From an uncultured Acidobacteriota bacterium (GTDB lineage Bacteria > Acidobacteriota > JAQAZP01), in assembly GCA_963836075.1 (NCBI GenBank), contig CAWIIB010000009.1, positions 2,336,001-2,400,000 of the forward strand: DNA of 64,000 nt, read 5' to 3'. Below are positions 1 to 64,000 of this stretch, piece by piece (position 1 is the first letter of the stretch; the number at the start of each line of letters is the position of its first letter). Position numbers and translations under genes: made by a program. Below the pieces are notes generated by a model. It made no database searches and was not told the origin of the DNA. It saw nothing but the letters and a program-made list of their open reading frames with translations.

Positions 1-1
1 C

Positions 2-181
2 ATGGCCCTGTCGGGCAAGGACACCGGGGGGAGCCAGTTTTTCATCACCCTCGCCCCCCAACCGCATCTCGACGGACGGTACACCATCTTCGGGAGGGTG
101 GCCGAAGGGATGGACGTGGTGGACCGGATCCGCCGCGGGGAGCGCATCACCACGGTGCGAATGATGGTTGACCCCGCCTGA
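2..181 (+). CDS. Cyclophilin-type peptidyl-prolyl cis-trans isomerase, C-terminal part (truncated by window edge)
   Basis: Own translation: [43 protein letters not shown]...; GSQFFI and HLDGxYTxFGxV are cyclophilin motifs; TGA at 179-181. Confidence 0.9.
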
Positions 182-262
182 GGCCTGCCCTATGATTATC
201 GCTTTCAAAGCGCCGGCCCGGTTTTCGGGCTGATCCGCAGTGTCAGCAGGGGAGTGGACAAG

Positions 263-1559
263 ATGAAAAAATGGGTCTATATCAGCGATATCGCCGGCCA
301 CGTGGGCGAGGAGATCACGCTCAAGGGGTGGCTGGCCGGCCGTCGTTCCAGCGGCAAGATCCATTTCCTCCAGTTCCGTGACGGCACCGGGTTCATCCAG
401 GGCGTGCTGGGCAAGGGCGATACTTCTCCCGAAGTGTTCGATCTGGCCGGGACCCTGACCCAGGAGTCCTCCCTGGAACTGGACGGGGTGGTCAAGGAAG
501 ATCCCCGGAGCCCCAGCGGGTTCGAGCTGGGGATTACCGACGTCCGCCTGATCCACCTCACCGAGGATTACCCCATCACCCGCAAGGAGCACGGTGTCGA
601 TTTCCTGATGGATCACCGCCACCTCTGGCTGCGCTCCAACCGCCAGCACGCCATCATCCGCGTGCGCAGCGAGATCGAGCAGGCCTTTCGAGACTATTAC
701 TACGAGAGGGGTTTCGTGCTCATCGACAGCCCGATCCTCACCCCGGCGGCCTGCGAGGGGACCAGCACGCTTTTCGAGACCGACTACTTCGGCGAGCCGG
801 CCTTTCTCAGCCAGAGCGGGCAGCTCTACCTCGAGCCGGCCTGTGCCGCCCATGCGCAAGGTCTACTGCTTCGGCCCCACCTTCCGGGCCGAGAAATCCA
901 AGACCCGCCGCCACCTCACCGAGTTCTGGATGCTGGAGCCGGAGGTGGCCTTCGCCGAACTGGACGATGTCTGCGACCTGGCCGAGGATTTCCTCGTCTC
1001 GGTGGTGGCCCGGGTGCTCGACCGCTGCGGCGAGGAACTGAAACGCCTGGAGCGGGACACCGCACCGCTGGCCAATGTGGCCGGACCGCTGCCCCGGATC
1101 ACCTACACCGAGGCGGTGGAGATTCTGCAGCAGGCCGGGCTCGAATTCGAGTGGGGTGGAGACTTCGGCGCCCCCGACGAGACCGTGCTGGGCGAGAAGT
1201 TCGACCGGCCGGTGATGGTGACCCACTGGCCGGCCGAGGTGAAGGCCTTCTACATGGAGCGCGACCCCGAGAACCCGCACCTGGCCCTCGGCGTGGACGT
1301 GATCGCCCCCGAGGGGTATGGCGAGATCATCGGCGGCGGTGAGCGGATGTCCAGCCACGAGCAGCTGATCGGCCAGATCCGGGAGCACGAGCTCCCCGAG
1401 GCGGCGTTTCAGTGGTATCTCGATGTTCGCAAGTACGGATCGGTGCCCCACGGCGGTTTCGGCATCGGCCTGGAGCGGACCGTTGCCTGGATCTGCGGTC
1501 TGAAGCACGTCCGGGAGACCATCCCCTTCCCGCGGATGCTCAACCGGCTCTATCCCTGA
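263..1559 (+). CDS. asnS: Asparagine--tRNA ligase, split by one frameshift near 848-851 (probably an assembly indel)
   Basis: ORF 254..1342 gives the OB-fold, HRHLWLRS and [11 protein letters not shown]; ORF 843..1559 continues [24 protein letters not shown]...GEIIGGGER...[11 protein letters not shown]; removing one C from GCCC-ATG joins them. Confidence 0.93.
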
Positions 1560-1567
1560 GCCCGGCA

Positions 1568-2921
1568 ATGAAAAGCCTCTGTCTGATCAATCTCGGCTGT
1601 CCCAAGAACCTGGTGGACGGCGAGGTCATGCTCGGCCGGCTGGCCGGGGCCGGGTTCCGCCCGGTGGCCGATCCCGCCGATGCCGAGGTGATCGTGGTCA
1701 ACACCTGCGGTTTCATCGAAGCGGCCCGGGAGGAGGCGGTGGACGTGATCCTCGATGCCGCCGGGTACAAGGAACGCGGCAGTTGCCGGACCCTGGTGGC
1801 GGCGGGTTGCCTGGTCCAGGACCAGCGGGAGGACCTGGCCGACGCGATCCCTGAGCTGGATGCGCTGGTGGGCCTTCACGACATCGACCGCATCGTCGAG
1901 ATCTGCGGCGGCACGGCCGGGGATCCGAGCTCGGCCGCGCGCAGCGGATTCTCGGCACCCCGCCACACCTGGCCTATCTCAAGATCGCCGAGGGGTGCGA
2001 CAACCGCTGCACCTTCTGCACCGTCCCCCGTATCCGCGGGCCGCTGATCAGCCGGCCGCAGGATGAGCTGATCGCCGAAGCCGCGGGACTGGCGGCCCGC
2101 GGGGTACGGGAACTGATACTGGTGGCCCAGGACACCACCGCTTACGGCCACGACCTGGACGGCGGACCGGCGGCACCGCCCGGCTGGTCTCGCTGCTCGA
2201 ATCGCTCAACGGAGATCCCCGGCCTGCTCCGCCTGCGCCTGATGTATTCCTATCCCGAGCGGCTGGATCACGAACTGGTCCGGGCCCTGGCGGATCTTCC
2301 CGCGCTCTGTCCCTACCTCGACATCCCGCTGCAGCACGTGTCGGCCCGACTGCTCCGGCGGATGGGGCGCGGCGCCGGCGCACCGGGCGGCACTGCCGGG
2401 CCGGAAACTTACGAGGAACTGGTCCGGATCGCTGCGCCGTGAGATCCCGGGTCTGGCCATCCGCACCTCCCTGATCGCCGGCTTTCCCGGGGAGAGCGAA
2501 GCCGAGTTCGAAGAGCTGGAGCAGTTCCTCATCCGCAACCGCCTGGACCACGTGGGAGTTTTTGCCTACTCTCCGGAGCCGGGCACCCCGGCGGCCCGGC
2601 TGCCCGACCTGCTGCCGCAGCAGGAAGCCGAGACCCGGCGCAACCGGTTGATGGAGGTGCAACAGTCGATCTCCCTGGAGCTGAACCGGGAAAAGGTGGG
2701 CCGGCGGATCCAGGTGCTGGTGGACGGTCCCTCGACGGAAACCGACCTCCTGCTGGAGGGCCGGATGGCGACCCAGGCCTTCGAGGTGGACGGTGTGGTG
2801 CTGATCAACGAGGGGCAGTTGCCGTGCCGGCGAACTGGTGGAGGTGGAACTGATCGAGGCGCACCCCTACGACCTGGTGGGCCGGGTTGTGGGGCGGGAG
2901 AAGGATGGCGATGAAATCTGA
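1568..2921 (+). CDS. rimO: Ribosomal protein S12 methylthiotransferase, about four frameshifts (near 1950, 2180, 2430, 2825)
   Basis: [37 protein letters not shown] (radical SAM motif, another frame), [29 protein letters not shown], and TRAM-domain end EVDGVV...YDLVG. Confidence 0.88.
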
Positions 2922-3420
2922 GACCCCCACACTGACCGACCGGCTGGCCCTGCTCTGGGGCACCGGGTTCGGCACCGGCTATTCGCCGGTGGTCTCCGGG
3001 ACGGTGGGCACCCTGGTGGGGATCCCGCTCTACCTGCTTCTGCACCGGGTCACCTTTGTTCCCTGCGGCACGGCGGTGGGACTCGCCCTCTACCTCACGG
3101 TGACCGCACTGCTTTTCCTGGCCGGGGTGGCCGCGGCCACCCGCCTGGAGAAGCGCTTCCGCCGCAAGGATCCCGGCCAGGTGGTGGCCGACGAGGTGGT
3201 GGGCTACCTGGTGGCCACCTGTGCCATTGCTCCCTCCCTGGCCTCGGTGGTAATCACGTTTGTCCTCTTCCGGATCTTTGATATAGTGAAACCGTTTCCC
3301 GCGCGCCGGTCGGAGCGTCTGCCCGGCGGCTGGGGAATCATGGTCGACGACCTCTGGGCCGGTCTGTACGCCAACCTGGCGGCCCGGGTCTGTCTGTACG
3401 TGTGGGGCCTCGTCTCCTAG
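2905..3420 (+). CDS. pgpA: Phosphatidylglycerophosphatase A
   Basis: GFGTGYSPVVSGTVGT, KDPGQVVADEVVG, FRIFDIVKPFP, GGWGIMVDD. Confidence 0.92.
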   Translation: MAMKSETPTLTDRLALLWGTGFGTGYSPVVSGTVGTLVGIPLYLLLHRVTFVPCGTAVGLALYLTVTALLFLAGVAAATRLEKRFRRKDPGQVVADEVVGYLVATCAIAPSLASVVITFVLFRIFDIVKPFPARRSERLPGGWGIMVDDLWAGLYANLAARVCLYVWGLVS

Positions 3421-4412
3421 TGGATGTCCTCAGAGATTTCGAGATGGATGATCTGGCCCGCCTGGTGCGGCAGCGGGGGGACGATCGTCCGGCGGTGGTC
3501 ACCATCGGCAATTTCGACGGCCTGCACCAGGGCCACCGGCTGATCCTCGACACGGTTCTCCGGCGCAGTGTGGAAATCGGCGGCCAGAGCATACTGATCA
3601 CCTTCGATCCTCACCCCCAGCGGGTTATCCGCCCCCAGTCGGCACCGCCGCTGCTGATGACCATTGATCAAAAGGCTCGGCTCCTGGAACTGCTCGGTTT
3701 TGACCTGCTGCTGGTCATCCCCTTCAGCCCGGAAATGGCTGTCCGGACGGCCGGCCAGTTTGTGGAACGCGTTTTGTTGCGGTCCCTCCGCACGGTTGAG
3801 GTGCACGTGGGCTCGAACTTCCACTTCGGGCACCGCAAGGAGGGCAATCTCGATTTCCTCCGCAAAATGGGCCGGCTCCACGGCTTTCTGGCCCACGGGG
3901 TGCGCGAAGTGGAGGCCGGTGGTGCGGTGGTCAGCAGTTCCCGGATCCGCCAGGCCCTCCAGGAGGGTGACGTCGAGTTGGCCGGCGAACTGCTGGGCTA
4001 CCCCTTTCACGTGACCGGGCGGATCGTCCACGGCGCCGGCCGCGGCCGGAAGCTGAAATTCCCCACCGCCAACCTGGCCAGCGACGGTGAGATCCTGCCC
4101 CGTCACGGCGTCTACCTCACCCGTTTCGAGATCAAGGGCAGCACCCTGAGCGGCTTGACCAATGTGGGGGTCAACCCCACATTTGGTGAGCAGAAGCTCA
4201 GCGTGGAAACCTATCTCCTCGATTTCGACGGCAACATCTACGACGAGACCGCCCGCCTGTTTTTCCTCAAAAGAGTTCGAGAAGAGATTCGCTTTCCCGA
4301 TGCGGAGGCGCTGGTGGCCCGGATCGAAAAGGATCTGGAGGTGGCCCGTGAGTACTTCGGGCTCCCCGAGCCGCTGGGCGCGGGGCTGACGCCGGGCCGG
4401 GCCGGCGGGTGA
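3420..4412 (+). CDS. ribF: Bifunctional riboflavin kinase / FAD synthetase
   Basis: TIGNFDGLHQGH, TFDPHP, VSSSRIR, GRGRKLKFPTAN, NVGVNPTF, VETYLLDF; start position approximate. Confidence 0.95.
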   Translation: MDVLRDFEMDDLARLVRQRGDDRPAVVTIGNFDGLHQGHRLILDTVLRRSVEIGGQSILITFDPHPQRVIRPQSAPPLLMTIDQKARLLELLGFDLLLVIPFSPEMAVRTAGQFVERVLLRSLRTVEVHVGSNFHFGHRKEGNLDFLRKMGRLHGFLAHGVREVEAGGAVVSSSRIRQALQEGDVELAGELLGYPFHVTGRIVHGAGRGRKLKFPTANLASDGEILPRHGVYLTRFEIKGSTLSGLTNVGVNPTFGEQKLSVETYLLDFDGNIYDETARLFFLKRVREEIRFPDAEALVARIEKDLEVAREYFGLPEPLGAGLTPGRAGG

Positions 4413-4484
4413 TCATGGGCGAATAGACTGCGTCGCCGCCGCGTAGGATGCCTGAAGTGAATCCCCGGTCCCGGGGCAGCTGTG

Positions 4485-4766
4485 CTATTTGAACAGGTCG
4501 TCAAAGGCGCTGCGCGCATGGTTCTGCCGGTGCTCGCCGCCGGCGGCGGTGGAGCTGTTCATTTCGAAGAACTCGCAGAAGTTGCTCCGGTCACGGACGC
4601 CGACAAATTCAGCAATCGGTTCATCGCACTTGTTATGCGCACTCTCATTGTAGAACCGGCAGTTCAGGCAGCACCTGACGTCGCTGCGGCAGTGCGGGCA
4701 GACATCGTCGCGGCTGATCTTGCCCTCGACCGGAATCTTCCTGTGGCAGTGATGGCAAGTGGACAC
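4485..4766 (-). CDS. Small Cys-rich zinc-ribbon-like conserved hypothetical protein
   Basis: CHHC, CPHC, CCLNCRFY, C..E, NFCEFF, C-terminal ARSAFDDLFK; GGAGG upstream of GTG at 4766. Confidence 0.75.
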   Translation of the reverse strand: MSTCHHCHRKIPVEGKISRDDVCPHCRSDVRCCLNCRFYNESAHNKCDEPIAEFVGVRDRSNFCEFFEMNSSTAAGGEHRQNHARSAFDDLFK

Positions 4767-4879
4767 GGTGGTCGCCTCCCGTGGCTGAAACCGACTCCAA
4801 TCAATCGTAGCTCCCGCCTTCCGGGCTGTCAACGGTATGCGGGGTTCGGAACCCGGGCGGGCCTCTGCCGCTGGAATCA

Positions 4880-5569
4880 ATGAAGCGATCCAGGACCAGA
4901 AAAGACGCCGAAACCTTTCCCTCACCAACCCGTATACACGAGGTGGAGGCGGAACCCGGCGGCCCGGAGCGGGCCACCGACGAGGAGATCGTCGGCCGGG
5001 TGCTGGCCGGTGAGCGGGAGCTTTTCGAAGAACTGGTGGTGCGCTACCAGCGCCGGATCATGCACTACCTGACCCGAATGGTGAAGGACCCGGATCTGGC
5101 CGAGGACCTGGCCCAGGTGACCTTTGTCAAGGCATATACCGCTCTGGACTCTTTCGATCCGCAATACCGGTTCACCACCTGGGTCTACCGCATCGCGTCG
5201 AACGCAGCCATCGACCACCTCCGCCGGAACCGAATACGGCCGTTCTCTCTGGATCAGCCGCTGGAGACCGAAGACGGGACTTTGGAGCAGCAGATCCGTG
5301 CCCCTGGTCCCGCGCCGGATGAACTGGCCGGCCAGGGAGAGGTCCGGGTGCTGCTCCGTAAGGCGGTTGACCGGCTGCCGTCGGAATACCGGCAGTTGAT
5401 CGCCCTGCGGCACGGTTCGGACTGTAGTTACGAGGAGATCTGCTCAATCACCGGCCTGCCCATGGGCACGGTGAAAAACCGGCTTTTCCGGGCGCGAAAC
5501 CTGCTGCGGGACATACTCGCCGGCAGCGAACTCCAGCGCGGTCCGGACCGGGAGGAGGGCATGGCGTGA
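4880..5569 (+). CDS. ECF RNA polymerase sigma factor (SigW/RpoE-like)
   Basis: Region 2 AEDLAQVTFVKAY...FTTWVYRIASNAAIDHLR; region 4 SYEEICSITGLPMGTVKNRLFRAR. Confidence 0.92.
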   Translation: MKRSRTRKDAETFPSPTRIHEVEAEPGGPERATDEEIVGRVLAGERELFEELVVRYQRRIMHYLTRMVKDPDLAEDLAQVTFVKAYTALDSFDPQYRFTTWVYRIASNAAIDHLRRNRIRPFSLDQPLETEDGTLEQQIRAPGPAPDELAGQGEVRVLLRKAVDRLPSEYRQLIALRHGSDCSYEEICSITGLPMGTVKNRLFRARNLLRDILAGSELQRGPDREEGMA

Positions 5570-6171
5570 CCAGGGAACATCAGCACCCCCAGGCGGAAGA
5601 GCTTCAGGCCCGGTTGGACGGCCAGTTGTCCCTGGAGGAACAGCGGGAGGTGGACGCTCACCTCCAGGGGTGTGCCCGCTGCTGCGGGGAACGTGCTGCT
5701 CTTGAACTGCTCTTTGGTGAACTGGCGGCCCTCGAGCAGACCGCCGGGCCGGAACCCGGCCCGCGTTTCTCCCGCCGGGTGATGGCGGAGATCCTGAGGC
5801 GGGAGACAGAGGCTCGGGTGCGCCGGAACCGCGTGATGGTGCCGGCCGCCGCGGCCGTCTTTCTCGCCCTGGTGCTGGCTCTATGGCTGGCGCCGTCCCC
5901 CGGTCTGCCGCTGGGCGCCGGCGCCGGCGGTGGCCCGGCCTTTCACGTGCTGGTGGGCGCCATGCTGAAAGTCGTGCACAGCGGAGCGGTGATGGTCGCC
6001 GAAGGACTGGATCTGGCGTTCCGGCTGGCCCGCACCACCTCCGCCCTCCTGGCGGCGTTGCCCGGGACGGTCTGGGCGGCCTGTCTGGTCCTGTTCTTCG
6101 CCGTCCACGGCGCCCTGGCCCTCCTGCTTCAGGACTATGCCAGGCGGAACTACGGGAGCATCCGGTCATGA
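5566..6171 (+). CDS. Zinc-finger (zf-HC2) membrane anti-sigma factor
   Basis: LDGQL...HLQGCARC (HxxxCxxC), then hydrophobic helices; overlaps the sigma factor stop. Confidence 0.8.
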   Translation: MTREHQHPQAEELQARLDGQLSLEEQREVDAHLQGCARCCGERAALELLFGELAALEQTAGPEPGPRFSRRVMAEILRRETEARVRRNRVMVPAAAAVFLALVLALWLAPSPGLPLGAGAGGGPAFHVLVGAMLKVVHSGAVMVAEGLDLAFRLARTTSALLAALPGTVWAACLVLFFAVHGALALLLQDYARRNYGSIRS

Positions 6172-7112
6172 TCGATCTGCCCAGACCCTCACTTCACCGC
6201 TTCCTCATGCTCCTCCTGGTTACGCTGGTTCTGTTGCCGGTGCTTCCGGCGGTGGCGGACGCTGCCGAGCCGAACACCATTTATGGCCGTGACCTGGTGA
6301 TCGATCTCGGGGAGGTGATTGCACGGGATGTAATGGTGGTCTTCGGCTCGGTGACCGTGGACGGTGTGGCCGAGCGCGACGTGGCCACCTTCGGCGGCTC
6401 GGTCAAGGTTCGGGGTGCGGTGCAGGGATCGGTGATCGCCCTTGGCGGCTCGGTGGACATTGAAACGGCGGGGAAAGTGGAAGGCGACCTGATCTGTTTT
6501 GGCGGAACGGTGAGCCAGGAGACCCGGGAGCGGGTGGCGGGGAAAGTGGTGATGCTCGGGTCTCCCGGGCGCCTTTTCGGTCTCGGTGGCCAGAGCGTCG
6601 ACGACATGCCGGTTGGGTTCCTCCAGTCCCTGCGGTGGCCGCTGGTCTTGCTGCTGGGCTGGCTGGTGGTGGCCCTGGTGGTGGGGCTGGCTTTCCCGGG
6701 GCAGGTGGCGGTGGCCGCCGGGGAACTGGCCCGCAGGCCGCTGTTCAACGGTCTGGCCGGGCTCCTGGGAGTGGCCGCCCTCTGTCTGTCGCTGGCCGCA
6801 TCGGTGCTTCTCTCCCTCCTGATTGTCGGCATCCCCCTGCTGGTGATCTTTTTCGTCACCGGCCTGGTGCTCAAGGTGTTCGGCATGGTGGCCGTATTCC
6901 ACCTGGTGGGCCGCTGGATTGGCGGTCGAACGGCCGGTGGCGACCCCAACCCGCTGCTGCTCACCATGCTCGGCTTTTTCGCTGTGGGTCTGGTCCGCCT
7001 CATCCCCTGGGCCGGTCAACTGGTCTGGTTGCTGGCCGGTATCATGGGAATCGGGGTCGCCCTGACCACCAAGTTCGGGTCGGGGGCCCGGTGGTTTCGT
7101 CTGAGAGGCTGA
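6168..7112 (+). CDS. Membrane protein with polymer-forming/bactofilin-like beta-solenoid repeats, ECF-associated
   Basis: Signal/TM segment, repeats of DVxxFGGSVxVxGxV, then 5-6 TM helices; ATG overlaps the anti-sigma stop. Confidence 0.75.
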   Translation: MIDLPRPSLHRFLMLLLVTLVLLPVLPAVADAAEPNTIYGRDLVIDLGEVIARDVMVVFGSVTVDGVAERDVATFGGSVKVRGAVQGSVIALGGSVDIETAGKVEGDLICFGGTVSQETRERVAGKVVMLGSPGRLFGLGGQSVDDMPVGFLQSLRWPLVLLLGWLVVALVVGLAFPGQVAVAAGELARRPLFNGLAGLLGVAALCLSLAASVLLSLLIVGIPLLVIFFVTGLVLKVFGMVAVFHLVGRWIGGRTAGGDPNPLLLTMLGFFAVGLVRLIPWAGQLVWLLAGIMGIGVALTTKFGSGARWFRLRG

Positions 7113-7374
7113 CCCCCATGGTTATCGATCCATCCTCTTGATCTTTCTTGAGTTCCCGACATTTCTAAACGTTTTCCCCCACTGTGCCGATATGAAATTC
7201 GGGAGCCGGTTTCGTTCGGCTCCTGCCAGTGGCGGGACCCAGTCCCCCCTCCGGCTCAGGGGTACACAAGGAATGCGAATTTCGCACCTATCAAGCCCGG
7301 CTCAGGAACCCGGGCAGTGGGACCGATGCAGATTCTGAGGACGACCAGTGCCGCGCTAAGGAGCAAGTTGGTTT

Positions 7375-7791
7375 ATGGCCAAAACACGTTGGGATGCGGA
7401 CGGGGAGGAATCAGGCTCGAAGCTCCTCTCGGCGGCCGGCAATTCCGAGATCAGTCCCATGGACTGGGTGGGGAAGGCCGGCACGGAGGAGGCCAACCTT
7501 GGCGAAGACGATCCCGGCGGTGTTGAGACATCCCTGGTGCGGGGTGGGGCGCTGCACGAAGTCTTTCGGCTGATTCACAAGATAAACAATCATCTCCAGG
7601 TGATTACGATCAATGCCGAGATGATGGAAATGATGAACGGAAATTCGAACCGCTACATCTCGAAAATCATGGACGCCGCCATCACCATCCGGGAGCAGAT
7701 GGACGATTTTCGTGATACGCACGGGGGCCAGAATCGACGCCTGCGGGATGTGGTCGATAAACTGGATCTCGATGACTTCGGCATAGGCTAG
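7375..7791 (+). CDS. Small stand-alone HisKA-like (H-box) protein
   Basis: LIHKINNHLQVITINAEMM resembles a HisKA H-box helix; no HATPase domain; start uncertain. Confidence 0.55.
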   Translation: MAKTRWDADGEESGSKLLSAAGNSEISPMDWVGKAGTEEANLGEDDPGGVETSLVRGGALHEVFRLIHKINNHLQVITINAEMMEMMNGNSNRYISKIMDAAITIREQMDDFRDTHGGQNRRLRDVVDKLDLDDFGIG

Positions 7792-8093
7792 TTGTGCACC
7801 CGGTCCCGAGCGCAGACGACTCCGCGCGCGAGGCCCTGGTTCTGCGGTCTCCGAGCCGGCCCCGGAATGTCGAACACGCGTCGGGTGTGGGAATTGACTC
7901 TCTGGCGGATTTCCATTACATTTTCGCCCGTAAGGGTGCCATGGGCGTTGTGTGGCTCCGCATCTCCCCGTAGCCGTTCCCATCCCGTAACCGAGAACAG
8001 ACGATTCAGTCACGGCCGCCCCCGCCCGATACAGCAGCTCGGCAACCTGTGTCCTGGCCGAAAGCAGGAAGAGACAACGAGGCTCTGAGACCC

Positions 8094-10451
8094 ATGGAAC
8101 GGATCGCCAGGGACATCCGGCGCCAGATCAAGCGGGAGGAGACCTTTCGGGGGATTCTCCATACGCTGGCCGGGACCGCTGCCCTGGAAACCCGTCTGGC
8201 CGCAGCCCTGGCCGGCCTCTCCCGGCTGATCTCCTTCGATGCCTTTGAGCTCAGTTATCCCGACCCGGCCGGCGGGCCGTCCTGGTTTGCGCTCCTGGCG
8301 GACCGCGAGGCCCTCTCCTCGGCCGCCGGGTTCCGCCGGCGGACCGTGACCCATCCCGGCCGGTCGGACGGCCCTGCCGCCAAGGCCCTGCTGTTGCGCA
8401 GCCCCATCTCGATGGATCGTTTCGCTTCGGCCGGTGCCGGCAGAATGCCGGAGGGGATCGATGCTTCACTGACCATCCCCCTCTTTTGCGGCACCGAGAT
8501 CACCGGGCTGATGGCCGTCTACTCCCGGCGCAGCGGCAGTTTTGCCCACGGGGATGTGGGTCTGCTGCAGCAGTTCGGCGACCTGGTCACCCTGGCCCTG
8601 GAGCAGCAGAGAGCGGCGGCGAACCTGAACCATGGCGGAGAGATGGCGCAGCGGCTGGGACATCGCCTGCCGGCGGTGTCCTCCTGTTCGCGAAGCACCC
8701 ACTACCTGGCCGACCTGGAGAAGGTGCTCGGTGAAGTGTTCTCCCTCCGCGGCTTCCGGCTTTTCGAGGTCCGGATGGGGTCGGGGGTGGCTGACCTGGT
8801 GGAACAATTCCCCGGACGGTCCGAGGGTGGCTCACCGCCGGACGAGGGGCGGCGGACGCGGTTTCCCGCTTCCGACCTGTCCCTGGTTTCCGGGGGCGAG
8901 ATCAAGGTCGCCGCCCAGGGTCGCGACGCGGACGCCCTGCAGCGTTTGGCGGCGCCATACGATATGTCTTCGGCCACGGTGTTCATCCCGCTCCGCGTGG
9001 AGCGGGAGCCGGCCTGGTTGGTCACCGCCGCCGGCGACCCGGCTCTGTTGGGCGAGCCCACCACGGTCAGCCTGCTGCGGATCCTGCAGAACACGGTGGA
9101 GCAGGCGCTGTCCGGAATGACGGTGTACCGCGGCCTCCGCTCGGACGTGGCCCGGCTCACCGGTCTGTTGTCCCTGGCCAAGATCCTCACCGAGCTATCC
9201 CCGGAGAGCGGCGTGTTCCAGGTGGTGATCGACAAGATCGGAGAGTTGATCGACTTCGATGGCTGCACGATCTACGTGCTGGACGGCGACGAACCGGATC
9301 TGGTGCCGGTGGTCTCCAACGAGGATCCGGGTCCCGGCGGCGTATCGGGAGCCGGCAGGAACCGCCGCCGGCAGTGGCTGGACAGCGTACTGCAGCTGGG
9401 CGAGGCCAGAATGCTCAACGGTGTCGGTAGCAGCGAGGGGGCGGGCGAGCACCTGATGGCCAGCCCGATGCTGCACAAGGGCCGGCCGTTCGGCATCTTC
9501 TGCATCCAGCGCGGCGGACATCGGCCGTTCAGCGCAGAGGACCTCTCCCTGCTCACCACCCTCGCCGGGTTCACCGCCGACGCCATGCACCGTTCGCTGC
9601 GCCAGCAGGAACAGCTGTCCCTGCACCGGGCGTTCAGCCTGGTGGACCAGCACGCCGGCGAAGGGATCCTCTTCCTCGACGGCCGGATGAAAATCACCCG
9701 GACCAGCCGCGAGGCGCTTCGGCTCCTGGGGTGCTCGGCGGGCGAGCTTCTGGGTCATGACCTGCGGGAGCACCTCTTCCGCAACGGGCCGGAGGCCGAC
9801 GGCCTGCTGGAGCAGCTGCTGGCGGGGAAGAAGGTCGAAGGGTTCCGCACCTACGCCCGTCCGGCCAGCGATGCCCCGGTTCCGGTGGTGCTCACTGCCG
9901 CCCTGCAGGACCAGGTGGCCGGCGCTGCCGGTGGCCTGGTTCTCGTGCTCCGCGACGCCACCCAACGGTTGCGTCTGGAAAACCAGTTGAAGAAAGCGGC
10001 GGTCACCGATCCGCTCACCGGGCTGAAAAATCGCCACGAGGCATACCCGGCCCTGGCTGCCGAACTGGGGCGGGGGCTTAGCCGGGACCGTTTTCTCTCC
10101 GCGCTGCTCTTCAGGGTGCGGGAACTGGATGAGTTCAACGTCCGGCACGGCTGGCTGGAGGGAGACAAGATGGTCCAGGAGGTGGGCGGGATCATCAGCA
10201 AGCGGATTCGATGCCACATGGACGCCGCCTATCGCTTTGGTGACGGCGCCTTCCTGGTGATCATGCCCGACACCCCCGGCCGGGATGCCGAGGCGGCTTC
10301 GCGGCGGATTCTCGGCGGGGTGGACCAGGGCTACAGCGGGCGCATCGTGCTGGATGCCGCGGTGACCCAGAGCCGTTTCGCCGACACTCCGGACACCATT
10401 CTCCAGCGGTTGTTCACCCGCCTCGAGGGTCCGGAGTCGGCTCTTCCCTGA
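8094..10451 (+). CDS. GAF-GAF-PAS-GGDEF-like sensor protein with degenerate active site
   Basis: GAF signatures (SLTIPL...GLMAVY; LMASPM...GIFCI...FSAEDLSLL), PAS, TDPLTGLKNR; active site reads YRFGDGAF rather than RxGG(D/E)EF. Confidence 0.82.
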   Translation: MERIARDIRRQIKREETFRGILHTLAGTAALETRLAAALAGLSRLISFDAFELSYPDPAGGPSWFALLADREALSSAAGFRRRTVTHPGRSDGPAAKALLLRSPISMDRFASAGAGRMPEGIDASLTIPLFCGTEITGLMAVYSRRSGSFAHGDVGLLQQFGDLVTLALEQQRAAANLNHGGEMAQRLGHRLPAVSSCSRSTHYLADLEKVLGEVFSLRGFRLFEVRMGSGVADLVEQFPGRSEGGSPPDEGRRTRFPASDLSLVSGGEIKVAAQGRDADALQRLAAPYDMSSATVFIPLRVEREPAWLVTAAGDPALLGEPTTVSLLRILQNTVEQALSGMTVYRGLRSDVARLTGLLSLAKILTELSPESGVFQVVIDKIGELIDFDGCTIYVLDGDEPDLVPVVSNEDPGPGGVSGAGRNRRRQWLDSVLQLGEARMLNGVGSSEGAGEHLMASPMLHKGRPFGIFCIQRGGHRPFSAEDLSLLTTLAGFTADAMHRSLRQQEQLSLHRAFSLVDQHAGEGILFLDGRMKITRTSREALRLLGCSAGELLGHDLREHLFRNGPEADGLLEQLLAGKKVEGFRTYARPASDAPVPVVLTAALQDQVAGAAGGLVLVLRDATQRLRLENQLKKAAVTDPLTGLKNRHEAYPALAAELGRGLSRDRFLSALLFRVRELDEFNVRHGWLEGDKMVQEVGGIISKRIRCHMDAAYRFGDGAFLVIMPDTPGRDAEAASRRILGGVDQGYSGRIVLDAAVTQSRFADTPDTILQRLFTRLEGPESALP

Positions 10452-10466
10452 TCTGGTCCGTACAGC

Positions 10467-10507
10467 AAAACCCCGACTGTGGTTCGGGGCCGCAGTCGGG
10501 GTTTTTT
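10467..10507. terminator. Bidirectional intrinsic terminator between convergent genes
   Basis: AAAA-CCCCGACTGTGG...CCGCAGTCGGGG-TTTTTT. Confidence 0.85.
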
Positions 10508-10527
10508 CTTCCAGCAGTTGCCGGCGT

Positions 10528-11598
10528 TTAATAATCCCTGGCGTTGATCAGGACGACGTTCTCCCGGGAGACCAGCCGGGCGTTGCCGCTGTCTGCGGCC
10601 AGCACCAGCCGGACCAGCACTTTCCGCCCGCCGGTGGGGCCGCCCATCATCACCTCGAAGCCGTGGGGGAAGCCGTCCTGGTTTGTGTCGGCGGTGCCGA
10701 AGGCCGGCACCGTATCGCCGAGGTCGAAATCGGCGCTGGTGTTGAACGCCACGCTGTAGACCATCTTGCCGCCGATCCGCGGCTCGTGCATGTTTGAGAT
10801 GGCCGGGCTGGCATCGAACATCTCCACCGCGTAGCCGGTGCTGGGCGCAGTGGCCATGGACCCGCTGGCAAAACTGAAGAACGCTGAGTCGGCATCCTCG
10901 TCCGGGTTCCAGGCCATGGTCACCGCCGGCCGGTCAGTGGAGGGGTCCGCGGTGGCCAGAGCCCCCAGGGCGGCCGACAGCGTGGCTCCGGCGTCATCGT
11001 AGTCGTTTAGCCGGACCAGCTGGTTGTAGTCGGCAAAGACCACACTCTCCCAGCGGTAGAGGTCGAGGATGCATCCTTCGCTCTCGATCTCTTCGGCAGT
11101 GCTCCTGGTCAGGTAGTAGTAGATCAGCCGGTAGAGGTCGATGCGCACGCCGGCCGATTCGTCGAGATACGGGGTTATGGCCTGGGCAAAGAGGAGCGCG
11201 TTGCCCACGCTGGCCGGGTTGAAGGGGTGGTCGGCGTCTCCGACCAGGCTCGGTGAAAATGAGCCGTTGACGTCGATGGTGGCCAGCGAGGAGGTATCCA
11301 GCGGCGTCGGCGCCGCGGACAGGTCCAGGGCCGCCTGGTATCCCTGGCCCTGAGTGCCGTCACCGATCAGTTTCTTTGACTGCAGCACCTCGGTCTTGAT
11401 CTCGTTGACCAGTCGCTGCCCGTATTCACTGAGGTCGTTGTTCGCCTCGAGATAGAGATTGGTCTGGGCCGTGCCCACCAGCAGGTCATAGACCATGATG
11501 CCGATGACGGTGAAGAGGAACATGACCACCATCAGTTCGGTGAAGCTCACCCCGGCATCGCCCTGCCTGTTACGTCGCTCGTTCAGTATTCGTCTCAT
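10528..11598 (-). CDS. Type IV minor pilin / pseudopilin (PilW/PulJ-like)
   Basis: Basic leader then G|VSFTELMVVMFLFTVIG (prepilin cleavage site, Glu5). Confidence 0.75.
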   Translation of the reverse strand: MRRILNERRNRQGDAGVSFTELMVVMFLFTVIGIMVYDLLVGTAQTNLYLEANNDLSEYGQRLVNEIKTEVLQSKKLIGDGTQGQGYQAALDLSAAPTPLDTSSLATIDVNGSFSPSLVGDADHPFNPASVGNALLFAQAITPYLDESAGVRIDLYRLIYYYLTRSTAEEIESEGCILDLYRWESVVFADYNQLVRLNDYDDAGATLSAALGALATADPSTDRPAVTMAWNPDEDADSAFFSFASGSMATAPSTGYAVEMFDASPAISNMHEPRIGGKMVYSVAFNTSADFDLGDTVPAFGTADTNQDGFPHGFEVMMGGPTGGRKVLVRLVLAADSGNARLVSRENVVLINARDY

Positions 11599-11643
11599 CT
11601 TTCACCCCTCTGGCAACCCCTCGCGGCGGAGCGGCACGGTGGT

Positions 11644-14600
11644 TCAGCGCTGGATGAAAATCCGCCGCTGGTGATAGGCGTAGTGCAGCAACAGATCTCT
11701 GCGGTAGACCTCGACACGGATGACGTAGCTCCCCTCGGGGAACGCACCCTCGTTGGAGACGTCCCAGTCGTAGTTGTTGGTGGTGGAACACTCGTGCGCG
11801 GTGTCCGGCCGCACCCCGGTGAAACAGGGCGTGTCGTCCTGCATGTAGAGCCAGGAACCGCCGGAATCGATGGAATACTTCACCGTGTAGACCAGGTCGT
11901 CGGTTTCGGCGAACCCGGTGGGGTAGTCGTCGAGATACTTGGTGTTGTCCCAACGCTTCCACCTGGTCCTCCAGGTGAGCATGATCGAGTTGGGGTCGTC
12001 CAGGCTGTCCACTTCGGAGGGGTGGGTGATCTCCAGCCGCGGTATCTGGTGAATCCGCCCGTCGGTCCCCGGGATTCCAGCGTTCATCATACCGTTGACC
12101 AGCGAGATCACCGCCAGCCGGCCAAGGAACGCCTGACCCGAGTTCACGCCGCGGTCCAGTCCGCTCATCACCAGGAACGTGTAGTCGTCATCGGTGAGGT
12201 TCATGTCCGGGTTGTCCGCGCTCTGCATTGCGACCAGCGCGTTGCCCTGCCGCGACGAGTCGTTGGAATAGAAGGTCTTGGGCATGCTGGTGGTATTGCG
12301 CACGGAGGAATATTCGGGTTCGTTCCACTCGTTGGGGTAGCGTGATCCGTAGTCCAGCTTGAAGGGCCGCGAGGCGGTGAGCACCTTGGGCATGGGGAAG
12401 TTGAAGATTTTCCCCATCTCCTTGCCGTCGGCGGTCCTGGTGCTGCTGGACCCATCGGCATAGTCGTGGTTGAAGGGGCCGTTGCCGCTGCCGGTGGCGT
12501 TGAAGAAGGTGGAGCAGCCGTTGGTGCTGGTCCGGCGCCGCCGGTCGGCGCTGTTCATGAAGTCGAGACTGCTGTGGGCCATGCTGCGCCATGTCTTGCT
12601 GCGGTACGAATTCGAGGAGAGGTTGCCGTTGGTCAAGTAGGTCGAGCCGGTGAGATACTCGGCGTCGGGAAAGGTCTCACCGAGCCACGGAATGCCGAAC
12701 CACTTGGCGTCACCGCTGTTGGCCAGTTCCTCGATGCCCCTGGTGGAGCTGGTGATCGCCTTCATGTAGATCGATCCGCCGGATCCGTCATACGGCTTGC
12801 CGTTCACCGGGATGCCGCTGTCGAACCCGTTGCTCGAGTCGGCGCCCACCTCGTGGCCCAGCCCCACGTAGTAGAAGGAGAAGCCGTTCATGGTTGTGAA
12901 GATCGACCCGGTGTTCAGGATGCCGCTGCGCAGAAAACTGGCCTGCCGCGGCCAGTCGAATTCCACCCGGTCGCCGCTCCAGCCGTGGCGGCAGCGGTTG
13001 AACCCGCTGTAGCCGCCCATTGTGCTGTCGTCCTGCCAGAACCAGTTGTAGCGGTGCTCCAGCTTGACGTCGAGGTATGGCGAGTGCCGGGGATCGCCCA
13101 GGATCTGGTAGCGCTCGGTCACCGGGGTGCCGGCATTGCCGATCCAGACATAGGTCTCGGAGAGGTTGTAGGGGTGGTTGCCCACGCTGCCGGTCTGGTT
13201 CACCAGCAGGCCGGAGTTGTCCAGCAGGTTCCAGTCGCTGACGTTGACGTCGCGGTCGGTGATCCGGGTCTGGACGGTGAGGACGCCGTCGTCGGGCAGC
13301 ACCCGGTCTTTCAGCGTGATGATCCAGCGCGCCGTGTTTTTCGGGTCGCTGTTGGTGTTGTTGGCCAGGTTCTGGGTGAAGTCCGTGCCCACCGGGCAGG
13401 GAATGTAGTCCAGGCCGTAGAGCCGGTCGCCGGGGTCCAGGCCGCTGCCGTTGCCGGCGGTGCCCGGCGCGGTGATGTAGCCGCCCGATGCCCGCGGGCA
13501 CTCCAGCGGGGTGTTGAAGAGGCAGATCACCGCGGCGGTCTCGTCTTCCGGCGTGCTGCCGTCATCCGGGATGTTGATGACCCGGCTGCACATCCAGTCG
13601 GAGGCCGGAGTGTAGGTCAGTTCGCGATCGTTGTCGTAAGTCGGCTCGATCATGACGTAGTCATACATGTTGGTGTAGTCGGTGGGCGCCAGCGGGTCGT
13701 TGTGGGCCGGATCGCACCACCTACTCACCACGCCGCCGCGGACCAGCTGCAGGGTGAAGTCGGGGTCGGCGGTGTTGCCCACCACGTAGGTGTCGTCCAG
13801 GACTACGCCCGGGAGGCGGACCGTGATCATGTCGTTCATGATGTAGTAGTTGTCGCCCACGCCGGCGGAGTTGAGGTAGCAGGACGCCGGGTCCCGCTTG
13901 GCCGGCCGGTCCTTCCAGGCGTAGACCCTGAGGGTCACGTCCTCGTTGTTCTCATGCTCCAGCTGTTCCGCGTGGGTCACCACCCGCAGGCCCTGCCGGC
14001 TGCCGGCGTCGTAGTAGTTGTCCCCCGTGCTCGAACCGTCAATCTCCGGGTCCTTGGCCGGGTCGGAGTAGTTGCGGATCGGCGGGGTGGGCAGCAGTTC
14101 GCCGTGGAGGTTGAGAATGATGGCGTTGCTGTAGTTTTCCGGCATGCTGTTCAGCTCTTCCAGCAGCTGGCGCAGGCTCGGCTCGTTGTCGTCGGTGGCC
14201 CTGGTGGCCCGCATTTCCAGTTCCCTGGGGTAGCGGACGCAGTGGTTGTACTCGTCGGCCAGGGCGTAGGACGTGGCGTTCTGCAGCAGTCCGTCCACGT
14301 TCAGCCGGGCGCCGATTTTTTCCGGGTCGTAGTAGAGGAAGTTGTCATCAGTGCGCACCAGGCCCGGGTAGTGGTAGACCCAGTCCACCGCCGTGGACGG
14401 CCCGTCCACCAGGTTGAGATACGGGGCGTAGAGCGGGTCCCGGCCGTAGCCGTGCCGGGTGATCCAGTGGACGCGGAACTCCAGCCCGGGGTTCCGCGAC
14501 TGCAGGTCGTTGATCGAGTTCTCCACCAGCGGGCGGATGGTGGACATGTGGACCCACCAGCCGGGAACGTTCTCGATGGCGATGCAGTAGACGTCAAAAA

Positions 14601-15129
14601 CCTGGCTGGGCGGGAAAAAGTCGCCCACGGTGCGGATGATGGTGGTGATGTCGGCCAGGGTTTTGTCCTCCAGGCCGTTCTCGGTCTTGAAGACCTTCAC
14701 GTGCACCAGCCGCACGTCGCGCGAGTTCTCGTTGGGCACCGGCCGCACGTTCACCCGGCGCAGGTAGTTCCAGTTTCCCCCGTCCAATGCCAGGTTTTCA
14801 CTCAACGCGTCCGACGGGTCGGTGACGCCGTGCTGGGTGGTGAGCACCGGCAGGCTGACGATGCCGTCGTCGTAGTTGTCCAGCATGTCGGCATGGGTCT
14901 CGCCGCCGCCCTGGACGTAGGCTCGCAGCTCGTTGACGATCTGGATCGCCTTCTGGGTGGCGAAGTCCTTCTCCTTGTTCGCCTTGGTGGTGGTGAAGGA
15001 AACGCCGATGTAGTGGACCACCATCAGGAGGGTGGCGGTGAGCAGGAAGAGGGAGATCAGCATTTCGGCCAGGGAAATACCGCGGTCGCCCCGTTTCCCG
15101 CCGGCAACAATCTGTATCCGTTTGTTCAT
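11644..15129 (-). CDS. Giant (1161 aa) prepilin-type protein, PilV-like N-terminus with a large extracellular region
   Basis: RG|ISLAEMLISLFLL, then ATQKAIQIVNELR; ~1000 aa rich in D/N/G/Y/W; GAGGAG RBS before ATG 15129. Confidence 0.75.
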   Translation of the reverse strand: MNKRIQIVAGGKRGDRGISLAEMLISLFLLTATLLMVVHYIGVSFTTTKANKEKDFATQKAIQIVNELRAYVQGGGETHADMLDNYDDGIVSLPVLTTQHGVTDPSDALSENLALDGGNWNYLRRVNVRPVPNENSRDVRLVHVKVFKTENGLEDKTLADITTIIRTVGDFFPPSQVFDVYCIAIENVPGWWVHMSTIRPLVENSINDLQSRNPGLEFRVHWITRHGYGRDPLYAPYLNLVDGPSTAVDWVYHYPGLVRTDDNFLYYDPEKIGARLNVDGLLQNATSYALADEYNHCVRYPRELEMRATRATDDNEPSLRQLLEELNSMPENYSNAIILNLHGELLPTPPIRNYSDPAKDPEIDGSSTGDNYYDAGSRQGLRVVTHAEQLEHENNEDVTLRVYAWKDRPAKRDPASCYLNSAGVGDNYYIMNDMITVRLPGVVLDDTYVVGNTADPDFTLQLVRGGVVSRWCDPAHNDPLAPTDYTNMYDYVMIEPTYDNDRELTYTPASDWMCSRVINIPDDGSTPEDETAAVICLFNTPLECPRASGGYITAPGTAGNGSGLDPGDRLYGLDYIPCPVGTDFTQNLANNTNSDPKNTARWIITLKDRVLPDDGVLTVQTRITDRDVNVSDWNLLDNSGLLVNQTGSVGNHPYNLSETYVWIGNAGTPVTERYQILGDPRHSPYLDVKLEHRYNWFWQDDSTMGGYSGFNRCRHGWSGDRVEFDWPRQASFLRSGILNTGSIFTTMNGFSFYYVGLGHEVGADSSNGFDSGIPVNGKPYDGSGGSIYMKAITSSTRGIEELANSGDAKWFGIPWLGETFPDAEYLTGSTYLTNGNLSSNSYRSKTWRSMAHSSLDFMNSADRRRRTSTNGCSTFFNATGSGNGPFNHDYADGSSSTRTADGKEMGKIFNFPMPKVLTASRPFKLDYGSRYPNEWNEPEYSSVRNTTSMPKTFYSNDSSRQGNALVAMQSADNPDMNLTDDDYTFLVMSGLDRGVNSGQAFLGRLAVISLVNGMMNAGIPGTDGRIHQIPRLEITHPSEVDSLDDPNSIMLTWRTRWKRWDNTKYLDDYPTGFAETDDLVYTVKYSIDSGGSWLYMQDDTPCFTGVRPDTAHECSTTNNYDWDVSNEGAFPEGSYVIRVEVYRRDLLLHYAYHQRRIFIQR

Positions 15130-15180
15130 CGTTCTCCTCGCAATCATCTCTTGCGGCCGCGGGCCCCGGGGGCCGTTGGT

Positions 15181-16389
15181 TCAAACGCCTCTGTTGGCCA
15201 CGTGGTAGGGCGACCGCGCAGCGCGGTACTGCCCAAGTTTCTGGCGGACGATGTCCATGATGTCCTGGTCATACATGACTTCGGCGATGTCCAGGCCGCC
15301 CTGGATGACGGAGTCTCCCATCACCATCACCGTGCCGCTGATCAGCGACGGCGACTTCTGGGTATAGTTGCCGGTGACGAAAATCAGCCCGGAGTAGATC
15401 GAGAGGCTGTTGTCGTCGATCAGGCAGTCGCCGTCAACGATCACGATACCGCCGCCGTTGAGCGGGCGGCTGTAGTTGAAGGTGGCGTTGCCGTCGATGT
15501 AGATGATGCCCAGCGAGGGCAGGTCCGGCGGCAGGTCGGCTGTGCTGGTGACGTAGATGTCGGCCAGGCTCTGCAGGTCCTCCGGTGTGGAGGCGAAGAC
15601 CTGGCGCACCAGGGCGGTCACCGAGTCGGTCTGGCCGGGGAACACCGCGGCCTGATTCCGCCCACCTTCGATGATGCCGCCGTTTTTTATCACCTGGCCG
15701 CCGCCGCTGCGGTCAAAGACGATGGCGGCGGTGGTGATCCCGCGCACCCGCCCCTTGGTGTTGATGGTCACCCTCCCGGTGTCGGAAATCAGCGCGGCGT
15801 TGGCGGTGGGGGCGATGGCCAGGCGCTGGACCTCGCTGGCCAGGGTCACCTGGCGCACCACCCGGTTGGGATACTCGTTGTACGCTTTCAGCGGGTCGTT
15901 TCTTTCGTAGACGATCCCCTTGCTCTCCACGAACCACACCGTCCCCGGCGCAGCCTCCTCGGAGTTGATGATCCGTTGCGAGGAGATGTCCCGCACCACC
16001 ACGTCGGCGGTGACCGGGTCCACTTTCATCACTTCATACCGGCCGTAATGGCCGGTCTGGGAGCTGATTTCGAACTCGCGGACGATGCCGATGGACGGGT
16101 CCTCGGTGTCGATGATGTCCTCGCTCGGGTCGTAGACCGGCTCGAACTCCGCCACCGGCTGGGTGGACTGCCGGCGGAACCAGGAGAGCGCGTCGGTGAT
16201 CCCCGCCTCGGCCGCACTGGTGGCCTGCCCCTTGAGGTTCAACTCGTGGACGATGGCATCGCGTGTGGTGGTCAGCAGGGTCAGCCCGACGATGATCAAC
16301 GACGAACCGAGGAGGATGACGAACAGGGCGAGGAGGATCGTCGATCCTTCCTGCCCGCAAAGCTTTTCTCCGAACAGTCTTTTGCTCAC
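15181..16389 (-). CDS. PilX/GspK-like pilus assembly protein
   Basis: EG|STILLALFVILL lacking Glu5, QATSAAEAGI motif, C-terminal beta-helix repeats (GIIYIDG, GIVIVDG, GLIFVTG, GTVMVMG); AAGGAGG RBS. Confidence 0.75.
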   Translation of the reverse strand: MSKRLFGEKLCGQEGSTILLALFVILLGSSLIIVGLTLLTTTRDAIVHELNLKGQATSAAEAGITDALSWFRRQSTQPVAEFEPVYDPSEDIIDTEDPSIGIVREFEISSQTGHYGRYEVMKVDPVTADVVVRDISSQRIINSEEAAPGTVWFVESKGIVYERNDPLKAYNEYPNRVVRQVTLASEVQRLAIAPTANAALISDTGRVTINTKGRVRGITTAAIVFDRSGGGQVIKNGGIIEGGRNQAAVFPGQTDSVTALVRQVFASTPEDLQSLADIYVTSTADLPPDLPSLGIIYIDGNATFNYSRPLNGGGIVIVDGDCLIDDNSLSIYSGLIFVTGNYTQKSPSLISGTVMVMGDSVIQGGLDIAEVMYDQDIMDIVRQKLGQYRAARSPYHVANRGV

Positions 16390-16714
16390 TGGAGGTCCTC
16401 CTTGCGGCATTTGTCTGCCTAACTTCTTATCGGTCGATACCTTCAGCAGCAATAACCATACCAGCGAAGATGAAAAGGCCTTCAAGTGTAGCAATAGCAT
16501 CGGTTACTTCCTCAAGGTCAGGGATGGCCCTCCAGGGCCCCGCCCGGATTTGTTACGGAGTCGTAACCGGATGCACCTCGGTTTCCCCCCTGGCGGCCAG
16601 GTTTGACGGCGGCGTAGGGACGGTGATACCATTTCCCGTTGACAGATCATCTGAACAGGGACGTTTCGGTCATCGCCGGACAGCGACTGACGGACGATGG
16701 CGGAGAGAGGCGGC

Positions 16715-16939
16715 ATGACCGCCCTGCGGCTGGATCAAATGGGTGGACCGCTCGGAAAGCGCTGGTTTTCCTGCTTTCTGATCTTCTTCTTCCTCTACCT
16801 GCTGGCAGATACCTTTCTCGAGGACGGCCCTTTCGGATCGGCAGTCACGTTCATATCTCTGGCCCTGGCGTTGACCGCGTTCTTCAGTGGCGCCCCGGGG
16901 CTCCGTGACCGGAAACGGTCGGGAGGCGGACCAGGATGA
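16715..16939 (+). CDS. Small two-TM membrane protein (hypothetical)
   Basis: Two hydrophobic stretches; stop overlaps the next ATG (ATGA). Confidence 0.45.
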   Translation: MTALRLDQMGGPLGKRWFSCFLIFFFLYLLADTFLEDGPFGSAVTFISLALALTAFFSGAPGLRDRKRSGGGPG

Positions 16940-18456
16940 CCGACAAGGCAATCATCCTCGACAGCGGAATCGTCAAAACTCTGCACCGTGTGATGTCCAC
17001 CGGAAACGCCGATGCCCGCCTGGAACTGGCCCGGGCCTTCAACGTGCGGGCGATGCACGCCGAAGCCCTGGAACAGAGCCGTCGGCTGATCGGCGACGAC
17101 CCGGGCAACGGTGACGCCTGGCTCGAGGCGGCGCGGTCCACCTTTCACCTCAGCGAGGAGTCGGTTCCCGAACTCCGAGCGATGTTCCTCAAGGATGCCG
17201 CCCCCTTTGAGAACCAGGGCTGGTACCAGCTGACGCTTGGGCTGCTCCATTTTTATGCCGGTGACGAGGAACTGGCCCGTCAGATGGTGGAGCAGGTGGT
17301 GGTGGCGAACCCGGAAGACTCCCGGGCCTGGGAGATACTGGGCAACATCAATTTCAACCTCGGCGACCTTGGTGCGGCCATGGACTGCCTGAGCACGTCC
17401 CTGGAGCACGATCCGGACAACCTGTCGGCTATCCACCTTCTGGGCACCTGCTATTACCATCAGGGCGAAGCAGAGCAGACGCTGATGTACTACCAGAAGG
17501 CCATCGCCCAGGAGGAGATGTTCGCCCGGGCCTGGATTTCGCTGGGCGAGTTCTTCCTGCGGGACGAGGGAGGCTACGCCAAGGCGCTGCAGTGCTTCAG
17601 CCGGGCTATTTCCATCAACCCTCACAACTACGACGCGTACTTCTTTCTCATCGACTATTACATCGAGGGCCGGCAGTTCGAACTGGGTCTGGCCGAGGCG
17701 CACCGCATTCTGCAATTGCGGGCCAACGACCATATCCAGGCCGAAGCGCACAATTACATCGGCTACATGCAGTTCAAACAGGGGCTTTACGAGGAAGCCG
17801 AGGCCAGCTACAAGCGGGCCCTGGACCTGGACGACCAGTTCGCCTCGCCCTGCCAGAACCTGGGGCTGCTGCATCTCAGCCGCAAGGAGATCGACCATGC
17901 CCGGATCCTCTTCAAGCGGGCCGTCGAACTGGATCCAACCGTGGCCTGGTCGCACACCAAGCTGGGCTACATCTATTTTGACGAACGGGTGATGGACAAG
18001 GCCGAGCAGCACTTCAACTCGGCCCTGGGGAACGATGCAGAGGACTACTGGGCCATGCTCGGCCTGGCCGAGGTCAACCGGATCCAGCGGAAATACAAGA
18101 ATCAGCTCGAACACTGCCGGCGGGCAGTGGAGCTGCAGCCGGACCACACAAATGTGCAGAACCATCTGGGCATCGCCTTCGAGTGCAACCGGAAATACGA
18201 CCAGGCCGAGGCAGCGTATCTGCGGGCGATGGAAATCGATCCGTTGAACCGCTGGGCGGCCAATAATCTGGGGTATCTCTACGAGAAGCTGCTGAAACGG
18301 GAAAAGTCCGATATCTATCGGGATAAAGCCATAAAGATCTGGAAAAAGCGACTGCAAATCTGTGCCCGCACGGGTCAATCCACCCGCGGCGCCAACAGCC
18401 ACCTGAGCAAGCTCGGCATTCCCCAACAGCAGATCGACGCCTGGATGCAGGAATAA
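16936..18456 (+). CDS. Tetratricopeptide repeat protein
   Basis: About 12 TPR units (AWEILGNI, AWISLGEF, AHNYIGY, QNLGLL, NHLGIAF, NNLGYLY). Confidence 0.9.
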   Translation: MTDKAIILDSGIVKTLHRVMSTGNADARLELARAFNVRAMHAEALEQSRRLIGDDPGNGDAWLEAARSTFHLSEESVPELRAMFLKDAAPFENQGWYQLTLGLLHFYAGDEELARQMVEQVVVANPEDSRAWEILGNINFNLGDLGAAMDCLSTSLEHDPDNLSAIHLLGTCYYHQGEAEQTLMYYQKAIAQEEMFARAWISLGEFFLRDEGGYAKALQCFSRAISINPHNYDAYFFLIDYYIEGRQFELGLAEAHRILQLRANDHIQAEAHNYIGYMQFKQGLYEEAEASYKRALDLDDQFASPCQNLGLLHLSRKEIDHARILFKRAVELDPTVAWSHTKLGYIYFDERVMDKAEQHFNSALGNDAEDYWAMLGLAEVNRIQRKYKNQLEHCRRAVELQPDHTNVQNHLGIAFECNRKYDQAEAAYLRAMEIDPLNRWAANNLGYLYEKLLKREKSDIYRDKAIKIWKKRLQICARTGQSTRGANSHLSKLGIPQQQIDAWMQE

Positions 18457-18544
18457 CCGGTTGGTCCCCAAGGACCGTGCCGGACCCCGCCGGCAGGATC
18501 GGCGCGGACGGTCCGGCTGTACCTTTCCATGCGGTGATGAGGGA

Positions 18545-20236
18545 ATGGCAAGAAAAAAATCGACGAGCAGGAACAGCGGCAAGCAGCATAGTGATAACGG
18601 CCGGAGTCAGGTCCCCGCACCGGACGATCAGATGGAGCGGAGCGAAATCGCCGCCTGGCTGGACACCTTCTGCCGGTTGGCCGGGGAGGTGGGTGATGAG
18701 GACGAAGGGATCAGCCACCTGGTGGTGCCCGATGACTACCGCGGGTCGGTGGATCAGATCCTGACCCTGATCGAAAAACGGGAGCGCCACCGGGGCACAC
18801 TGACCGAGGCCGCCGGTCTATCCGCCCCCCAGCTGATCAGGCTGCTGGAGGAGGCCGGCGTGGCCGGTCTCACCGAGACGGCCATGGCGTTGCCGGCGCT
18901 CGGTTCCGGCGTCCAGTTCGCGATCCTCGACGACCTCTCCTCCTGTGCTGTTGACCAGGGGACGTCGCCGGGTGCCGAGGGGCTGCGCCAGGTGGGGCAC
19001 CTGTTGCAGGACCTGGCGGAACTGTTGCCCGACGAGCCGCCGGAGTTCCATGCCCAGCGTTTCTGGGAACTGGAGCCGGGGCACCGGGAGATTCTGCTGC
19101 GCCTGCTCCACGAAAAAACCGGTGAGCAGGTGGTTCCCTTCCTCGGTCTGGTCTGCGGCCGGGAGCGGGCGGTGGACCTGCAGGTGGTGGACCTGGCCGG
19201 AACGGTGGCCTCCGAGAAAGCGGCCGCACTGCTCCTGCGCCTGGAGTCGGAATCCGGGGACAAGCTGGTGCTCAAGGCGCTGAGCAAGATGCTCTACAGC
19301 CTGCGCAGCAAGGGAGTGAGAGGGGCCGAGCGGACGCCGGTCCCCGCCGGAGAAAACGCTTCACCCATCCATTTTGAAGAGTCGGTGGAGACCCGGGCCT
19401 TTATCAGTGGTATCGACTGGCAGGGCCAACGCCTGGTCCTGCTGGCCGGCCTGCCCGGGACGCGGGGGTTTGCCGTGGCCCAGGCCCTGATGGACGACGT
19501 GCGGGGTATCCGCGAGTTCACGGTGTGGAAGATGTCCCGCGCCGACCTGCGGGAAATGGTTGACCGGGCCCAGCAGCGCAGCGCGCTGCTGCTCTGCGAG
19601 GTGCCGGCGGAACACGCCTATTTCGTCCTGGAGGAGGCCTTCCAGACCGCCCGGCCTCTGGGGTTCGACCCGCCGCGTGAATTTCTCCACTGGCGTTCCT
19701 CCGAATCCTGGCCCCGCACCGACCACCGGGAATATCGGCACCCGGTATGCTCTCTGGTTCCCGTGGAAGGTCTTGCCGAACCCACGGGAGCCGACTGGTC
19801 CCGTCTGCTGGCCACCGACCCGCTCACCGGCTGGACCCTGGGGCCCGAGGAAGCGGTCAAGGCCTATCACGAGGTGCAGACCGGGGGAGAGAGTGCGATC
19901 ATCGTGCCCGGGGCGATCCAGGAAGAACGGCAGCAGGGGGCGTTCCGCCAGGTGCTGACCGCCCGTTTCGACCTGGCAACCTGCGGCCGCTACCGCCGCC
20001 GGCTGGAAGAGACCGCCTACCTGCTGCACCTCTCCGGCAAGGGAGAGGAAGCCGGTCTGGCGATGGTCGCCCGCGACTGGATCGTCAGCCTGGCGGACCA
20101 GATCTGGGACCACCCGCTGATTGCCGCCCTGGTGCAGCGGGACCTCGACCTGGTGGCCCGGCGGGAAAAGGAATCCCGGGAACAGGATGTTTCTCTGGTC
20201 CGCTCCCCCTGGGAAGGTCGGCCCGGCGGGAAATAG
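18545..20236 (+). CDS. Conserved hypothetical helical protein
   Basis: 563-codon ORF in the operon; helical amphipathic pattern, ISGIDWQGQRLV, YRRRLEETAYLL. Confidence 0.7.
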   Translation: MARKKSTSRNSGKQHSDNGRSQVPAPDDQMERSEIAAWLDTFCRLAGEVGDEDEGISHLVVPDDYRGSVDQILTLIEKRERHRGTLTEAAGLSAPQLIRLLEEAGVAGLTETAMALPALGSGVQFAILDDLSSCAVDQGTSPGAEGLRQVGHLLQDLAELLPDEPPEFHAQRFWELEPGHREILLRLLHEKTGEQVVPFLGLVCGRERAVDLQVVDLAGTVASEKAAALLLRLESESGDKLVLKALSKMLYSLRSKGVRGAERTPVPAGENASPIHFEESVETRAFISGIDWQGQRLVLLAGLPGTRGFAVAQALMDDVRGIREFTVWKMSRADLREMVDRAQQRSALLLCEVPAEHAYFVLEEAFQTARPLGFDPPREFLHWRSSESWPRTDHREYRHPVCSLVPVEGLAEPTGADWSRLLATDPLTGWTLGPEEAVKAYHEVQTGGESAIIVPGAIQEERQQGAFRQVLTARFDLATCGRYRRRLEETAYLLHLSGKGEEAGLAMVARDWIVSLADQIWDHPLIAALVQRDLDLVARREKESREQDVSLVRSPWEGRPGGK

Positions 20237-20373
20237 CTCGTCCCCCGCCGATCGGCCCATCCGCCGGGCCTCGCACTCCGCTATGATAAAATAACTGCTC
20301 CACCGGGGACCGGGCCACCAGCCGGTTCCCGGATCAGGTGCAGTCTTCGACAGGTGCAGACGGAGGTCGTTCC

Positions 20374-21735
20374 ATGCGCGTCCTGCTGGTCAACCCGCCG
20401 GCACAAACGGTATTCGCCCGGATGGGGATGAGCTTGCCGCCACTGGGCCTGCTCTATCTCGCTTCCGCTCTGCAAGCGCGGGGACACGAGGTGGCGGTGC
20501 AGGACTTCGCCGTCGAGGGGCGGTATGAAACATTCGATTTCAGTGCCTGGGATGCGGTGGGGATCACCACCGACACCTGCCGGGCGGAACGGGCCTACGA
20601 AATCGCCCGCCGGGCCAAAGCGGCTGGTGCGCTGGTGGTGATGGGCGGGCCGCACACCCACTACTGCGAAGAGGAAGCGCTGGCTCCCGGCCATGCGGAC
20701 TACGTGGTTCGCGGCGAGGGTGAGGAGACCCTGCCGGAGTTGCTCGCGGCAGTTGAGGCCGGAAGCGACCCGCTGCAGGTTCCGGGCCTTTCCCGGGCCG
20801 GGGGTGCCCGGCCCGGCGGCGGGGTGGAGATCCGGCGCAGCGCCGACCGTCTGCCGGTGAACGATCTTTCCGCGCTGTCTTTCCCCGCCCGGAACCTGTT
20901 GCGGCCCGAACTGTATCGCAAGGCCCAGGTGGGTGGGCGGCCCACGGCCACCATCAGCACCAGCCGGGGCTGCCCCAGCAACTGCCACTTCTGTTCCGTG
21001 CCCGATTTTGTCGGCCGGCGGCTGCGGTTCCGGACGCTGGAAAACGTGATGGAGGAGATCGATGACATTTATCTCCAGCACGGCTACCGGGCGCTGGCCT
21101 TCATGGATGACAATTTCACCGTCAACCCGCGGCGGGCCTCGGCCATCGCCGAGGCGATCATCGACCGCGGGTATGATCTCAACCTCTGGCTCTTTTCCCG
21201 GCCGGACACCATCGTGCGCAATCCGGAGATGGTGCGGCTGCTGGCCCGGGCGGGGACCAGAACCATCTTCATGGGCATCGAAAGCGGCCGGGAGGAGACG
21301 CTCCAGGCCTTCAACAAGCGCTGTACTCCCGATGTGGCCCGGGAGGCGGTGGCCCTGCTCAAACAGAACGGTATCGAAACCCTCGGTGCGTTCATCCTTG
21401 GCGCCCTGGAGGATGACCGGGCCGCCGTGCGCCAGCTGGTGGACTATGCCCGCGAACTGGACACCGAGACGGCCCAGTTCGCGATCCTCACGCCGTTCCC
21501 CGGGACACGGCTCCACCGGCAGCTGAAGTCTCGAATCAAGGACAGCAACTGGTCCAGATACGATGGGGTGCACCTGGTCTTCGAGCACCCGGCGTTCCCC
21601 GGGAGATCGCTGGAACGGTGGCTGATCAGGGCCTACATACTTTTCTACTGTCGTTCCCGGGAATCGGTGAGCCGGTTTTTCACGTTTCTCAAGGCTCGTC
21701 GCCGGGGCCAGCGGGATGCACAGCTGCAGAACTGA
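20374..21735 (+). CDS. Cobalamin-binding (class B) radical SAM protein
   Basis: RVLLVNPP, PPLGLLYLAS, GGPH, GEGEET, SRGCPSNCHFC, DDNFT, GIESG, TPFPGT. Confidence 0.92.
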   Translation: MRVLLVNPPAQTVFARMGMSLPPLGLLYLASALQARGHEVAVQDFAVEGRYETFDFSAWDAVGITTDTCRAERAYEIARRAKAAGALVVMGGPHTHYCEEEALAPGHADYVVRGEGEETLPELLAAVEAGSDPLQVPGLSRAGGARPGGGVEIRRSADRLPVNDLSALSFPARNLLRPELYRKAQVGGRPTATISTSRGCPSNCHFCSVPDFVGRRLRFRTLENVMEEIDDIYLQHGYRALAFMDDNFTVNPRRASAIAEAIIDRGYDLNLWLFSRPDTIVRNPEMVRLLARAGTRTIFMGIESGREETLQAFNKRCTPDVAREAVALLKQNGIETLGAFILGALEDDRAAVRQLVDYARELDTETAQFAILTPFPGTRLHRQLKSRIKDSNWSRYDGVHLVFEHPAFPGRSLERWLIRAYILFYCRSRESVSRFFTFLKARRRGQRDAQLQN

Positions 21736-21758
21736 CGCTCTGTCCCGGGGAGTTCCAG

Positions 21759-23690
21759 ATGGGGATCTCGGTTCATTTCGGTACTCTCAAGCGCCGCCGG
21801 GCGCTGCCGCTGGCGGGTCTGTACTGTTGCCTGCTGCTGGCGCTGCTGATTCTTCCCGGGAGGCTCCCGGCCCAGGAACTGGACGGGATGCAGGTGGAAC
21901 GGGACGCGGTGGCCGACCTGCTGCGCTGCCACCTGGAGGCGCTGGGGGGGCGTGAACGGATTCTGGCCCTCTCCGGGACCCAGGTCACGTCCACGGTGAA
22001 GGCGTTCGGTCTGGAGGGCCGCAGTGTCACCTGGACCAGCGCGCCAAACCTGATCCGCAACGAACTGGACCTGGGGTTCATCACCCAGTCCGCCCTGTTC
22101 GACGGCGAAGTCGCCTGGAAGATGGACGGCAACCAGCGGGTTTCCCGGCTGGAAGGCGAGGAGCGGGAGGCGCTGGTGGGACGTGCGATCTTCGCCAGCC
22201 ATCTGTATTGCTTTCCCGAAATCAACGATTCGGTCTACCTCTACCGCGGGCCAACCAAGCGCGATGGACGGACCCTGCTCTGCCTGGAGGTGTCACCACC
22301 GGGGGCCGCCTCGGCCAGCCTCTATTTCGATCCGGACAGCTGCCTGCTGGTGCGCAGCGAGGTCCGCAGCCAGGAACTGGAGTCCGTGACCACCTACGAT
22401 GATTTCCGTGAGGTGGACGGTATCCTCTTTCCCTTCTTCTCCCGGCTCTCCACCGGCGACCCCCGTTTCGACCTGGAGACCCGGGTGAGTACCGTGACCC
22501 TCGATCCGGCAGTGGATGGCCGGTTCTTCACTCTGGCTGAAGCCGAGGAAGTGGGTTTTGACTGCCGGCTGGCCAACGGTGATGCCGCCGAGGACATCCC
22601 GATGCAGCTGGCCACCGACCTGATCCTGCTGGAGGTGGCGGTCAACGGCGTGGGAGGGATGCATTTCCTGCTGGATACCGGGGCCTCGGTGAGCGTGATC
22701 AACCAGTCGCTGGTGACCCGGCTGGGTCTGGAGAAGAAGGGCCGGCTGGTGGAGGTGATCGGCGCCGCGGGCCGCGCCGAGGCCTCGTTCACCCGGGTGG
22801 ACTCCATTGCCATGCCCGGCCTGGAACTGGTGAACCAGAGGTTGCTTTCCGTGGATCTCGATCCCTTCCTGCCCTATGTTGGGCGCCGGGTGGACGGGAT
22901 TCTCGGTTACGACTTCATCAGCCGTTTCGTGCTCAAGTTAGACTACGAGAACCAGACCATCAGTGCCTACCGGCCGTCGGCCTACCGCTACACCGGCGAA
23001 GGCCAGGTGCTGGACATCGAGCTCCAGGGCAACCTGCCGGTGATCAAAGGCCTGGTAGAGGACGAGCACGAAGGCGGGTTCCTGCTTGACACCGGGGCCA
23101 GCGCCGCCCTGGTCCTGCATCGGGAGTTCATCGGGGCCCACAACCTGCTGCGGGGGAAACGGGACCGGCGCGAAGTGTTCAGCGGGGGAGTGGGCGGTGT
23201 GGTACGGCAGATCTCCGCCCACCTCACCGCCTTCGGGCTCGGCCAGTACCGTTTTACCGACCTGCCGGCCCTGTTCAGTCTCGAGCCCCGGAGTGTGGGC
23301 CGGTCACGGCGAACACCGGTGGCGGGAAAGATCGGGGCCACCCTGCTCAACCACTTCACCATCTGTCTCGACTACCGGCAGGGCCGGGTGATCCTGGAGC
23401 CCAACCGCTTCTTCAGTGAACCGGTGCGCGTGGACCGTTCAGGGATGCAGCTGGTGCTCAGTGACGGTGAGGTGCTGGTGGCCGGGGTCGCACGTAAATC
23501 CCCGGCCCGGCGTGTGGGGATCAAGGTGCTGGACCGGCTGGTGATGCTGGATGGCCGCTCGGCCCTGGAACTGGGGCTGCCCTATATTCGCGATGTGCTC
23601 CGCGGACCGGCGGGGGGCAGGGTCCGCCTGATGCTCCAGCGCCGGGAGAAGGAGCGGACCGTCACCCTCAAGCTCAAGGACTACCGCTAG
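21759..23690 (+). CDS. Secreted retropepsin-like aspartyl protease with two DTG domains and a C-terminal PDZ domain
   Basis: Signal peptide, N-terminal EALGG...FREVDGILFPF domain, FLLDTGAS twice, DGILGYDF, PDZ (SPARRVGIKVLD). Confidence 0.85.
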   Translation: MGISVHFGTLKRRRALPLAGLYCCLLLALLILPGRLPAQELDGMQVERDAVADLLRCHLEALGGRERILALSGTQVTSTVKAFGLEGRSVTWTSAPNLIRNELDLGFITQSALFDGEVAWKMDGNQRVSRLEGEEREALVGRAIFASHLYCFPEINDSVYLYRGPTKRDGRTLLCLEVSPPGAASASLYFDPDSCLLVRSEVRSQELESVTTYDDFREVDGILFPFFSRLSTGDPRFDLETRVSTVTLDPAVDGRFFTLAEAEEVGFDCRLANGDAAEDIPMQLATDLILLEVAVNGVGGMHFLLDTGASVSVINQSLVTRLGLEKKGRLVEVIGAAGRAEASFTRVDSIAMPGLELVNQRLLSVDLDPFLPYVGRRVDGILGYDFISRFVLKLDYENQTISAYRPSAYRYTGEGQVLDIELQGNLPVIKGLVEDEHEGGFLLDTGASAALVLHREFIGAHNLLRGKRDRREVFSGGVGGVVRQISAHLTAFGLGQYRFTDLPALFSLEPRSVGRSRRTPVAGKIGATLLNHFTICLDYRQGRVILEPNRFFSEPVRVDRSGMQLVLSDGEVLVAGVARKSPARRVGIKVLDRLVMLDGRSALELGLPYIRDVLRGPAGGRVRLMLQRREKERTVTLKLKDYR

Positions 23691-23693
23691 AGA

Positions 23694-24818
23694 TCAGTCG
23701 AGATACTCGTTGATCTCCTGGTCGGCGAAGTTGCGGGTGACATACCAGTTGGCCTTATTGCGGAAAAAGGACTTCGGCTTGTCGGGGCAGATCTCGTTGT
23801 AGAAGATCAGGTAGTGCCGCTTCACCGGGTGGTGGAAGAAGCCGAGGCGGACCATTGTCTCCCGCATGTCGGGGATGAAGAACTCCAGCCCCTTGGCCAC
23901 ATCACAACGCTCCCGGCGGAAGCGGGCCAGCACCTCGTGCACCATCGCCCGGATCACGGCCTCGTCCCCCCGCCGGGCGAGGAAGTCGACCAGCAAACCT
24001 TCGCGGATCCCGTTGTGTTTGAGCACCGTGCGGAACACCATGTAGCCGCGCATGTCGCCGGAACTGTCCCGGACCACCAGCTTGGTGTAGTGCTTTCCAG
24101 GATATTCACAAAAGCGCCAGTTGAGATACGAGTCGTCCCGCAAGACGATGATCGGATACCCGGGGCCCACCCGGGCGAAGAAGTCGGAGGTTTCCTTGTC
24201 GAAGCGCTCCACCTCTTCTATGGTCAGACCTTTCTCGCGAGGGGTCCCCAGGCCCTTGAATAGCCGCATGATGACCAGGGCCGGTTTGAGAACCAGATTG
24301 GCGGCGCCGGTGAGCAGGGGGTTCAGCGACTTGCGCTGCAGAACGTAGCGGGCGTTCAGCGGCAGCACCATGGGGCCGAAGGCCCCCACTTCGTCCACGC
24401 CCACCTTTTTCCCGGCGCGCAGCCAGATGGGCACCGTCTCCTGGATGGGGAAGCCCGACCCCAGGGTGGATGCCGAGAGCTTGATCACTTCCCGGGCCAG
24501 GCGGAAACCCTTCATCCCGCCGCGATGTTTGGGGTGGACCATGTAGTCCATCACCCAATGGGAGTTGTATATCGACCCGTCCACCATCAGCTGGGCCGGG
24601 ACACAGGACACCGAGCCAATGATCTTCCCCTCTTCCTCGAGGATGAAAATCACCGGCCGGTCCGGGTCCGTGCTGGGGTTCATCTCGTAGAGCCACTCCC
24701 AGCAGGCCAGGTTCATCTCACTCTTCTCTTCGTCCCAGCAGGCGGCGAAGAGCTCGAGCAGGGCCGGTTTGTCCTGCCTGGTGTAGTTGCGGATCTGGGT
24801 GGACGGTCTGGCGACCAT
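23694..24818 (-). CDS. GNAT-family N-acetyltransferase (two-domain)
   Basis: WEWLYEMNP, DYMVHPKHRG, RDDSYLNWRF. Confidence 0.75.
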   Translation of the reverse strand: MVARPSTQIRNYTRQDKPALLELFAACWDEEKSEMNLACWEWLYEMNPSTDPDRPVIFILEEEGKIIGSVSCVPAQLMVDGSIYNSHWVMDYMVHPKHRGGMKGFRLAREVIKLSASTLGSGFPIQETVPIWLRAGKKVGVDEVGAFGPMVLPLNARYVLQRKSLNPLLTGAANLVLKPALVIMRLFKGLGTPREKGLTIEEVERFDKETSDFFARVGPGYPIIVLRDDSYLNWRFCEYPGKHYTKLVVRDSSGDMRGYMVFRTVLKHNGIREGLLVDFLARRGDEAVIRAMVHEVLARFRRERCDVAKGLEFFIPDMRETMVRLGFFHHPVKRHYLIFYNEICPDKPKSFFRNKANWYVTRNFADQEINEYLD

Positions 24819-24833
24819 GGCGCTCCCTCTGTT

Positions 24834-26072
24834 TCAGCTGCAGATGACGGCGGCAACCAGCTCCACGGCCTGGTCGATCTCTTCCCGGGTGATGGTGATC
24901 GGGGGAGCGAAGCGGACGGTCTGCTCGTGGGTGTCCTTGGCCAGCACCCCGTGCTTCATCATCTTTTTCAGATACGGCTTCGCCTTGCCCGCCTCCCTGG
25001 TGAACTCCATGCCGATGAGCAGGCCCTTGCCGCGGATCTCTTTGATCAGCGGCGAGTTGAGCGCCCGGAGCTTGTCCATGAAATAGGCGCCCTTTTCCGC
25101 GGCCTGTTCGTCCATCCGTTCCTCCTGCATCAACTCGATGGCCGCGATGGCCACCGCCGAGCTGAGCGGGTTGCCGCCAAAGGTGCTGCCGTGGCTGCCG
25201 GGGGGGAAGGCGGCGTCCATCGCTTCGTTGGAAGAGGCCACCGCCGACACCGGCATGATGCCGCCGCCCAGGGCCTTGCCCATGATCAGGGCGTCGGGCC
25301 GCATGTCCTCGTGCTGGAAAGCAAAGACCTTGCCGGTGCGGAAGAAGCCGGTCTGCACCTCGTCGAGGACCAGCAGAACGTTATGCCGGTCGCAGATTTC
25401 GCGGATTTTCACCAGGTAGCCGTCGTCGGGGACGATGATCCCTCCCTCGCCCTGGATCGGCTCCACCAGGAAGGCGGCGGTGTTGGGTGTGATCGCCGCC
25501 TCCAGCGCCTCGGCGTCGTTGAAGGGAATGGTGACGAACCCGGGGGTGTACGGGCCGAATTCGTCATGGGCATCGGGATCGTCGGAGAAACTGACGATGG
25601 TGGTGGTGCGGCCGTGGAAATTTCCCGAACAGACGATGATTTCGGCCTTGTTCGCCTCCACGCCCTTGACCCGGTAGGCCCAGCGCCGGCTCATCTTGAT
25701 CGCCGTCTCCACCGCCTCGGCCCCGGTGTTCATCGGCAGCATCTTCTCCATGCCGGTGAGCTGGCAGAGCACGTCGGCGAAGAGGGCCATCTCCTCGGTG
25801 TAGAACGCCCGGGAGGTGAGGGTGATCTTCTTCAGCTGGTTCACCATCACCTCCACCAGCTTCGGGTGCAGGTGGCCGACGTTGAGCGCCGAGTAGCAGC
25901 CGAGCATGTCGAACAGTTTTTTGCCGTTCTTGTCCCAGACATAAATACCCTCGCCACGGGTGAGCACCACATCCATCGGTGCGTAGTTGTGGGCGCTGCG
26001 CCGCTCGGTGAGCTCGAGCACTTGATCGTGATTCAGTGTCCGGTCCAGGGCTGAGGAGCTGGTGGTTCCCAT
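24834..26072 (-). CDS. rocD: Ornithine--oxo-acid aminotransferase
   Basis: SAHNYAP, YSALNVGH, LTSRAF, PMNTGAEAVETAIK, NFHGRT, EPIQGEGG, DEVQTG, GKALGGG, GSHGSTFGGNP. Confidence 0.93.
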   Translation of the reverse strand: MGTTSSSALDRTLNHDQVLELTERRSAHNYAPMDVVLTRGEGIYVWDKNGKKLFDMLGCYSALNVGHLHPKLVEVMVNQLKKITLTSRAFYTEEMALFADVLCQLTGMEKMLPMNTGAEAVETAIKMSRRWAYRVKGVEANKAEIIVCSGNFHGRTTTIVSFSDDPDAHDEFGPYTPGFVTIPFNDAEALEAAITPNTAAFLVEPIQGEGGIIVPDDGYLVKIREICDRHNVLLVLDEVQTGFFRTGKVFAFQHEDMRPDALIMGKALGGGIMPVSAVASSNEAMDAAFPPGSHGSTFGGNPLSSAVAIAAIELMQEERMDEQAAEKGAYFMDKLRALNSPLIKEIRGKGLLIGMEFTREAGKAKPYLKKMMKHGVLAKDTHEQTVRFAPPITITREEIDQAVELVAAVICS

Positions 26073-26219
26073 GACGATAACCTCTGTGAAGTAGATGGGT
26101 CGAAAAAAAACCCGCAGCCTGTTCGCGGGGTCGCTTGCCTCGTCCGAAGCGCCGTCAAATATATCACCGGCTGGCGGCGGATTCAACGCCGCGCGGCACT
26201 GCGGGACGGCCCGCGGAAA

Positions 26220-27419
26220 TCACGAGGAATTCGATGTTTCAGCGGGAAATTCCGGCGGGTGGCCCGCCGCCTCCAGCAGCAGGTTGATGGTCTGCCGGGC
26301 CGCCCGTTCCCAGGAGAAATTCCGGCAGCGTTCAGTGCCCCGCCGGGCCATCTGCTCCGACTCCCGGTGGTGGGTCAGGGCCCGGGCCATCACTCCGGCC
26401 ATCTGCTCCACATCTTCCGGGTCGAAATAGAAAACGGCATCCCCGCCCACTTCGGGTAGCGAGGCGGCACTGGAACTGGCCACCGGAACGCCAAAGGCCA
26501 TTGCCTCCAGCAGCGGCAGGCCGAACCCCTCGTGCAGGGACGGGTAGGCAAAGAGCCGGGCCGTGCGGTAGAGGATGGCCAGAGTTTCATCGTCAACCCA
26601 GCCGGTGACCAGCAGGTCCTGCTCACCCAGTTCCAGGCGCCGGGCTTCGGCTTCCACCCGGGCGTGGGCCCGGCCCTTGATTCCGGCAAGTACCAGCTGC
26701 AGCCGCTCCAGCCCGTCCTGGCCGGCCAGTCTGGTTTTCACCTGCCGGAAGGCCTGGAGCAGCCGTTCCACGTTTTTGTGCGGAGCCAGGGTCGAGACGC
26801 AGAGGATGTGGGCCGGGCAGACACCCAGGGCATCCAGCCGTTGCCGCATCTCCTGATCGGACGGTGCCGCGGCGGCCGCCTGCTCCAGCAACCGGCGGGC
26901 GGGAGCCTCGTGGATCACCCGTACCTTTTCAGGTGGCAACCCGTAGGCCTGGCAAAGCCGGTGGGCGGTGAACCGCGAGACAGCGATCACCCGCTGGGCC
27001 CGGCGAGCGGAGAAGGGGATCAGTGTCTCCAGAAAGAGGCGGTAGGAGCGGGGGAAATTGTCCGGGTGGGTGCGCCAGATCAGGTCGTGAACCGTCACCA
27101 CCGTGGGCAGCCCGCCGCAGATCGGGGTGGTGAACCCGGGCGAGAACAAGACGTCGGCACCGTGTCGCAGCAACTGCCAGGGCAGCACCAGCTGTTCCCA
27201 GAGGATGCGCCGTGGCCGGGACTCCGCCGTCACCGGGCACAGAATCCGCTCCAGCCCCGGGGCGTCAGCGAAGGTGTGGTGGTTCTCGCGGTTGGTAAAC
27301 AGGATCAGGCGGTGCCGGATGGAAACGTCGGCCATGGCCGCCAGCAGGGAGCGGGTGTAGATCTCGGTGCCGCCCACCCGGCCGGGCAGCAGGAACAGCG
27401 TGTTGACGGCAATGTTCAT
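26220..27419 (-). CDS. Glycosyltransferase family 4
   Basis: [34 protein letters not shown]. Confidence 0.92.
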
Positions 27420-28609
27420 CCGCCTTCGGCCGCCTCCTCAGCCTCGGTTCCCGGGGCGTCCGGTTCGTCACCGGCAGGTTCCTGTCCGCCCGGTGGCGCT
27501 TCGTCCTCGGCCTGGTCGAGCTTGTCATACTGGCGGCGCACGGCGTTGTAGTTCACGGTGACCACCGCCTGGGACGGACTGTTGGTGGAAATGCTGATGG
27601 TGCCTTCGGTCTCGCTGTTCGCCTCCAGGGCATCGGCCCGGAGGGTGGCGGTCAGTTCGAATTTCTGGCCCGCAATCAGCTCCACCAGGTCCAGGTCCAG
27701 CAGACCATTGTTGTCCCGGCAGCCGAACACGCTGAGCGGCCTGTCCGGGCTGTGTCCGGTGAGGTAGATCCGTTTCCAGCTGTCCCGCGGGTCCCGTTTC
27801 CCTGTTCCCACCACCATCAGCCGCAGGTGATCGGGCGTCACTTCCACGTCACCAGTGATCAGTCCGGTGATGTTCAGCGTGGCCGGGGGAGGGCCCCCGG
27901 ATGCGGCAGTGGCGGTAATGGTTTCCTTCAGCGGACCCGTGGACAGACCGGGCAGGGCCGAGATCTCGATCTCCAGGCGCTGGTGACCGTCCATGGTTCC
28001 GCCGCTATCCACCAGCCGGGCGGTGATGTGAGGGGATGTGGATTCGAGGCCGGCCAGTTCGGTATCCGCTGGATCACGGACCAGAATCACGGCGCGTCCG
28101 GAAACCGCTTCCACGGCCTGGTAGTGAATCGTGCCCAGAGCCAGCGCCCCTGTTTCGAAACCGAAGGGCACCTCCACCCGGGCGGTGAACATCAATCGGG
28201 TCAACCGGTTCTGCGGGTCGTTGGAGGTCAGTTCAATGACCCGGCTGGTCTCGCCCACCACGTCCTGACCGATAAAAGTCACTTCCACACCACCCTCCTC
28301 TCCGGGAGGGATCACCGGGTGGAGGATGGAGGTGCTGATGCAGGAGCAGTGCCCGTCGGCCTTGACCAGGCGCAGGTCGGCATTACCACTGTTCCGGATG
28401 GTGTAGACTGCGGAAACCGCTTCACCCCGGACCACGGTGCCGGCATGGTGTTCCGGGTGGGGAATCTCGATCAGCGGAGCGGCAGATTCCGTGGAAGGTT
28501 CGGCAACGGCCTGAAGCGGCTCGTCCTCTTCAGCCGGGGCGGCGATGCCGCCCAGCAGGAGCAGGGCGACCAGTGCGGCGGTGGCCGTGGTCAGCGGTGT
28601 GCGGGTCAA
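27416..28609 (-). CDS. Secreted DUF1573/Ig-like domain protein (Cys form, HCSC)
   Basis: Signal peptide; YTIRNSGNADL...HCSCIS...IPPGEEGGVEVTF...TSNDP; paralog of the upstream gene. Confidence 0.8.
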   Translation of the reverse strand: MTRTPLTTATAALVALLLLGGIAAPAEEDEPLQAVAEPSTESAAPLIEIPHPEHHAGTVVRGEAVSAVYTIRNSGNADLRLVKADGHCSCISTSILHPVIPPGEEGGVEVTFIGQDVVGETSRVIELTSNDPQNRLTRLMFTARVEVPFGFETGALALGTIHYQAVEAVSGRAVILVRDPADTELAGLESTSPHITARLVDSGGTMDGHQRLEIEISALPGLSTGPLKETITATAASGGPPPATLNITGLITGDVEVTPDHLRLMVVGTGKRDPRDSWKRIYLTGHSPDRPLSVFGCRDNNGLLDLDLVELIAGQKFELTATLRADALEANSETEGTISISTNSPSQAVVTVNYNAVRRQYDKLDQAEDEAPPGGQEPAGDEPDAPGTEAEEAAEGG

Positions 28610-28692
28610 GGGGTCACCAGCGATTCAGGGGAGGGCAGCAGAGCCGGCCGGAGGCAGCGTGCCGCCCCCGGCCCGGTCAACCCTTTGTTTCT

Positions 28693-30090
28693 CTATGGTT
28701 TCGGCGTTTTCTCCTTCTCCTCCTCGTCCGAATCGCTGTCGGTATCTGAATCAGCCGGCGGCTCGTCCTTTTTCTGGATCTCCGGCATCTTTTTCGTCTT
28801 GGCCGGCTGTTCCGCGCCTCCCAGTTCACCGCCCGGAGCGAACGGGTCATTCTCACCCGCGGCAAACAGCCCTTCAGCGGTATCGCTCTTCAGGGCAGGC
28901 TGTCCGTCGCGCAGGCTCCCTCCTATGGGGGGTGGCATCTTCCTTCCGGATCTGTTTTTCTTGTCGCCCTTTTCCTTGTACGACTTGCGCACCGCACTGT
29001 AGCGTATGGCCACCTCTTTCTGACTGGGGAAGTTGGTGGTCAGGACCACGTTGCCGCTGATATTGCCCTTCCCGGGAATGCTATCCGGTTTCAGTGTCGC
29101 GGTCAGTTCGTACTTTTTCCCCGGCGACAGCGGTTTCAGCTCGAGATCCAGGTGGTCCTCGGTGTCCTTGATATCGACGATCTCCAGATTGGCGCCCTCA
29201 ACGTGGTTGCTGATGAAGATCTTTTTGGTCAGGGTGGACGGCCGGGAGGAGGCCGTGTCGGTGACCACGAAGGTCATCCACTCCGGTGAGACCTCCACAT
29301 CCCCGATCACCGAGCCGGTGAGGCGGAGCATCGCTGTGGGTTTATCCGGGAGATTGGTTTTCAGGGTGACGGTCTCGTTGATCCGGCCCAGCGGCAGACC
29401 CGGCAGTGTGGTCACTTCCAGCTTCATCCGGTCGTAGTGGCCATTGTTGTCGGTGTAATCGAGCATCCTGGCGCTGATGAACTCGGATGAGGGATTCACT
29501 TCCAGCACTTTGGTGGCCGCCAGATCCTTGACCAGGATGAACGAACTCTTGGTTGTGCCCGCGTCGCGGCTCACCTTGCCCAGGTAGAGGCTCGGCTGCT
29601 CGAAGTCGAAGACCACTTCGATAAAGACCTTGACCCGGATGGTCGAGGTGGGGTTCTTCGGGTCGTTGGACGTGACCGTGATCGACTTGGTCAACGCGTT
29701 CTTTTTCGATCCGGAATTGAAAGAGACCTTGATCGTTCCTTCCCCGCCCGGGGGAATCGCCGTCTTGGTAACGACGGCAGCGGTGCACCCTCAGGAACCT
29801 TTGGCCTTGATCAACTGGAGCGGTGCATCTCCCTTGTTGATCACCTTGAAATTGTGGCTCACCTTGCTTCCGCTGGCGATGGTGCCAAAATCGTGCAGCG
29901 GCTCCGGAAAAAAGATCTCCGGAGCAGGTTGACCCGCTTCCACGCTCTTGCTGGCCTGGGAGAGTTTCCCCCTGGCGGTTTTGGCCGCCGGGTCCGCCGG
30001 CTTCTCCTGGGCTGCCAGTGGCGGGGTGAATACCAGGACCGCAGCGATAATCACCATCACCGCTGCAACGGAAAGAGAGGATCTGTTCAT
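28693..30090 (-). CDS. Secreted DUF1573/Ig-like protein with in-frame TGA at codon 100 (probable selenocysteine, SUGCT); 465 aa
   Basis: ORFs 29791..30090 and 28693..29694 are in one frame with only one stop between them; readthrough gives HDFGTI...FKVINKGDAPL...KGS*GCTAAV...IPPGGEGTIKVSF...TSNDP. Confidence 0.8.
29758..29779 (-). promoter_or_regulatory. Candidate bacterial SECIS hairpin
   Basis: TGCCGTC-GTTACCAA-GACGGCG begins 11 nt after the TGA; the loop starts with G 18 nt after the TGA. Confidence 0.6.
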
Positions 30091-30507
30091 GGCTTCTGCT
30101 ACCTTTCACTGACCGGGTCACCCCCGGAACATCCTGTTGCTCCTCGTCACCGAATGGGGAACGGACGTGTCCACAATAGCGGTCGGAATCTCCAAGGAAC
30201 CGCTCCCGGTGACTGTGGAACCTGATACGCATGGAGTCGGCGAAGCGTCGAGAAGAAATCAATGGTTTCCGCCTGCCGGCTGCATCGTTGCCCCTGAAAC
30301 CGCAAAACCCTGCCCTGAGGCAGGATTGGGCTTGGAACAGCCATATTTTCAGCAGTATAAATATAGGGGATCGTTTGAAGTCCGTCAAGAGCGACACTGT
30401 CCGGCCGGGAGGCCGATGACCACAGAACAGGACAGCCCGCCATGTGGAGCGGAACAAGCGTGACTTTGTAAGCGTTTTAAATTGAATTCGTTACGACTAT
30501 CGTTATG

Positions 30508-30524
30508 TTGGCACGGGGTTTGCT
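30508..30524 (+). promoter_or_regulatory. Sigma-54 (-24/-12) promoter
   Basis: TTGGCACGGGGTTTGCT matches YTGGCACGRNNNTTGCW (GG-N10-GC), intergenic, with AT-rich DNA upstream. Confidence 0.8.
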
Positions 30525-30659
30525 ATGTAAAGGGGTGTTCCCTCGCCAGAGTGGAACGCCGGCGAACCCGCCGGACCCCATGGAGCCTTTGACCAGCGGC
30601 GGGGTTCTGAAGGCCGCCGCCAGGATGCACGGATAGCCATTCCAGATGGAGGTAGAAAG

Positions 30660-31298
30660 ATGAAACGGAACACGAAGAGTAACGGAAGCCCCCAGGCAGA
30701 ATTCCTGGGCAGAGTTTTCTCCATGGCGTTGCCGCTGGTGGCCATCGGTCTACTGGTGGCGGTGTCGGTGGCCGCGGCCCAGGCCAAGGCCGACCCCGTG
30801 GTGAAGGACTACCAATTCCACACCAGCAGTAAGATGAATGGCCTGGAGCTGGTTGTGGGTACCCAGCTGATCCAGACCAAGAGCGATGCCGACATGCCCG
30901 ACTTCACACCGCTGCTCTTCTCGCTGATCAATCTCGATCACCGCGGGGTCACCGTGGAGCGGGACAGGATCAAGCTCACCGACCAGTACGGTACCGAACT
31001 GCCGCTGGCCACCCTCTCCGAGGTGCGCAAGGACTACAAGCGTTTTCGCCAGGACCGGCAGTTTTTCACGGTCACCAACTTCGGTGGACAGTTGGAGCGC
31101 ACCACCAGGATGGTGGCCACCAACTTCTTCCCCCTGCCGGGTGAGATCGGGATTTACCGGATCCAGGTGCCCCAGTGGGGCAAAATGTTTGATTTGCTCT
31201 ACTACAAGGGTACGCTCACCTCCGGTGAAACCTACAAGCTCACCGTCGATGTGAAGGAAGACGTCCCTGACCTCACCATCGAGTTCCAGGCTCCCTGA
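30660..31298 (+). CDS. Secreted hypothetical protein
   Basis: GGAGG RBS, signal peptide ending AAAQA, strong GC3 codon bias. Confidence 0.75.
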   Translation: MKRNTKSNGSPQAEFLGRVFSMALPLVAIGLLVAVSVAAAQAKADPVVKDYQFHTSSKMNGLELVVGTQLIQTKSDADMPDFTPLLFSLINLDHRGVTVERDRIKLTDQYGTELPLATLSEVRKDYKRFRQDRQFFTVTNFGGQLERTTRMVATNFFPLPGEIGIYRIQVPQWGKMFDLLYYKGTLTSGETYKLTVDVKEDVPDLTIEFQAP

Positions 31299-31411
31299 CC
31301 GGCGCCCCGGCCGATGGTGAACAACTGAATTTGGCAGTAACGCGGTGATGCGGCGGCTCTCGTATCCACACCCCCTCACGGGATGCCCGCCGCTGATCCG
31401 CGTTTTTTGTC

Positions 31412-31532
31412 AAAACGCCGGCTGAGGTCCAGGGGCTGCGTTATGCGCCGATGAATAATGCTCACTTACGACAGAGTAAGCTCCGCTTATTCATCGGCGC
31501 AAGCCTTGCCCCTGAACCACAGCCGGCGTTTT
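31412..31532. repeat. ~120-bp imperfect palindromic element (copy 1)
   Basis: AAAACGCCGGCTG / CAGCCGGCGTTTT ends; inner GCGCCGATGAATAA / TTATTCATCGGCGC. Confidence 0.85.
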
Positions 31533-31552
31533 AAAAACTTCTGAAAAATATT

Positions 31553-31600
31553 GAGCACCGGGGACGGGTACAACCCGTCCCCGGTGCTCTTTTTCTTTCT
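31553..31600 (+). terminator. Strong intrinsic terminator
   Basis: 17-bp perfect stem GAGCACCGGGGACGGGT-ACA-ACCCGTCCCCGGTGCTC followed by a T-rich tract. Confidence 0.85.
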
Positions 31601-31647
31601 TCTTCTTGTTCTTTTTCCTGTTCGTGAACCCAGTCAGGTTGGGTGGA

Positions 31648-31772
31648 GGAAAACCCTTCTATTTGGTCGCTGGCGAGGCGCAAGCCGAGGCAAAAGCGCA
31701 GCATACATTGTGGTATGTGAGCATTTTAACGAGGTTTGCAACAACGCCAGCGACCAAATAGAAGGGTTTTCC
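31648..31772. repeat. 125-bp palindromic element (copy 2) with 28-bp perfect terminal inverted repeats
   Basis: GGAAAACCCTTCTATTTGGTCGCTGGCG (31648-31675) and its reverse complement (31745-31772). Confidence 0.88.
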
Positions 31773-31774
31773 CC

Positions 31775-33601
31775 CTATTCCCATTCGATGGTGGAGGGCG
31801 GCTTGGAGGTCACGTCGATGGCCAGGCCCGACACTTCGGGGAATGCCTTCACGGCCTGGCGCAGTTCGTCGATCAGCGCGTCGGGCAGCGGGGAGGGGGC
31901 GGCGGTCATGCCCCGTTCGGAGAGGATTGGCCGCACCACGGCCAGCTCGCTGCCCTTGGAGTTGATGGCCAGCGGGACCAGCACGGTGGGGCACTGCCAG
32001 ATGTCGGCCATCAGACCATGGCGGCGCAGCCCGTCCATCACCAGCTGGTCCAGCTCACGCAGCAGGTCGAGACGGGGGCGGGTGATCCCGCCTGGCCGGA
32101 CCTCGGCGGAGACGGGCGCTTCGTCCAGCAGGTTGTAGATACCGCGGTTCACCCCGGGCACCTCCTGGCAGATCCGGCCGGCCAGTCTGGTCAGGGTCTG
32201 CCACTCCGCTCCCGGGCCGTGGAGCAGCACCGGGAACTCGTAGCTCCGCAGATCGGCCTTGACCCCCACACTGCGCACCGGCAGCAGCAGTCCCTCCAGG
32301 CCGGAGGGCTCCAGCAGCGGTTTCAGTTGCGCCCCGGCGCCCTGCGGGTCGTAGCCTTCTGGTTCGCCATCGGCGGCGCAGAGAACCCTGATTCCCAGCC
32401 CCGGGCCGGGGAAGGGGTGGCGGTAGAGCAGGTCGTCACTGATCTCCAGTTGTTTGCCCAGTTCCCGCACTTCCGACTTGTAGAGCTCCCGCAGCGGTTC
32501 GATTACCCGGCCCTCGGCGATCATCTGCTCGACGATATCCACCCGGTTATGGTGGGTCTTGATCACGTCGGAGTGCTTGGTGCCTCCGGTTTCGATGGTG
32601 TCGGGGTATATGGTGCCCTGGCCCAGCATGAATCCTTCGAGGTCCAGCCGTCGGGCCTCGCTGTTGAAGACATCGATAAAGGTGGTACCGATGATCTGCC
32701 GTTTGCGCTCCGGCTCCGTTACCCCGGCCAGGGCCTGGAGGAAGGTTTCCGAGGCGTCGATGAAGTGCAGGTTCTCCCCCATGCCGTATTCCCGGAAGCG
32801 GTCCACAACCCGCCGGCTTTCGCCCTTGCGCATCAGGCCGTTGTCGATGTGCAGCAACTGCAGCCGCGAAGCGCCCAGGGCCTTTTCGATCAGCCGGGCG
32901 GTCACCGTGGAGTCCACACCGCCGCTGGCCAGCAGGAAGACGCTCCGCTCGCCGGCTTCGCGACGGATTGCCTCCACCTGCTCGACCACGTAGTCGTCGA
33001 TCTTCCAGGTGGGCCGGCAGCCGCAGATACGGAAGACAAAGTTGGACAGCATCTCCAGCCCGTGCACCGTGTCGTCCACCTCGGGGTGATACTGGAAGCC
33101 GTACCGTTTGAGGCCCGGGTGGGCGATGGCCGCGTTGCGGTGCGGCGGCCGGCCGTCTCCGATGGTGCTGGAGGCCAGTTCGATGAACCCCTCTCCCAGT
33201 TCGGTGACCGAGTCGCCGTGACTCATCCAGACCTGTTCCTCAGGACCCAGGCCTTGAAAAATCTCGGCCTGTTCATAGATCTGCAGTTTGGCAAAGCCGT
33301 ATTCCCGGGCGGTGTGTTCCACCTGTCCGCCGTAATGCTTGGCGATCTCCTGGTGCCCGAAGCAGAAGCCGATGATCGGCAGCTCCAGATCGAGCAATCC
33401 CTCCGTAAATTGCGAACCTTCACCGGCCGAGGCCAGCGCGGGGCTGCCGGAGAGCACGATCCCCTTGTATTCCTTAAACGAGTCCAGCGGGTCGCAGGGA
33501 TCCTTGATCTCGGCCAGCACGTCGAGTTTCCGGATCTTGGTGGCGATGAGGTGGCAGAACTGTCCGCCAAAGTCCACTACTGCGATTTTGTCGTGATTCA
33601 T
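31775..33601 (-). CDS. guaA: GMP synthase (glutamine-hydrolysing), long form
   Basis: DFGGQF, GFCFGHQ, WMSHGD, QYHPEV, SGGVDS, QGTIYPD, IKTHHN, RHPFPGPGLGIR, TSKPPSTIEWE. Confidence 0.95.
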   Translation of the reverse strand: MNHDKIAVVDFGGQFCHLIATKIRKLDVLAEIKDPCDPLDSFKEYKGIVLSGSPALASAGEGSQFTEGLLDLELPIIGFCFGHQEIAKHYGGQVEHTAREYGFAKLQIYEQAEIFQGLGPEEQVWMSHGDSVTELGEGFIELASSTIGDGRPPHRNAAIAHPGLKRYGFQYHPEVDDTVHGLEMLSNFVFRICGCRPTWKIDDYVVEQVEAIRREAGERSVFLLASGGVDSTVTARLIEKALGASRLQLLHIDNGLMRKGESRRVVDRFREYGMGENLHFIDASETFLQALAGVTEPERKRQIIGTTFIDVFNSEARRLDLEGFMLGQGTIYPDTIETGGTKHSDVIKTHHNRVDIVEQMIAEGRVIEPLRELYKSEVRELGKQLEISDDLLYRHPFPGPGLGIRVLCAADGEPEGYDPQGAGAQLKPLLEPSGLEGLLLPVRSVGVKADLRSYEFPVLLHGPGAEWQTLTRLAGRICQEVPGVNRGIYNLLDEAPVSAEVRPGGITRPRLDLLRELDQLVMDGLRRHGLMADIWQCPTVLVPLAINSKGSELAVVRPILSERGMTAAPSPLPDALIDELRQAVKAFPEVSGLAIDVTSKPPSTIEWE

Positions 33602-33683
33602 GACCGGCCCCGCTATGGTTAAACGTGATTGATGAGGATGAATTCTACCGACAGGGTTCCAATGGCGTCAAGGCGGGAGGGGA

Positions 33684-34666
33684 TCAGGCCGCAGGGTCCA
33701 CCAGCACCTTGAGGCTGCCCGGGCGGGACGCCTCAATGAAAGCCTCCACCCCCCGGGTCAGCGGGTAGCGGGCGCTGATCAACCGGTCCAGCGGGTAGCG
33801 GTGGCGGGCCATGGAGGCCAGGGCGGCGGGGAAGGGGCCGCAGCGGGAACCCAGCAGACTGATCTCGTCCACCACCAGCGGGGTGAGGTTCTGCGGTTCT
33901 CCGCCGGCCAGGGTCGATTTGAGCACCAAGGTCCCGGCGGGGCGGGCCGCCGCGAGCGCACTGTTCAGTCCGGAGGCCGTGCCGCTGGCCTCCACCACCA
34001 GGGGGAATCGCTCCAGGGGTGCCGGCGGGCGCCAGTGATCCGTATGCACCGCGGTGATGCAACCCGGGACCCCGCCGGCAGCCAGGGCCAGCTTGTCCTG
34101 GTGCCGGCCCAGCAGGGTGACCGGACAGCCGCCGTCGGCTGCGAGCACCCAGGAGCAGAGAATGCCCAGCTTGCCGTCGCCCACCACCAGCACCGGTCCG
34201 GAGGGCCCCGGGCTGAGTTGCTCGAGGATGCGGCAGGCCGCGGCCAGCGGCTCGGTGAACAGTGCCTCTTCGTTGCTCAGTTCCGGGGGTACGGCGTGCA
34301 GGTTGGCCGCCGGGAGGACCGTCAGTTCGGCCAGGCAGCCGTCCCGTCCGGCAATACCCAGCACGGTGCGGTCCGGGCAGTGGTTGCCCAGTCGGTCCCG
34401 GCAGAAGGAGCAGGTGCCGCAGGGGCAGTTGATCTCGCCCACCACCCGCTGTCCCAGCAGCTCGGGCCGCTCCGGGCTCGCTTCCACCCGGCCGACAAAC
34501 TCGTGGCCCAGCACACCGTCAAAGCCCATGTACCCTTTTACCAGTTCCTGGTCGGTGCGGCAGATGCCGGCCAGCAGCACCCGGATCAGGGCTTCCCCGG
34601 GGGCCGGCCGGGGCTCGGGGTGGTCACCGGTCAACAGTGGGCTGCCCGGGCGGCAGAGCAGGGCTC

Positions 34667-34670
<4 letters not shown>
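33684..34670 (-). CDS. Zinc-dependent alcohol dehydrogenase (MDR family)
   Basis: GICRTD, GHEFVG, CPCGTCSFC...HC, GDGKLG, GSRCGPF. Confidence 0.9.
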
Positions 34671-35488
<818 letters not shown>

Positions 35489-35522
35489 GACCTGGTACTC
35501 TACAGGAGCCGCCGGGAACCGG

Positions 35523-35996
35523 TCAATCGGTGACCAGCGGCGAAAAATCGGTGACCGCCAGGTAGGCCGCGGCCAGTTGCTCCAGCCCTTCCCGGTCTTC
35601 GCTGGTGAACCGGCCGGGTTCCGGGCTGTCCAGGTCCAGCACGCCCACAAGCCGGCCCTGCGGCAGCAGGGGGACCACCAGCTCGGACCGCGATGCCGCG
35701 TCGCAGGCGATGTGGCCGGGGAACTGCCGCACATCCTCCACCAGCTGTGTCTCCCGCTTTTCGGCCGCCGTGCCGCAGACGCCGCGGCCCATCCTGATGC
35801 GCACACAGGCCGGTCTTCCCTGGAAGGGCCCCAGCACCAGTTCCTGGTCCCGTAAAAAGTAGAACCCGGCCCAGTTGAGCCTGGGCAGCCGTTCAAAAAT
35901 CAGCGCGCAGGTGTTGGCCGAGTTGGCCAGCAGGTCGTTCTCATCCCCCAGCAGCACCTTCAGATCCCGGGTCAGTGAGACGTAATCGAATCCCAT
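35523..35996 (-). CDS. msrC: GAF-domain free methionine-(R)-sulfoxide reductase
   Basis: NWAGFY, LGPFQGRPAC, GRGVCG, FPGHIACDAASRSELVVP, LDLDS. Confidence 0.9.
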   Translation of the reverse strand: MGFDYVSLTRDLKVLLGDENDLLANSANTCALIFERLPRLNWAGFYFLRDQELVLGPFQGRPACVRIRMGRGVCGTAAEKRETQLVEDVRQFPGHIACDAASRSELVVPLLPQGRLVGVLDLDSPEPGRFTSEDREGLEQLAAAYLAVTDFSPLVTD

Positions 35997-36048
35997 ACCT
36001 CAACTCTCCATTTCACCGAAGCGGCCCAACCCGTCTCCGGATACTGCA

Positions 36049-36681
36049 TCACTCACACGTCCAGGTGAACCGCCCGATCTGGGGGCTCTCGGCAACGAGT
36101 GTATCACCTGGAACCACCGGGCCCACCCCTGCCGGGGTGCCGGTGTAGATCAGGTCACCGGGCAGCAGTTCCCAGGTGCGGCTGAGGATTTCGATCAACT
36201 GCTCCAGGGGGAAGAGCATGTCCGCCGTGCTGCCCTGCTGGTGCATCTCGCCGTTGATCTCCAGCCGCATCTCCACCACCGCCGGGTCCGCTTCCACGAA
36301 GTCGCCGATGGGGGCGCTCTGGTCAAACGCCTTGCACAGTTCCCAGGGCCGGCCCTTGTTCCTCAGTCCGGACTGCAGCTCGCGCAGGGTCAGGTCGATA
36401 CCCAGGCTGATCCCCGATACATGGCCCGGAGCATCCTCCCGGCCGATGTTCTTTCCCGCCGTTCCGATGGCGGCCACCATCTCCAGTTCGTGATGCACCA
36501 CGCCCTGTCCCCGGGGCAGGGTCACCGCGCTACCGGCGGGTACCAGGCTGGTGGCCGGTTTCATGAAGATGATGCAGCTGTCGTCCAGGGCCGCACCCAT
36601 CTCGCTGATGTGGTCGCCGTAGTTCCGCCCGATGCAGAAGACCCGGCGTGGTTCCACCGTTCCGTGGGGCAATCGAAGCAT
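36049..36681 (-). CDS. Fumarylacetoacetate hydrolase family protein
   Basis: CIGRNY, FMKP, HHELE, DLTLR, KAFD, GDLIYTGTPAGVG. Confidence 0.92.
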   Translation of the reverse strand: MLRLPHGTVEPRRVFCIGRNYGDHISEMGAALDDSCIIFMKPATSLVPAGSAVTLPRGQGVVHHELEMVAAIGTAGKNIGREDAPGHVSGISLGIDLTLRELQSGLRNKGRPWELCKAFDQSAPIGDFVEADPAVVEMRLEINGEMHQQGSTADMLFPLEQLIEILSRTWELLPGDLIYTGTPAGVGPVVPGDTLVAESPQIGRFTWTCE

Positions 36682-36691
36682 CTCCTCTCCT

Positions 36692-37156
36692 TCAGTCCTC
36701 GCCGCGATCCGGCCGCGGCGGCTTCCGGCTGCTCTTCAGTCGTGCGCGCCGCTGTTTGGTGTCCAGCCGGCGTTCCACCGAAGCCTTGCTGGGCCTCGTC
36801 TTTCGTCTCTTCTTCGGCTGCTCCGTGGCGCGGCGAACCAGGGTGACCAGCCGCTGGACCGCGTCCTCCCGGTTGCGCTGCTGGCTGCGAAAGCGCCGGG
36901 CCACGATCACCAGCACCCCCTCGGCGGTAACCCGTCTGCCGGCCAGGCGGATCAGGCGTTCCCGCACATCCGGCGGCAGGGCAGGGGAGGCGCCGGCGTC
37001 GAAACGCAGCTGCACCGCGGTGGCCACCTTGTTCACGTTCTGTCCGCCCGGGCCCGAGGACCGCACGAAACTGAACACCAGCTCCTCCTCAGGTATCCGG
37101 ATGGATTCGGTGACCACGATCACTTTTCGCAGTTCTTCCGCCGGTACGTCGGTCAT
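36692..37156 (-). CDS. arfB: Alternative ribosome rescue factor B
   Basis: RSSGPGGQNVNKV, RSQQRNR, basic C-terminal tail. Confidence 0.93.
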   Translation of the reverse strand: MTDVPAEELRKVIVVTESIRIPEEELVFSFVRSSGPGGQNVNKVATAVQLRFDAGASPALPPDVRERLIRLAGRRVTAEGVLVIVARRFRSQQRNREDAVQRLVTLVRRATEQPKKRRKTRPSKASVERRLDTKQRRARLKSSRKPPRPDRGED

Positions 37157-38274
37157 GGCCCACTCTCCGCGTCATGCCCGGCCGGCAGCCGTGAGATCTC
37201 TCTGCCGTCGCGGGTCAGGTAGCCGTTGTGCAGGCTGGCGGTGATACAGGAGTGAACCGGGTAGACGTGAAGCAGGTCGCCGGGGCGTACCCGGGAGATC
37301 AGCGGTCCACCGGCGACAAGCATGCCATGCTCCTGGGTCAGGCCGGTGAGGGATGCGGCACCCTGGAAATCTGAGGCCGGCGGCTCGTCTCCGGCGAGGG
37401 CCAGGCCGTAGATTGTCGGGCCGCCTTGCCTGCGGGTCAGGGGCTCACGCCCCAGATGTACTGTTCCGCCATAGATGGCGATCCGGTGTCGTGGCGGGTA
37501 GACCCCGATCACCGGGCAGACGGCAGCCAGGGCGATATCGTTGGCAGTGCAGGCTCCCAGCTGGAGCTGCATCAGGTCATAGAAGACAAAGTTGCCCGGC
37601 CGGACTTCATCCACCCCTTCCAGACGGTCAACCACACTGCAGCCCGGTGTGTCCCCCACGGAGAGGTCGCACTGGATTCCCTCTCCCTGCAGTACGTCAC
37701 GGATATCCTGCAGCCGGGCCGTGGTTTCGGCCTGGATGGCCCTGATCCGGTCCACTGTGGCCGCCTGGTATGTCTGCCCGCTGTGGGCCAGCAGGCCTCT
37801 CAGTCGGCAGTGCCTGGCCTCCCGCGCCTCCCGGGCCAGGCATTGAATGGTGTCAGTGTCGTCCCAGGGGATCCCGGTCCGGCCATAACCAGGATCGATC
37901 TCGATCCAGAGGTCCACGGGGCGGGACAACCGGTGTTCCAGAGCCTGCAGGCTCTGCCGGTCGTCCACCAGCAGCCCGAGGGCGATCTCCCCGGCCAGAT
38001 GGTCGATGGCATCCAGTTCGCGGAGGTTCACCGGTACGGCCAGGGTGATGTCCGCCCAGCCGTGACCGGCGAAGTAGCGGGCCATGGCCAGCGAGGAGAC
38101 CGTGATCGATTCCACCCCGCAGTCCCGGAACCAGCGGCCCACTTCGGCCGACTGGTGGGTCTTGAAGTGCGGGCGGAAACGCACCCCCGAGGCCCTGACC
38201 CTCCCGGCCATCCGCTCGATGTTTCGCCGTGCCGTCTTCTCGCTGAGCAGCAGGGTGGGCCGGGTGATCTGCAC
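37153..38274 (-). CDS. Fold-type III PLP enzyme (D-threonine aldolase / D-serine dehydratase family)
   Basis: RPHFKTH, GYGRTG, HSGQTY, GDTP, EVRPGNFVFYD, QEHG, PVHSC. Confidence 0.88.
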   Translation of the reverse strand: MQITRPTLLLSEKTARRNIERMAGRVRASGVRFRPHFKTHQSAEVGRWFRDCGVESITVSSLAMARYFAGHGWADITLAVPVNLRELDAIDHLAGEIALGLLVDDRQSLQALEHRLSRPVDLWIEIDPGYGRTGIPWDDTDTIQCLAREAREARHCRLRGLLAHSGQTYQAATVDRIRAIQAETTARLQDIRDVLQGEGIQCDLSVGDTPGCSVVDRLEGVDEVRPGNFVFYDLMQLQLGACTANDIALAAVCPVIGVYPPRHRIAIYGGTVHLGREPLTRRQGGPTIYGLALAGDEPPASDFQGAASLTGLTQEHGMLVAGGPLISRVRPGDLLHVYPVHSCITASLHNGYLTRDGREISRLPAGHDAESGP

Positions 38275-38451
38275 CGTGATTGTCCTCCGTTCCTTGTACT
38301 CCGGGGCCGTCTGATTCGCTATGATATGTGTGCGTGTTGCGGAGCGTCAAGAAACGGTCCGGCCCGCCTTGTCCCGCTGTCGACCGATGTGGTAGCTTTG
38401 CACCTTGCTTCCCGGCCGGGCAATACGGCCCACGGGAGAAGGAGAGATGGT

Positions 38452-39234
38452 ATGGAGCGCGAGATACTGGAGGCCTGCAGAGAACTGACCGAGGCCGGCG
38501 AAACAGGGGTGCTGGCCGTGGTGGTCTCCGCCAGCGGGTCGGTTCCCCGCGAGGCCGGGGCCTGGATGCTGGTCTCCGCGCGGGGGATGACGGGCACGGT
38601 GGGCGGCGGCGCCCTGGAAAAGCGAATTCTCGACGAAGCCCCCGGTGTGCTGGCCGCCGGCGTGCCGCAGCTCTTCTCCTTCAGCCTGGGCCAGGATCTG
38701 GGCATGAACTGCGGGGGCAGCGTTTCGGTCTATCTCGAGCCCCTGCTCCCGGCCGGCCGGCTGGTGATTTTCGGCGGCGGGCACATCGGCCTGGCCCTGC
38801 ACCGCCTCTCCCCGCTGTTGGGAACCCGGACGGTGGTGGTGGATGAGCGGACCGAGTTCTCCGCCGCCGGCCGTTTCCCCGGTGCGCGCACCATCTGCGC
38901 CATGCCTGCCCCGGCTGCCGAAGATCTGGCCATCGGCGGGCGGGACTCGGTGGTGGTGGTGACCCACCAGCACTGCCACGACCTGGACGCGGTGCGGGCG
39001 GTGATCGAAGCCCGTCCCGGCTACCTGGGGATGATCGGGTCGCGGAGCAAGGTGAAGAAGACCCGGGACGCCTTGCTGGCCGACGGCGTTCCGCCGGAGC
39101 TGCTGGGCACCCTGCGCGCCCCGGTGGGTCTCGACCTCGGCGGGCGGACCCCCGGTGAAATCGCGGTGGCCATCGCCGCCGAAATCATCGCTCTCCGTTC
39201 GGGGCGTTCTATCCCGGCGGAACTCTCATGGTGA
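38452..39234 (+). CDS. XdhC/CoxI family molybdoenzyme accessory protein
   Basis: GSVPREAGA, GTVGGGALE, LGMNCGG, FGGGHIG, YLGMIGSRSK, PVGLDLGGRTPGEIAVAI. Confidence 0.9.
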   Translation: MEREILEACRELTEAGETGVLAVVVSASGSVPREAGAWMLVSARGMTGTVGGGALEKRILDEAPGVLAAGVPQLFSFSLGQDLGMNCGGSVSVYLEPLLPAGRLVIFGGGHIGLALHRLSPLLGTRTVVVDERTEFSAAGRFPGARTICAMPAPAAEDLAIGGRDSVVVVTHQHCHDLDAVRAVIEARPGYLGMIGSRSKVKKTRDALLADGVPPELLGTLRAPVGLDLGGRTPGEIAVAIAAEIIALRSGRSIPAELSW

Positions 39235-39857
39235 TCGGGGCGGTGATTCTTGCCGCCGGAGCCTCCCGGCGGATGGGCGGGCGGCCCAAGGCGCTGCTCA
39301 CGGTGGGCGGCACCTCCTTCCTTGCCCTGCTCACCGGCACCTTCCGTTCCGCCGGCGTGGACCAGGTCCGGGCGGTGGTCTCGGCGGACCTCAGACCCCG
39401 GGCCGCGGCGCTTGCGGTTGCGGGCCTCGAACTGCTGGTGCCCTCCGAACCCACACCAGAGCCGCTGGCCTCGCTCAAGGCGGGGATGGCCGCAATACCC
39501 GACGACTGGGAGGCGCTGCTGGTCCAGCCGGTGGACCACCCGCTGGTGCACCCCCAGACCGTCCGTCGCCAGATCGGCCTTTTCTCCTCGGATTCCGAAC
39601 GGCCCATCGTCCAGCTGCGCCGCCGGGGCTGCGGGGGCCACCCGCTGCTGGTGGGACGGGCCTGTTTCGAGGAAATCCTCCACCTGCCGGAAGGGGGGGA
39701 CGGGCTGCGCCAGATGCTGCGCGCCGATCCGGGGCGGGTCAGACCCTGCGAGACGGCGGACAACGGGGCGTTCTCCGGGGTGAACACCGAGGAGGACTAC
39801 CGCCGGCTGCTCCGGCTGGAGACCGGCGGGCGGCCGATCACTCATCCGTCTCGTTGA
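39228..39857 (+). CDS. Molybdenum cofactor cytidylyltransferase-like (MocA/MobA family)
   Basis: ILAAGASRRMGGRPKALL, PVDHP, GGHP, NTEEDY. Confidence 0.85.
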   Translation: MVIGAVILAAGASRRMGGRPKALLTVGGTSFLALLTGTFRSAGVDQVRAVVSADLRPRAAALAVAGLELLVPSEPTPEPLASLKAGMAAIPDDWEALLVQPVDHPLVHPQTVRRQIGLFSSDSERPIVQLRRRGCGGHPLLVGRACFEEILHLPEGGDGLRQMLRADPGRVRPCETADNGAFSGVNTEEDYRRLLRLETGGRPITHPSR

Positions 39858-40770
39858 GCGCGCCAAAGGGCACGTGCACCGCGGGCACCGCCCCGGAGGC
39901 CGGTCCGGCGTGGGTCATCTGGTCGTCGAAGAAGATGTGCGGCCGGAAGACCTCCAGCACCGGCCGTTTTTCCATCCCGCCGAGAAAGAGGGTCTCGTCC
40001 ACGCGGATGCCCCAGCTGCGCAGAGTGGTCACCACCCGCTCGTGAGCCGGGGCGCCCCGCGAGGTGATGATCGCGGTGCGGATTTTCGGCCGGTAGCCCG
40101 GTTCCCGCTGCTGCCGTTCGGTCTCCCATTGCTGCAGGGCGGCGATCTCCCGGAAGAGGCGGGTCAGCGGGCCGGGGCGGTGGGCGGTGGCGGCCTGCTC
40201 GGCCTCGCTGTCCTGGAAACCGGCCAGACCCTCGGTGCGGAAGATGTTCTCCGCCTCATCGTCCACCACCACCCCGTCAAAGTCGAAAGCCACTCGCAGT
40301 TCGTCGTCGTTTTGATCATCGACATAGTCGGATTTGAGGACCAGGCCGGCCGGGAAACCGCGCTGGATGGCGTCCCGGATGTCCGCCTGGTCGGCGGAGA
40401 GGAAGAGGCTGGCGTTGAAGGCATCGAGGTAGCGCCAGGGCGGCCGGCCGCTGAGGAATGTGCCGCGGGTGATGTCCAGCCCGTGGGCGGCCATGGAGCG
40501 GAAGGCCCGCAGCCCGGTGTCCGGGTCGTTGCGGGAGAGCAGGATCACCTCCACCGGGCGGTCCGCCTCCTCCACGCCGTTGAGGCTCAGCAGCCGCTTG
40601 ATGAAGGGGAAGGCCACACCCGGGTCCAGCGAGGTCCGTTCGTGGTCCCGCTGGTACTTCCGGTATTCCTCCAGGCCCCGCTGGCGGTAGATCCGGTCGG
40701 CCTCGGCGAGGTCGAACAGCGCACTGGAGGCCACAGCCACCACCAGTTTGTCTTTGATGGGGAAGGGCAT
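39838..40770 (-). CDS. 5'-nucleotidase (cN-I-like family)
   Basis: VAVASSALFD, EVILLSRN, RVAFDFDGV, FLGG, PHIFFDDQ, HVPFG. Confidence 0.9.
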   Translation of the reverse strand: MPFPIKDKLVVAVASSALFDLAEADRIYRQRGLEEYRKYQRDHERTSLDPGVAFPFIKRLLSLNGVEEADRPVEVILLSRNDPDTGLRAFRSMAAHGLDITRGTFLSGRPPWRYLDAFNASLFLSADQADIRDAIQRGFPAGLVLKSDYVDDQNDDELRVAFDFDGVVVDDEAENIFRTEGLAGFQDSEAEQAATAHRPGPLTRLFREIAALQQWETERQQREPGYRPKIRTAIITSRGAPAHERVVTTLRSWGIRVDETLFLGGMEKRPVLEVFRPHIFFDDQMTHAGPASGAVPAVHVPFGALNETDE

Positions 40771-40777
40771 GGTTCGC

Positions 40778-41350
40778 TCAGCAGCACCGTTCACCGGTCC
40801 GGCCGCAGCCGGGGCAGTGCTTCGCTCCGGGAGGCAGGGCCGCGCCGCACCCCGGGCAGCCCTCGATTTCCACGACCAGGGCCAGACCGCAGGAGGGGCA
40901 CTCGGCCGCACTTTCCGGCGCGGGTTCGCCGCAGGCCGGACAGGTTTCGGGATTGACCTGGGCCGGTGCTGACCCCTCCAGCTCGGGCACGTCGGCACAG
41001 AGCTGCTGGGCGTCGACACTGGCCGCCGCCTCGGCGTCCGGACGGCGCACCAGGACATTGAAGCGGCCGGTTCCGTGGCAGCACTTGGCCCCCGGGGTCT
41101 CCTGGGCCTCGATCAGGTGGTCGATGCCGGCCCGTTCCAGCCGGGCACCCAGCCGCTTGGCCCACTCCAGGTCGGCCACCCGGATACAGACCAGGTCGCG
41201 GGTGTCCCGGGGTGGAGCCGCGGCGGGGGGCGGGGGGATGTGAGCCGGCTGTCCGGGCAGCACCAGGGTTTCTCCGCAGTCGGCACAGCGCTCGATCTGC
41301 GGCACGTATTCCGCTCCGCAGGCGGGGCAGACCTTGACCATTTCTTCCAT
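40778..41350 (-). CDS. Multi-zinc-ribbon protein with a DUF2007-like middle domain
   Basis: CPACG, CADCG, CPACG, CPSCG, CPGCG twice. Confidence 0.7.
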   Translation of the reverse strand: MEEMVKVCPACGAEYVPQIERCADCGETLVLPGQPAHIPPPPAAAPPRDTRDLVCIRVADLEWAKRLGARLERAGIDHLIEAQETPGAKCCHGTGRFNVLVRRPDAEAAASVDAQQLCADVPELEGSAPAQVNPETCPACGEPAPESAAECPSCGLALVVEIEGCPGCGAALPPGAKHCPGCGRTGERCC

Positions 41351-41396
41351 TGCGGTCTCCGGTTCGGGAATGGGCGGCCCCGCAGGGGGCCCGGTC

Positions 41397-42206
41397 TCAG
41401 GACGTCGGCTCGGGCAGGCGCCGGACCATCTGACGGAGGTCCTTCACCGCCGCCGGTGCACCGGCGAGGATGAAACCTCCCAGTTCTTCGCCGTGAACCA
41501 TGCCGGCGTAGTCCACGGGACCGCCGCGCAGCAGTTCGAAGTCGAGACCCACGGCGATGTTCACCGCGTGTGAGCCGGCGATATCCCAGATGTGCACCCT
41601 GCGGTTTTCCATCGCCGCGGTGATCCCGGGGTAGATCAGCGGACAGCAGAGGTGCAGGGCGGCGCTGCCCAGGTTGCGGCACTTCCCCGGGTAGCGGCTC
41701 ATGTCCATGTGCTGATGGATCCTCGAGTAGACCATGATGTTGGTTTTTGACGATATGGGCTGGTGGGGATCGGGCGGCTCGATGCGTCGGCCGTTGCAAG
41801 TGCCTTCCAGTCCAACATCGGCGAAGAAGAAGAGGCCCAGCCGCGGGGCAAAGAGCAGCCCGCCCACCGGGGTCAGGGTCTCGTCCAGCAGGCCCACCGA
41901 GACGCACCAGCCGGGCATGCCCCGGCTGAAGGAATCGGTGCCGTCCACCGGGTCGATGGAAAAAGTGAAGTCGCGCGTGATCTTGTAGTCACGGACGGTC
42001 TCTTCGGAGATGATGTTGGTGTCCGGATAGAGCCGCCGGATCTCCCCGGTGAGGAACTCCTCCACCAGGTGGTCGGCGCGAGTGACCACCGAGCCGTCGG
42101 CCTTGAACTGCCGCTGGTCATATTCCAGGGTGTTCTGCTGGTCCACGGCGATGGTGCCGGCGCGGCGCATCGGGCCGATCAGTTGTTCCAGGTGCGGTAT
42201 GGGCAT
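41397..42206 (-). CDS. Inositol monophosphatase family protein
   Basis: KADGSVVTRAD, ISEE, IDPVDGT, GSAAL, WDIAG. Confidence 0.88.
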   Translation of the reverse strand: MPIPHLEQLIGPMRRAGTIAVDQQNTLEYDQRQFKADGSVVTRADHLVEEFLTGEIRRLYPDTNIISEETVRDYKITRDFTFSIDPVDGTDSFSRGMPGWCVSVGLLDETLTPVGGLLFAPRLGLFFFADVGLEGTCNGRRIEPPDPHQPISSKTNIMVYSRIHQHMDMSRYPGKCRNLGSAALHLCCPLIYPGITAAMENRRVHIWDIAGSHAVNIAVGLDFELLRGGPVDYAGMVHGEELGGFILAGAPAAVKDLRQMVRRLPEPTS

Positions 42207-42269
42207 CGTTCCTCCGGGTAGCACAGTATTCTTGTTTCCACCCGTGCGATTGTCAAGGGATCGCGTATT

Positions 42270-42356
42270 TGGATCAGGTCAAGCGGAGTTGCATCAGGGC
42301 GACGTTGGAGCGCTTCGCGACCGGAGCCAGAGTACAACTCCGCTTGACCTGATCCA
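42270..42356. repeat. Intergenic inverted repeat (22-bp perfect arms, 43-nt spacer)
   Basis: TGGATCAGGTCAAGCGGAGTTG ... CAACTCCGCTTGACCTGATCCA. Confidence 0.8.
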
Positions 42357-42379
42357 GTATTCGCCCCACATTGAAGGAC

Positions 42380-42583
42380 TCAGTAATGCGGCGGCGGCGG
42401 TTCGTCTCCGGCGTCCCCGGACACCGGGGACGCCCCTTCCCGCAGGTGGCTGACGATGGTTTCCAGCTTCGCCTCCAGGATGTCGATCTGACCCTGCTGG
42501 CGGGTGACCACCTCGTTCAACTCCTCGATGGTCCGTTCCTGGTAGGTCAGCCGTGTTTCCAGGTCCACGAATCGTTCTTCCAT
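42380..42583 (-). CDS. slyX: SlyX family protein
   Basis: ERFVDLETRLTYQERTIEELNEVV...PPPHY. Confidence 0.92.
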   Translation of the reverse strand: MEERFVDLETRLTYQERTIEELNEVVTRQQGQIDILEAKLETIVSHLREGASPVSGDAGDEPPPPHY

Positions 42584-42588
42584 GGTGC

Positions 42589-43302
42589 TCACCTCCTGGC
42601 CACGAGGACCATGCCTCCGCCCTCGAGCGGGTCGAACCGCTTGCCGCTGAAATCAGCGAACAGTTCCGTCCGGCGGAACCCTGCTTCGCGGTGCAGCTCC
42701 ACCAACGGCTCCGAACGCACCGGGTGGAGGGTCGTTTCCTCGGTGAAGCGCACCTCACCTTCCAGTACCAGCTCGACCCTGAAGGTCACCTGCTCCTCGC
42801 TGATCTCCGGATAGCTGCGGCGGAACTCGTTGCCCTGGCCGGCGAACGGCTTCACCGGGAACTCCTGTTTTCCCTGGTGCAGGATGCGGTCCCAGTTCAC
42901 CACCTGCATGACCCAGGTCCCGCCAGGTTCCACCATCCGGCAGAGCTGTCCCAGCAGCGCCGCGAACCGGTGGGTGGGCAGATGGGACGCCACGTTGCCG
43001 ATACAGAAGATCCCGTGGAAGCCGCCGCCCAGACTGCCGGCCCGCTCCATGTTCCGGCAGTGGAATTCCAGCTCCGGATTGCGGGTCCGGGCCTCGGCGA
43101 TCATTGCCTGGTCCAGGTCGAGACCCGTGGCAACCACTCCATCAGCGGCAAATCGGCTGCAGTAGTGGCCCGGACCGCACCCGATGTCCAGAATCTTCAG
43201 TGATCTCCGTTCCGGCAGGCAGCCCTTGAGAAAATCGTAGACCTCCTCGCGAAAGGGAAAGATCTGCTCGTAGTATTCGGCGAACCCCGAGTAGAGCGAC
43301 AT
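42589..43302 (-). CDS. Class I SAM-dependent methyltransferase
   Basis: MSLYSGFAEYYEQIFP, ILDIGCGPG, CIGNVASHL; the upstream part of the 826-aa ORF is spurious. Confidence 0.88.
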   Translation of the reverse strand: MSLYSGFAEYYEQIFPFREEVYDFLKGCLPERRSLKILDIGCGPGHYCSRFAADGVVATGLDLDQAMIAEARTRNPELEFHCRNMERAGSLGGGFHGIFCIGNVASHLPTHRFAALLGQLCRMVEPGGTWVMQVVNWDRILHQGKQEFPVKPFAGQGNEFRRSYPEISEEQVTFRVELVLEGEVRFTEETTLHPVRSEPLVELHREAGFRRTELFADFSGKRFDPLEGGGMVLVARR

Positions 43303-43310
43303 CGGCAACC

Positions 43311-44459
43311 TCACTTGAGCCAGAGACCCACGCCCACCCCGATGAACGTGGCCACGGCGTAGCCCAGGGTGCCGCAGAGGATCGCCGGGATGACCAGCGC
43401 CTCCCAGCGACGGGCCACCGCCATGGCCGCGGCGGTGGTGGGGCCGCCCATGTTGGCATTGGACGCGATCACCAGCTCGGCCAGGTCGAGCTTGAACAGC
43501 CGGCCGGCGGCCAGCAGGAAGACCAGGTGGATCAGCAGGATCAGGGCGGCAAAGAGGAAAAGCCTGGGACCCACCTTGACCACCACGATGATGTTGGCGC
43601 TGGCCCCCAGGGCGGCGAAGAAGACCTGCATCAGCAGCGTCCCCATGGTGCCGGGGCCATTCACCGCCCCCAGACGGGAGGGGAAGGCCGTGGCCAGGGT
43701 GACCATGATGGCGGTGATGATCAGGATGCCCAGCGCCCGGTTCCCGGCCAGTTCGGCCAGCCCGAATCCCACCGCGCAGACCACCGCGGCCAGGGCCATG
43801 GCCTGGGCCATGCTCAGCGGGGTGATCCGGCCCCGGCGGGCCAGCGGCGCCTCGCTCACCGTGTCGATGTCCCGGGCCGCCTCCTCGTGCCGGTTGGGGA
43901 ACCAGCGGGTGAGGAACCCGATGGAGGGGATGGCGAAGAGCAGCATGAAGTAGAGGGTCATCACCAGGTTGTCCGCGGCGATGCCGGCGGTGAGCAGGTC
44001 TCCGGAGTGCAGCTCCAGCGCTTCGGCCGCGGCCACGTAGTTGATCGAACCGCCCACATAGGTGGAGCAGAAGATGCCGGCCAGTTTCCAGCCTTCGTCG
44101 CCCAGCGGGATCAGCTTGAAGGCGACCCAGGTGCCGATCACCGTGCCCAGCGCGCCGAAACCGAAGGCCAGCAGGGTGGGCCCCGACTCGCGCAGGATTT
44201 TCCTCAGGTCGGCCCGGAAGAGCAGCAGGGGGATGGCCAGCGGGACGATGTAACCCCAGACCGTGTCGTAGACCGGTGACGAGGCCGGGATCACCAGGCA
44301 GTTGGAGAGGACAAAAGTGGTGAGGATGGAAACCACCGCTCCTGATATTTTGGCCCCCCAGCGGGTCTTCTCCGCCCAGAGGCCGAAGGCCGCCGCGGTG
44401 AGCAGTACGGCCCAGAGGGCCCAGTGCTGGTCGGCGCCGATCAGGGTCTGTCCGTCCAC
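43311..44459 (-). CDS. DUF819 family membrane protein
   Basis: AIPLLLF, TYVGGSINY, IASNANMGGPTTAAAMA; about 11 TM helices. Confidence 0.88.
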   Translation of the reverse strand: MDGQTLIGADQHWALWAVLLTAAAFGLWAEKTRWGAKISGAVVSILTTFVLSNCLVIPASSPVYDTVWGYIVPLAIPLLLFRADLRKILRESGPTLLAFGFGALGTVIGTWVAFKLIPLGDEGWKLAGIFCSTYVGGSINYVAAAEALELHSGDLLTAGIAADNLVMTLYFMLLFAIPSIGFLTRWFPNRHEEAARDIDTVSEAPLARRGRITPLSMAQAMALAAVVCAVGFGLAELAGNRALGILIITAIMVTLATAFPSRLGAVNGPGTMGTLLMQVFFAALGASANIIVVVKVGPRLFLFAALILLIHLVFLLAAGRLFKLDLAELVIASNANMGGPTTAAAMAVARRWEALVIPAILCGTLGYAVATFIGVGVGLWLK

Positions 44460-44474
44460 CGGTCACTCCTCGCT

Positions 44475-45504
44475 TCAGGGGGTGATCACCACCCGCACGT
44501 CGCTGCCGAACGTCCCCAGGTCGTCCAGCACGCTGTTGATCGCCTCCGCTTCCAGGGGCACGCTGCGGGTCACCGCCCGGGAGAGGTCCAGACCGCCCCG
44601 GCGGGCCCATTCCAGCAGCTGGGGGATCTCCGAGGCCAGGTGGTCGGAGACCCCGATGATCTCGGCCTCCCGGCCCAGCAGGTCCTTGTAGGGCCGCACC
44701 TGGAACGGGTCGTTGCCCAGGCCGGCCACCGCCGCCCGCCCCTGGACCGCCAGGCAGCGGAAGGCCTGCTCCATGGTCTGCGGCGAGCCCACCAGCTCCA
44801 GGGCCACGTCCACGCCCCGGCCTCCAGTCAGCTTTTTGATCTCCTCCACCGGGTCGAGGGCCGAGGCGTCCACCGGGATGGCCCCGTAGGTCTGGGCCGC
44901 GGTCAGCTTGCTCTGCCGGATGTCCACCGCGTAGACCTCCATGGCGCCGAGGCAGCGGGCCAGCTGGATCGCCGAGGTGCCCAGACCGCCGGCGCCGAAC
45001 ACGGCCACCGTTTCTCCCGCCACCAGCCGCGCCTTTTTGAGGGCGTGGAGCGAGGTGGCCGAGGAGCACATCATGATCGCCCCGTGTTCAAAGGGGATGT
45101 CGTCGGGCAGGATAAAGGCGCTCCGTTCGGGCATCACGATGTATTCGGCATACCCGCCGTCACGGTTGTTGCCGATCATCCGGCCGGTGATCGCAGAACT
45201 GCTCGCTCCCCCGGTCGCAGTGGCAACAGCAGCCGCAGGTGGCCATGTAGTGCAGGCAGACCCGGTCACCCTCCTTGAACCCCCGCACGGCTTCGCCGAC
45301 CCGCTCCACCTCACCGGCCACTTCGTGCCCCGGGGTGAGGGGAAGCGATTTCAGCGTCACCGTGCCGTCCCGGTAGTGGGCGTCGGAATGGCAGATGCCG
45401 GCGGCCCGCACTTTGACCAGCAGGTCATGGGGCCCCACCTCCGGCAGGTCCAGCTCCACCTCGACCAACGGCTTCCCCTGTTCCACCAGTCTCACCGCTT
45501 TCAT
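44475..45504 (-). CDS. Zinc-dependent alcohol dehydrogenase, frameshift near 45192
   Basis: GICHSD, GHEVAG, CGCCCHC...FC in one frame; DGGYAEY, GAGGLG in the other. Confidence 0.85.
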
Positions 45505-45546
45505 CGGGTCCTCCCTCGCTGCTCAGCCGGTTGTGCGGAGCACTGA

Positions 45547-46419
45547 TTATACCCGCCTTTTGGCCCAGCGGGCGATCATTCCGGTCAGATTTCCGGCCGC
45601 TTCCCGCCCCTGGGCAAAATAGAGGGCCGGCTCGATCAGCTCCAGTTCCATCAGCAGGAAGCCGGCCTCGGTCTCCACCCCGTCCACCCTGGCGTAGTGC
45701 CAGGGATGGGGGACCGCGGCCACCGCCGCTTCCGCTGCGGCCACCAGCCGGTGGGACGGTTCGCCCCGGGCCACCGTTCCGCCGAAGTCGGGCTGGACCC
45801 GGAAGTCCCCCGGTTTCGGCGATTTGAGCGCTGCGTGGCTATACACCCCGTCGAGGAAGATCAGCGACCACTCGCCCTGACCGGTGATCTCCGGCAGGAA
45901 CCGCTGGACCAACATCTCCTCGATGACCAGGGCCCGCGCCAGTTGCGGTCCGCGGCAGGCCGCTTCTTTCCGCCGCACCCGCCAGGTCTGGTGGGCCGAG
46001 GCGGAGACCGCCGGTTTGACCACCGCATCGTCCCAGCCGGTGCGGCGGAAAATCTCCACCAGCGATTCGCCATCCTCCCGGGAGGGCCAGCAGGTGGGCA
46101 CCACCGCTACGCCGGCGGCTTCCAGGTCGCGGAGGTAGCCCTTGTGGGCGTTCCAGCGGACCACCGGCAGCGGGTTCCAGAGGGTCACCCCGGCACGGTC
46201 CAGCTTTTCGAGCCAGCCGAGGAACTCATCACAGCGCAGGTGGTAGTCCCAGCAGCTGCGGATCAGCACCAGGTCAAAGGACTCCCAGCGAAGATTCTCC
46301 GCGTCCCAGAGGGCTGTCACCACCTCGAAACTGCACTTCAGCAGTTCGTCGCGCAGAATACGGTCGTCGGGGGTCAACCGCGGCAGGTCACGGCAGGTGG
46401 CCAGTGCAATTCGTGTCAC
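45547..46419 (-). CDS. ATP-grasp (RimK/glutathione synthetase-like) protein
   Basis: RSCWDY, WNAHKGYL, VVKPAVSA, DFRVQ, YARVD, MELELIEP. Confidence 0.85.
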   Translation of the reverse strand: MTRIALATCRDLPRLTPDDRILRDELLKCSFEVVTALWDAENLRWESFDLVLIRSCWDYHLRCDEFLGWLEKLDRAGVTLWNPLPVVRWNAHKGYLRDLEAAGVAVVPTCWPSREDGESLVEIFRRTGWDDAVVKPAVSASAHQTWRVRRKEAACRGPQLARALVIEEMLVQRFLPEITGQGEWSLIFLDGVYSHAALKSPKPGDFRVQPDFGGTVARGEPSHRLVAAAEAAVAAVPHPWHYARVDGVETEAGFLLMELELIEPALYFAQGREAAGNLTGMIARWAKRRV

Positions 46420-46955
46420 GCGGGTTCCTCTTGGCCGGTGGGACAGTCAGGGGAGGGCTGCTCCCCACTCTCGAACAGCTCGGTCAGGTAGCGGAAGATG
46501 AGCCTGGATGCCCGTGGCGGTTTGCCGGCGTCAGCTTCCTTGCCGGCACTGCGCACCAGGGCGCGGAGGTGCTGAACGTCCACTTCGGGAAACTCGGTGA
46601 TCAGCTCCTCCAGGCAGCTGTTGTCTCCCTCCAGCAACCGGTCGCGGCACTGCTCGGCCCGGTGAAAAAGCCGCTTCTCCCGTTCCCGGAGGTGGTCCAG
46701 GTCGGCGAGGGCCAGTTCGATGGGCCCGGTCTCCAGGGAGCGCATCAGGACGCCGATAAACTGCCGCTGGCGTTTCAGTGCCCCGCGCTTGGTCAGGCGC
46801 CTGGCCAGGCGGATCGCTTCCAGCAGCTCCTCGGGCAGGTCGAGCTTCTCCAGCCGCGAGTCGGGAAGTGCGATCAGCCGTTCGCCCAGCGCTTGCTTGG
46901 CCTCCACCTCCCGTTTGGCCTGGGTCCGGCTCTTTGTTTCACGTTCTTCGCACAT
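46416..46955 (-). CDS. yjgA: Ribosome-associated protein DUF615 (YjgA/DarP)
   Basis: KSRTQAKRE, LGERL, RQRQFIGVLMR, RDRLL, QHLRALVR. Confidence 0.88.
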   Translation of the reverse strand: MCEERETKSRTQAKREVEAKQALGERLIALPDSRLEKLDLPEELLEAIRLARRLTKRGALKRQRQFIGVLMRSLETGPIELALADLDHLREREKRLFHRAEQCRDRLLEGDNSCLEELITEFPEVDVQHLRALVRSAGKEADAGKPPRASRLIFRYLTELFESGEQPSPDCPTGQEEPA

Positions 46956-47524
46956 TACTGGATACCCAGCCACTGGTCGATGGCCTCTCCCAGCTCGGCC
47001 AGTGCCTCCTCCTTCTCGGCCAGCTCGTTCTCCAGTTCGATGATCCGCTGGTCCAGATGCCAGACCCGGTCGCCGGACCGCTGCAGCGGGACGCTGATCT
47101 GCTCCGGCATGTTGCGCAGACGCTGGACCACTTTCTCGTCGCCCTCGCTGATGGCCCGGGACAGCTGGTTGTTGACCCGGTCCAGTTCGGCCTCCAGCAG
47201 CTGCTGGTCCTCCAGGGCCAGGCGCCGTTCGTCCTCCGCCTTGCGCAGGTCCGACTTGATCGGCCCCAGCTCCTCCCGGGCCATGGCCAGCCGGCGCAGG
47301 GCCAGCTCCATGGCCTGCTGGTCCAGGGCCGCCTGCTGCTGTTCGAGCACCTGCTCCATCAGCACGCTCAGCTCCTGGATCGCGGCTCGCAGCGCCGCCA
47401 TCTCCCCGGCCAGATCCTCGGCTGATCCCTGCGGCTCGGCACGCGCCCCGGCGCAGCAGAGCAGAATGAGCAGCCCGCAGGCCAGAATGTTCTTCAGTGG
47501 GTTGATCATCGTTCGCATCTCCAC
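46955..47524 (-). CDS. Secreted coiled-coil hypothetical protein
   Basis: Signal peptide followed by E/L/Q-rich heptad repeats. Confidence 0.65.
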   Translation of the reverse strand: MEMRTMINPLKNILACGLLILLCCAGARAEPQGSAEDLAGEMAALRAAIQELSVLMEQVLEQQQAALDQQAMELALRRLAMAREELGPIKSDLRKAEDERRLALEDQQLLEAELDRVNNQLSRAISEGDEKVVQRLRNMPEQISVPLQRSGDRVWHLDQRIIELENELAEKEEALAELGEAIDQWLGIQ

Positions 47525-47541
47525 ACGGGTTCGGTCGTCGC

Positions 47542-48582
47542 TCAGCTTCCGGCGGATTTTCCCGAGCCGAGCATGATCGATATCCAGCGGGTGTCGTCGA
47601 AACTCCCCAGGGCGATCTTGACGATCATGGTCAGCGGCACCGAGAGGAGCATCCCCACCGGGCCCAGCACCCAGCCCCAGAAGATCAGGGAGAGGAAAAC
47701 CACCAGGGTGGAAAGCCCCAGTCCCTGGCCCATGAACTTCGGTTCGATGATGCTGCCCACCAGGATGTTGACCACCAGGTAGCCCGCGGCCACCAGCATG
47801 GTCCGGGGGAGGCCGAACTGGACCAGGGCCAGCAGCACCGCCGGGATGGCGGCGATGATCGAGCCGATGTTGGGCACGAAGTTGAGGAAGAAGGCCAGCA
47901 GGCCCCAGAGCACCGGGTAGTCGACACCGAGGATGGCCAGCCAGATGGTGATCACCAGGCCGGTGGCCAGGCTGACCGCCGTCTTGATCGCCAGGTAGCG
48001 GTTGACGCTTTCGGTGAACTCGCTGAAATGGGCCAGGGTCTTTTGCGGGTCGGCCATGGCCGCCTGGAACTTGGCCCGGAAACCGGCGGCCTCCAGCAGG
48101 ATGAAGACCACGGTGAGCAGGATCATGAACATGTTGGTGGCCATGCCGCCGAGACCGGTGAGCATGTTGGCCGACATCTGCAGCGCCACCCCGGGATTGA
48201 AATGCTCCTCCAGCAGTTGGCGGTTCAGCTGGATGTCCATCCCCTCCAGCCAGGCCACCACCGAGGCCTGGATGCCCTGCAGGCTTTCCAGGTAGGCGGG
48301 GAGCGAGCGGGTGAAGTTGTTGATCGAGGAGCCGACAAAGTAGCCGGTTAGGGTGGTCAGGCCGAGGATGCCCAGCACCACGATCAGCACCGCCAGGACG
48401 TTGGGCACCTTCTTCCGCTGCAGCCAGTAGAGCAGCGGGGCGCAGATGATGGCGATGAAGACAGCGAGAATGAAGGGGATCAGGATCGGGGTGGCGGCCT
48501 TCATCCCGGCCACCACGATGACAAAGCTTGCCGCGGAGATCAGAAAGCGGGAGCCCACGGATGTTTGAGGTCGCTCAGCCAT
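47542..48582 (-). CDS. AI-2E family transporter (TqsA/YdgG-like)
   Basis: LNFVPNIGSIIA, EPKFMGQGLGLS, FWGWVLGPVGMLLSVPLT. Confidence 0.92.
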   Translation of the reverse strand: MAERPQTSVGSRFLISAASFVIVVAGMKAATPILIPFILAVFIAIICAPLLYWLQRKKVPNVLAVLIVVLGILGLTTLTGYFVGSSINNFTRSLPAYLESLQGIQASVVAWLEGMDIQLNRQLLEEHFNPGVALQMSANMLTGLGGMATNMFMILLTVVFILLEAAGFRAKFQAAMADPQKTLAHFSEFTESVNRYLAIKTAVSLATGLVITIWLAILGVDYPVLWGLLAFFLNFVPNIGSIIAAIPAVLLALVQFGLPRTMLVAAGYLVVNILVGSIIEPKFMGQGLGLSTLVVFLSLIFWGWVLGPVGMLLSVPLTMIVKIALGSFDDTRWISIMLGSGKSAGS

Positions 48583-48690
48583 GGGGCCATTCTAGCGGAG
48601 GGGCCGCGGCAAATCCAGCCGCACGGTCGTCCTCTCCGGGGGAGCGCCGGCCGGATGGCGCAGCGGCGAAGTGCAGGCGACAGGCAGCGA

Positions 48691-49760
48691 TCAGGCCCCC
48701 GTTTCGGCGTGAGAAACGTTTTTCAGGCAGCGCAGCCGCTCCGCCGGGGCTCCTGACCCGGAAGCCCGCGTCACCTGGCCCGGAAAGCTGGTCAGCGGGC
48801 AGCGCCGCGCCCCTTCGTCTTCGGAGAACAGCCCCCGGATCCAGGTCAGCGAGAGATCCTGGTCCAGTGCCAGGGTGCCGTCCTCCTTCAGCCGGCCCAC
48901 CTGGTTCTCCGGCCGCTCCAGGGCCAGCGAACACTTGTTCAGCCGGCCGTCGGCCCGGACCACGAAACAGTTGGCCCAGGCCGCGTAGCAGACCGGCCCG
49001 CAGTCCTGCTCGGTGTGCAGAGTGATGCCCCTGGAGGCGGCCAGCTCCCGCAGGGCCACGATCCGCTGGTCCTCCAGCCCGCCCTCCAGCACGGCCACGC
49101 TCTCGTCGTTGGCCCCGCCGAAGCGGGAGAGGGCGCGGATGAAGAGGCGGAAACGCGGGTCAGTTTCGAAGGCCTCACTGTAGAGGTCGATGAACCCGGG
49201 CATCGCCTGGTGGTTCTCCTCGTCCACGTGCACCCGGATGTCGACGATGAACGGATCGGGAACCGCCCGCAGCGACGAGACGTTCTTCCACAGCCGGTCA
49301 AAGGTGCCCCGGCCATCGGCGAGGACCCTTTTTTATCGTGCCACTCTTGCGGCCCGTCGAACGAGATCTGGTACTCGGTCACCCCCCGGGCCAGCAGGCC
49401 TTCGAAGACCTCCCGGGTGAGCAGGTAGCCGTTGGTGGTCATGCTGGAGCTGCACTCTATCTTCGGGTGGGATTCGATCAGCACGCCGACGTGATCCATC
49501 ACCTGCTCCACCACGCCCCGGGCCAGCAGCGGCTCCCCCCCGAACCAGCCGAGGGAGAGGTAGTCGAGCCCCTCCGCCCGGCGACTGAGAAAGCGCTTCA
49601 GCCCCTCCACCACCGGCTCCTCCATCCGGCCGTGCCTGAATTCCTCGTAGCAGTAAGTGCAGCGGAAGTTGCAGGCCTCCGTGGGCAGAACGATCAGGCA
49701 CAGCCGGTTGCCGGCCAGGTAAGGGACCATTTCGGGTGAAGGAGGACGCATGTTGACCAC
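48691..49760 (-). CDS. Radical SAM enzyme with SPASM/twitch-like C-terminus (putative peptide maturase); frameshift in the A6 run at 49329-49334
   Basis: PTEACNFRCTYCYE, WFGGEPLL, TTNGYLL, QISFDG; adding one A gives HDKKRVLADGRGTFDRL, joining to CYAAWANC...DGRLNKC...C. Confidence 0.85.
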
Positions 49761-49939
49761 TGAATATTGACGCCAAATGCCTATTCGCAGCTTCCATTGG
49801 GATTCAGTTTGCAGGGGCAGACCTTATCAATCGGGGGGCTGTTGGTTACTATTCCTGGCTTTTCTCGAATTATGATCCCTATGGTACGGTTTGTCTCCTC
49901 CCCTTCAATTTTGGCGAAATGAATTTCCTGGAAGGGGTT

Positions 49940-50122
49940 TTATGGTGTGCCAGTGGTACAGTCCATTTTATCCGGAGGCCATTCCCAGTCATACTTTTCG
50001 TCGGGCGGACCTTCAACCAGATAGTATATGTTCTCGTCAAACCAAGTGACATCTGCTTGGTCCTCAAGCCAGATCCTTAAATTTCCACTCGCATCCCAAT
50101 CGACTGAAACCTTTCCATTCAT
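49940..50122 (-). CDS. Small Trp/acidic-rich ORF (60 aa), candidate RiPP precursor
   Basis: GGAGGG RBS; MNGKVSVDWDASGNLRIWLEDQADVTWFDENIYYLVEGPPDEKYDWEWPPDKMDCTTGTP; lower GC than flanks; alternative start 50185. Confidence 0.5.
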   Translation of the reverse strand: MNGKVSVDWDASGNLRIWLEDQADVTWFDENIYYLVEGPPDEKYDWEWPPDKMDCTTGTP

Positions 50123-50202
50123 TCGTCCACCCTCCCTCGCCGCCACGGCCTTGACCTTGGCCGTTCGGCCCCGGTTATTCACCATCACACCTCCCGATCG
50201 CA

Positions 50203-53200
50203 TCACCTCCAATCGCCGGCGGCAACAAAGGCCGCCCAGTGAAACGGGTGGTCGCTGAGGCCCTTTTCCCGCCGGTTTTCCAGCAGGCTGAGACTCGCCT
50301 CACGGACCGCCTGTGCCATGTCCCTGTTCCCGTAGAGCCTCGATCTGTAAAAGGCCTCCATCCAGAATCGTGTGGCCTCGTCGTCCACCGGCCAGAGGCT
50401 CATCACCACCGTGTTCACCCCGGCCAGACGAAAGGCGCGCCGCAGCCCGAACACGCCTTCCCCGGCCTGGACCGTGCCCAGGCCGGTGCCGCAGGCGGAG
50501 AGCACGGCCAGCTGCACCCCGGTGAGATCCAGTGCGGCGATTTCTTCAGCCGTGAGGATGCCGTCCTCGTCACCGGTGGCTGACGCTCCCCGGGTGTTGG
50601 CGTTGGCCAGCGCCAGGCCCGCGCGAAGCAGCGGGTTCGCGCCAGGTGAACTCACCGACACCCTGGTCTCCGGCAGCCCGGTTACCGCCCGGGTTCCCTC
50701 ACCCTTTCCGCCGCCTGCGGCGAACGGGCGCGGATCGAAAAAGTATCCGTGGGTGGCCAGGTGGATCATCCGGCACCCCGGCGCCTGTGTTTTGAATGCC
50801 GCCTCGGTGGCCAATGCCCCGGTGAGACAGGCCACCGCTTCACTACCTCGATCCGGCCACAGCGACGCCACTTCCTCCGCCTCCTGCACCGACTGGGGAA
50901 GTGGGCTGAAACCAAGCGAAGCGTAGCGCACGTCGAGGAAACCTGAGTCTGCCGGAGAGTCGCTGCCGTTGTCCGGGACAGCGGTGTCGGGCGGTGCGTC
51001 CCCGAAATCCGGGGCGCCGAATACCAGTATTCCGCTGCCCTCCCGAGAATCATGGCGTGACGGGCAAAGATCCCTCTCTGCCGTAAGGTAATGAATCGGG
51101 GGGCCCTGCTCCAGGAGGTAGCCTCCATCGTCATCGGGCAGGGCGGCGAAGCTCACCAGGTGCAGGGAGGCGTCGGGAACGATGAAAATCCGTTTCGCTT
51201 TGGCCAGGTGTGCTGTCAGCGGATCCCAGATCTTCTGTCGAAGCGCCAGGCCCGCCGTCCGGTGATCACCCTCGTTCGGTTGACCCGGCAGCCGGATCGG
51301 CAAGATCCCGCGCAGCGCATTGCGCCAGCGGTCCACCAGGCCGTCGATCTCCTCGTTCGTGCCCAGGGGGACCGCATGCACGTCGTCCGAGTCGCTGGAG
51401 ATGACAAAGGCGAGATACGAAGGCAGGGGTGCCTCGCCGGGATCGACGCAGATGGAGTCCTCGTAACGAAAGTAGGCTACCAGGGCGCTGTCCTCCGGCA
51501 GAGCCTCCCTCACCTCGACCAGGCCCAGTTTCAGGCTCTCCTGCTCCTTGCGGAACGCCGCGCTCGCCTCGGCCAGCTTACGCTCGGCCGACGCCTTCCT
51601 CTCCCTGGCCTGCCGGAGGTCATTGGATGTGGGCTCTCCCGCCGAGTCCTGCCCCCCGCACACGGTCAGCCCGGACAACTCCTCACAGGCCAGGCGCAGT
51701 TCGGTGAGCAACGCCTCCATCTCGGGGTCCGCGGAATCCCGGGCCGCGCGGTTGCGGGCCACCAGTTCGTCGAGCACCAGGGCGCGCCAGTGGATCACCG
51801 CATCAAAGGCCCGCTCCAGGCCGGGCAGCCGCTGGCGGGCGCACCTGGCGGCGATGGCCGTTGCCAGGTGGAGCCCGTCTGTTCCTGACGCCGCATAGCG
51901 GAGGGCCAGCTGGGCTTCCAGCGTGCGGGAGGTGAGGAGCAGGTGCTCTCGCGAAAACTGCTCAGCTTGCAACGCGGTTTCCAGGGCACGGTCATTCTCA
52001 CCGAGGGCCGCCTGGGCGCGGCCGAGATCGTTCAGAGTCTCGAGCATCAGGACGTGGTCGTGATCCTCTGCCTGCTGGTGGAGATCGCTTATCCGGTTCA
52101 GCAGATCCCGTGCCTCAGCGTAGTTGCCGGTGGAGCAGTGCAGCCGGGCCATAATGTGCAGTGGAAAGAGTGTCTGCAGATGGTCTTCGCCGTAATTGGC
52201 CCGGGCGATTTCGGTGGCTCGCCCGATGACGGCCGCAGCTTCCTCGAACCGGCCGGTCTTCCGCAGAAAGTCTCCGTAACAGCAGAGAAAGTAGCAGAGG
52301 TCCGTTTTCGGTTGATAGCTTTCCTGCTCAGCCACGGCCAGCGCGTGCTCGAAGTGTAGCCGGGCTTCGTCGTGCTTGCCCAGATCGTAAAGGACGTTGG
52401 CCAGCATGATCTGGGTATGGAGTGTGCTCCTGTGTTCTCGGTCCTGGCTCGCTTGCTGGATTTCCAAAGCGCTTTCATATAAGCGGCGCGACTCCTCGAG
52501 ATCTCCGATCCGGCTGAAATAACCAGCCAGGCTCATGAGGCTTGAGGCCACCATGAGGTGGTCGGGCCCCAGGTTCTCCACGAAAATGGCCAGGCTTCGC
52601 TCCAGGTGCTGACGCGCGCCGCTGTAGTCCCCGATGATTTCCAGAAGGATTCCCAGGCTGCGGTGACTGTTGGCGATCAGGGGATGTCCGGGCCGCAGGA
52701 CTCTTTGCCTCATCGCCAGGGCGCGCGCGCAGAGCCGCTGGGCCTTGGTGAAGTTTCTCCGTTGTTGGACGGCGCCTTCCATATTCAGGCGCTCGGCCAC
52801 GTCGGGATGGTCGGCCGGGAGTGTGGAGTCCTGGATTCGGGCGGCCCGTGCCAGGTATTCCAGCGCCTCAGTGATCCCGCCGTCCTGGTCGTCGCGAACA
52901 CCGCCGAGCATGATCAGGGTCATGGCCGTGTCCGGGTGCAGGGGATCCAGCGTGCACTCCTGGATACCGAGGGCATGTTCAAAGGCCGTACAGGCTTCAT
53001 CAATCTCATTGCGGAAAAAGTGGAGGCGGCCCAGCTCGAAGTACCCGGACGCCACGACGGGATGCTCGGCGCCGAGCAGTTCGATCTTCCGCTCGAGAGA
53101 GCGGCGCGCCAGGTCCAGGGTTTCCGGATCATCATGCCGGTTGATCCGGCGCAGGGCTCCGGAGAGGAGCGACATCATCTCGGCCCGGGCCAGGGCATGA

Positions 53201-53508
53201 CGTTTTGCGTTTTCAGTGGCTGCGTTGTCGGTGTCTCCACTGTCCTTGTCCGGCGGCAGCCAGTCCTCGTCATCTCCGGATGCCTCCAGCAGCTCGCGCG
53301 CCCGGGCCTCGGCCTTGATGTAATACCCGTCCGCGATTAAATTCCGGACTTCCTCGACGTGGCTTTCCTCCACCGGAACGGGCTTTGTGCAGGAGAGAGG
53401 TGCCAGCAAGGCAAGCAGGAATAGCACAAACACGGCAAACGAATGTTGGCCCAGGCGGCCGGGGCCGTCCAGATGAGAGAGCAATGGCGATTTCAGGGGC
53501 ACGGGCAC
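50203..53508 (-). CDS. TPR + CHAT (caspase-like) domain lipoprotein
   Basis: Lipobox-like LAPLSC, kinesin-light-chain-type TPRs (LGAEHPVVA, LGPDHLMVA), intact CHAT dyad HLATHG / VLSACGTG, SLWPVDD, HPFHWAAF. Confidence 0.92.
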   Translation of the reverse strand: MPVPLKSPLLSHLDGPGRLGQHSFAVFVLFLLALLAPLSCTKPVPVEESHVEEVRNLIADGYYIKAEARARELLEASGDDEDWLPPDKDSGDTDNAATENAKRHALARAEMMSLLSGALRRINRHDDPETLDLARRSLERKIELLGAEHPVVASGYFELGRLHFFRNEIDEACTAFEHALGIQECTLDPLHPDTAMTLIMLGGVRDDQDGGITEALEYLARAARIQDSTLPADHPDVAERLNMEGAVQQRRNFTKAQRLCARALAMRQRVLRPGHPLIANSHRSLGILLEIIGDYSGARQHLERSLAIFVENLGPDHLMVASSLMSLAGYFSRIGDLEESRRLYESALEIQQASQDREHRSTLHTQIMLANVLYDLGKHDEARLHFEHALAVAEQESYQPKTDLCYFLCCYGDFLRKTGRFEEAAAVIGRATEIARANYGEDHLQTLFPLHIMARLHCSTGNYAEARDLLNRISDLHQQAEDHDHVLMLETLNDLGRAQAALGENDRALETALQAEQFSREHLLLTSRTLEAQLALRYAASGTDGLHLATAIAARCARQRLPGLERAFDAVIHWRALVLDELVARNRAARDSADPEMEALLTELRLACEELSGLTVCGGQDSAGEPTSNDLRQARERKASAERKLAEASAAFRKEQESLKLGLVEVREALPEDSALVAYFRYEDSICVDPGEAPLPSYLAFVISSDSDDVHAVPLGTNEEIDGLVDRWRNALRGILPIRLPGQPNEGDHRTAGLALRQKIWDPLTAHLAKAKRIFIVPDASLHLVSFAALPDDDGGYLLEQGPPIHYLTAERDLCPSRHDSREGSGILVFGAPDFGDAPPDTAVPDNGSDSPADSGFLDVRYASLGFSPLPQSVQEAEEVASLWPDRGSEAVACLTGALATEAAFKTQAPGCRMIHLATHGYFFDPRPFAAGGGKGEGTRAVTGLPETRVSVSSPGANPLLRAGLALANANTRGASATGDEDGILTAEEIAALDLTGVQLAVLSACGTGLGTVQAGEGVFGLRRAFRLAGVNTVVMSLWPVDDEATRFWMEAFYRSRLYGNRDMAQAVREASLSLLENRREKGLSDHPFHWAAFVAAGDWR

Positions 53509-53659
53509 CTCGTCTCAGAAAGCATCTATTGTTTTTACGATAAAGATTTAATTACGTTTTGATAAATATGTGGAGAAAGGGGGAAAAAGTCAAGGGGAAG
53601 GGCTGCTCCCTTTGTTTCCAGTAATATCCGTATACAACAGGTGACTTCAGATCAATGCT

Positions 53660-53788
53660 TCAGACCTTGCCCTCGTTGACCAGCCGGGCGAAGTGGCTGA
53701 ACGAGCGGTCCCATGAGGCTTCGGCATCATCGGGAACGACGCAGGCCGGCCTGGTGAAGGCGTCGATCTGGAACATCTTCAGCTTCAC
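53660..53788 (-). pseudogene. Chimeric remnant: PhzF-like N-terminus fused to a dienelactone-hydrolase-like C-terminus
   Basis: MKLKMFQIDAFT + ...VPDDAEASWDRSFSHFARLV; good RBS and coupled start, but only 42 aa. Confidence 0.45.
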
Positions 53789-54306
53789 GGTTTCTTTCCT
53801 CCCGTGGCCACGGCCACTCCGGACAGGCGGGTCCAGGTCCAGCCGCGCGATTCGGTCTTGCCGTTCACAGCACCTGAAATGGTGACGGTGAGCGTGTCTG
53901 ATGCAGTCAGCTGGTAGGTGATCCGCTGGGGGAAGTCGTGGGCCTTGTTTTCGAACACCGCCCTGCTCCCCGAGCACTCCACCAGCTTGAAAGAGGTGGC
54001 ATCCCCGCCCCTGGGAGAGGCGCGGTAGAACACGCCCTCGGCGGTCTGCTCCAGGCGCAGGTATTCGAAAAAGGCTTTGCCGGATTCGCTCATATCCCGA
54101 TTCAGTCCCAGCATCAGGCCCCCGGCCGGGGGCAGCCATAATTCTTCGGTGACCCGGCCTTCGGATCCGCCATGCCAGTGGCCGGCCAGCCAGACCAACT
54201 GGTCCAGAGTCGGTGTTTCGATGATCGGGGGCGTTGTATCCGCGTGGACCGGTGATGAAAGGAGCAGCAATATGGCGGTGACGAAAAGCAGAGTCAGATT
54301 TCTCAT
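53785..54306 (-). CDS. Secreted DUF6265-like protein
   Basis: LVWLAGHW, EELW, FFEYLRL, FENKAHDFPQRITY. Confidence 0.8.
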   Translation of the reverse strand: MRNLTLLFVTAILLLLSSPVHADTTPPIIETPTLDQLVWLAGHWHGGSEGRVTEELWLPPAGGLMLGLNRDMSESGKAFFEYLRLEQTAEGVFYRASPRGGDATSFKLVECSGSRAVFENKAHDFPQRITYQLTASDTLTVTISGAVNGKTESRGWTWTRLSGVAVATGGKKP

Positions 54307-54399
54307 GTCCACCTCGGGCGCGATTCTGATGTCCGGCTCAGTGCTTAGAACAGTATACACGCGTCAGCGGGGTGGACGGGGCCGCAGGCGGTGGGGGGA

Positions 54400-54432
54400 A
54401 GAAGAAAACGGGGGCCGCCGGGCGGCCCCCGT
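54400..54432 (-). terminator. Intrinsic terminator for the secreted-protein genes
   Basis: ACGGGGGCCGCC / GGCGGCCCCCGT stem followed by TTTTCTTCTT on the minus strand; second hairpin at 54447-54471. Confidence 0.75.
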
Positions 54433-54484
54433 CAAAGTTATCGAATGTCAGCACCCTGGCAGGGTGCTGACGGAAAGCGATCGC

Positions 54485-56107
54485 TTAGGGGCAGATCGTG
54501 GTGACACCGCAGGTGGCGGTCTCGATCCAGCCGGCCGCGTCAAGTCCTGCATCTTCGCAATAGGTGCAGTCGGTGGCTTCGACGTCGAAGACCAGGGTGC
54601 AGTTACAGGTCGGCGGCAATGCCGGGATGTACTGGCCCCAGCCGATGAACGTGGTCTCACCGGCCATGAGCACCATGTTGCCCGCACGGAGGTTGGAGAT
54701 GTGCGCACCACTGCAGGTGGTCACACCGACATTACCGCAGATCTGACGGGCGGAGTCGAAGGTGCTGGTGACGTAGACGCGGAGCTGGGTCTGCGCGGGC
54801 ACGATAAACGGCTCCGTGTCGCAGGTCATGCTCACGTCGAAGGTGTCCACCGGGGTGGCCGGGGTGACCACCACGTCGAGGTCGAAATCACCCTCGGAAA
54901 GGGCACCGCTCGAATAGTAGGAGTCGGCCATGATGTAGTAGTAGCCGGCACAGTTGAAGGTCAGCGTCGCGGTTTCCGGGTCACCGGTGAGGCCGGCGTC
55001 GGCACCGCCGACACAACTGCCCACCGGGTCATAGCAGTCGCTGATGACGTAGAGGGCCGGATCCCAGTCGGTGGTCGGCGTCAGGGTCAGGTCGAGGGTG
55101 TCGCCATCGTTGGCATAGAACGAGTAGACGGCTTCCGGGCCGCTGGTGGCGTAATCGATGCAGTCCGCGGTGACGTCGACGAAGTTCCTCGCGCAGACGG
55201 TGGTGCCGCTGAAGGTGCCGCCGGTCCCCACGTTGATCGCCTGCCAGCACTCGTCGTTGGGCACCAGGCCGTTGAGGTAGACGTTGAGGTTGTAGCCGCC
55301 CCCGCCGCCTTCACCGTGGAAGTCGACGTAGATATACATCGTGGTGGCATCGCCGGCGGTGGTGGTGTAGCAGAAATACTCACTGCTCCACGTGCCCCAG
55401 TCGTCGGCGCCGGCAACGGCGGTCACCGGCCCGTCGGTGCACTCGTTGCTCAGGGCGATGGTGATGTCCTGCTCGGTCCACGGATAGGCATTGACGCAGA
55501 CCTCGTAGCCCGGGCACGGGATCTCGAGGGCATAGACGTGGTCGTTGCCCTCCAGCGGATAGGCCCAGAGGTTGTAGCTGGGGAAGGTGTTGCTGCAGTT
55601 GGTGGTGTCACCGGAGTTGTAGCTGTCGGTGAGCAGCTGGGCGCTGGCGCAGTCATCGGGGCCGACGCAGACAGGCAGATCCGAGAAGTCGAAGTCGATG
55701 GTGTCCCAGGTGGCGTCGGGCAGGCCGTCGGCACCGTCATCGTAGGATTCGTAGAAGTCGAAGGTCCAGACACCGGCCGGGTCGCCGCCGGCCAGGGTGG
55801 AGTCGGTCCCGGTAAAGGCTGCGCCGGGAGCATAGGTGGTGCCGCTGCCCAGGGTCAGGAAGGCCGTACCCAGGGGGCCGGAGATGTCGCACCGCAGCTC
55901 GGAGCCGTAGGTGCCGCTGTTGATCGTGGAGGCGAAACCGTCCCAGTCAAGGGAGGACATGGTGAAACCACCGGTGACGGTGGCGGTATAACTGACAAGG
56001 CCGGAGGTGGCCTGGCTGTCAACAGCGGTGAAGGATACCACTTCAGCGCCGGCGCCGACGGATACCGTCAGCATGATCGCGCAAAGACAAGCAAGTAACT
56101 TACTCAT
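54485..56107 (-). CDS. Secreted acidic protein with PPC-like domains and a Cys-rich C-terminal domain
   Basis: Signal peptide; two PxDxCxxA...GxT...VY repeats; C-terminal domain shared with the neighbour. Confidence 0.8.
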   Translation of the reverse strand: MSKLLACLCAIMLTVSVGAGAEVVSFTAVDSQATSGLVSYTATVTGGFTMSSLDWDGFASTINSGTYGSELRCDISGPLGTAFLTLGSGTTYAPGAAFTGTDSTLAGGDPAGVWTFDFYESYDDGADGLPDATWDTIDFDFSDLPVCVGPDDCASAQLLTDSYNSGDTTNCSNTFPSYNLWAYPLEGNDHVYALEIPCPGYEVCVNAYPWTEQDITIALSNECTDGPVTAVAGADDWGTWSSEYFCYTTTAGDATTMYIYVDFHGEGGGGGYNLNVYLNGLVPNDECWQAINVGTGGTFSGTTVCARNFVDVTADCIDYATSGPEAVYSFYANDGDTLDLTLTPTTDWDPALYVISDCYDPVGSCVGGADAGLTGDPETATLTFNCAGYYYIMADSYYSSGALSEGDFDLDVVVTPATPVDTFDVSMTCDTEPFIVPAQTQLRVYVTSTFDSARQICGNVGVTTCSGAHISNLRAGNMVLMAGETTFIGWGQYIPALPPTCNCTLVFDVEATDCTYCEDAGLDAAGWIETATCGVTTICP

Positions 56108-56202
56108 TGCTTTCTCCATTCGAAAAGTGAAACAGAACGTTACAGAAACAACTCGAAAGTCCCTCTCTCATCGGCCTCGTCAGAGGCCGAAACGACGAGC
56201 GG

Positions 56203-58173
56203 TTAAAAGTCGCAGCTGGTGGTGATGATACAGCTGTCCTCCATCTCACTCTCGGTGGCCAGGTCGGTGCCCACGAGGGTCCAGACCAGGTCGCAGTTAC
56301 AGGTGGAGTTGTAGCGGGGGATGTTCATCATCCAGGACTGGGTGAATGTCTCACCGCCCTGGAGATTCGTGGTGCCCCGGCGAATGTTGTTGATGGTGTT
56401 GCCGTAGCAGAGCGTCACGTTCAGCGCACCCTGGACCTGCATCAGGTCGTTGGTGTTGTTCACCGCGGAAACGTCGAAACCACCCATGTCGGGCAGGGTC
56501 AGGGTCGGCGTTGTGCAGTCGATGTTCACCTCGAAGGGGAAGAACTGGCTGATCTCCATCTCGGTGAAGATCAGACCCATGGCATCCATTCCGCCGTCGT
56601 CCAGCGTCATGTAGAAGCTCGTCAGGCCGGTGTAGTCATAGATCCCCACCGCGTCCATGATGTCGAGCGATTCCAGGGTTTCACCCTCATACCCCACTTC
56701 GAAATGGGTCCCGAACGGTCCGAAGATCCCGGGCTCGTCCAGGGGCAGGGCGGGCCAGGGCCAGTCCACGTTGTTGTCGGCGACAAAGAAGCCGTCGGAG
56801 ACCGGGTCGTTGTTGCGCAGCACGAAGTAAGGGGTATTCCCTGCGGGATAGGGATCCAGCAGGCCGACAGAGGCCGATCCGATGGTCATCGAGTACGACG
56901 CCAGGTCGATCCAGTAGCCGCGCGTGTTATAGGTTGTGCTGTCCGTGAACTGGTCCGAGATGACCTGGAACTTGATGGTCACAGGGTCGCCGGCGGTGAC
57001 GTCGGCGAACAGGCCGTCGTTCACCTGGTTGTACTCCACTTCACCGGTGACCACCACGTCGAAGGTGTAGACCGGGGGCACGATCTTGACCAGCCAGCCC
57101 ACGTACTCATAGGTGTCCGTGGTGTAGCCCTGGCCGCCGATGGCGTAGCCGTCGGCGGAAATGGTCAGACAGGAAGTCAACACGATGTTGTCCGGGATCT
57201 CAACTTCCTGTTCGGCGAGGTAATCAGTGATACGCACCATGCCGCCAGCCTCGGTCCAGACGATCGGCTCCTGGATACCCCACGGTCCGGTGGCGCCGCT
57301 CCAGCCGACCACGATGCCGGTATCGGACACGGCCATGCCCATGCTGCGGTCGTTCCAGGGGTCCGAGCCGGGCAGGATGCCCATGTCGACATAACCCCCA
57401 TCGTCGGAATAGAGGAAGCCGATGGACCAGCCATACCCGGGATCGTCATTGAAGCCCACGGCGCCGGTGATCAGCGAACCGTCGGAGGAGGCGCCGTTGG
57501 CCTCGCCCCAGGTGTCGGCGCCGAGGAACAGGTCGAAAGCGCCGCCGTCCACCCAGCGAACCGGGCGGCGGTTGCCAAAGTTCTCATCCTCCCAGAAGCC
57601 CACCACGGTGGAACCGTCGGCCGAGACGGCCGAGGCGCGGGAGGAACCGAAATCCGGACTCGGACGGCCCAGGTCGACGATGCCGCCGGCCTCGGTCCAG
57701 GTGAAGCCGGAGGCCTTGTAGCCGGGGTGCCAGGCCAGGCCGACCACCATGGAGCCGTCGCCGGAGATGTCGTAGCCGGAACCGAAGGTCCAGTCAGTGC
57801 CGTCGGTGTACGGGGGATCCACGTAGAGGGTGTCGAGTTCTTCCCAGCCCATGCCCTCAGTCCAGCGGGCCGGACCGAAAACGCGGGGGTCCGTGTCGCC
57901 GTATTGGACGGAGGAAGCGATCTGGGTGCCGTCGTCGGAGATCCCGATGGTGTGCGTCCACTGCCACTCGGAGGGCGACAGCAACTCGATACCGGTGGCC
58001 TCACTCCAGCGGAAGGCCTGGCCGTTATCGGTGCCCGCGGCCCAGGTGCCGTCAGGCGTCACGTCAAAGACAGCGGTGCTGGAGCCTTGGCTCACCACGT
58101 GGAATGATCCGCCGGCCATGGCCATGCCGGCAGACAGGAACAGAGTGAGAAGACAAGTTACGAAAATACGCAT
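56203..58173 (-). CDS. Secreted HAF-repeat beta-propeller protein with a Cys-rich C-terminal domain
   Basis: Signal peptide; repeats of ISxDGSxVVG...AFRW/FTWT; C-terminal domain shared with the neighbour. Confidence 0.85.
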   Translation of the reverse strand: MRIFVTCLLTLFLSAGMAMAGGSFHVVSQGSSTAVFDVTPDGTWAAGTDNGQAFRWSEATGIELLSPSEWQWTHTIGISDDGTQIASSVQYGDTDPRVFGPARWTEGMGWEELDTLYVDPPYTDGTDWTFGSGYDISGDGSMVVGLAWHPGYKASGFTWTEAGGIVDLGRPSPDFGSSRASAVSADGSTVVGFWEDENFGNRRPVRWVDGGAFDLFLGADTWGEANGASSDGSLITGAVGFNDDPGYGWSIGFLYSDDGGYVDMGILPGSDPWNDRSMGMAVSDTGIVVGWSGATGPWGIQEPIVWTEAGGMVRITDYLAEQEVEIPDNIVLTSCLTISADGYAIGGQGYTTDTYEYVGWLVKIVPPVYTFDVVVTGEVEYNQVNDGLFADVTAGDPVTIKFQVISDQFTDSTTYNTRGYWIDLASYSMTIGSASVGLLDPYPAGNTPYFVLRNNDPVSDGFFVADNNVDWPWPALPLDEPGIFGPFGTHFEVGYEGETLESLDIMDAVGIYDYTGLTSFYMTLDDGGMDAMGLIFTEMEISQFFPFEVNIDCTTPTLTLPDMGGFDVSAVNNTNDLMQVQGALNVTLCYGNTINNIRRGTTNLQGGETFTQSWMMNIPRYNSTCNCDLVWTLVGTDLATESEMEDSCIITTSCDF

Positions 58174-58276
58174 TTCAATACTCCTTTTTGCAATGCGCGG
58201 GAAACCGCCCATCGGCCTCCCTGATTCACCTACACAACCGGCGGGTGGACAGCGGAATTGCAGCCACCCGCCCCCG

Positions 58277-58660
58277 CTACGGATTCCGGGGCGTCGGGGC
58301 GCCCCCTTCCAGACTTTTCTTCGAGCCCGTGGAGCGTCCCGTCCCCCGGATCCGCTCCAGCGATTCCAGGCCGTCGGTGCGGCTCACCGTGTGGAACCGG
58401 ATCTCCGGCTTCCGGCTGGAGATCTCCATCAGGGCCAGAACTTTCCAGAACAGCTCGGAACGGATGTGACGCTCGAGGTCTTCCTCCGTCCCCCAGGCCA
58501 CCATCAGCGAGAGCAGCCCCTCGGACCTGACATCCGCGAGGATGCGGCAGGTCTGACAGCCGGGCTGCGCCTCCAGCGGTCCGGCCACCTGGCGCATGGC
58601 GCCGAGAGCCTTGACCCACTGGCTGGCGGTGACATCGATGTCGAGCATCATGAGAACCAT
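58277..58660 (-). CDS. ABM/quinol monooxygenase-like small protein
   Basis: EAQPGC, WGTEEDLERHIRSE, PEIRFHTV, GLE. Confidence 0.7.
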   Translation of the reverse strand: MVLMMLDIDVTASQWVKALGAMRQVAGPLEAQPGCQTCRILADVRSEGLLSLMVAWGTEEDLERHIRSELFWKVLALMEISSRKPEIRFHTVSRTDGLESLERIRGTGRSTGSKKSLEGGAPTPRNP

Positions 58661-58955
58661 CTGTTCTGAAGCTCCCACTTGTCATTCGTGTTGAAATGTA
58701 AAATATCGGCTGAGGTACCATCCTGACGTTCACCAGGTTCCAGCGGATCACCGCTGATCCCGGTGTCAGAATTTATCGTGGAGTAGAGTCTACTGATTCC
58801 CGGGGCCTGTCCGCTCACCTGCAGGTCGCAATTGTTGACCTCCATGTCGCAATTTGACTTTTTTCAAATATTTAGGCCGTCAAGAAGGCACCGTTCCGTG
58901 TTTGGGGACGAAATTCGACTTGGATGGCGGACAATCCGGCGGGGGGGGGGAAGTC

Positions 58956-61900
58956 CTATGCTTCGGGTGTCGAATCGGAAGCGGGATCCGGGTTCCCGTC
59001 CGGATACGATGAGGGTGTGATACCGAACTGCTCGCGGAAGCAGCGTGTGAAATGACTGAGGCCCTTGAATCCGACGGAATAGGCCACCTCGGTTACATTT
59101 CCGTAACGGCCCCTGAGCAGTTCGGCGGCACGGTGCAGCCGGTGGGAACGGATGAACTCCCTTGGGCCCAGGTCGGTCAACGCCTTCAATTTCCGGTGGA
59201 GCTGGCCGCGGCTCAGGCCGACCTCCCGGGCGTAGGCCGCCACCGACAGGTCATCTTCGAGGTGTTCGTCGATGATCTCACGGCAGCGCTCCAGGAACCG
59301 GTCGTCCATGGATGTTACGGGCAGGGGGTCGGGATCGAGAGATTTGACCCGGTCGGCATATCGTTCCTGCAGCTGGCGGCGCAAGGCGGTCAGGTTCGCG
59401 ATACGGGCCATCAGCTCCCGGGAATCGAACGGCTTGGCGAGGTAGTCGTCGGCACCGTGCTCCAGACCGGTCAACCGGTTCTCGATGCCGACTTTGGCCG
59501 TCAGCAGGATCACCGGGACGTGACTGGTGCGCCAGTCGGTCTTCAGACGGCGGCAGAGTTCGAGGCCGTCCATCACCGGCATCATCACATCGGAAATCAC
59601 CAGGTCGGGAATCTCCGCCAGCGCCAGTTGCAGAGCCTCCTCACCGTTCACAGCGGTGAGCACGTTGTAGGAAGAGCCCAGCGACTGGGCCAGGTACTGG
59701 CGCAGGTCTTGATTGTCTTCCGCCACCAGCAGTTGCTGCCGGCCGGAGGAGGCGGCCTCCTCTTCCTCAGTAGTCGTTTCCGCGGCAGGAGTGGCGGCGT
59801 CGGCGGGTTGGCAGGGCTCGCCAGCCTTCCTTGACGGCGGTTCCAGGAACAGCGGCAGCTCCACGGTGAAACAGGTGCCCCGCTCGGAATCACTGCTCAG
59901 GTGGACAGACCCCTCCAGCAAACTCACCAGTTCTTTGACCAGGGCGAGACCCAAACCGGAACCGCCCGCCCGCCCGCCTCCGGCCAACTGCTGGAAACGG
60001 TCGAAGACCAGCTCGTGCTCGGCGGGCGGGATGTAGGAACCCGTGTTGGCCACCGAGAGGCAGAGCCCCCGCGAGAATCCTTCGGTGCGTAAATATGCAG
60101 AACCCGGGTCAACGGGTATTGGATGGGATCGCGGTGTTGCCGCCACCGTGGAATTGACCACGATCCGGCCGCCGGGCGGCGTGTGCTTGACCGCGTTGGT
60201 CACCAGGTTCACAGTCACCTTCTCCAGCAGGTCGGCATCGAACCACAAGACTGCCGGGTCCTCGGGGATCCGCACCTGCAGGTCGATACCGCCTTCGCTT
60301 GCCAGGGGCTCGAAACCGGTGATCAGGGTCCGCAGGAACGCGGTCACGTCGTTGCAGCCCCAGTGCAGGGGCAGGCGACCGGCCTCCAGGCGCGAGAGGT
60401 CGAGGAGCTGGTCGATGAGCTGCCCCAGACGATCGGCATTGCGGCTCATCATCGCAAAGAGTTCGGCGTTCCCGGAGTCGGGGGCCTCACGCAGCCGCTG
60501 CAGCGGGGTGCGCAGCAGGGTGAGCGGTGTGCGAAACTCGTGGGACACATTGGAGAAGAACCGCTTTCGCAACCGGTCGAGGTCCTGCCACTGCCGGGCT
60601 TCGACCCGCTCCACTTCCAGTGCCGTGCGGATTCGCATGCGCTGGATGATCTGCCGGTAGACCAGGGCCACGAACCCCAGGGCCAGCAGCATGTAGACCA
60701 GTCTTGCCCCGGCGGACTGCCACCAGGGAGGCAGGATTCGGATGTCGAGACGGGTCTCTTCCTCGTTCCACAGCCCGTCGGCATTGCTCCCTCGCACACG
60801 AAAGGTGTAGCGGCCGGGCGAGAGGCTGGTGTAGATTGCACGCCGGTCCTGGCCGGGGTCGCGCCAGTCGTCGTCCACCCCATCGAGGCGGAAACGATAG
60901 CGGTTGCGCTCGGGGCGGGCAAAGTGGAGCGTGGCAAAATTAAGGGTTATGTCGTTTTGATCGTGCGCCAGCGTGATGCCGTCCTTCAGTTCTATGGCCC
61001 GGTCAAGCGGTGAACCCGGCCCCGGCCTGACCTCCCGGTCAGCGATGCGGAGTGCGGTGATCACCACCGGGGGCACGAAATCGGACCGGCGGAAAGTGGT
61101 CGGATCGAAGGAGACCAGGCCGCCGCGGCCGCCGAAGTAGATGGTGCCGTCGTGGCCGCGGGCATATCCGAAGTGCACCTTGTTTGTGGGCAGGCCATCC
61201 CTGGAGTCGAAGCTGCGGAGCTCCCGGGTTTGCGGGTCGTAGCGGGCGAAACCACGATCCGTGGACATCCAGAGCATGCCGTTTTCGTCGGCCAGCAGGG
61301 AGCCGACCTGGTCATGGGGCAGACCGTCGGGCCCGCTGATCGCCTCCACCACCCGCCCGTCCTGATCGAGGCGCAGCAGCCCGGCAAAGGTGCCCATCCA
61401 GAGATTGCCCTCCAGGTCCTCTGCGGCGCACATGGGGGAGGCCAGACCTCTGTCGGGATCGAAGCAAATGACAAGGCTGTCCGTCTGCTTGTCGTGGAAG
61501 GCCAGGCCACGTGTATCGAAGAGAATCCACATCCGTCCCCGGCGATCGCGATAGATCCCGATCACGTTCCTGCTTGGTGAGTTGGCCGCCACACCTTCCC
61601 GCACCGTGTAGGTCCGCAGCCGGGACGTTTCCGGCTCCCACACACTCAGCCCGTCCGATGTGCTCCCCACCCAGATATGGCCGGCCTCGTCGATGGCCAG
61701 GGCCCGGACATTGGTCCGATACGCCGGGTCGCCGGGTTTCGAGAGGCCGGGCACGCGCTCTGGGGTCGTCTTCCCTCTGGGCAGTGTCCAGAGGCCCTGG
61801 TCTGTGCCGATCCAGATCGATCCCTGGCGGTCCTCGCAGATGGCGAGGACCTTGGTCGGCGGTGAGACCTCATCGGCGGGGAAGGGGTGGTGCCGGAATT

Positions 61901-63165
61901 TCGTTTCACCCGGCAGCCGGCTATTCAGACCGCCAGGTCCTGATACCCGTCGACAGGTGGCCGGTGCCCACCCAGAGCACGCCGCGGGAGTCCTCGAAGA
62001 TTCCCTGGACCACTCCGTAATCGAGAGAACCGGGATCGTCGGGATCATGGGTCTCCACGCGAAACTGGTTGGCGTCTGGATTGATCTTGTTCAAGCCGGC
62101 GTGCCAGCTACCACCCCAGACTATGCCCGCCGTGTCGCAATGGATGCTCAGCACGGGACCGTCGAGAACCGTATCGCCGTTTTCGGGGTCGTGATCGTAA
62201 TGCTGGAACCGGCCGGTGTCCGGCTCGAACCCGTACATGCCGTCCGCCGCACCGATCCAGAGCCGACCCGCCTGGTCATGATCGACACAGACGAGGTAGT
62301 TCTGGATGTGCTCGGGATCCTCCGGCAGGGGAACGATCGACGTGAATCCCTGCGTGGCCGGATTGAAACGGGCAAGCCCCTTGCGGGTGGCCACCCAGAT
62401 TCGCCCACGGTCGTCCTGGTGCAGGTAGGTGGCGAGGTCTGCCGGCAGACTGGCTGGATCGTCCGGATCATGGCGGAAGTGGTGCCAGCGGTCGGATCCC
62501 GGCTCCCGGTACGCCACGCCTGCCCCTTCGCTGGCCACCCACAAGCGCCCGGAGGCATCCATCATCACCCAGCTCAGCGTCGCATCAGGCGGTGCGCTGT
62601 CCACCGGCTCGCCGGGCTGAAGCCGGTGTTCCTGCACGGAACCGGCCTGCGGATCGATGGCCGCCAGCCATCCCTCGGCCGTGGCGGCCCAGACCGTGCC
62701 GTCCGATGCCTGGCAGAGGCTGTTCACCTGCACTCCACCCAGTCGGTGCTCCTCGGGGGAGTCCGGTCCCCAGTGGTCGAAACGCCCGGTATCGGGATGC
62801 AGCCGCCACAGTCCGGTGGAGAAGGTGCCGATCCAGATGTCCCCATCCCGGTCCTCGAACAGGGCGGTGGTGCCGAGGTTCTGGGGCCGGCCCGTGGATT
62901 CAAGGACCGGGGCGAATGGCACCAGTGATCGGCCGTCGTAGCGGACCAGGCCGTTTTGCGTTCCGAACCAGAGGAAGCCGAGACGGTCCTGGACCATGGC
63001 GCGCACGGAACTGTCGGGTAGACCGTCATCGACGGTCAGGTGCTCGAAACGGGGGGCGGCAGGCAATGTCTGCGCGGGGGCCGGGCTGCTGATCATCAGC
63101 AGCAGGATGACGAGGATGATCTTTCGGCCCGATCGGATGCTGTCCTGTCTAGCGATGTCACTCAT
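58956..63165 (-). CDS. Hybrid two-component sensor kinase / AraC regulator (propeller-Y_Y_Y-HisKA-HATPase-REC-AraC); frameshift near 61945
   Basis: [15 protein letters not shown] repeats, [53 protein letters not shown]...[10 protein letters not shown]. Confidence 0.92.
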
Positions 63166-64000
63166 CCACTCTTCTTCATCGCCTTCTCTATCTTGGCCCA
63201 ACTGTCGCGCAGGGTCACCGTGCGGTTGAACACCGGAGCTCCGGGCTTCGAATCGTGGCTGTCCGGACAGAAGTACCCCGTGCGCATGAACTGGCAGGCT
63301 GTGCCCGGTTCAAGCCGGGCCAGCGCCGGCTCCAGTTTACAACCGGTGAGCACTTTCAGCGAGTCGGGGTTCAGCTCCGATTCGGCGCCATCCTCGGCCT
63401 CGGCCAGCAGGTGGTCGAAGAGCCGCACCTCGGCATCCACCCCGTGCTGCGCCGAGACCCAGTGCAGGGTCCCCTTGACCCGCCGGCCGTCCTCGGTCCC
63501 GCCGCCGCGGGATGCGGGGTCGTGGGAGCAGTGCAATTCCACGATCTCGCCGTTGTCGTCCTTGACCACCTTCTCACAGGTGATGTAGTAAGCGTGCTTC
63601 AGCCGCACCTCGCGCCCCGGGGACATGCGGAAGAATTTCTTTGGCGGGTCCTCGAGGAAATCACTGCGCTCGACCCAGACCTCCCGCGAGAAGGGCACCA
63701 TGCGGGTGCCGGCATTTTTGTCCTCGGGGTTGTTCTCCGCCTCCAGCTCTTCCACCTGCCCCTCGGGGTAGTCGGTGATCACCACTTTCAGCGGTTCGAG
63801 CACCGCCATGAAGCGCGGCGCCCGCTTGTTCAGGTCCTCGCGGATGTGATACTCCAGCAGGGCCACGTCCACCTCGCTGTCCCGCTTGGCCACCCCGATA
63901 CGGTCACAGAAGGCGCGGATCGCCTCCGGGGTGTAGCCCCGTCGGCGCAGACCGCAGATGGTGGGCATTCGCGGGTCGTCCCAACCGTCCACCACCCCGT
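63162..64000 (-). CDS. glnS: Glutamine--tRNA ligase, C-terminal part (truncated by window edge)
   Basis: [53 protein letters not shown]. Confidence 0.95.

What the first reader, a model, noticed from the sequence alone, without database searches (positions are those of the whole stretch)
28693..30090. Hidden selenoprotein: secreted DUF1573/Ig-like protein with S-U-G-C-T and a SECIS-like hairpin
Seen: two ORFs called separately are one frame interrupted by a single TGA (29791-29793), reading ...LIKAKGS-TGA-GCTAAVVTKTAIPPGGEG. The hairpin TGCCGTC-GTTACCAA-GACGGCG starts 11 nt after the TGA, and its G-initiated loop lies 18 nt after it. Known: DUF1573 domains carry a conserved (S)CGC(T) motif, and bacterial SECIS elements lie just 3' of the UGA with a G early in the apical loop. 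Inference: the TGA encodes Sec, giving a 465-aa exported protein with a UxC redox or metal site on an Ig-like fold. The other broken genes here are frameshifts, whereas this stop is in-frame and sits exactly on the Cys. I cannot say whether this family is already catalogued as a selenoprotein.
Basis: partly seen in the sequence, partly recalled or inferred. Interest (0 to 1): 0.85.

Follow-up and report, generated by a model that had tools for sequence, protein, structure and literature searches.

The report
Selenocysteine gene of known DUF1573 family
The apparent stop codon inside this gene almost certainly encodes selenocysteine in a secreted three-domain protein, but this protein family has been listed as a selenoprotein family since 2007, so it is a correct catch and not a new kind of thing.

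Summary
Observation confirmed. On the minus strand (30090->28693) one frame is interrupted only by TGA at 29791-29793. Read through, it gives a 465-aa protein with S-U-G-C-T, followed by the described hairpin.

Interpretation supported:
- The genome has tRNA-Sec, selA, selB and two selD genes.
- In 42 of 42 TGA-bearing DUF1573 genes fetched from 32 Acidobacteriota genomes, the TGA sits on the first Cys of the CGC motif.
- Sec forms carry a stronger hairpin there than Cys forms.
- The TGA persists in two sister species, with purifying selection on both sides.
- It also persists in contigs of two sequencing runs.

It is not new. DUF1573 (PF07610, U-G-C; "OS_HP2") was reported as a selenoprotein family in 2007/2008 and appears in 2022 and 2026 reviews. 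NCBIfam has a model for it, which this clade misses narrowly, at 95 against 100 bits. This scan had already noted the same thing in at least 86 other genomes.

Function is untested. My best guess is a selenol/thiol redox site on an Ig-like fold.

The parts
28693..30090 (-). Whole selenoprotein gene: ATG at 30090, Sec-TGA at 29791-29793, stop TAG at 28693-28695; 465 aa
   Evidence: The sister-species orthologues match residues 1-464 (80% identity) and 1-460 (73%), each with one TGA.
29791..29793 (-). In-frame TGA read as selenocysteine (residue U100 of S-U-G-C-T)
   Evidence: It aligns with the first Cys of the CGC motif in Cys homologues and with TGA in 41 other genes. It is unchanged in contigs X1 record 2 and X2 record 10.
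29758..29779 (-). bSECIS-like hairpin: 7-bp stem UGCCGUC/GACGGCG, 8-nt loop GUUACCAA. It starts 11 nt after the UGA; the loop starts 18 nt after it.
   Evidence: -11.4 kcal/mol. It meets all four constraints of the published bSECIS model (passages of PMC13188914). It is identical in both sister species.
29740..29756 (-). Second hairpin UUCCCC/CGGGC/GGGGAA over the I-P-P-G-G-E-G codons. It is probably a by-product of the coding sequence and not specific to Sec.
   Evidence: The same window folds equally well in Sec and Cys homologues (median -9.4 vs -9.9 kcal/mol, p = 0.29).
30010..30090 (-). N-terminal signal peptide or membrane anchor (about residues 1-27: MNRSS, a hydrophobic run, then ...PLAA|QE)
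   Evidence: Read from the sequence by eye. No signal-peptide predictor was run. The region has low pLDDT with a short helix at 11-14. This is an inference.
29644..29910 (-). DUF1573 / HYDIN-VesB-type Ig-like domain (residues 61-149), which spans the TGA
   Evidence: PF07610 E 2.9e-29, 101.4 bits against a cut-off of 26.1; PF22544 E 2.2e-19. NF041425 scores 95 bits against a cut-off of 100.
28984..29610 (-). Two further beta-sandwich domains (residues 161-262 and 265-369)
   Evidence: AlphaFold2 model, with pLDDT mostly above 90 in this range. Foldseek gives only generic tandem Ig-like matches.
28696..28983 (-). Disordered K/E/D/P-rich C-terminal tail (residues 370-465)
   Evidence: pLDDT is 43-70. 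It is the fastest-evolving part among the three orthologues (dN 0.25-0.53).
27416..28609 (-). Adjacent downstream paralogue with Cys (…DGHCSCIS…), 397 aa, same architecture. The tandem arrangement is conserved in the genus.
   Evidence: PF07610 E 5.5e-15. It is 35% identical to the Sec gene over residues 46-387, and the same pair occurs in G001 and G002.

Best explanation
This is one intact gene for a selenoprotein of the DUF1573 (OS_HP2) family.

Shown by computation: the UGA at 29791-29793 replaces the first Cys of the family's conserved C-G-C motif. A stem-loop that fits the bacterial SECIS model lies 11 nt downstream inside the coding sequence. The genome encodes tRNA-Sec, SelA, SelB and SelD.

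Inferred mechanism of decoding: SelB bound to Sec-tRNA-Sec binds the hairpin on the translating mRNA and delivers Sec at the UGA. The product is a 465-aa protein.

Inferred nature of the product: it has an N-terminal export signal, three Ig-like beta-sandwich domains and a disordered charged tail. U100-G101-C102 sits in the turn between two strands of the first domain.

Inferred function, about 40% likely: the U-G-C turn is a selenol/thiol redox centre that forms a selenenylsulfide. It would work outside the cytoplasm in thiol-disulfide exchange, like the C-x-C of CsgC and of CGC peptides, possibly with TlpA-like thioredoxins. Gene callers and the GenBank record of the sister species split or truncate the gene at the TGA.
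For: Sec machinery in the same genome:
- tRNA-Sec scores 74.7 bits (cut-off 47), and ARAGORN calls it SeC with anticodon tca.
- selB scores 365.7 bits, selA 562.8 bits, and two selD copies score 348.5 and 345.8 bits, each with one in-frame TGA.

Family: PF07610 scores 101.4 bits across the TGA. The best NCBIfam hit is 'OS_HP2 family (seleno)protein'.

Cys/Sec alternation:
- In the own genome, 3 of 4 DUF1573 genes have TGA at this codon.
- In a sample of 201 Acidobacteriota genomes, 41 of the 150 listed DUF1573 matches carry exactly one TGA, and none shows any stop other than TGA.
- 42 of 42 TGA-bearing genes fetched have the TGA exactly at the first Cys of x-G-C: 41 by alignment and L077 by reading the frame.
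- 22 Cys homologues have TGC or TGT there.

Hairpin:
- It meets all four bSECIS constraints.
- The best hairpin in the SECIS position has median -9.3 kcal/mol in 41 Sec genes (33 at or below -6). In 21 Cys genes the median is -3.2 (3 at or below -6).
- In one register subgroup, Sec genes pair in 69.3% of cells, with covariation reached by 0 of 500 shuffles. Cys genes pair in 46.9%, reached by 261 of 500 shuffles.

Not a recent lesion:
- The TGA is kept in two sister species at dS 0.54-0.95.
- dN/dS is about 0.22-0.29 upstream and 0.15-0.18 downstream of the TGA.
- Contigs of runs X1 and X2 (two studies; X2 has 21 differences elsewhere) keep the TGA and the hairpin.

Function hints:
- 4 of 62 relatives fuse the same three-domain unit to thioredoxin/redoxin/AhpC-TSA domains with CGYC/CGFC motifs.
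- C88 and C90 are invariant in 41 aligned relatives.
- CsgC is an Ig-fold periplasmic protein with a redox-active CxC (passages of PMC3173608).
Against: - No experiment shows selenium in this protein or in any DUF1573 protein. The papers I read list the family as predicted only.
- The 66-nt region does not fold better than shuffled sequence (z = -1.18).
- Cys homologues keep part of the stem through coding constraints (46.9% paired). Some Sec genes score poorly under my strict hairpin rule: 8 of 41 are above -6 kcal/mol.
- The Sec-versus-Cys statistics treat related genes as independent, so the p-values overstate.
- X1 may be the sample the genome was assembled from, so only X2 is independent read support.
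- The gene scores 95 bits, under the 100-bit cut-off of NF041425.
- For the redox function:
  - No solved structure is related by sequence (0 hits).
  - Fold matches are generic Ig arrays only.
  - 0 of 120 listed domain-level relatives have a thioredoxin fusion.
  - The neighbours are a GT4 glycosyltransferase, an aminotransferase and a GNAT, which say nothing about redox.
  - The two other Sec paralogues share no common context.
Confidence: 0.88

Rival explanations
1. The gene is a real selenoprotein, but the U-G-C turn is a metal-binding site (soft metals such as Cu(I), Hg or Cd) and not a redox centre. The protein would be an envelope metal chaperone or trap.
For: Selenolate/thiolate pairs bind soft metals well (general chemistry, recalled). 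The selenoprotein tables I read list metal-handling families such as MerP, MerT and cation ATPases. Earlier notes of this scan report a related Cys-Sec DUF1573-like family in copper operons of other genomes (I did not check this).
Against: None of the 20 neighbouring proteins I scanned around the three Sec paralogues of this genome matched a copper, mercury or other metal-handling family. The fusions seen are to thioredoxin-fold domains, not to metal domains.
Confidence: 0.3
2. The TGA is a true stop. Either it is a nonsense mutation or assembly error that makes a pseudogene, or the locus holds two separate genes.
For: The ORF list and the protein collection treat the pieces separately (P0002). 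The downstream piece has a possible TTG start at 29694. The hairpin alone is not beyond chance.
Against: The Pfam domain (residues 61-149) spans the TGA at residue 100, so a stop would cut the Ig domain in half. The TGA is kept at this codon in 42 genes of 32 genomes, and no other kind of stop occurs in the 150 listed matches. Both sides are under purifying selection while synonymous sites have diverged. Contigs of two runs agree.
Confidence: 0.05
3. The UGA is read through, but by something other than Sec: near-cognate Trp or Cys insertion, or a reassigned code.
For: Cys can be inserted at Sec codons when selenium is scarce (recalled, not checked here).
Against: The complete Sec machinery is present, and selD itself carries an in-frame TGA. 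A Sec-specific hairpin accompanies the TGA and is weak in Cys forms. In the genomes searched, a TGA in the DUF1573 domain match fell on the first Cys of the motif in all 42 genes checked, and the one longer match with three TGA (G002:C99) was not followed up; general reassignment would not give that pattern.
Confidence: 0.04

Closest known systems
OS_HP2 / 'DUF1573 domain-containing protein' selenoprotein family. Sources: Zhang & Gladyshev 2007, PMC1976440, Table 2; 2008, PMC2398784, table entry 'OS_HP2 pfam07610 UxC'; reviews PMC9312934 and PMC13188914, entry 'PF07610 UGC'; NCBIfam NF041425. I saw passages only.
   Same: It has the same Pfam domain (101.4 bits). Sec sits at the same place, on the first Cys of C-G-C, giving U-G-C. 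It has Cys-containing homologues and a SECIS hairpin directly downstream.
   Different: The family was first found in deltaproteobacterial worm symbionts and ocean metagenomes. This gene comes from an Acidobacteriota genome, a phylum name that occurs in neither review's main text (0 occurrences). It is a long three-domain form with a charged tail, paired with a Cys paralogue. It and its relatives score just under the NCBIfam cut-off: 95, 77.9 and 79.3 bits for the three Sec genes here, and 97 and 83.5 for the nearest Cys orthologues, against 100. The GenBank orthologue is annotated only as the post-TGA fragment (P0007).
[quoted passage not shown] 2011, PMC3173608, passages)
   Same: Both are extracytoplasmic Ig-like beta-sandwiches with an invariant C-x-C (CsgC) in a loop-to-strand junction. 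CsgC's potential is -139 mV and the CGC tripeptide's is -167 mV, as cited there. Here U-G-C lies between strands 91-98 and 103-107 of the model.
   Different: There is no detectable sequence relation (0 PDB hits), and neither protein is among the fold matches listed. This is a resemblance in mode of action only. From memory (not checked here), later work attributes CsgC's main role to amyloid inhibition, independent of the CxC.
Predicted exported thiol:disulfide selenoproteins (DsbA-like, DsbG-like and thiol:disulfide interchange proteins in the tables of PMC2398784 and PMC1976440)
   Same: Sec replaces the attacking Cys of a redox pair in proteins that act outside the cytoplasm.
   Different: Those proteins have thioredoxin folds with a U-x-x-C motif. 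This one has an Ig-like fold with U-x-C.

Membership tests
Bacterial selenoprotein gene (UGA decoded through SelB and a bSECIS) | The in-frame UGA aligns with a conserved Cys in homologues, and TGA-containing homologues exist in other organisms | tested here: met
   42 of 42 fetched TGA-bearing genes (32 genomes) have the TGA on the first Cys of x-G-C. 22 Cys homologues have TGC/TGT there.
Bacterial selenoprotein gene (UGA decoded through SelB and a bSECIS) | bSECIS model: 3-9 nt apical loop, 4-16 bp upper stem, G in the first two loop positions, 16-37 nt from UGA to loop, MFE <= -7.5 kcal/mol (PMC13188914, Fig. 2 legend) | tested here: met
   The loop is 8 nt (GUUACCAA) with G first, followed by U. 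The stem is 7 bp, the spacing 18 nt and the energy -11.4 kcal/mol. bSECISearch itself was not available.
Bacterial selenoprotein gene (UGA decoded through SelB and a bSECIS) | tRNA-Sec, SelA, SelB and SelD are in the same genome | tested here: met
   All four are over the curated cut-offs.
Bacterial selenoprotein gene (UGA decoded through SelB and a bSECIS) | Selenium is actually incorporated at the UGA | not testable with these tools
   This needs 75Se labelling or mass spectrometry.
DUF1573 / OS_HP2 selenoprotein family | The PF07610 domain scores over the gathering threshold | tested here: met
   101.4 bits against 26.1, residues 61-149.
DUF1573 / OS_HP2 selenoprotein family | U-x-C (U-G-C) motif at the conserved C-G-C | tested here: met
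   S-U-G-C-T. C88 and C90 are invariant, and G89 and T91 are at least 90% conserved, in 41 aligned relatives.
DUF1573 / OS_HP2 selenoprotein family | NCBIfam NF041425 curated cut-off (100 bits) | tested here: not met
   The score is 95 bits. It is the best hit, but it is under the cut-off. Paralogues and nearest Cys orthologues are also under it, whereas a Bacteroidota relative, P0094, passes at 138 bits. The gene belongs to the published Pfam-defined family but lies outside NCBI's thresholded subfamily.
Redox-active Ig-fold proteins (CsgC, nDsbD) | Homology to CsgC or nDsbD in sequence or fold | tested here: not met
   There are 0 PDB sequence hits. The listed Foldseek matches are generic tandem Ig arrays, with no CsgC or DsbD among them. 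The gene is not filed as a member; this is offered only as a 'works like' comparison.
Redox-active Ig-fold proteins (CsgC, nDsbD) | Reversible disulfide or selenenylsulfide with measurable potential | not testable with these tools
   This needs purified protein.

The most novel reading that the evidence does not exclude
DUF1573 proteins are a so far uncharacterised class of extracytoplasmic selenol/thiol oxidoreductases built on an Ig-like fold. Their U/C-G-C turn would act like a PDI-mimicking CXC. They would work with TlpA-like thioredoxins, to which some relatives are fused, and often as tandem paralogue pairs (Sec+Cys here). They would also be a major secreted selenoprotein family of Acidobacteriota: about a quarter of the domain copies in the sample use Sec, and curated models and annotations largely miss them.
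Probability: 0.3. Interest if true: 0.5.

Novelty: new member of a known kind. Interest (0 to 1): 0.2.

Why it matters
For annotation: the gene and its orthologues are split or truncated in public data. The closest database relatives, P0003-P0011 and P0013-P0015, are 287-345-aa post-TGA fragments, one of them from GenBank. NCBI's curated model misses this clade by a few bits, so Acidobacteriota selenoproteomes are probably undercounted.

For biology: no function is known for DUF1573. The use of Sec at one fixed residue in many lineages marks that residue as the reactive centre, and it points experiments at a selenol/thiol chemistry in the cell envelope. None of this changes what is known about Sec decoding, and the family-level discovery was made in 2007.

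Tried and rejected
- **Complex prediction of the tandem pair.** I asked for a prediction of the Sec protein with its Cys neighbour. I dropped the step, so whether the pair binds is untested.
- **RNA evidence.** One metatranscriptome contig (X19) covers 29536-29686 only, not the TGA. The tool warns that DNA may be present in such libraries, so this is no evidence of expression across the TGA. Run X5 stops at 29770 and does not reach the TGA.
- **Whole-window folding energy after the codon (52 nt).** It separates Sec from Cys only weakly (median -21.7 vs -17.2, p = 0.02), because a second hairpin over the P-P-G codons is common to both. I therefore do not count the second hairpin as part of the SECIS.
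- **Ungapped alignment of all 36 distinct Sec downstream segments (A2).** It puts the stems in different registers, so I counted pairs on a 17-sequence subgroup only. Even there two registers are mixed, which lowers the paired fraction.
- **PDB by sequence:** 0 hits.
- **Foldseek against PDB:** only generic Ig arrays such as ciliary central-apparatus proteins, cadherins and titin.
- **Gene context of the three Sec paralogues:** no shared or telling operon. One AhpC-TSA/Redoxin gene lies about 2 kb from the C1:411545 paralogue, on the other strand, which I rate as too weak to count.
- **Domain-only protein search:** it added no named or characterised relative. Names are only 'DUF1573 domain-containing protein' or 'hypothetical protein', and no thioredoxin fusion occurs among the 120 rows listed of 226 hits.
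- **Iron-stimulon paper (PMC10434189):** one passage lists a B. thetaiotaomicron DUF1573 gene among regulated genes. It gives no functional information.
- **Supplementary files of the papers** were not available. They may hold the original OS_HP2 alignments and SECIS drawings.
Full report
**1. The observation**

The gene is on the minus strand. Its ATG is at 30090, a single in-frame TGA is at 29793->29791, and the final TAG is at 28695->28693. The ORF list gives two pieces in the same frame. One is a 99-aa piece ending at the TGA. The other is a 333-aa piece from the first TTG after it. Stop-to-stop, the second piece runs 28693-29790.

Reading TGA as U gives 465 residues with ...LIKAKGS-U-GCTAAVVTKTAIPPGGEG. 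The hairpin UGCCGUC-GUUACCAA-GACGGCG occupies 29779->29758. Eleven nucleotides separate it from the UGA, and the loop begins 18 nt after the UGA. It is part of the minimum-free-energy structure and is worth -11.4 kcal/mol alone.

One caution applies. The 66-nt stretch as a whole does not fold better than dinucleotide shuffles (z = -1.18; 26 of 200 shuffles fold at least as well). The hairpin by itself would therefore not convince in DNA of 65% G+C.

**2. Can this organism make selenoproteins?**

Yes. The assembly holding the window is G000: 6.23 Mb, 10 contigs, 94.7% complete, 4.6% contamination. It contains:
- a tRNA-Sec (74.7 bits against a gathering score of 47; ARAGORN calls it tRNA-SeC, anticodon tca);
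- selB (365.7 bits against 242.25);
- selA (562.8 bits against 267.9);
- two selD genes (348.5 and 345.8 bits against 125), each with one in-frame TGA of its own.

Of the two related loci found in the named genome collection, one is titled an Acidobacteriota MAG and the other an uncultured bacterium.

**3. What the protein is**

Pfam places DUF1573 (PF07610) on residues 61-149 with E 2.9e-29, that is across the TGA at residue 100. The overlapping HYDIN/VesB-type Ig-like model also matches.

An AlphaFold2 model built on 58 aligned sequences has mean pLDDT 81.8. It shows three confident beta-sandwich domains (about 58-158, 161-262 and 265-369). The first ~50 residues have low confidence, and the C-terminal tail from 370 is disordered and charged. 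U100-G101-C102 falls between strands 91-98 and 103-107.

Foldseek against the PDB returns only generic tandem Ig-like arrays. No solved structure is related by sequence.

The N-terminus (MNRSS, a hydrophobic run, then PLAA|QE) looks like an export signal. That is my reading of the letters; no predictor was run.

**4. Cys/Sec alternation**

- *Own genome.* It has four DUF1573 genes. Three carry TGA at the first Cys of the C-G-C motif: this one, C1:411671 and C1:848518. The fourth is the immediate downstream neighbour at 27416-28609, which has H-C-S-C.
- *41 relatives' genomes.* The full protein found 45 matches. 19 have in-frame TGA (18 with one, one with three) and 26 have no stop. No other kind of stop appears.
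- *201 Acidobacteriota genomes, drawn evenly.* 113 have a DUF1573 match. Of the 150 matches listed (93 more were not listed), 41 contain exactly one TGA and 109 contain none. No row shows a stop other than TGA.
- *Position of the TGA.* I fetched all 41, plus one more. In 41 the tblastn alignment puts the TGA on the first Cys of x-G-C. The forty-second (L077) did not align with my query, but its frame reads ...SAAPS*GCTVAEH.... That makes 42 of 42 genes, in 32 genomes.
- *Cys homologues.* The 22 Cys homologues have TGC (18) or TGT (4) there.
- *Full-length Cys orthologues.* They exist at 50% and 39% identity: P0012 (KAKASCGCTVASF) and P0017 (RAKASCGCTAAVL).
- *Motif conservation.* In 41 aligned relatives C88 and C90 are invariant, and G89 and T91 are at least 90% conserved.

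**5. The SECIS**

The published bacterial model requires four things (PMC13188914, Fig. 2 legend, read as a passage):
- a 3-9 nt apical loop;
- a 4-16 bp upper stem;
- a G in the first two loop positions, mostly followed by G or U;
- 16-37 nt between the UGA and the loop, with MFE at or below -7.5 kcal/mol.

This hairpin meets all of them: an 8-nt loop starting GU, 7 bp, 18 nt and -11.4 kcal/mol.

*Comparison with homologues.* I looked for the best perfect-stem hairpin with a G in the loop at the SECIS position.
- In 41 Sec genes the median is -9.3 kcal/mol, and 33 are at or below -6.
- In 21 Cys genes the median is -3.2, and 3 are at or below -6. One Cys gene, from an unpublished genome, was dropped.
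- With G required in the first two loop positions, the medians are -7.5 and -2.0.
- The one-sided Mann-Whitney p-values (1e-7 and 3e-5) overstate the case, because the genes are related.

*Stem sequences.* They differ between subfamilies while pairing is kept. Examples are UGCCGUC/GACGGCG here, CCCUGG/CCAGGG, GGCCGUG/CACGGCC and GUCGCCUCG/CGAGGUGAU.

*Pair counts.*
- On a 17-sequence subgroup in roughly one register, 69.3% of cells pair. Five of nine pairs change on both sides, and 0 of 500 shuffles reach the covariation score.
- The same columns in nine Cys homologues pair in 46.9%, which 261 of 500 shuffles reach.
- Part of the stem potential thus comes from the coding sequence, but the Sec genes add to it.

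*Second hairpin.* The hairpin over the I-P-P-G-G-E-G codons (29740-29756) folds equally well in Sec and Cys genes (-9.4 against -9.9, p = 0.29). I regard it as a by-product of C-rich Pro codons followed by G-rich Gly codons.

**6. Not an error or a fresh lesion**

- The two other species of the genus have the orthologue at 80% and 73% protein identity over residues 1-464 and 1-460. Each has the TGA and the identical hairpin.
- Among the three, synonymous divergence is 0.54-0.95. dN/dS is about 0.22-0.29 upstream of the TGA and 0.15-0.18 downstream as far as residue 370. Both halves are therefore kept as coding sequence.
- Logan contigs of run X1 (record 2, 29583-29829, two differences, both elsewhere) cover the TGA without change. 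So do contigs of run X2 (record 10, 29723-30100, 21 differences, none between 29760 and 29800).
- X1 may be the source sample, so X2, from another study, is the independent one. These are contigs and not raw reads.

**7. What is already known**

- *NCBIfam.* The best hit is NF041425, 'OS_HP2 family (seleno)protein', at 95 bits against a cut-off of 100.
- *First report.* OS_HP2 is one of the new selenoprotein families that Zhang and Gladyshev reported from the Olavius algarvensis symbionts in 2007 (PMC1976440, Table 2, passage).
- *Ocean survey.* Their 2008 survey lists 'OS_HP2 pfam07610 UxC', with 2 Sec and 354 Cys sequences (PMC2398784, passage).
- *This scan.* Its own notes hold 89 earlier findings on DUF1573 with selenocysteine, in at least 86 other genomes, with the same verdict. 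None is at this place. I reached the OS_HP2 identification, before reading those notes.

So the family-level claim is not new.

Three things are specific to this case:
- The word 'Acidobacteri…' occurs in neither review's main text (0 occurrences), yet about a quarter of listed DUF1573 copies in my sample of that phylum use Sec.
- This clade scores just under NCBI's threshold. The three Sec genes of this genome score 95, 77.9 and 79.3 bits, and the nearest Cys orthologues 97 and 83.5.
- Public protein sets hold the close orthologues only as 287-345-aa post-TGA fragments without a Pfam domain (P0003-P0011 and P0013-P0015). One of them is the GenBank entry for the sister species' contig (P0007; its contig length of 38915 equals that of L055).

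**8. How it probably works**

Decoding follows the standard bacterial route: SelB bound to Sec-tRNA-Sec is recruited by the hairpin. This follows from established knowledge of the pathway and from the parts found. It is not shown for this gene.

The function of DUF1573 is unknown, and the names in the databases are only 'DUF1573 domain-containing protein' or 'hypothetical protein'. My best guess, at about 40%, is a selenol/thiol redox centre. Three points support it:
- Sec replaces the first Cys of an invariant C-G-C, as in many thiol oxidoreductase selenoproteins.
- Four of 62 relatives fuse the same three-domain unit to thioredoxin/redoxin/AhpC-TSA domains with CGYC/CGFC motifs (P0037, P0044, P0059, P0061).
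- A precedent exists for a redox-active C-x-C on an Ig fold in the periplasm. [quoted passage not shown] The same paper cites -167 mV for the CGC tripeptide (PMC3173608, passages).

Four points count against it:
- No thioredoxin fusion occurs among the 120 listed domain-level relatives.
- The gene neighbours are uninformative. A GT4 glycosyltransferase, a class III aminotransferase and a GNAT lie downstream on the same strand.
- The other two Sec paralogues share no context.
- There is no homology to CsgC or DsbD.

A metal-binding role, at about 30%, is the main rival.

**9. The tandem pair**

The Sec gene is followed directly by a Cys paralogue of the same architecture, and this arrangement is kept in both sister species. 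From the coordinates I count such pairs, less than 2 kb apart, in 13 genomes:
- Sec+Cys in G000, G001, G002, G005, G113 and G137;
- Sec+Sec in G191;
- Cys+Cys in G018, G035, G050, G089, G101 and G125.

Whether the two proteins act together is open. The complex prediction could not be run.

**10. Use of unpublished genomes**

G025 and G151 were among the genomes searched, and they count in the tallies '22 of 41' and '113 of 201'. No TGA-bearing gene comes from them. One Cys homologue of G025 (L032) was in the control sets, and it was left out. No conclusion depends on it.

**11. Verdict**

This is a real but previously catalogued kind of selenoprotein, so it is a new member (an Acidobacteriota three-domain branch) of a known family. 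Interest is low for discovery and moderate for annotation.

Noticed in passing
G000:C4:17381-18301 (+) and G000:C9:892330-893256 (-), outside the window: There are two selD genes, each over the curated cut-off and each with one in-frame TGA, so they are probably Sec-containing SelD. One sits on a small 50-kb contig. With 4.6% contamination, it could be a second copy or foreign DNA.
   Followed up: no
G000:C1:411545-412306 (+) and G000:C1:848506-849471 (+), outside the window (L087:7545-8306, L088:7506-8471): These are two further DUF1573 paralogues with TGA at the same motif position (QPS-U-GCTAAVV and KAG-U-GCTVTGD), each followed by a hairpin. Three of the genome's four DUF1573 genes use Sec.
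   Followed up: partly
window 27416-28609 (-) with 28693-30090 (-); also in G001, G002, G005, G018, G035, G050, G089, G101, G113, G125, G137, G191: Tandem pairs of DUF1573 three-domain genes less than 2 kb apart recur in 13 of the genomes listed (Sec+Cys, Sec+Sec or Cys+Cys). This suggests the two products work together.
   Followed up: partly
Proteins P0037, P0044, P0059, P0061: These are natural fusions of the DUF1573 three-domain unit to one or two TlpA-like thioredoxin/redoxin domains (CGYC/CGFC). They are the only functional hint found for the family.
   Followed up: partly
P0007 / L055 (sister-species contig of 38915 bases): The GenBank protein for the orthologue is only the 327-aa piece after the TGA. 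All close database relatives (P0003-P0011, P0013-P0015) are similar fragments without a Pfam domain.
   Followed up: partly
G002:C99:9158-9880 (-): The match to the full protein shows three in-frame TGA, but only one lies inside the DUF1573 domain. The other two were not examined; they could be a frame problem, further Sec codons or decay.
   Followed up: no
window 30531-31298 (+): This is a divergently oriented 255-codon open frame with coding-like GC3 (0.77) and no Pfam family. Its product (from the ATG at 30660) begins with a hydrophobic signal-like segment.
   Followed up: no
window 29740-29756 (-) and the same place in homologues: The P-P-G-x-x-G codons after the motif form a C-run/G-run hairpin in Sec and Cys genes alike. 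It can be mistaken for a second SECIS stem.
   Followed up: yes
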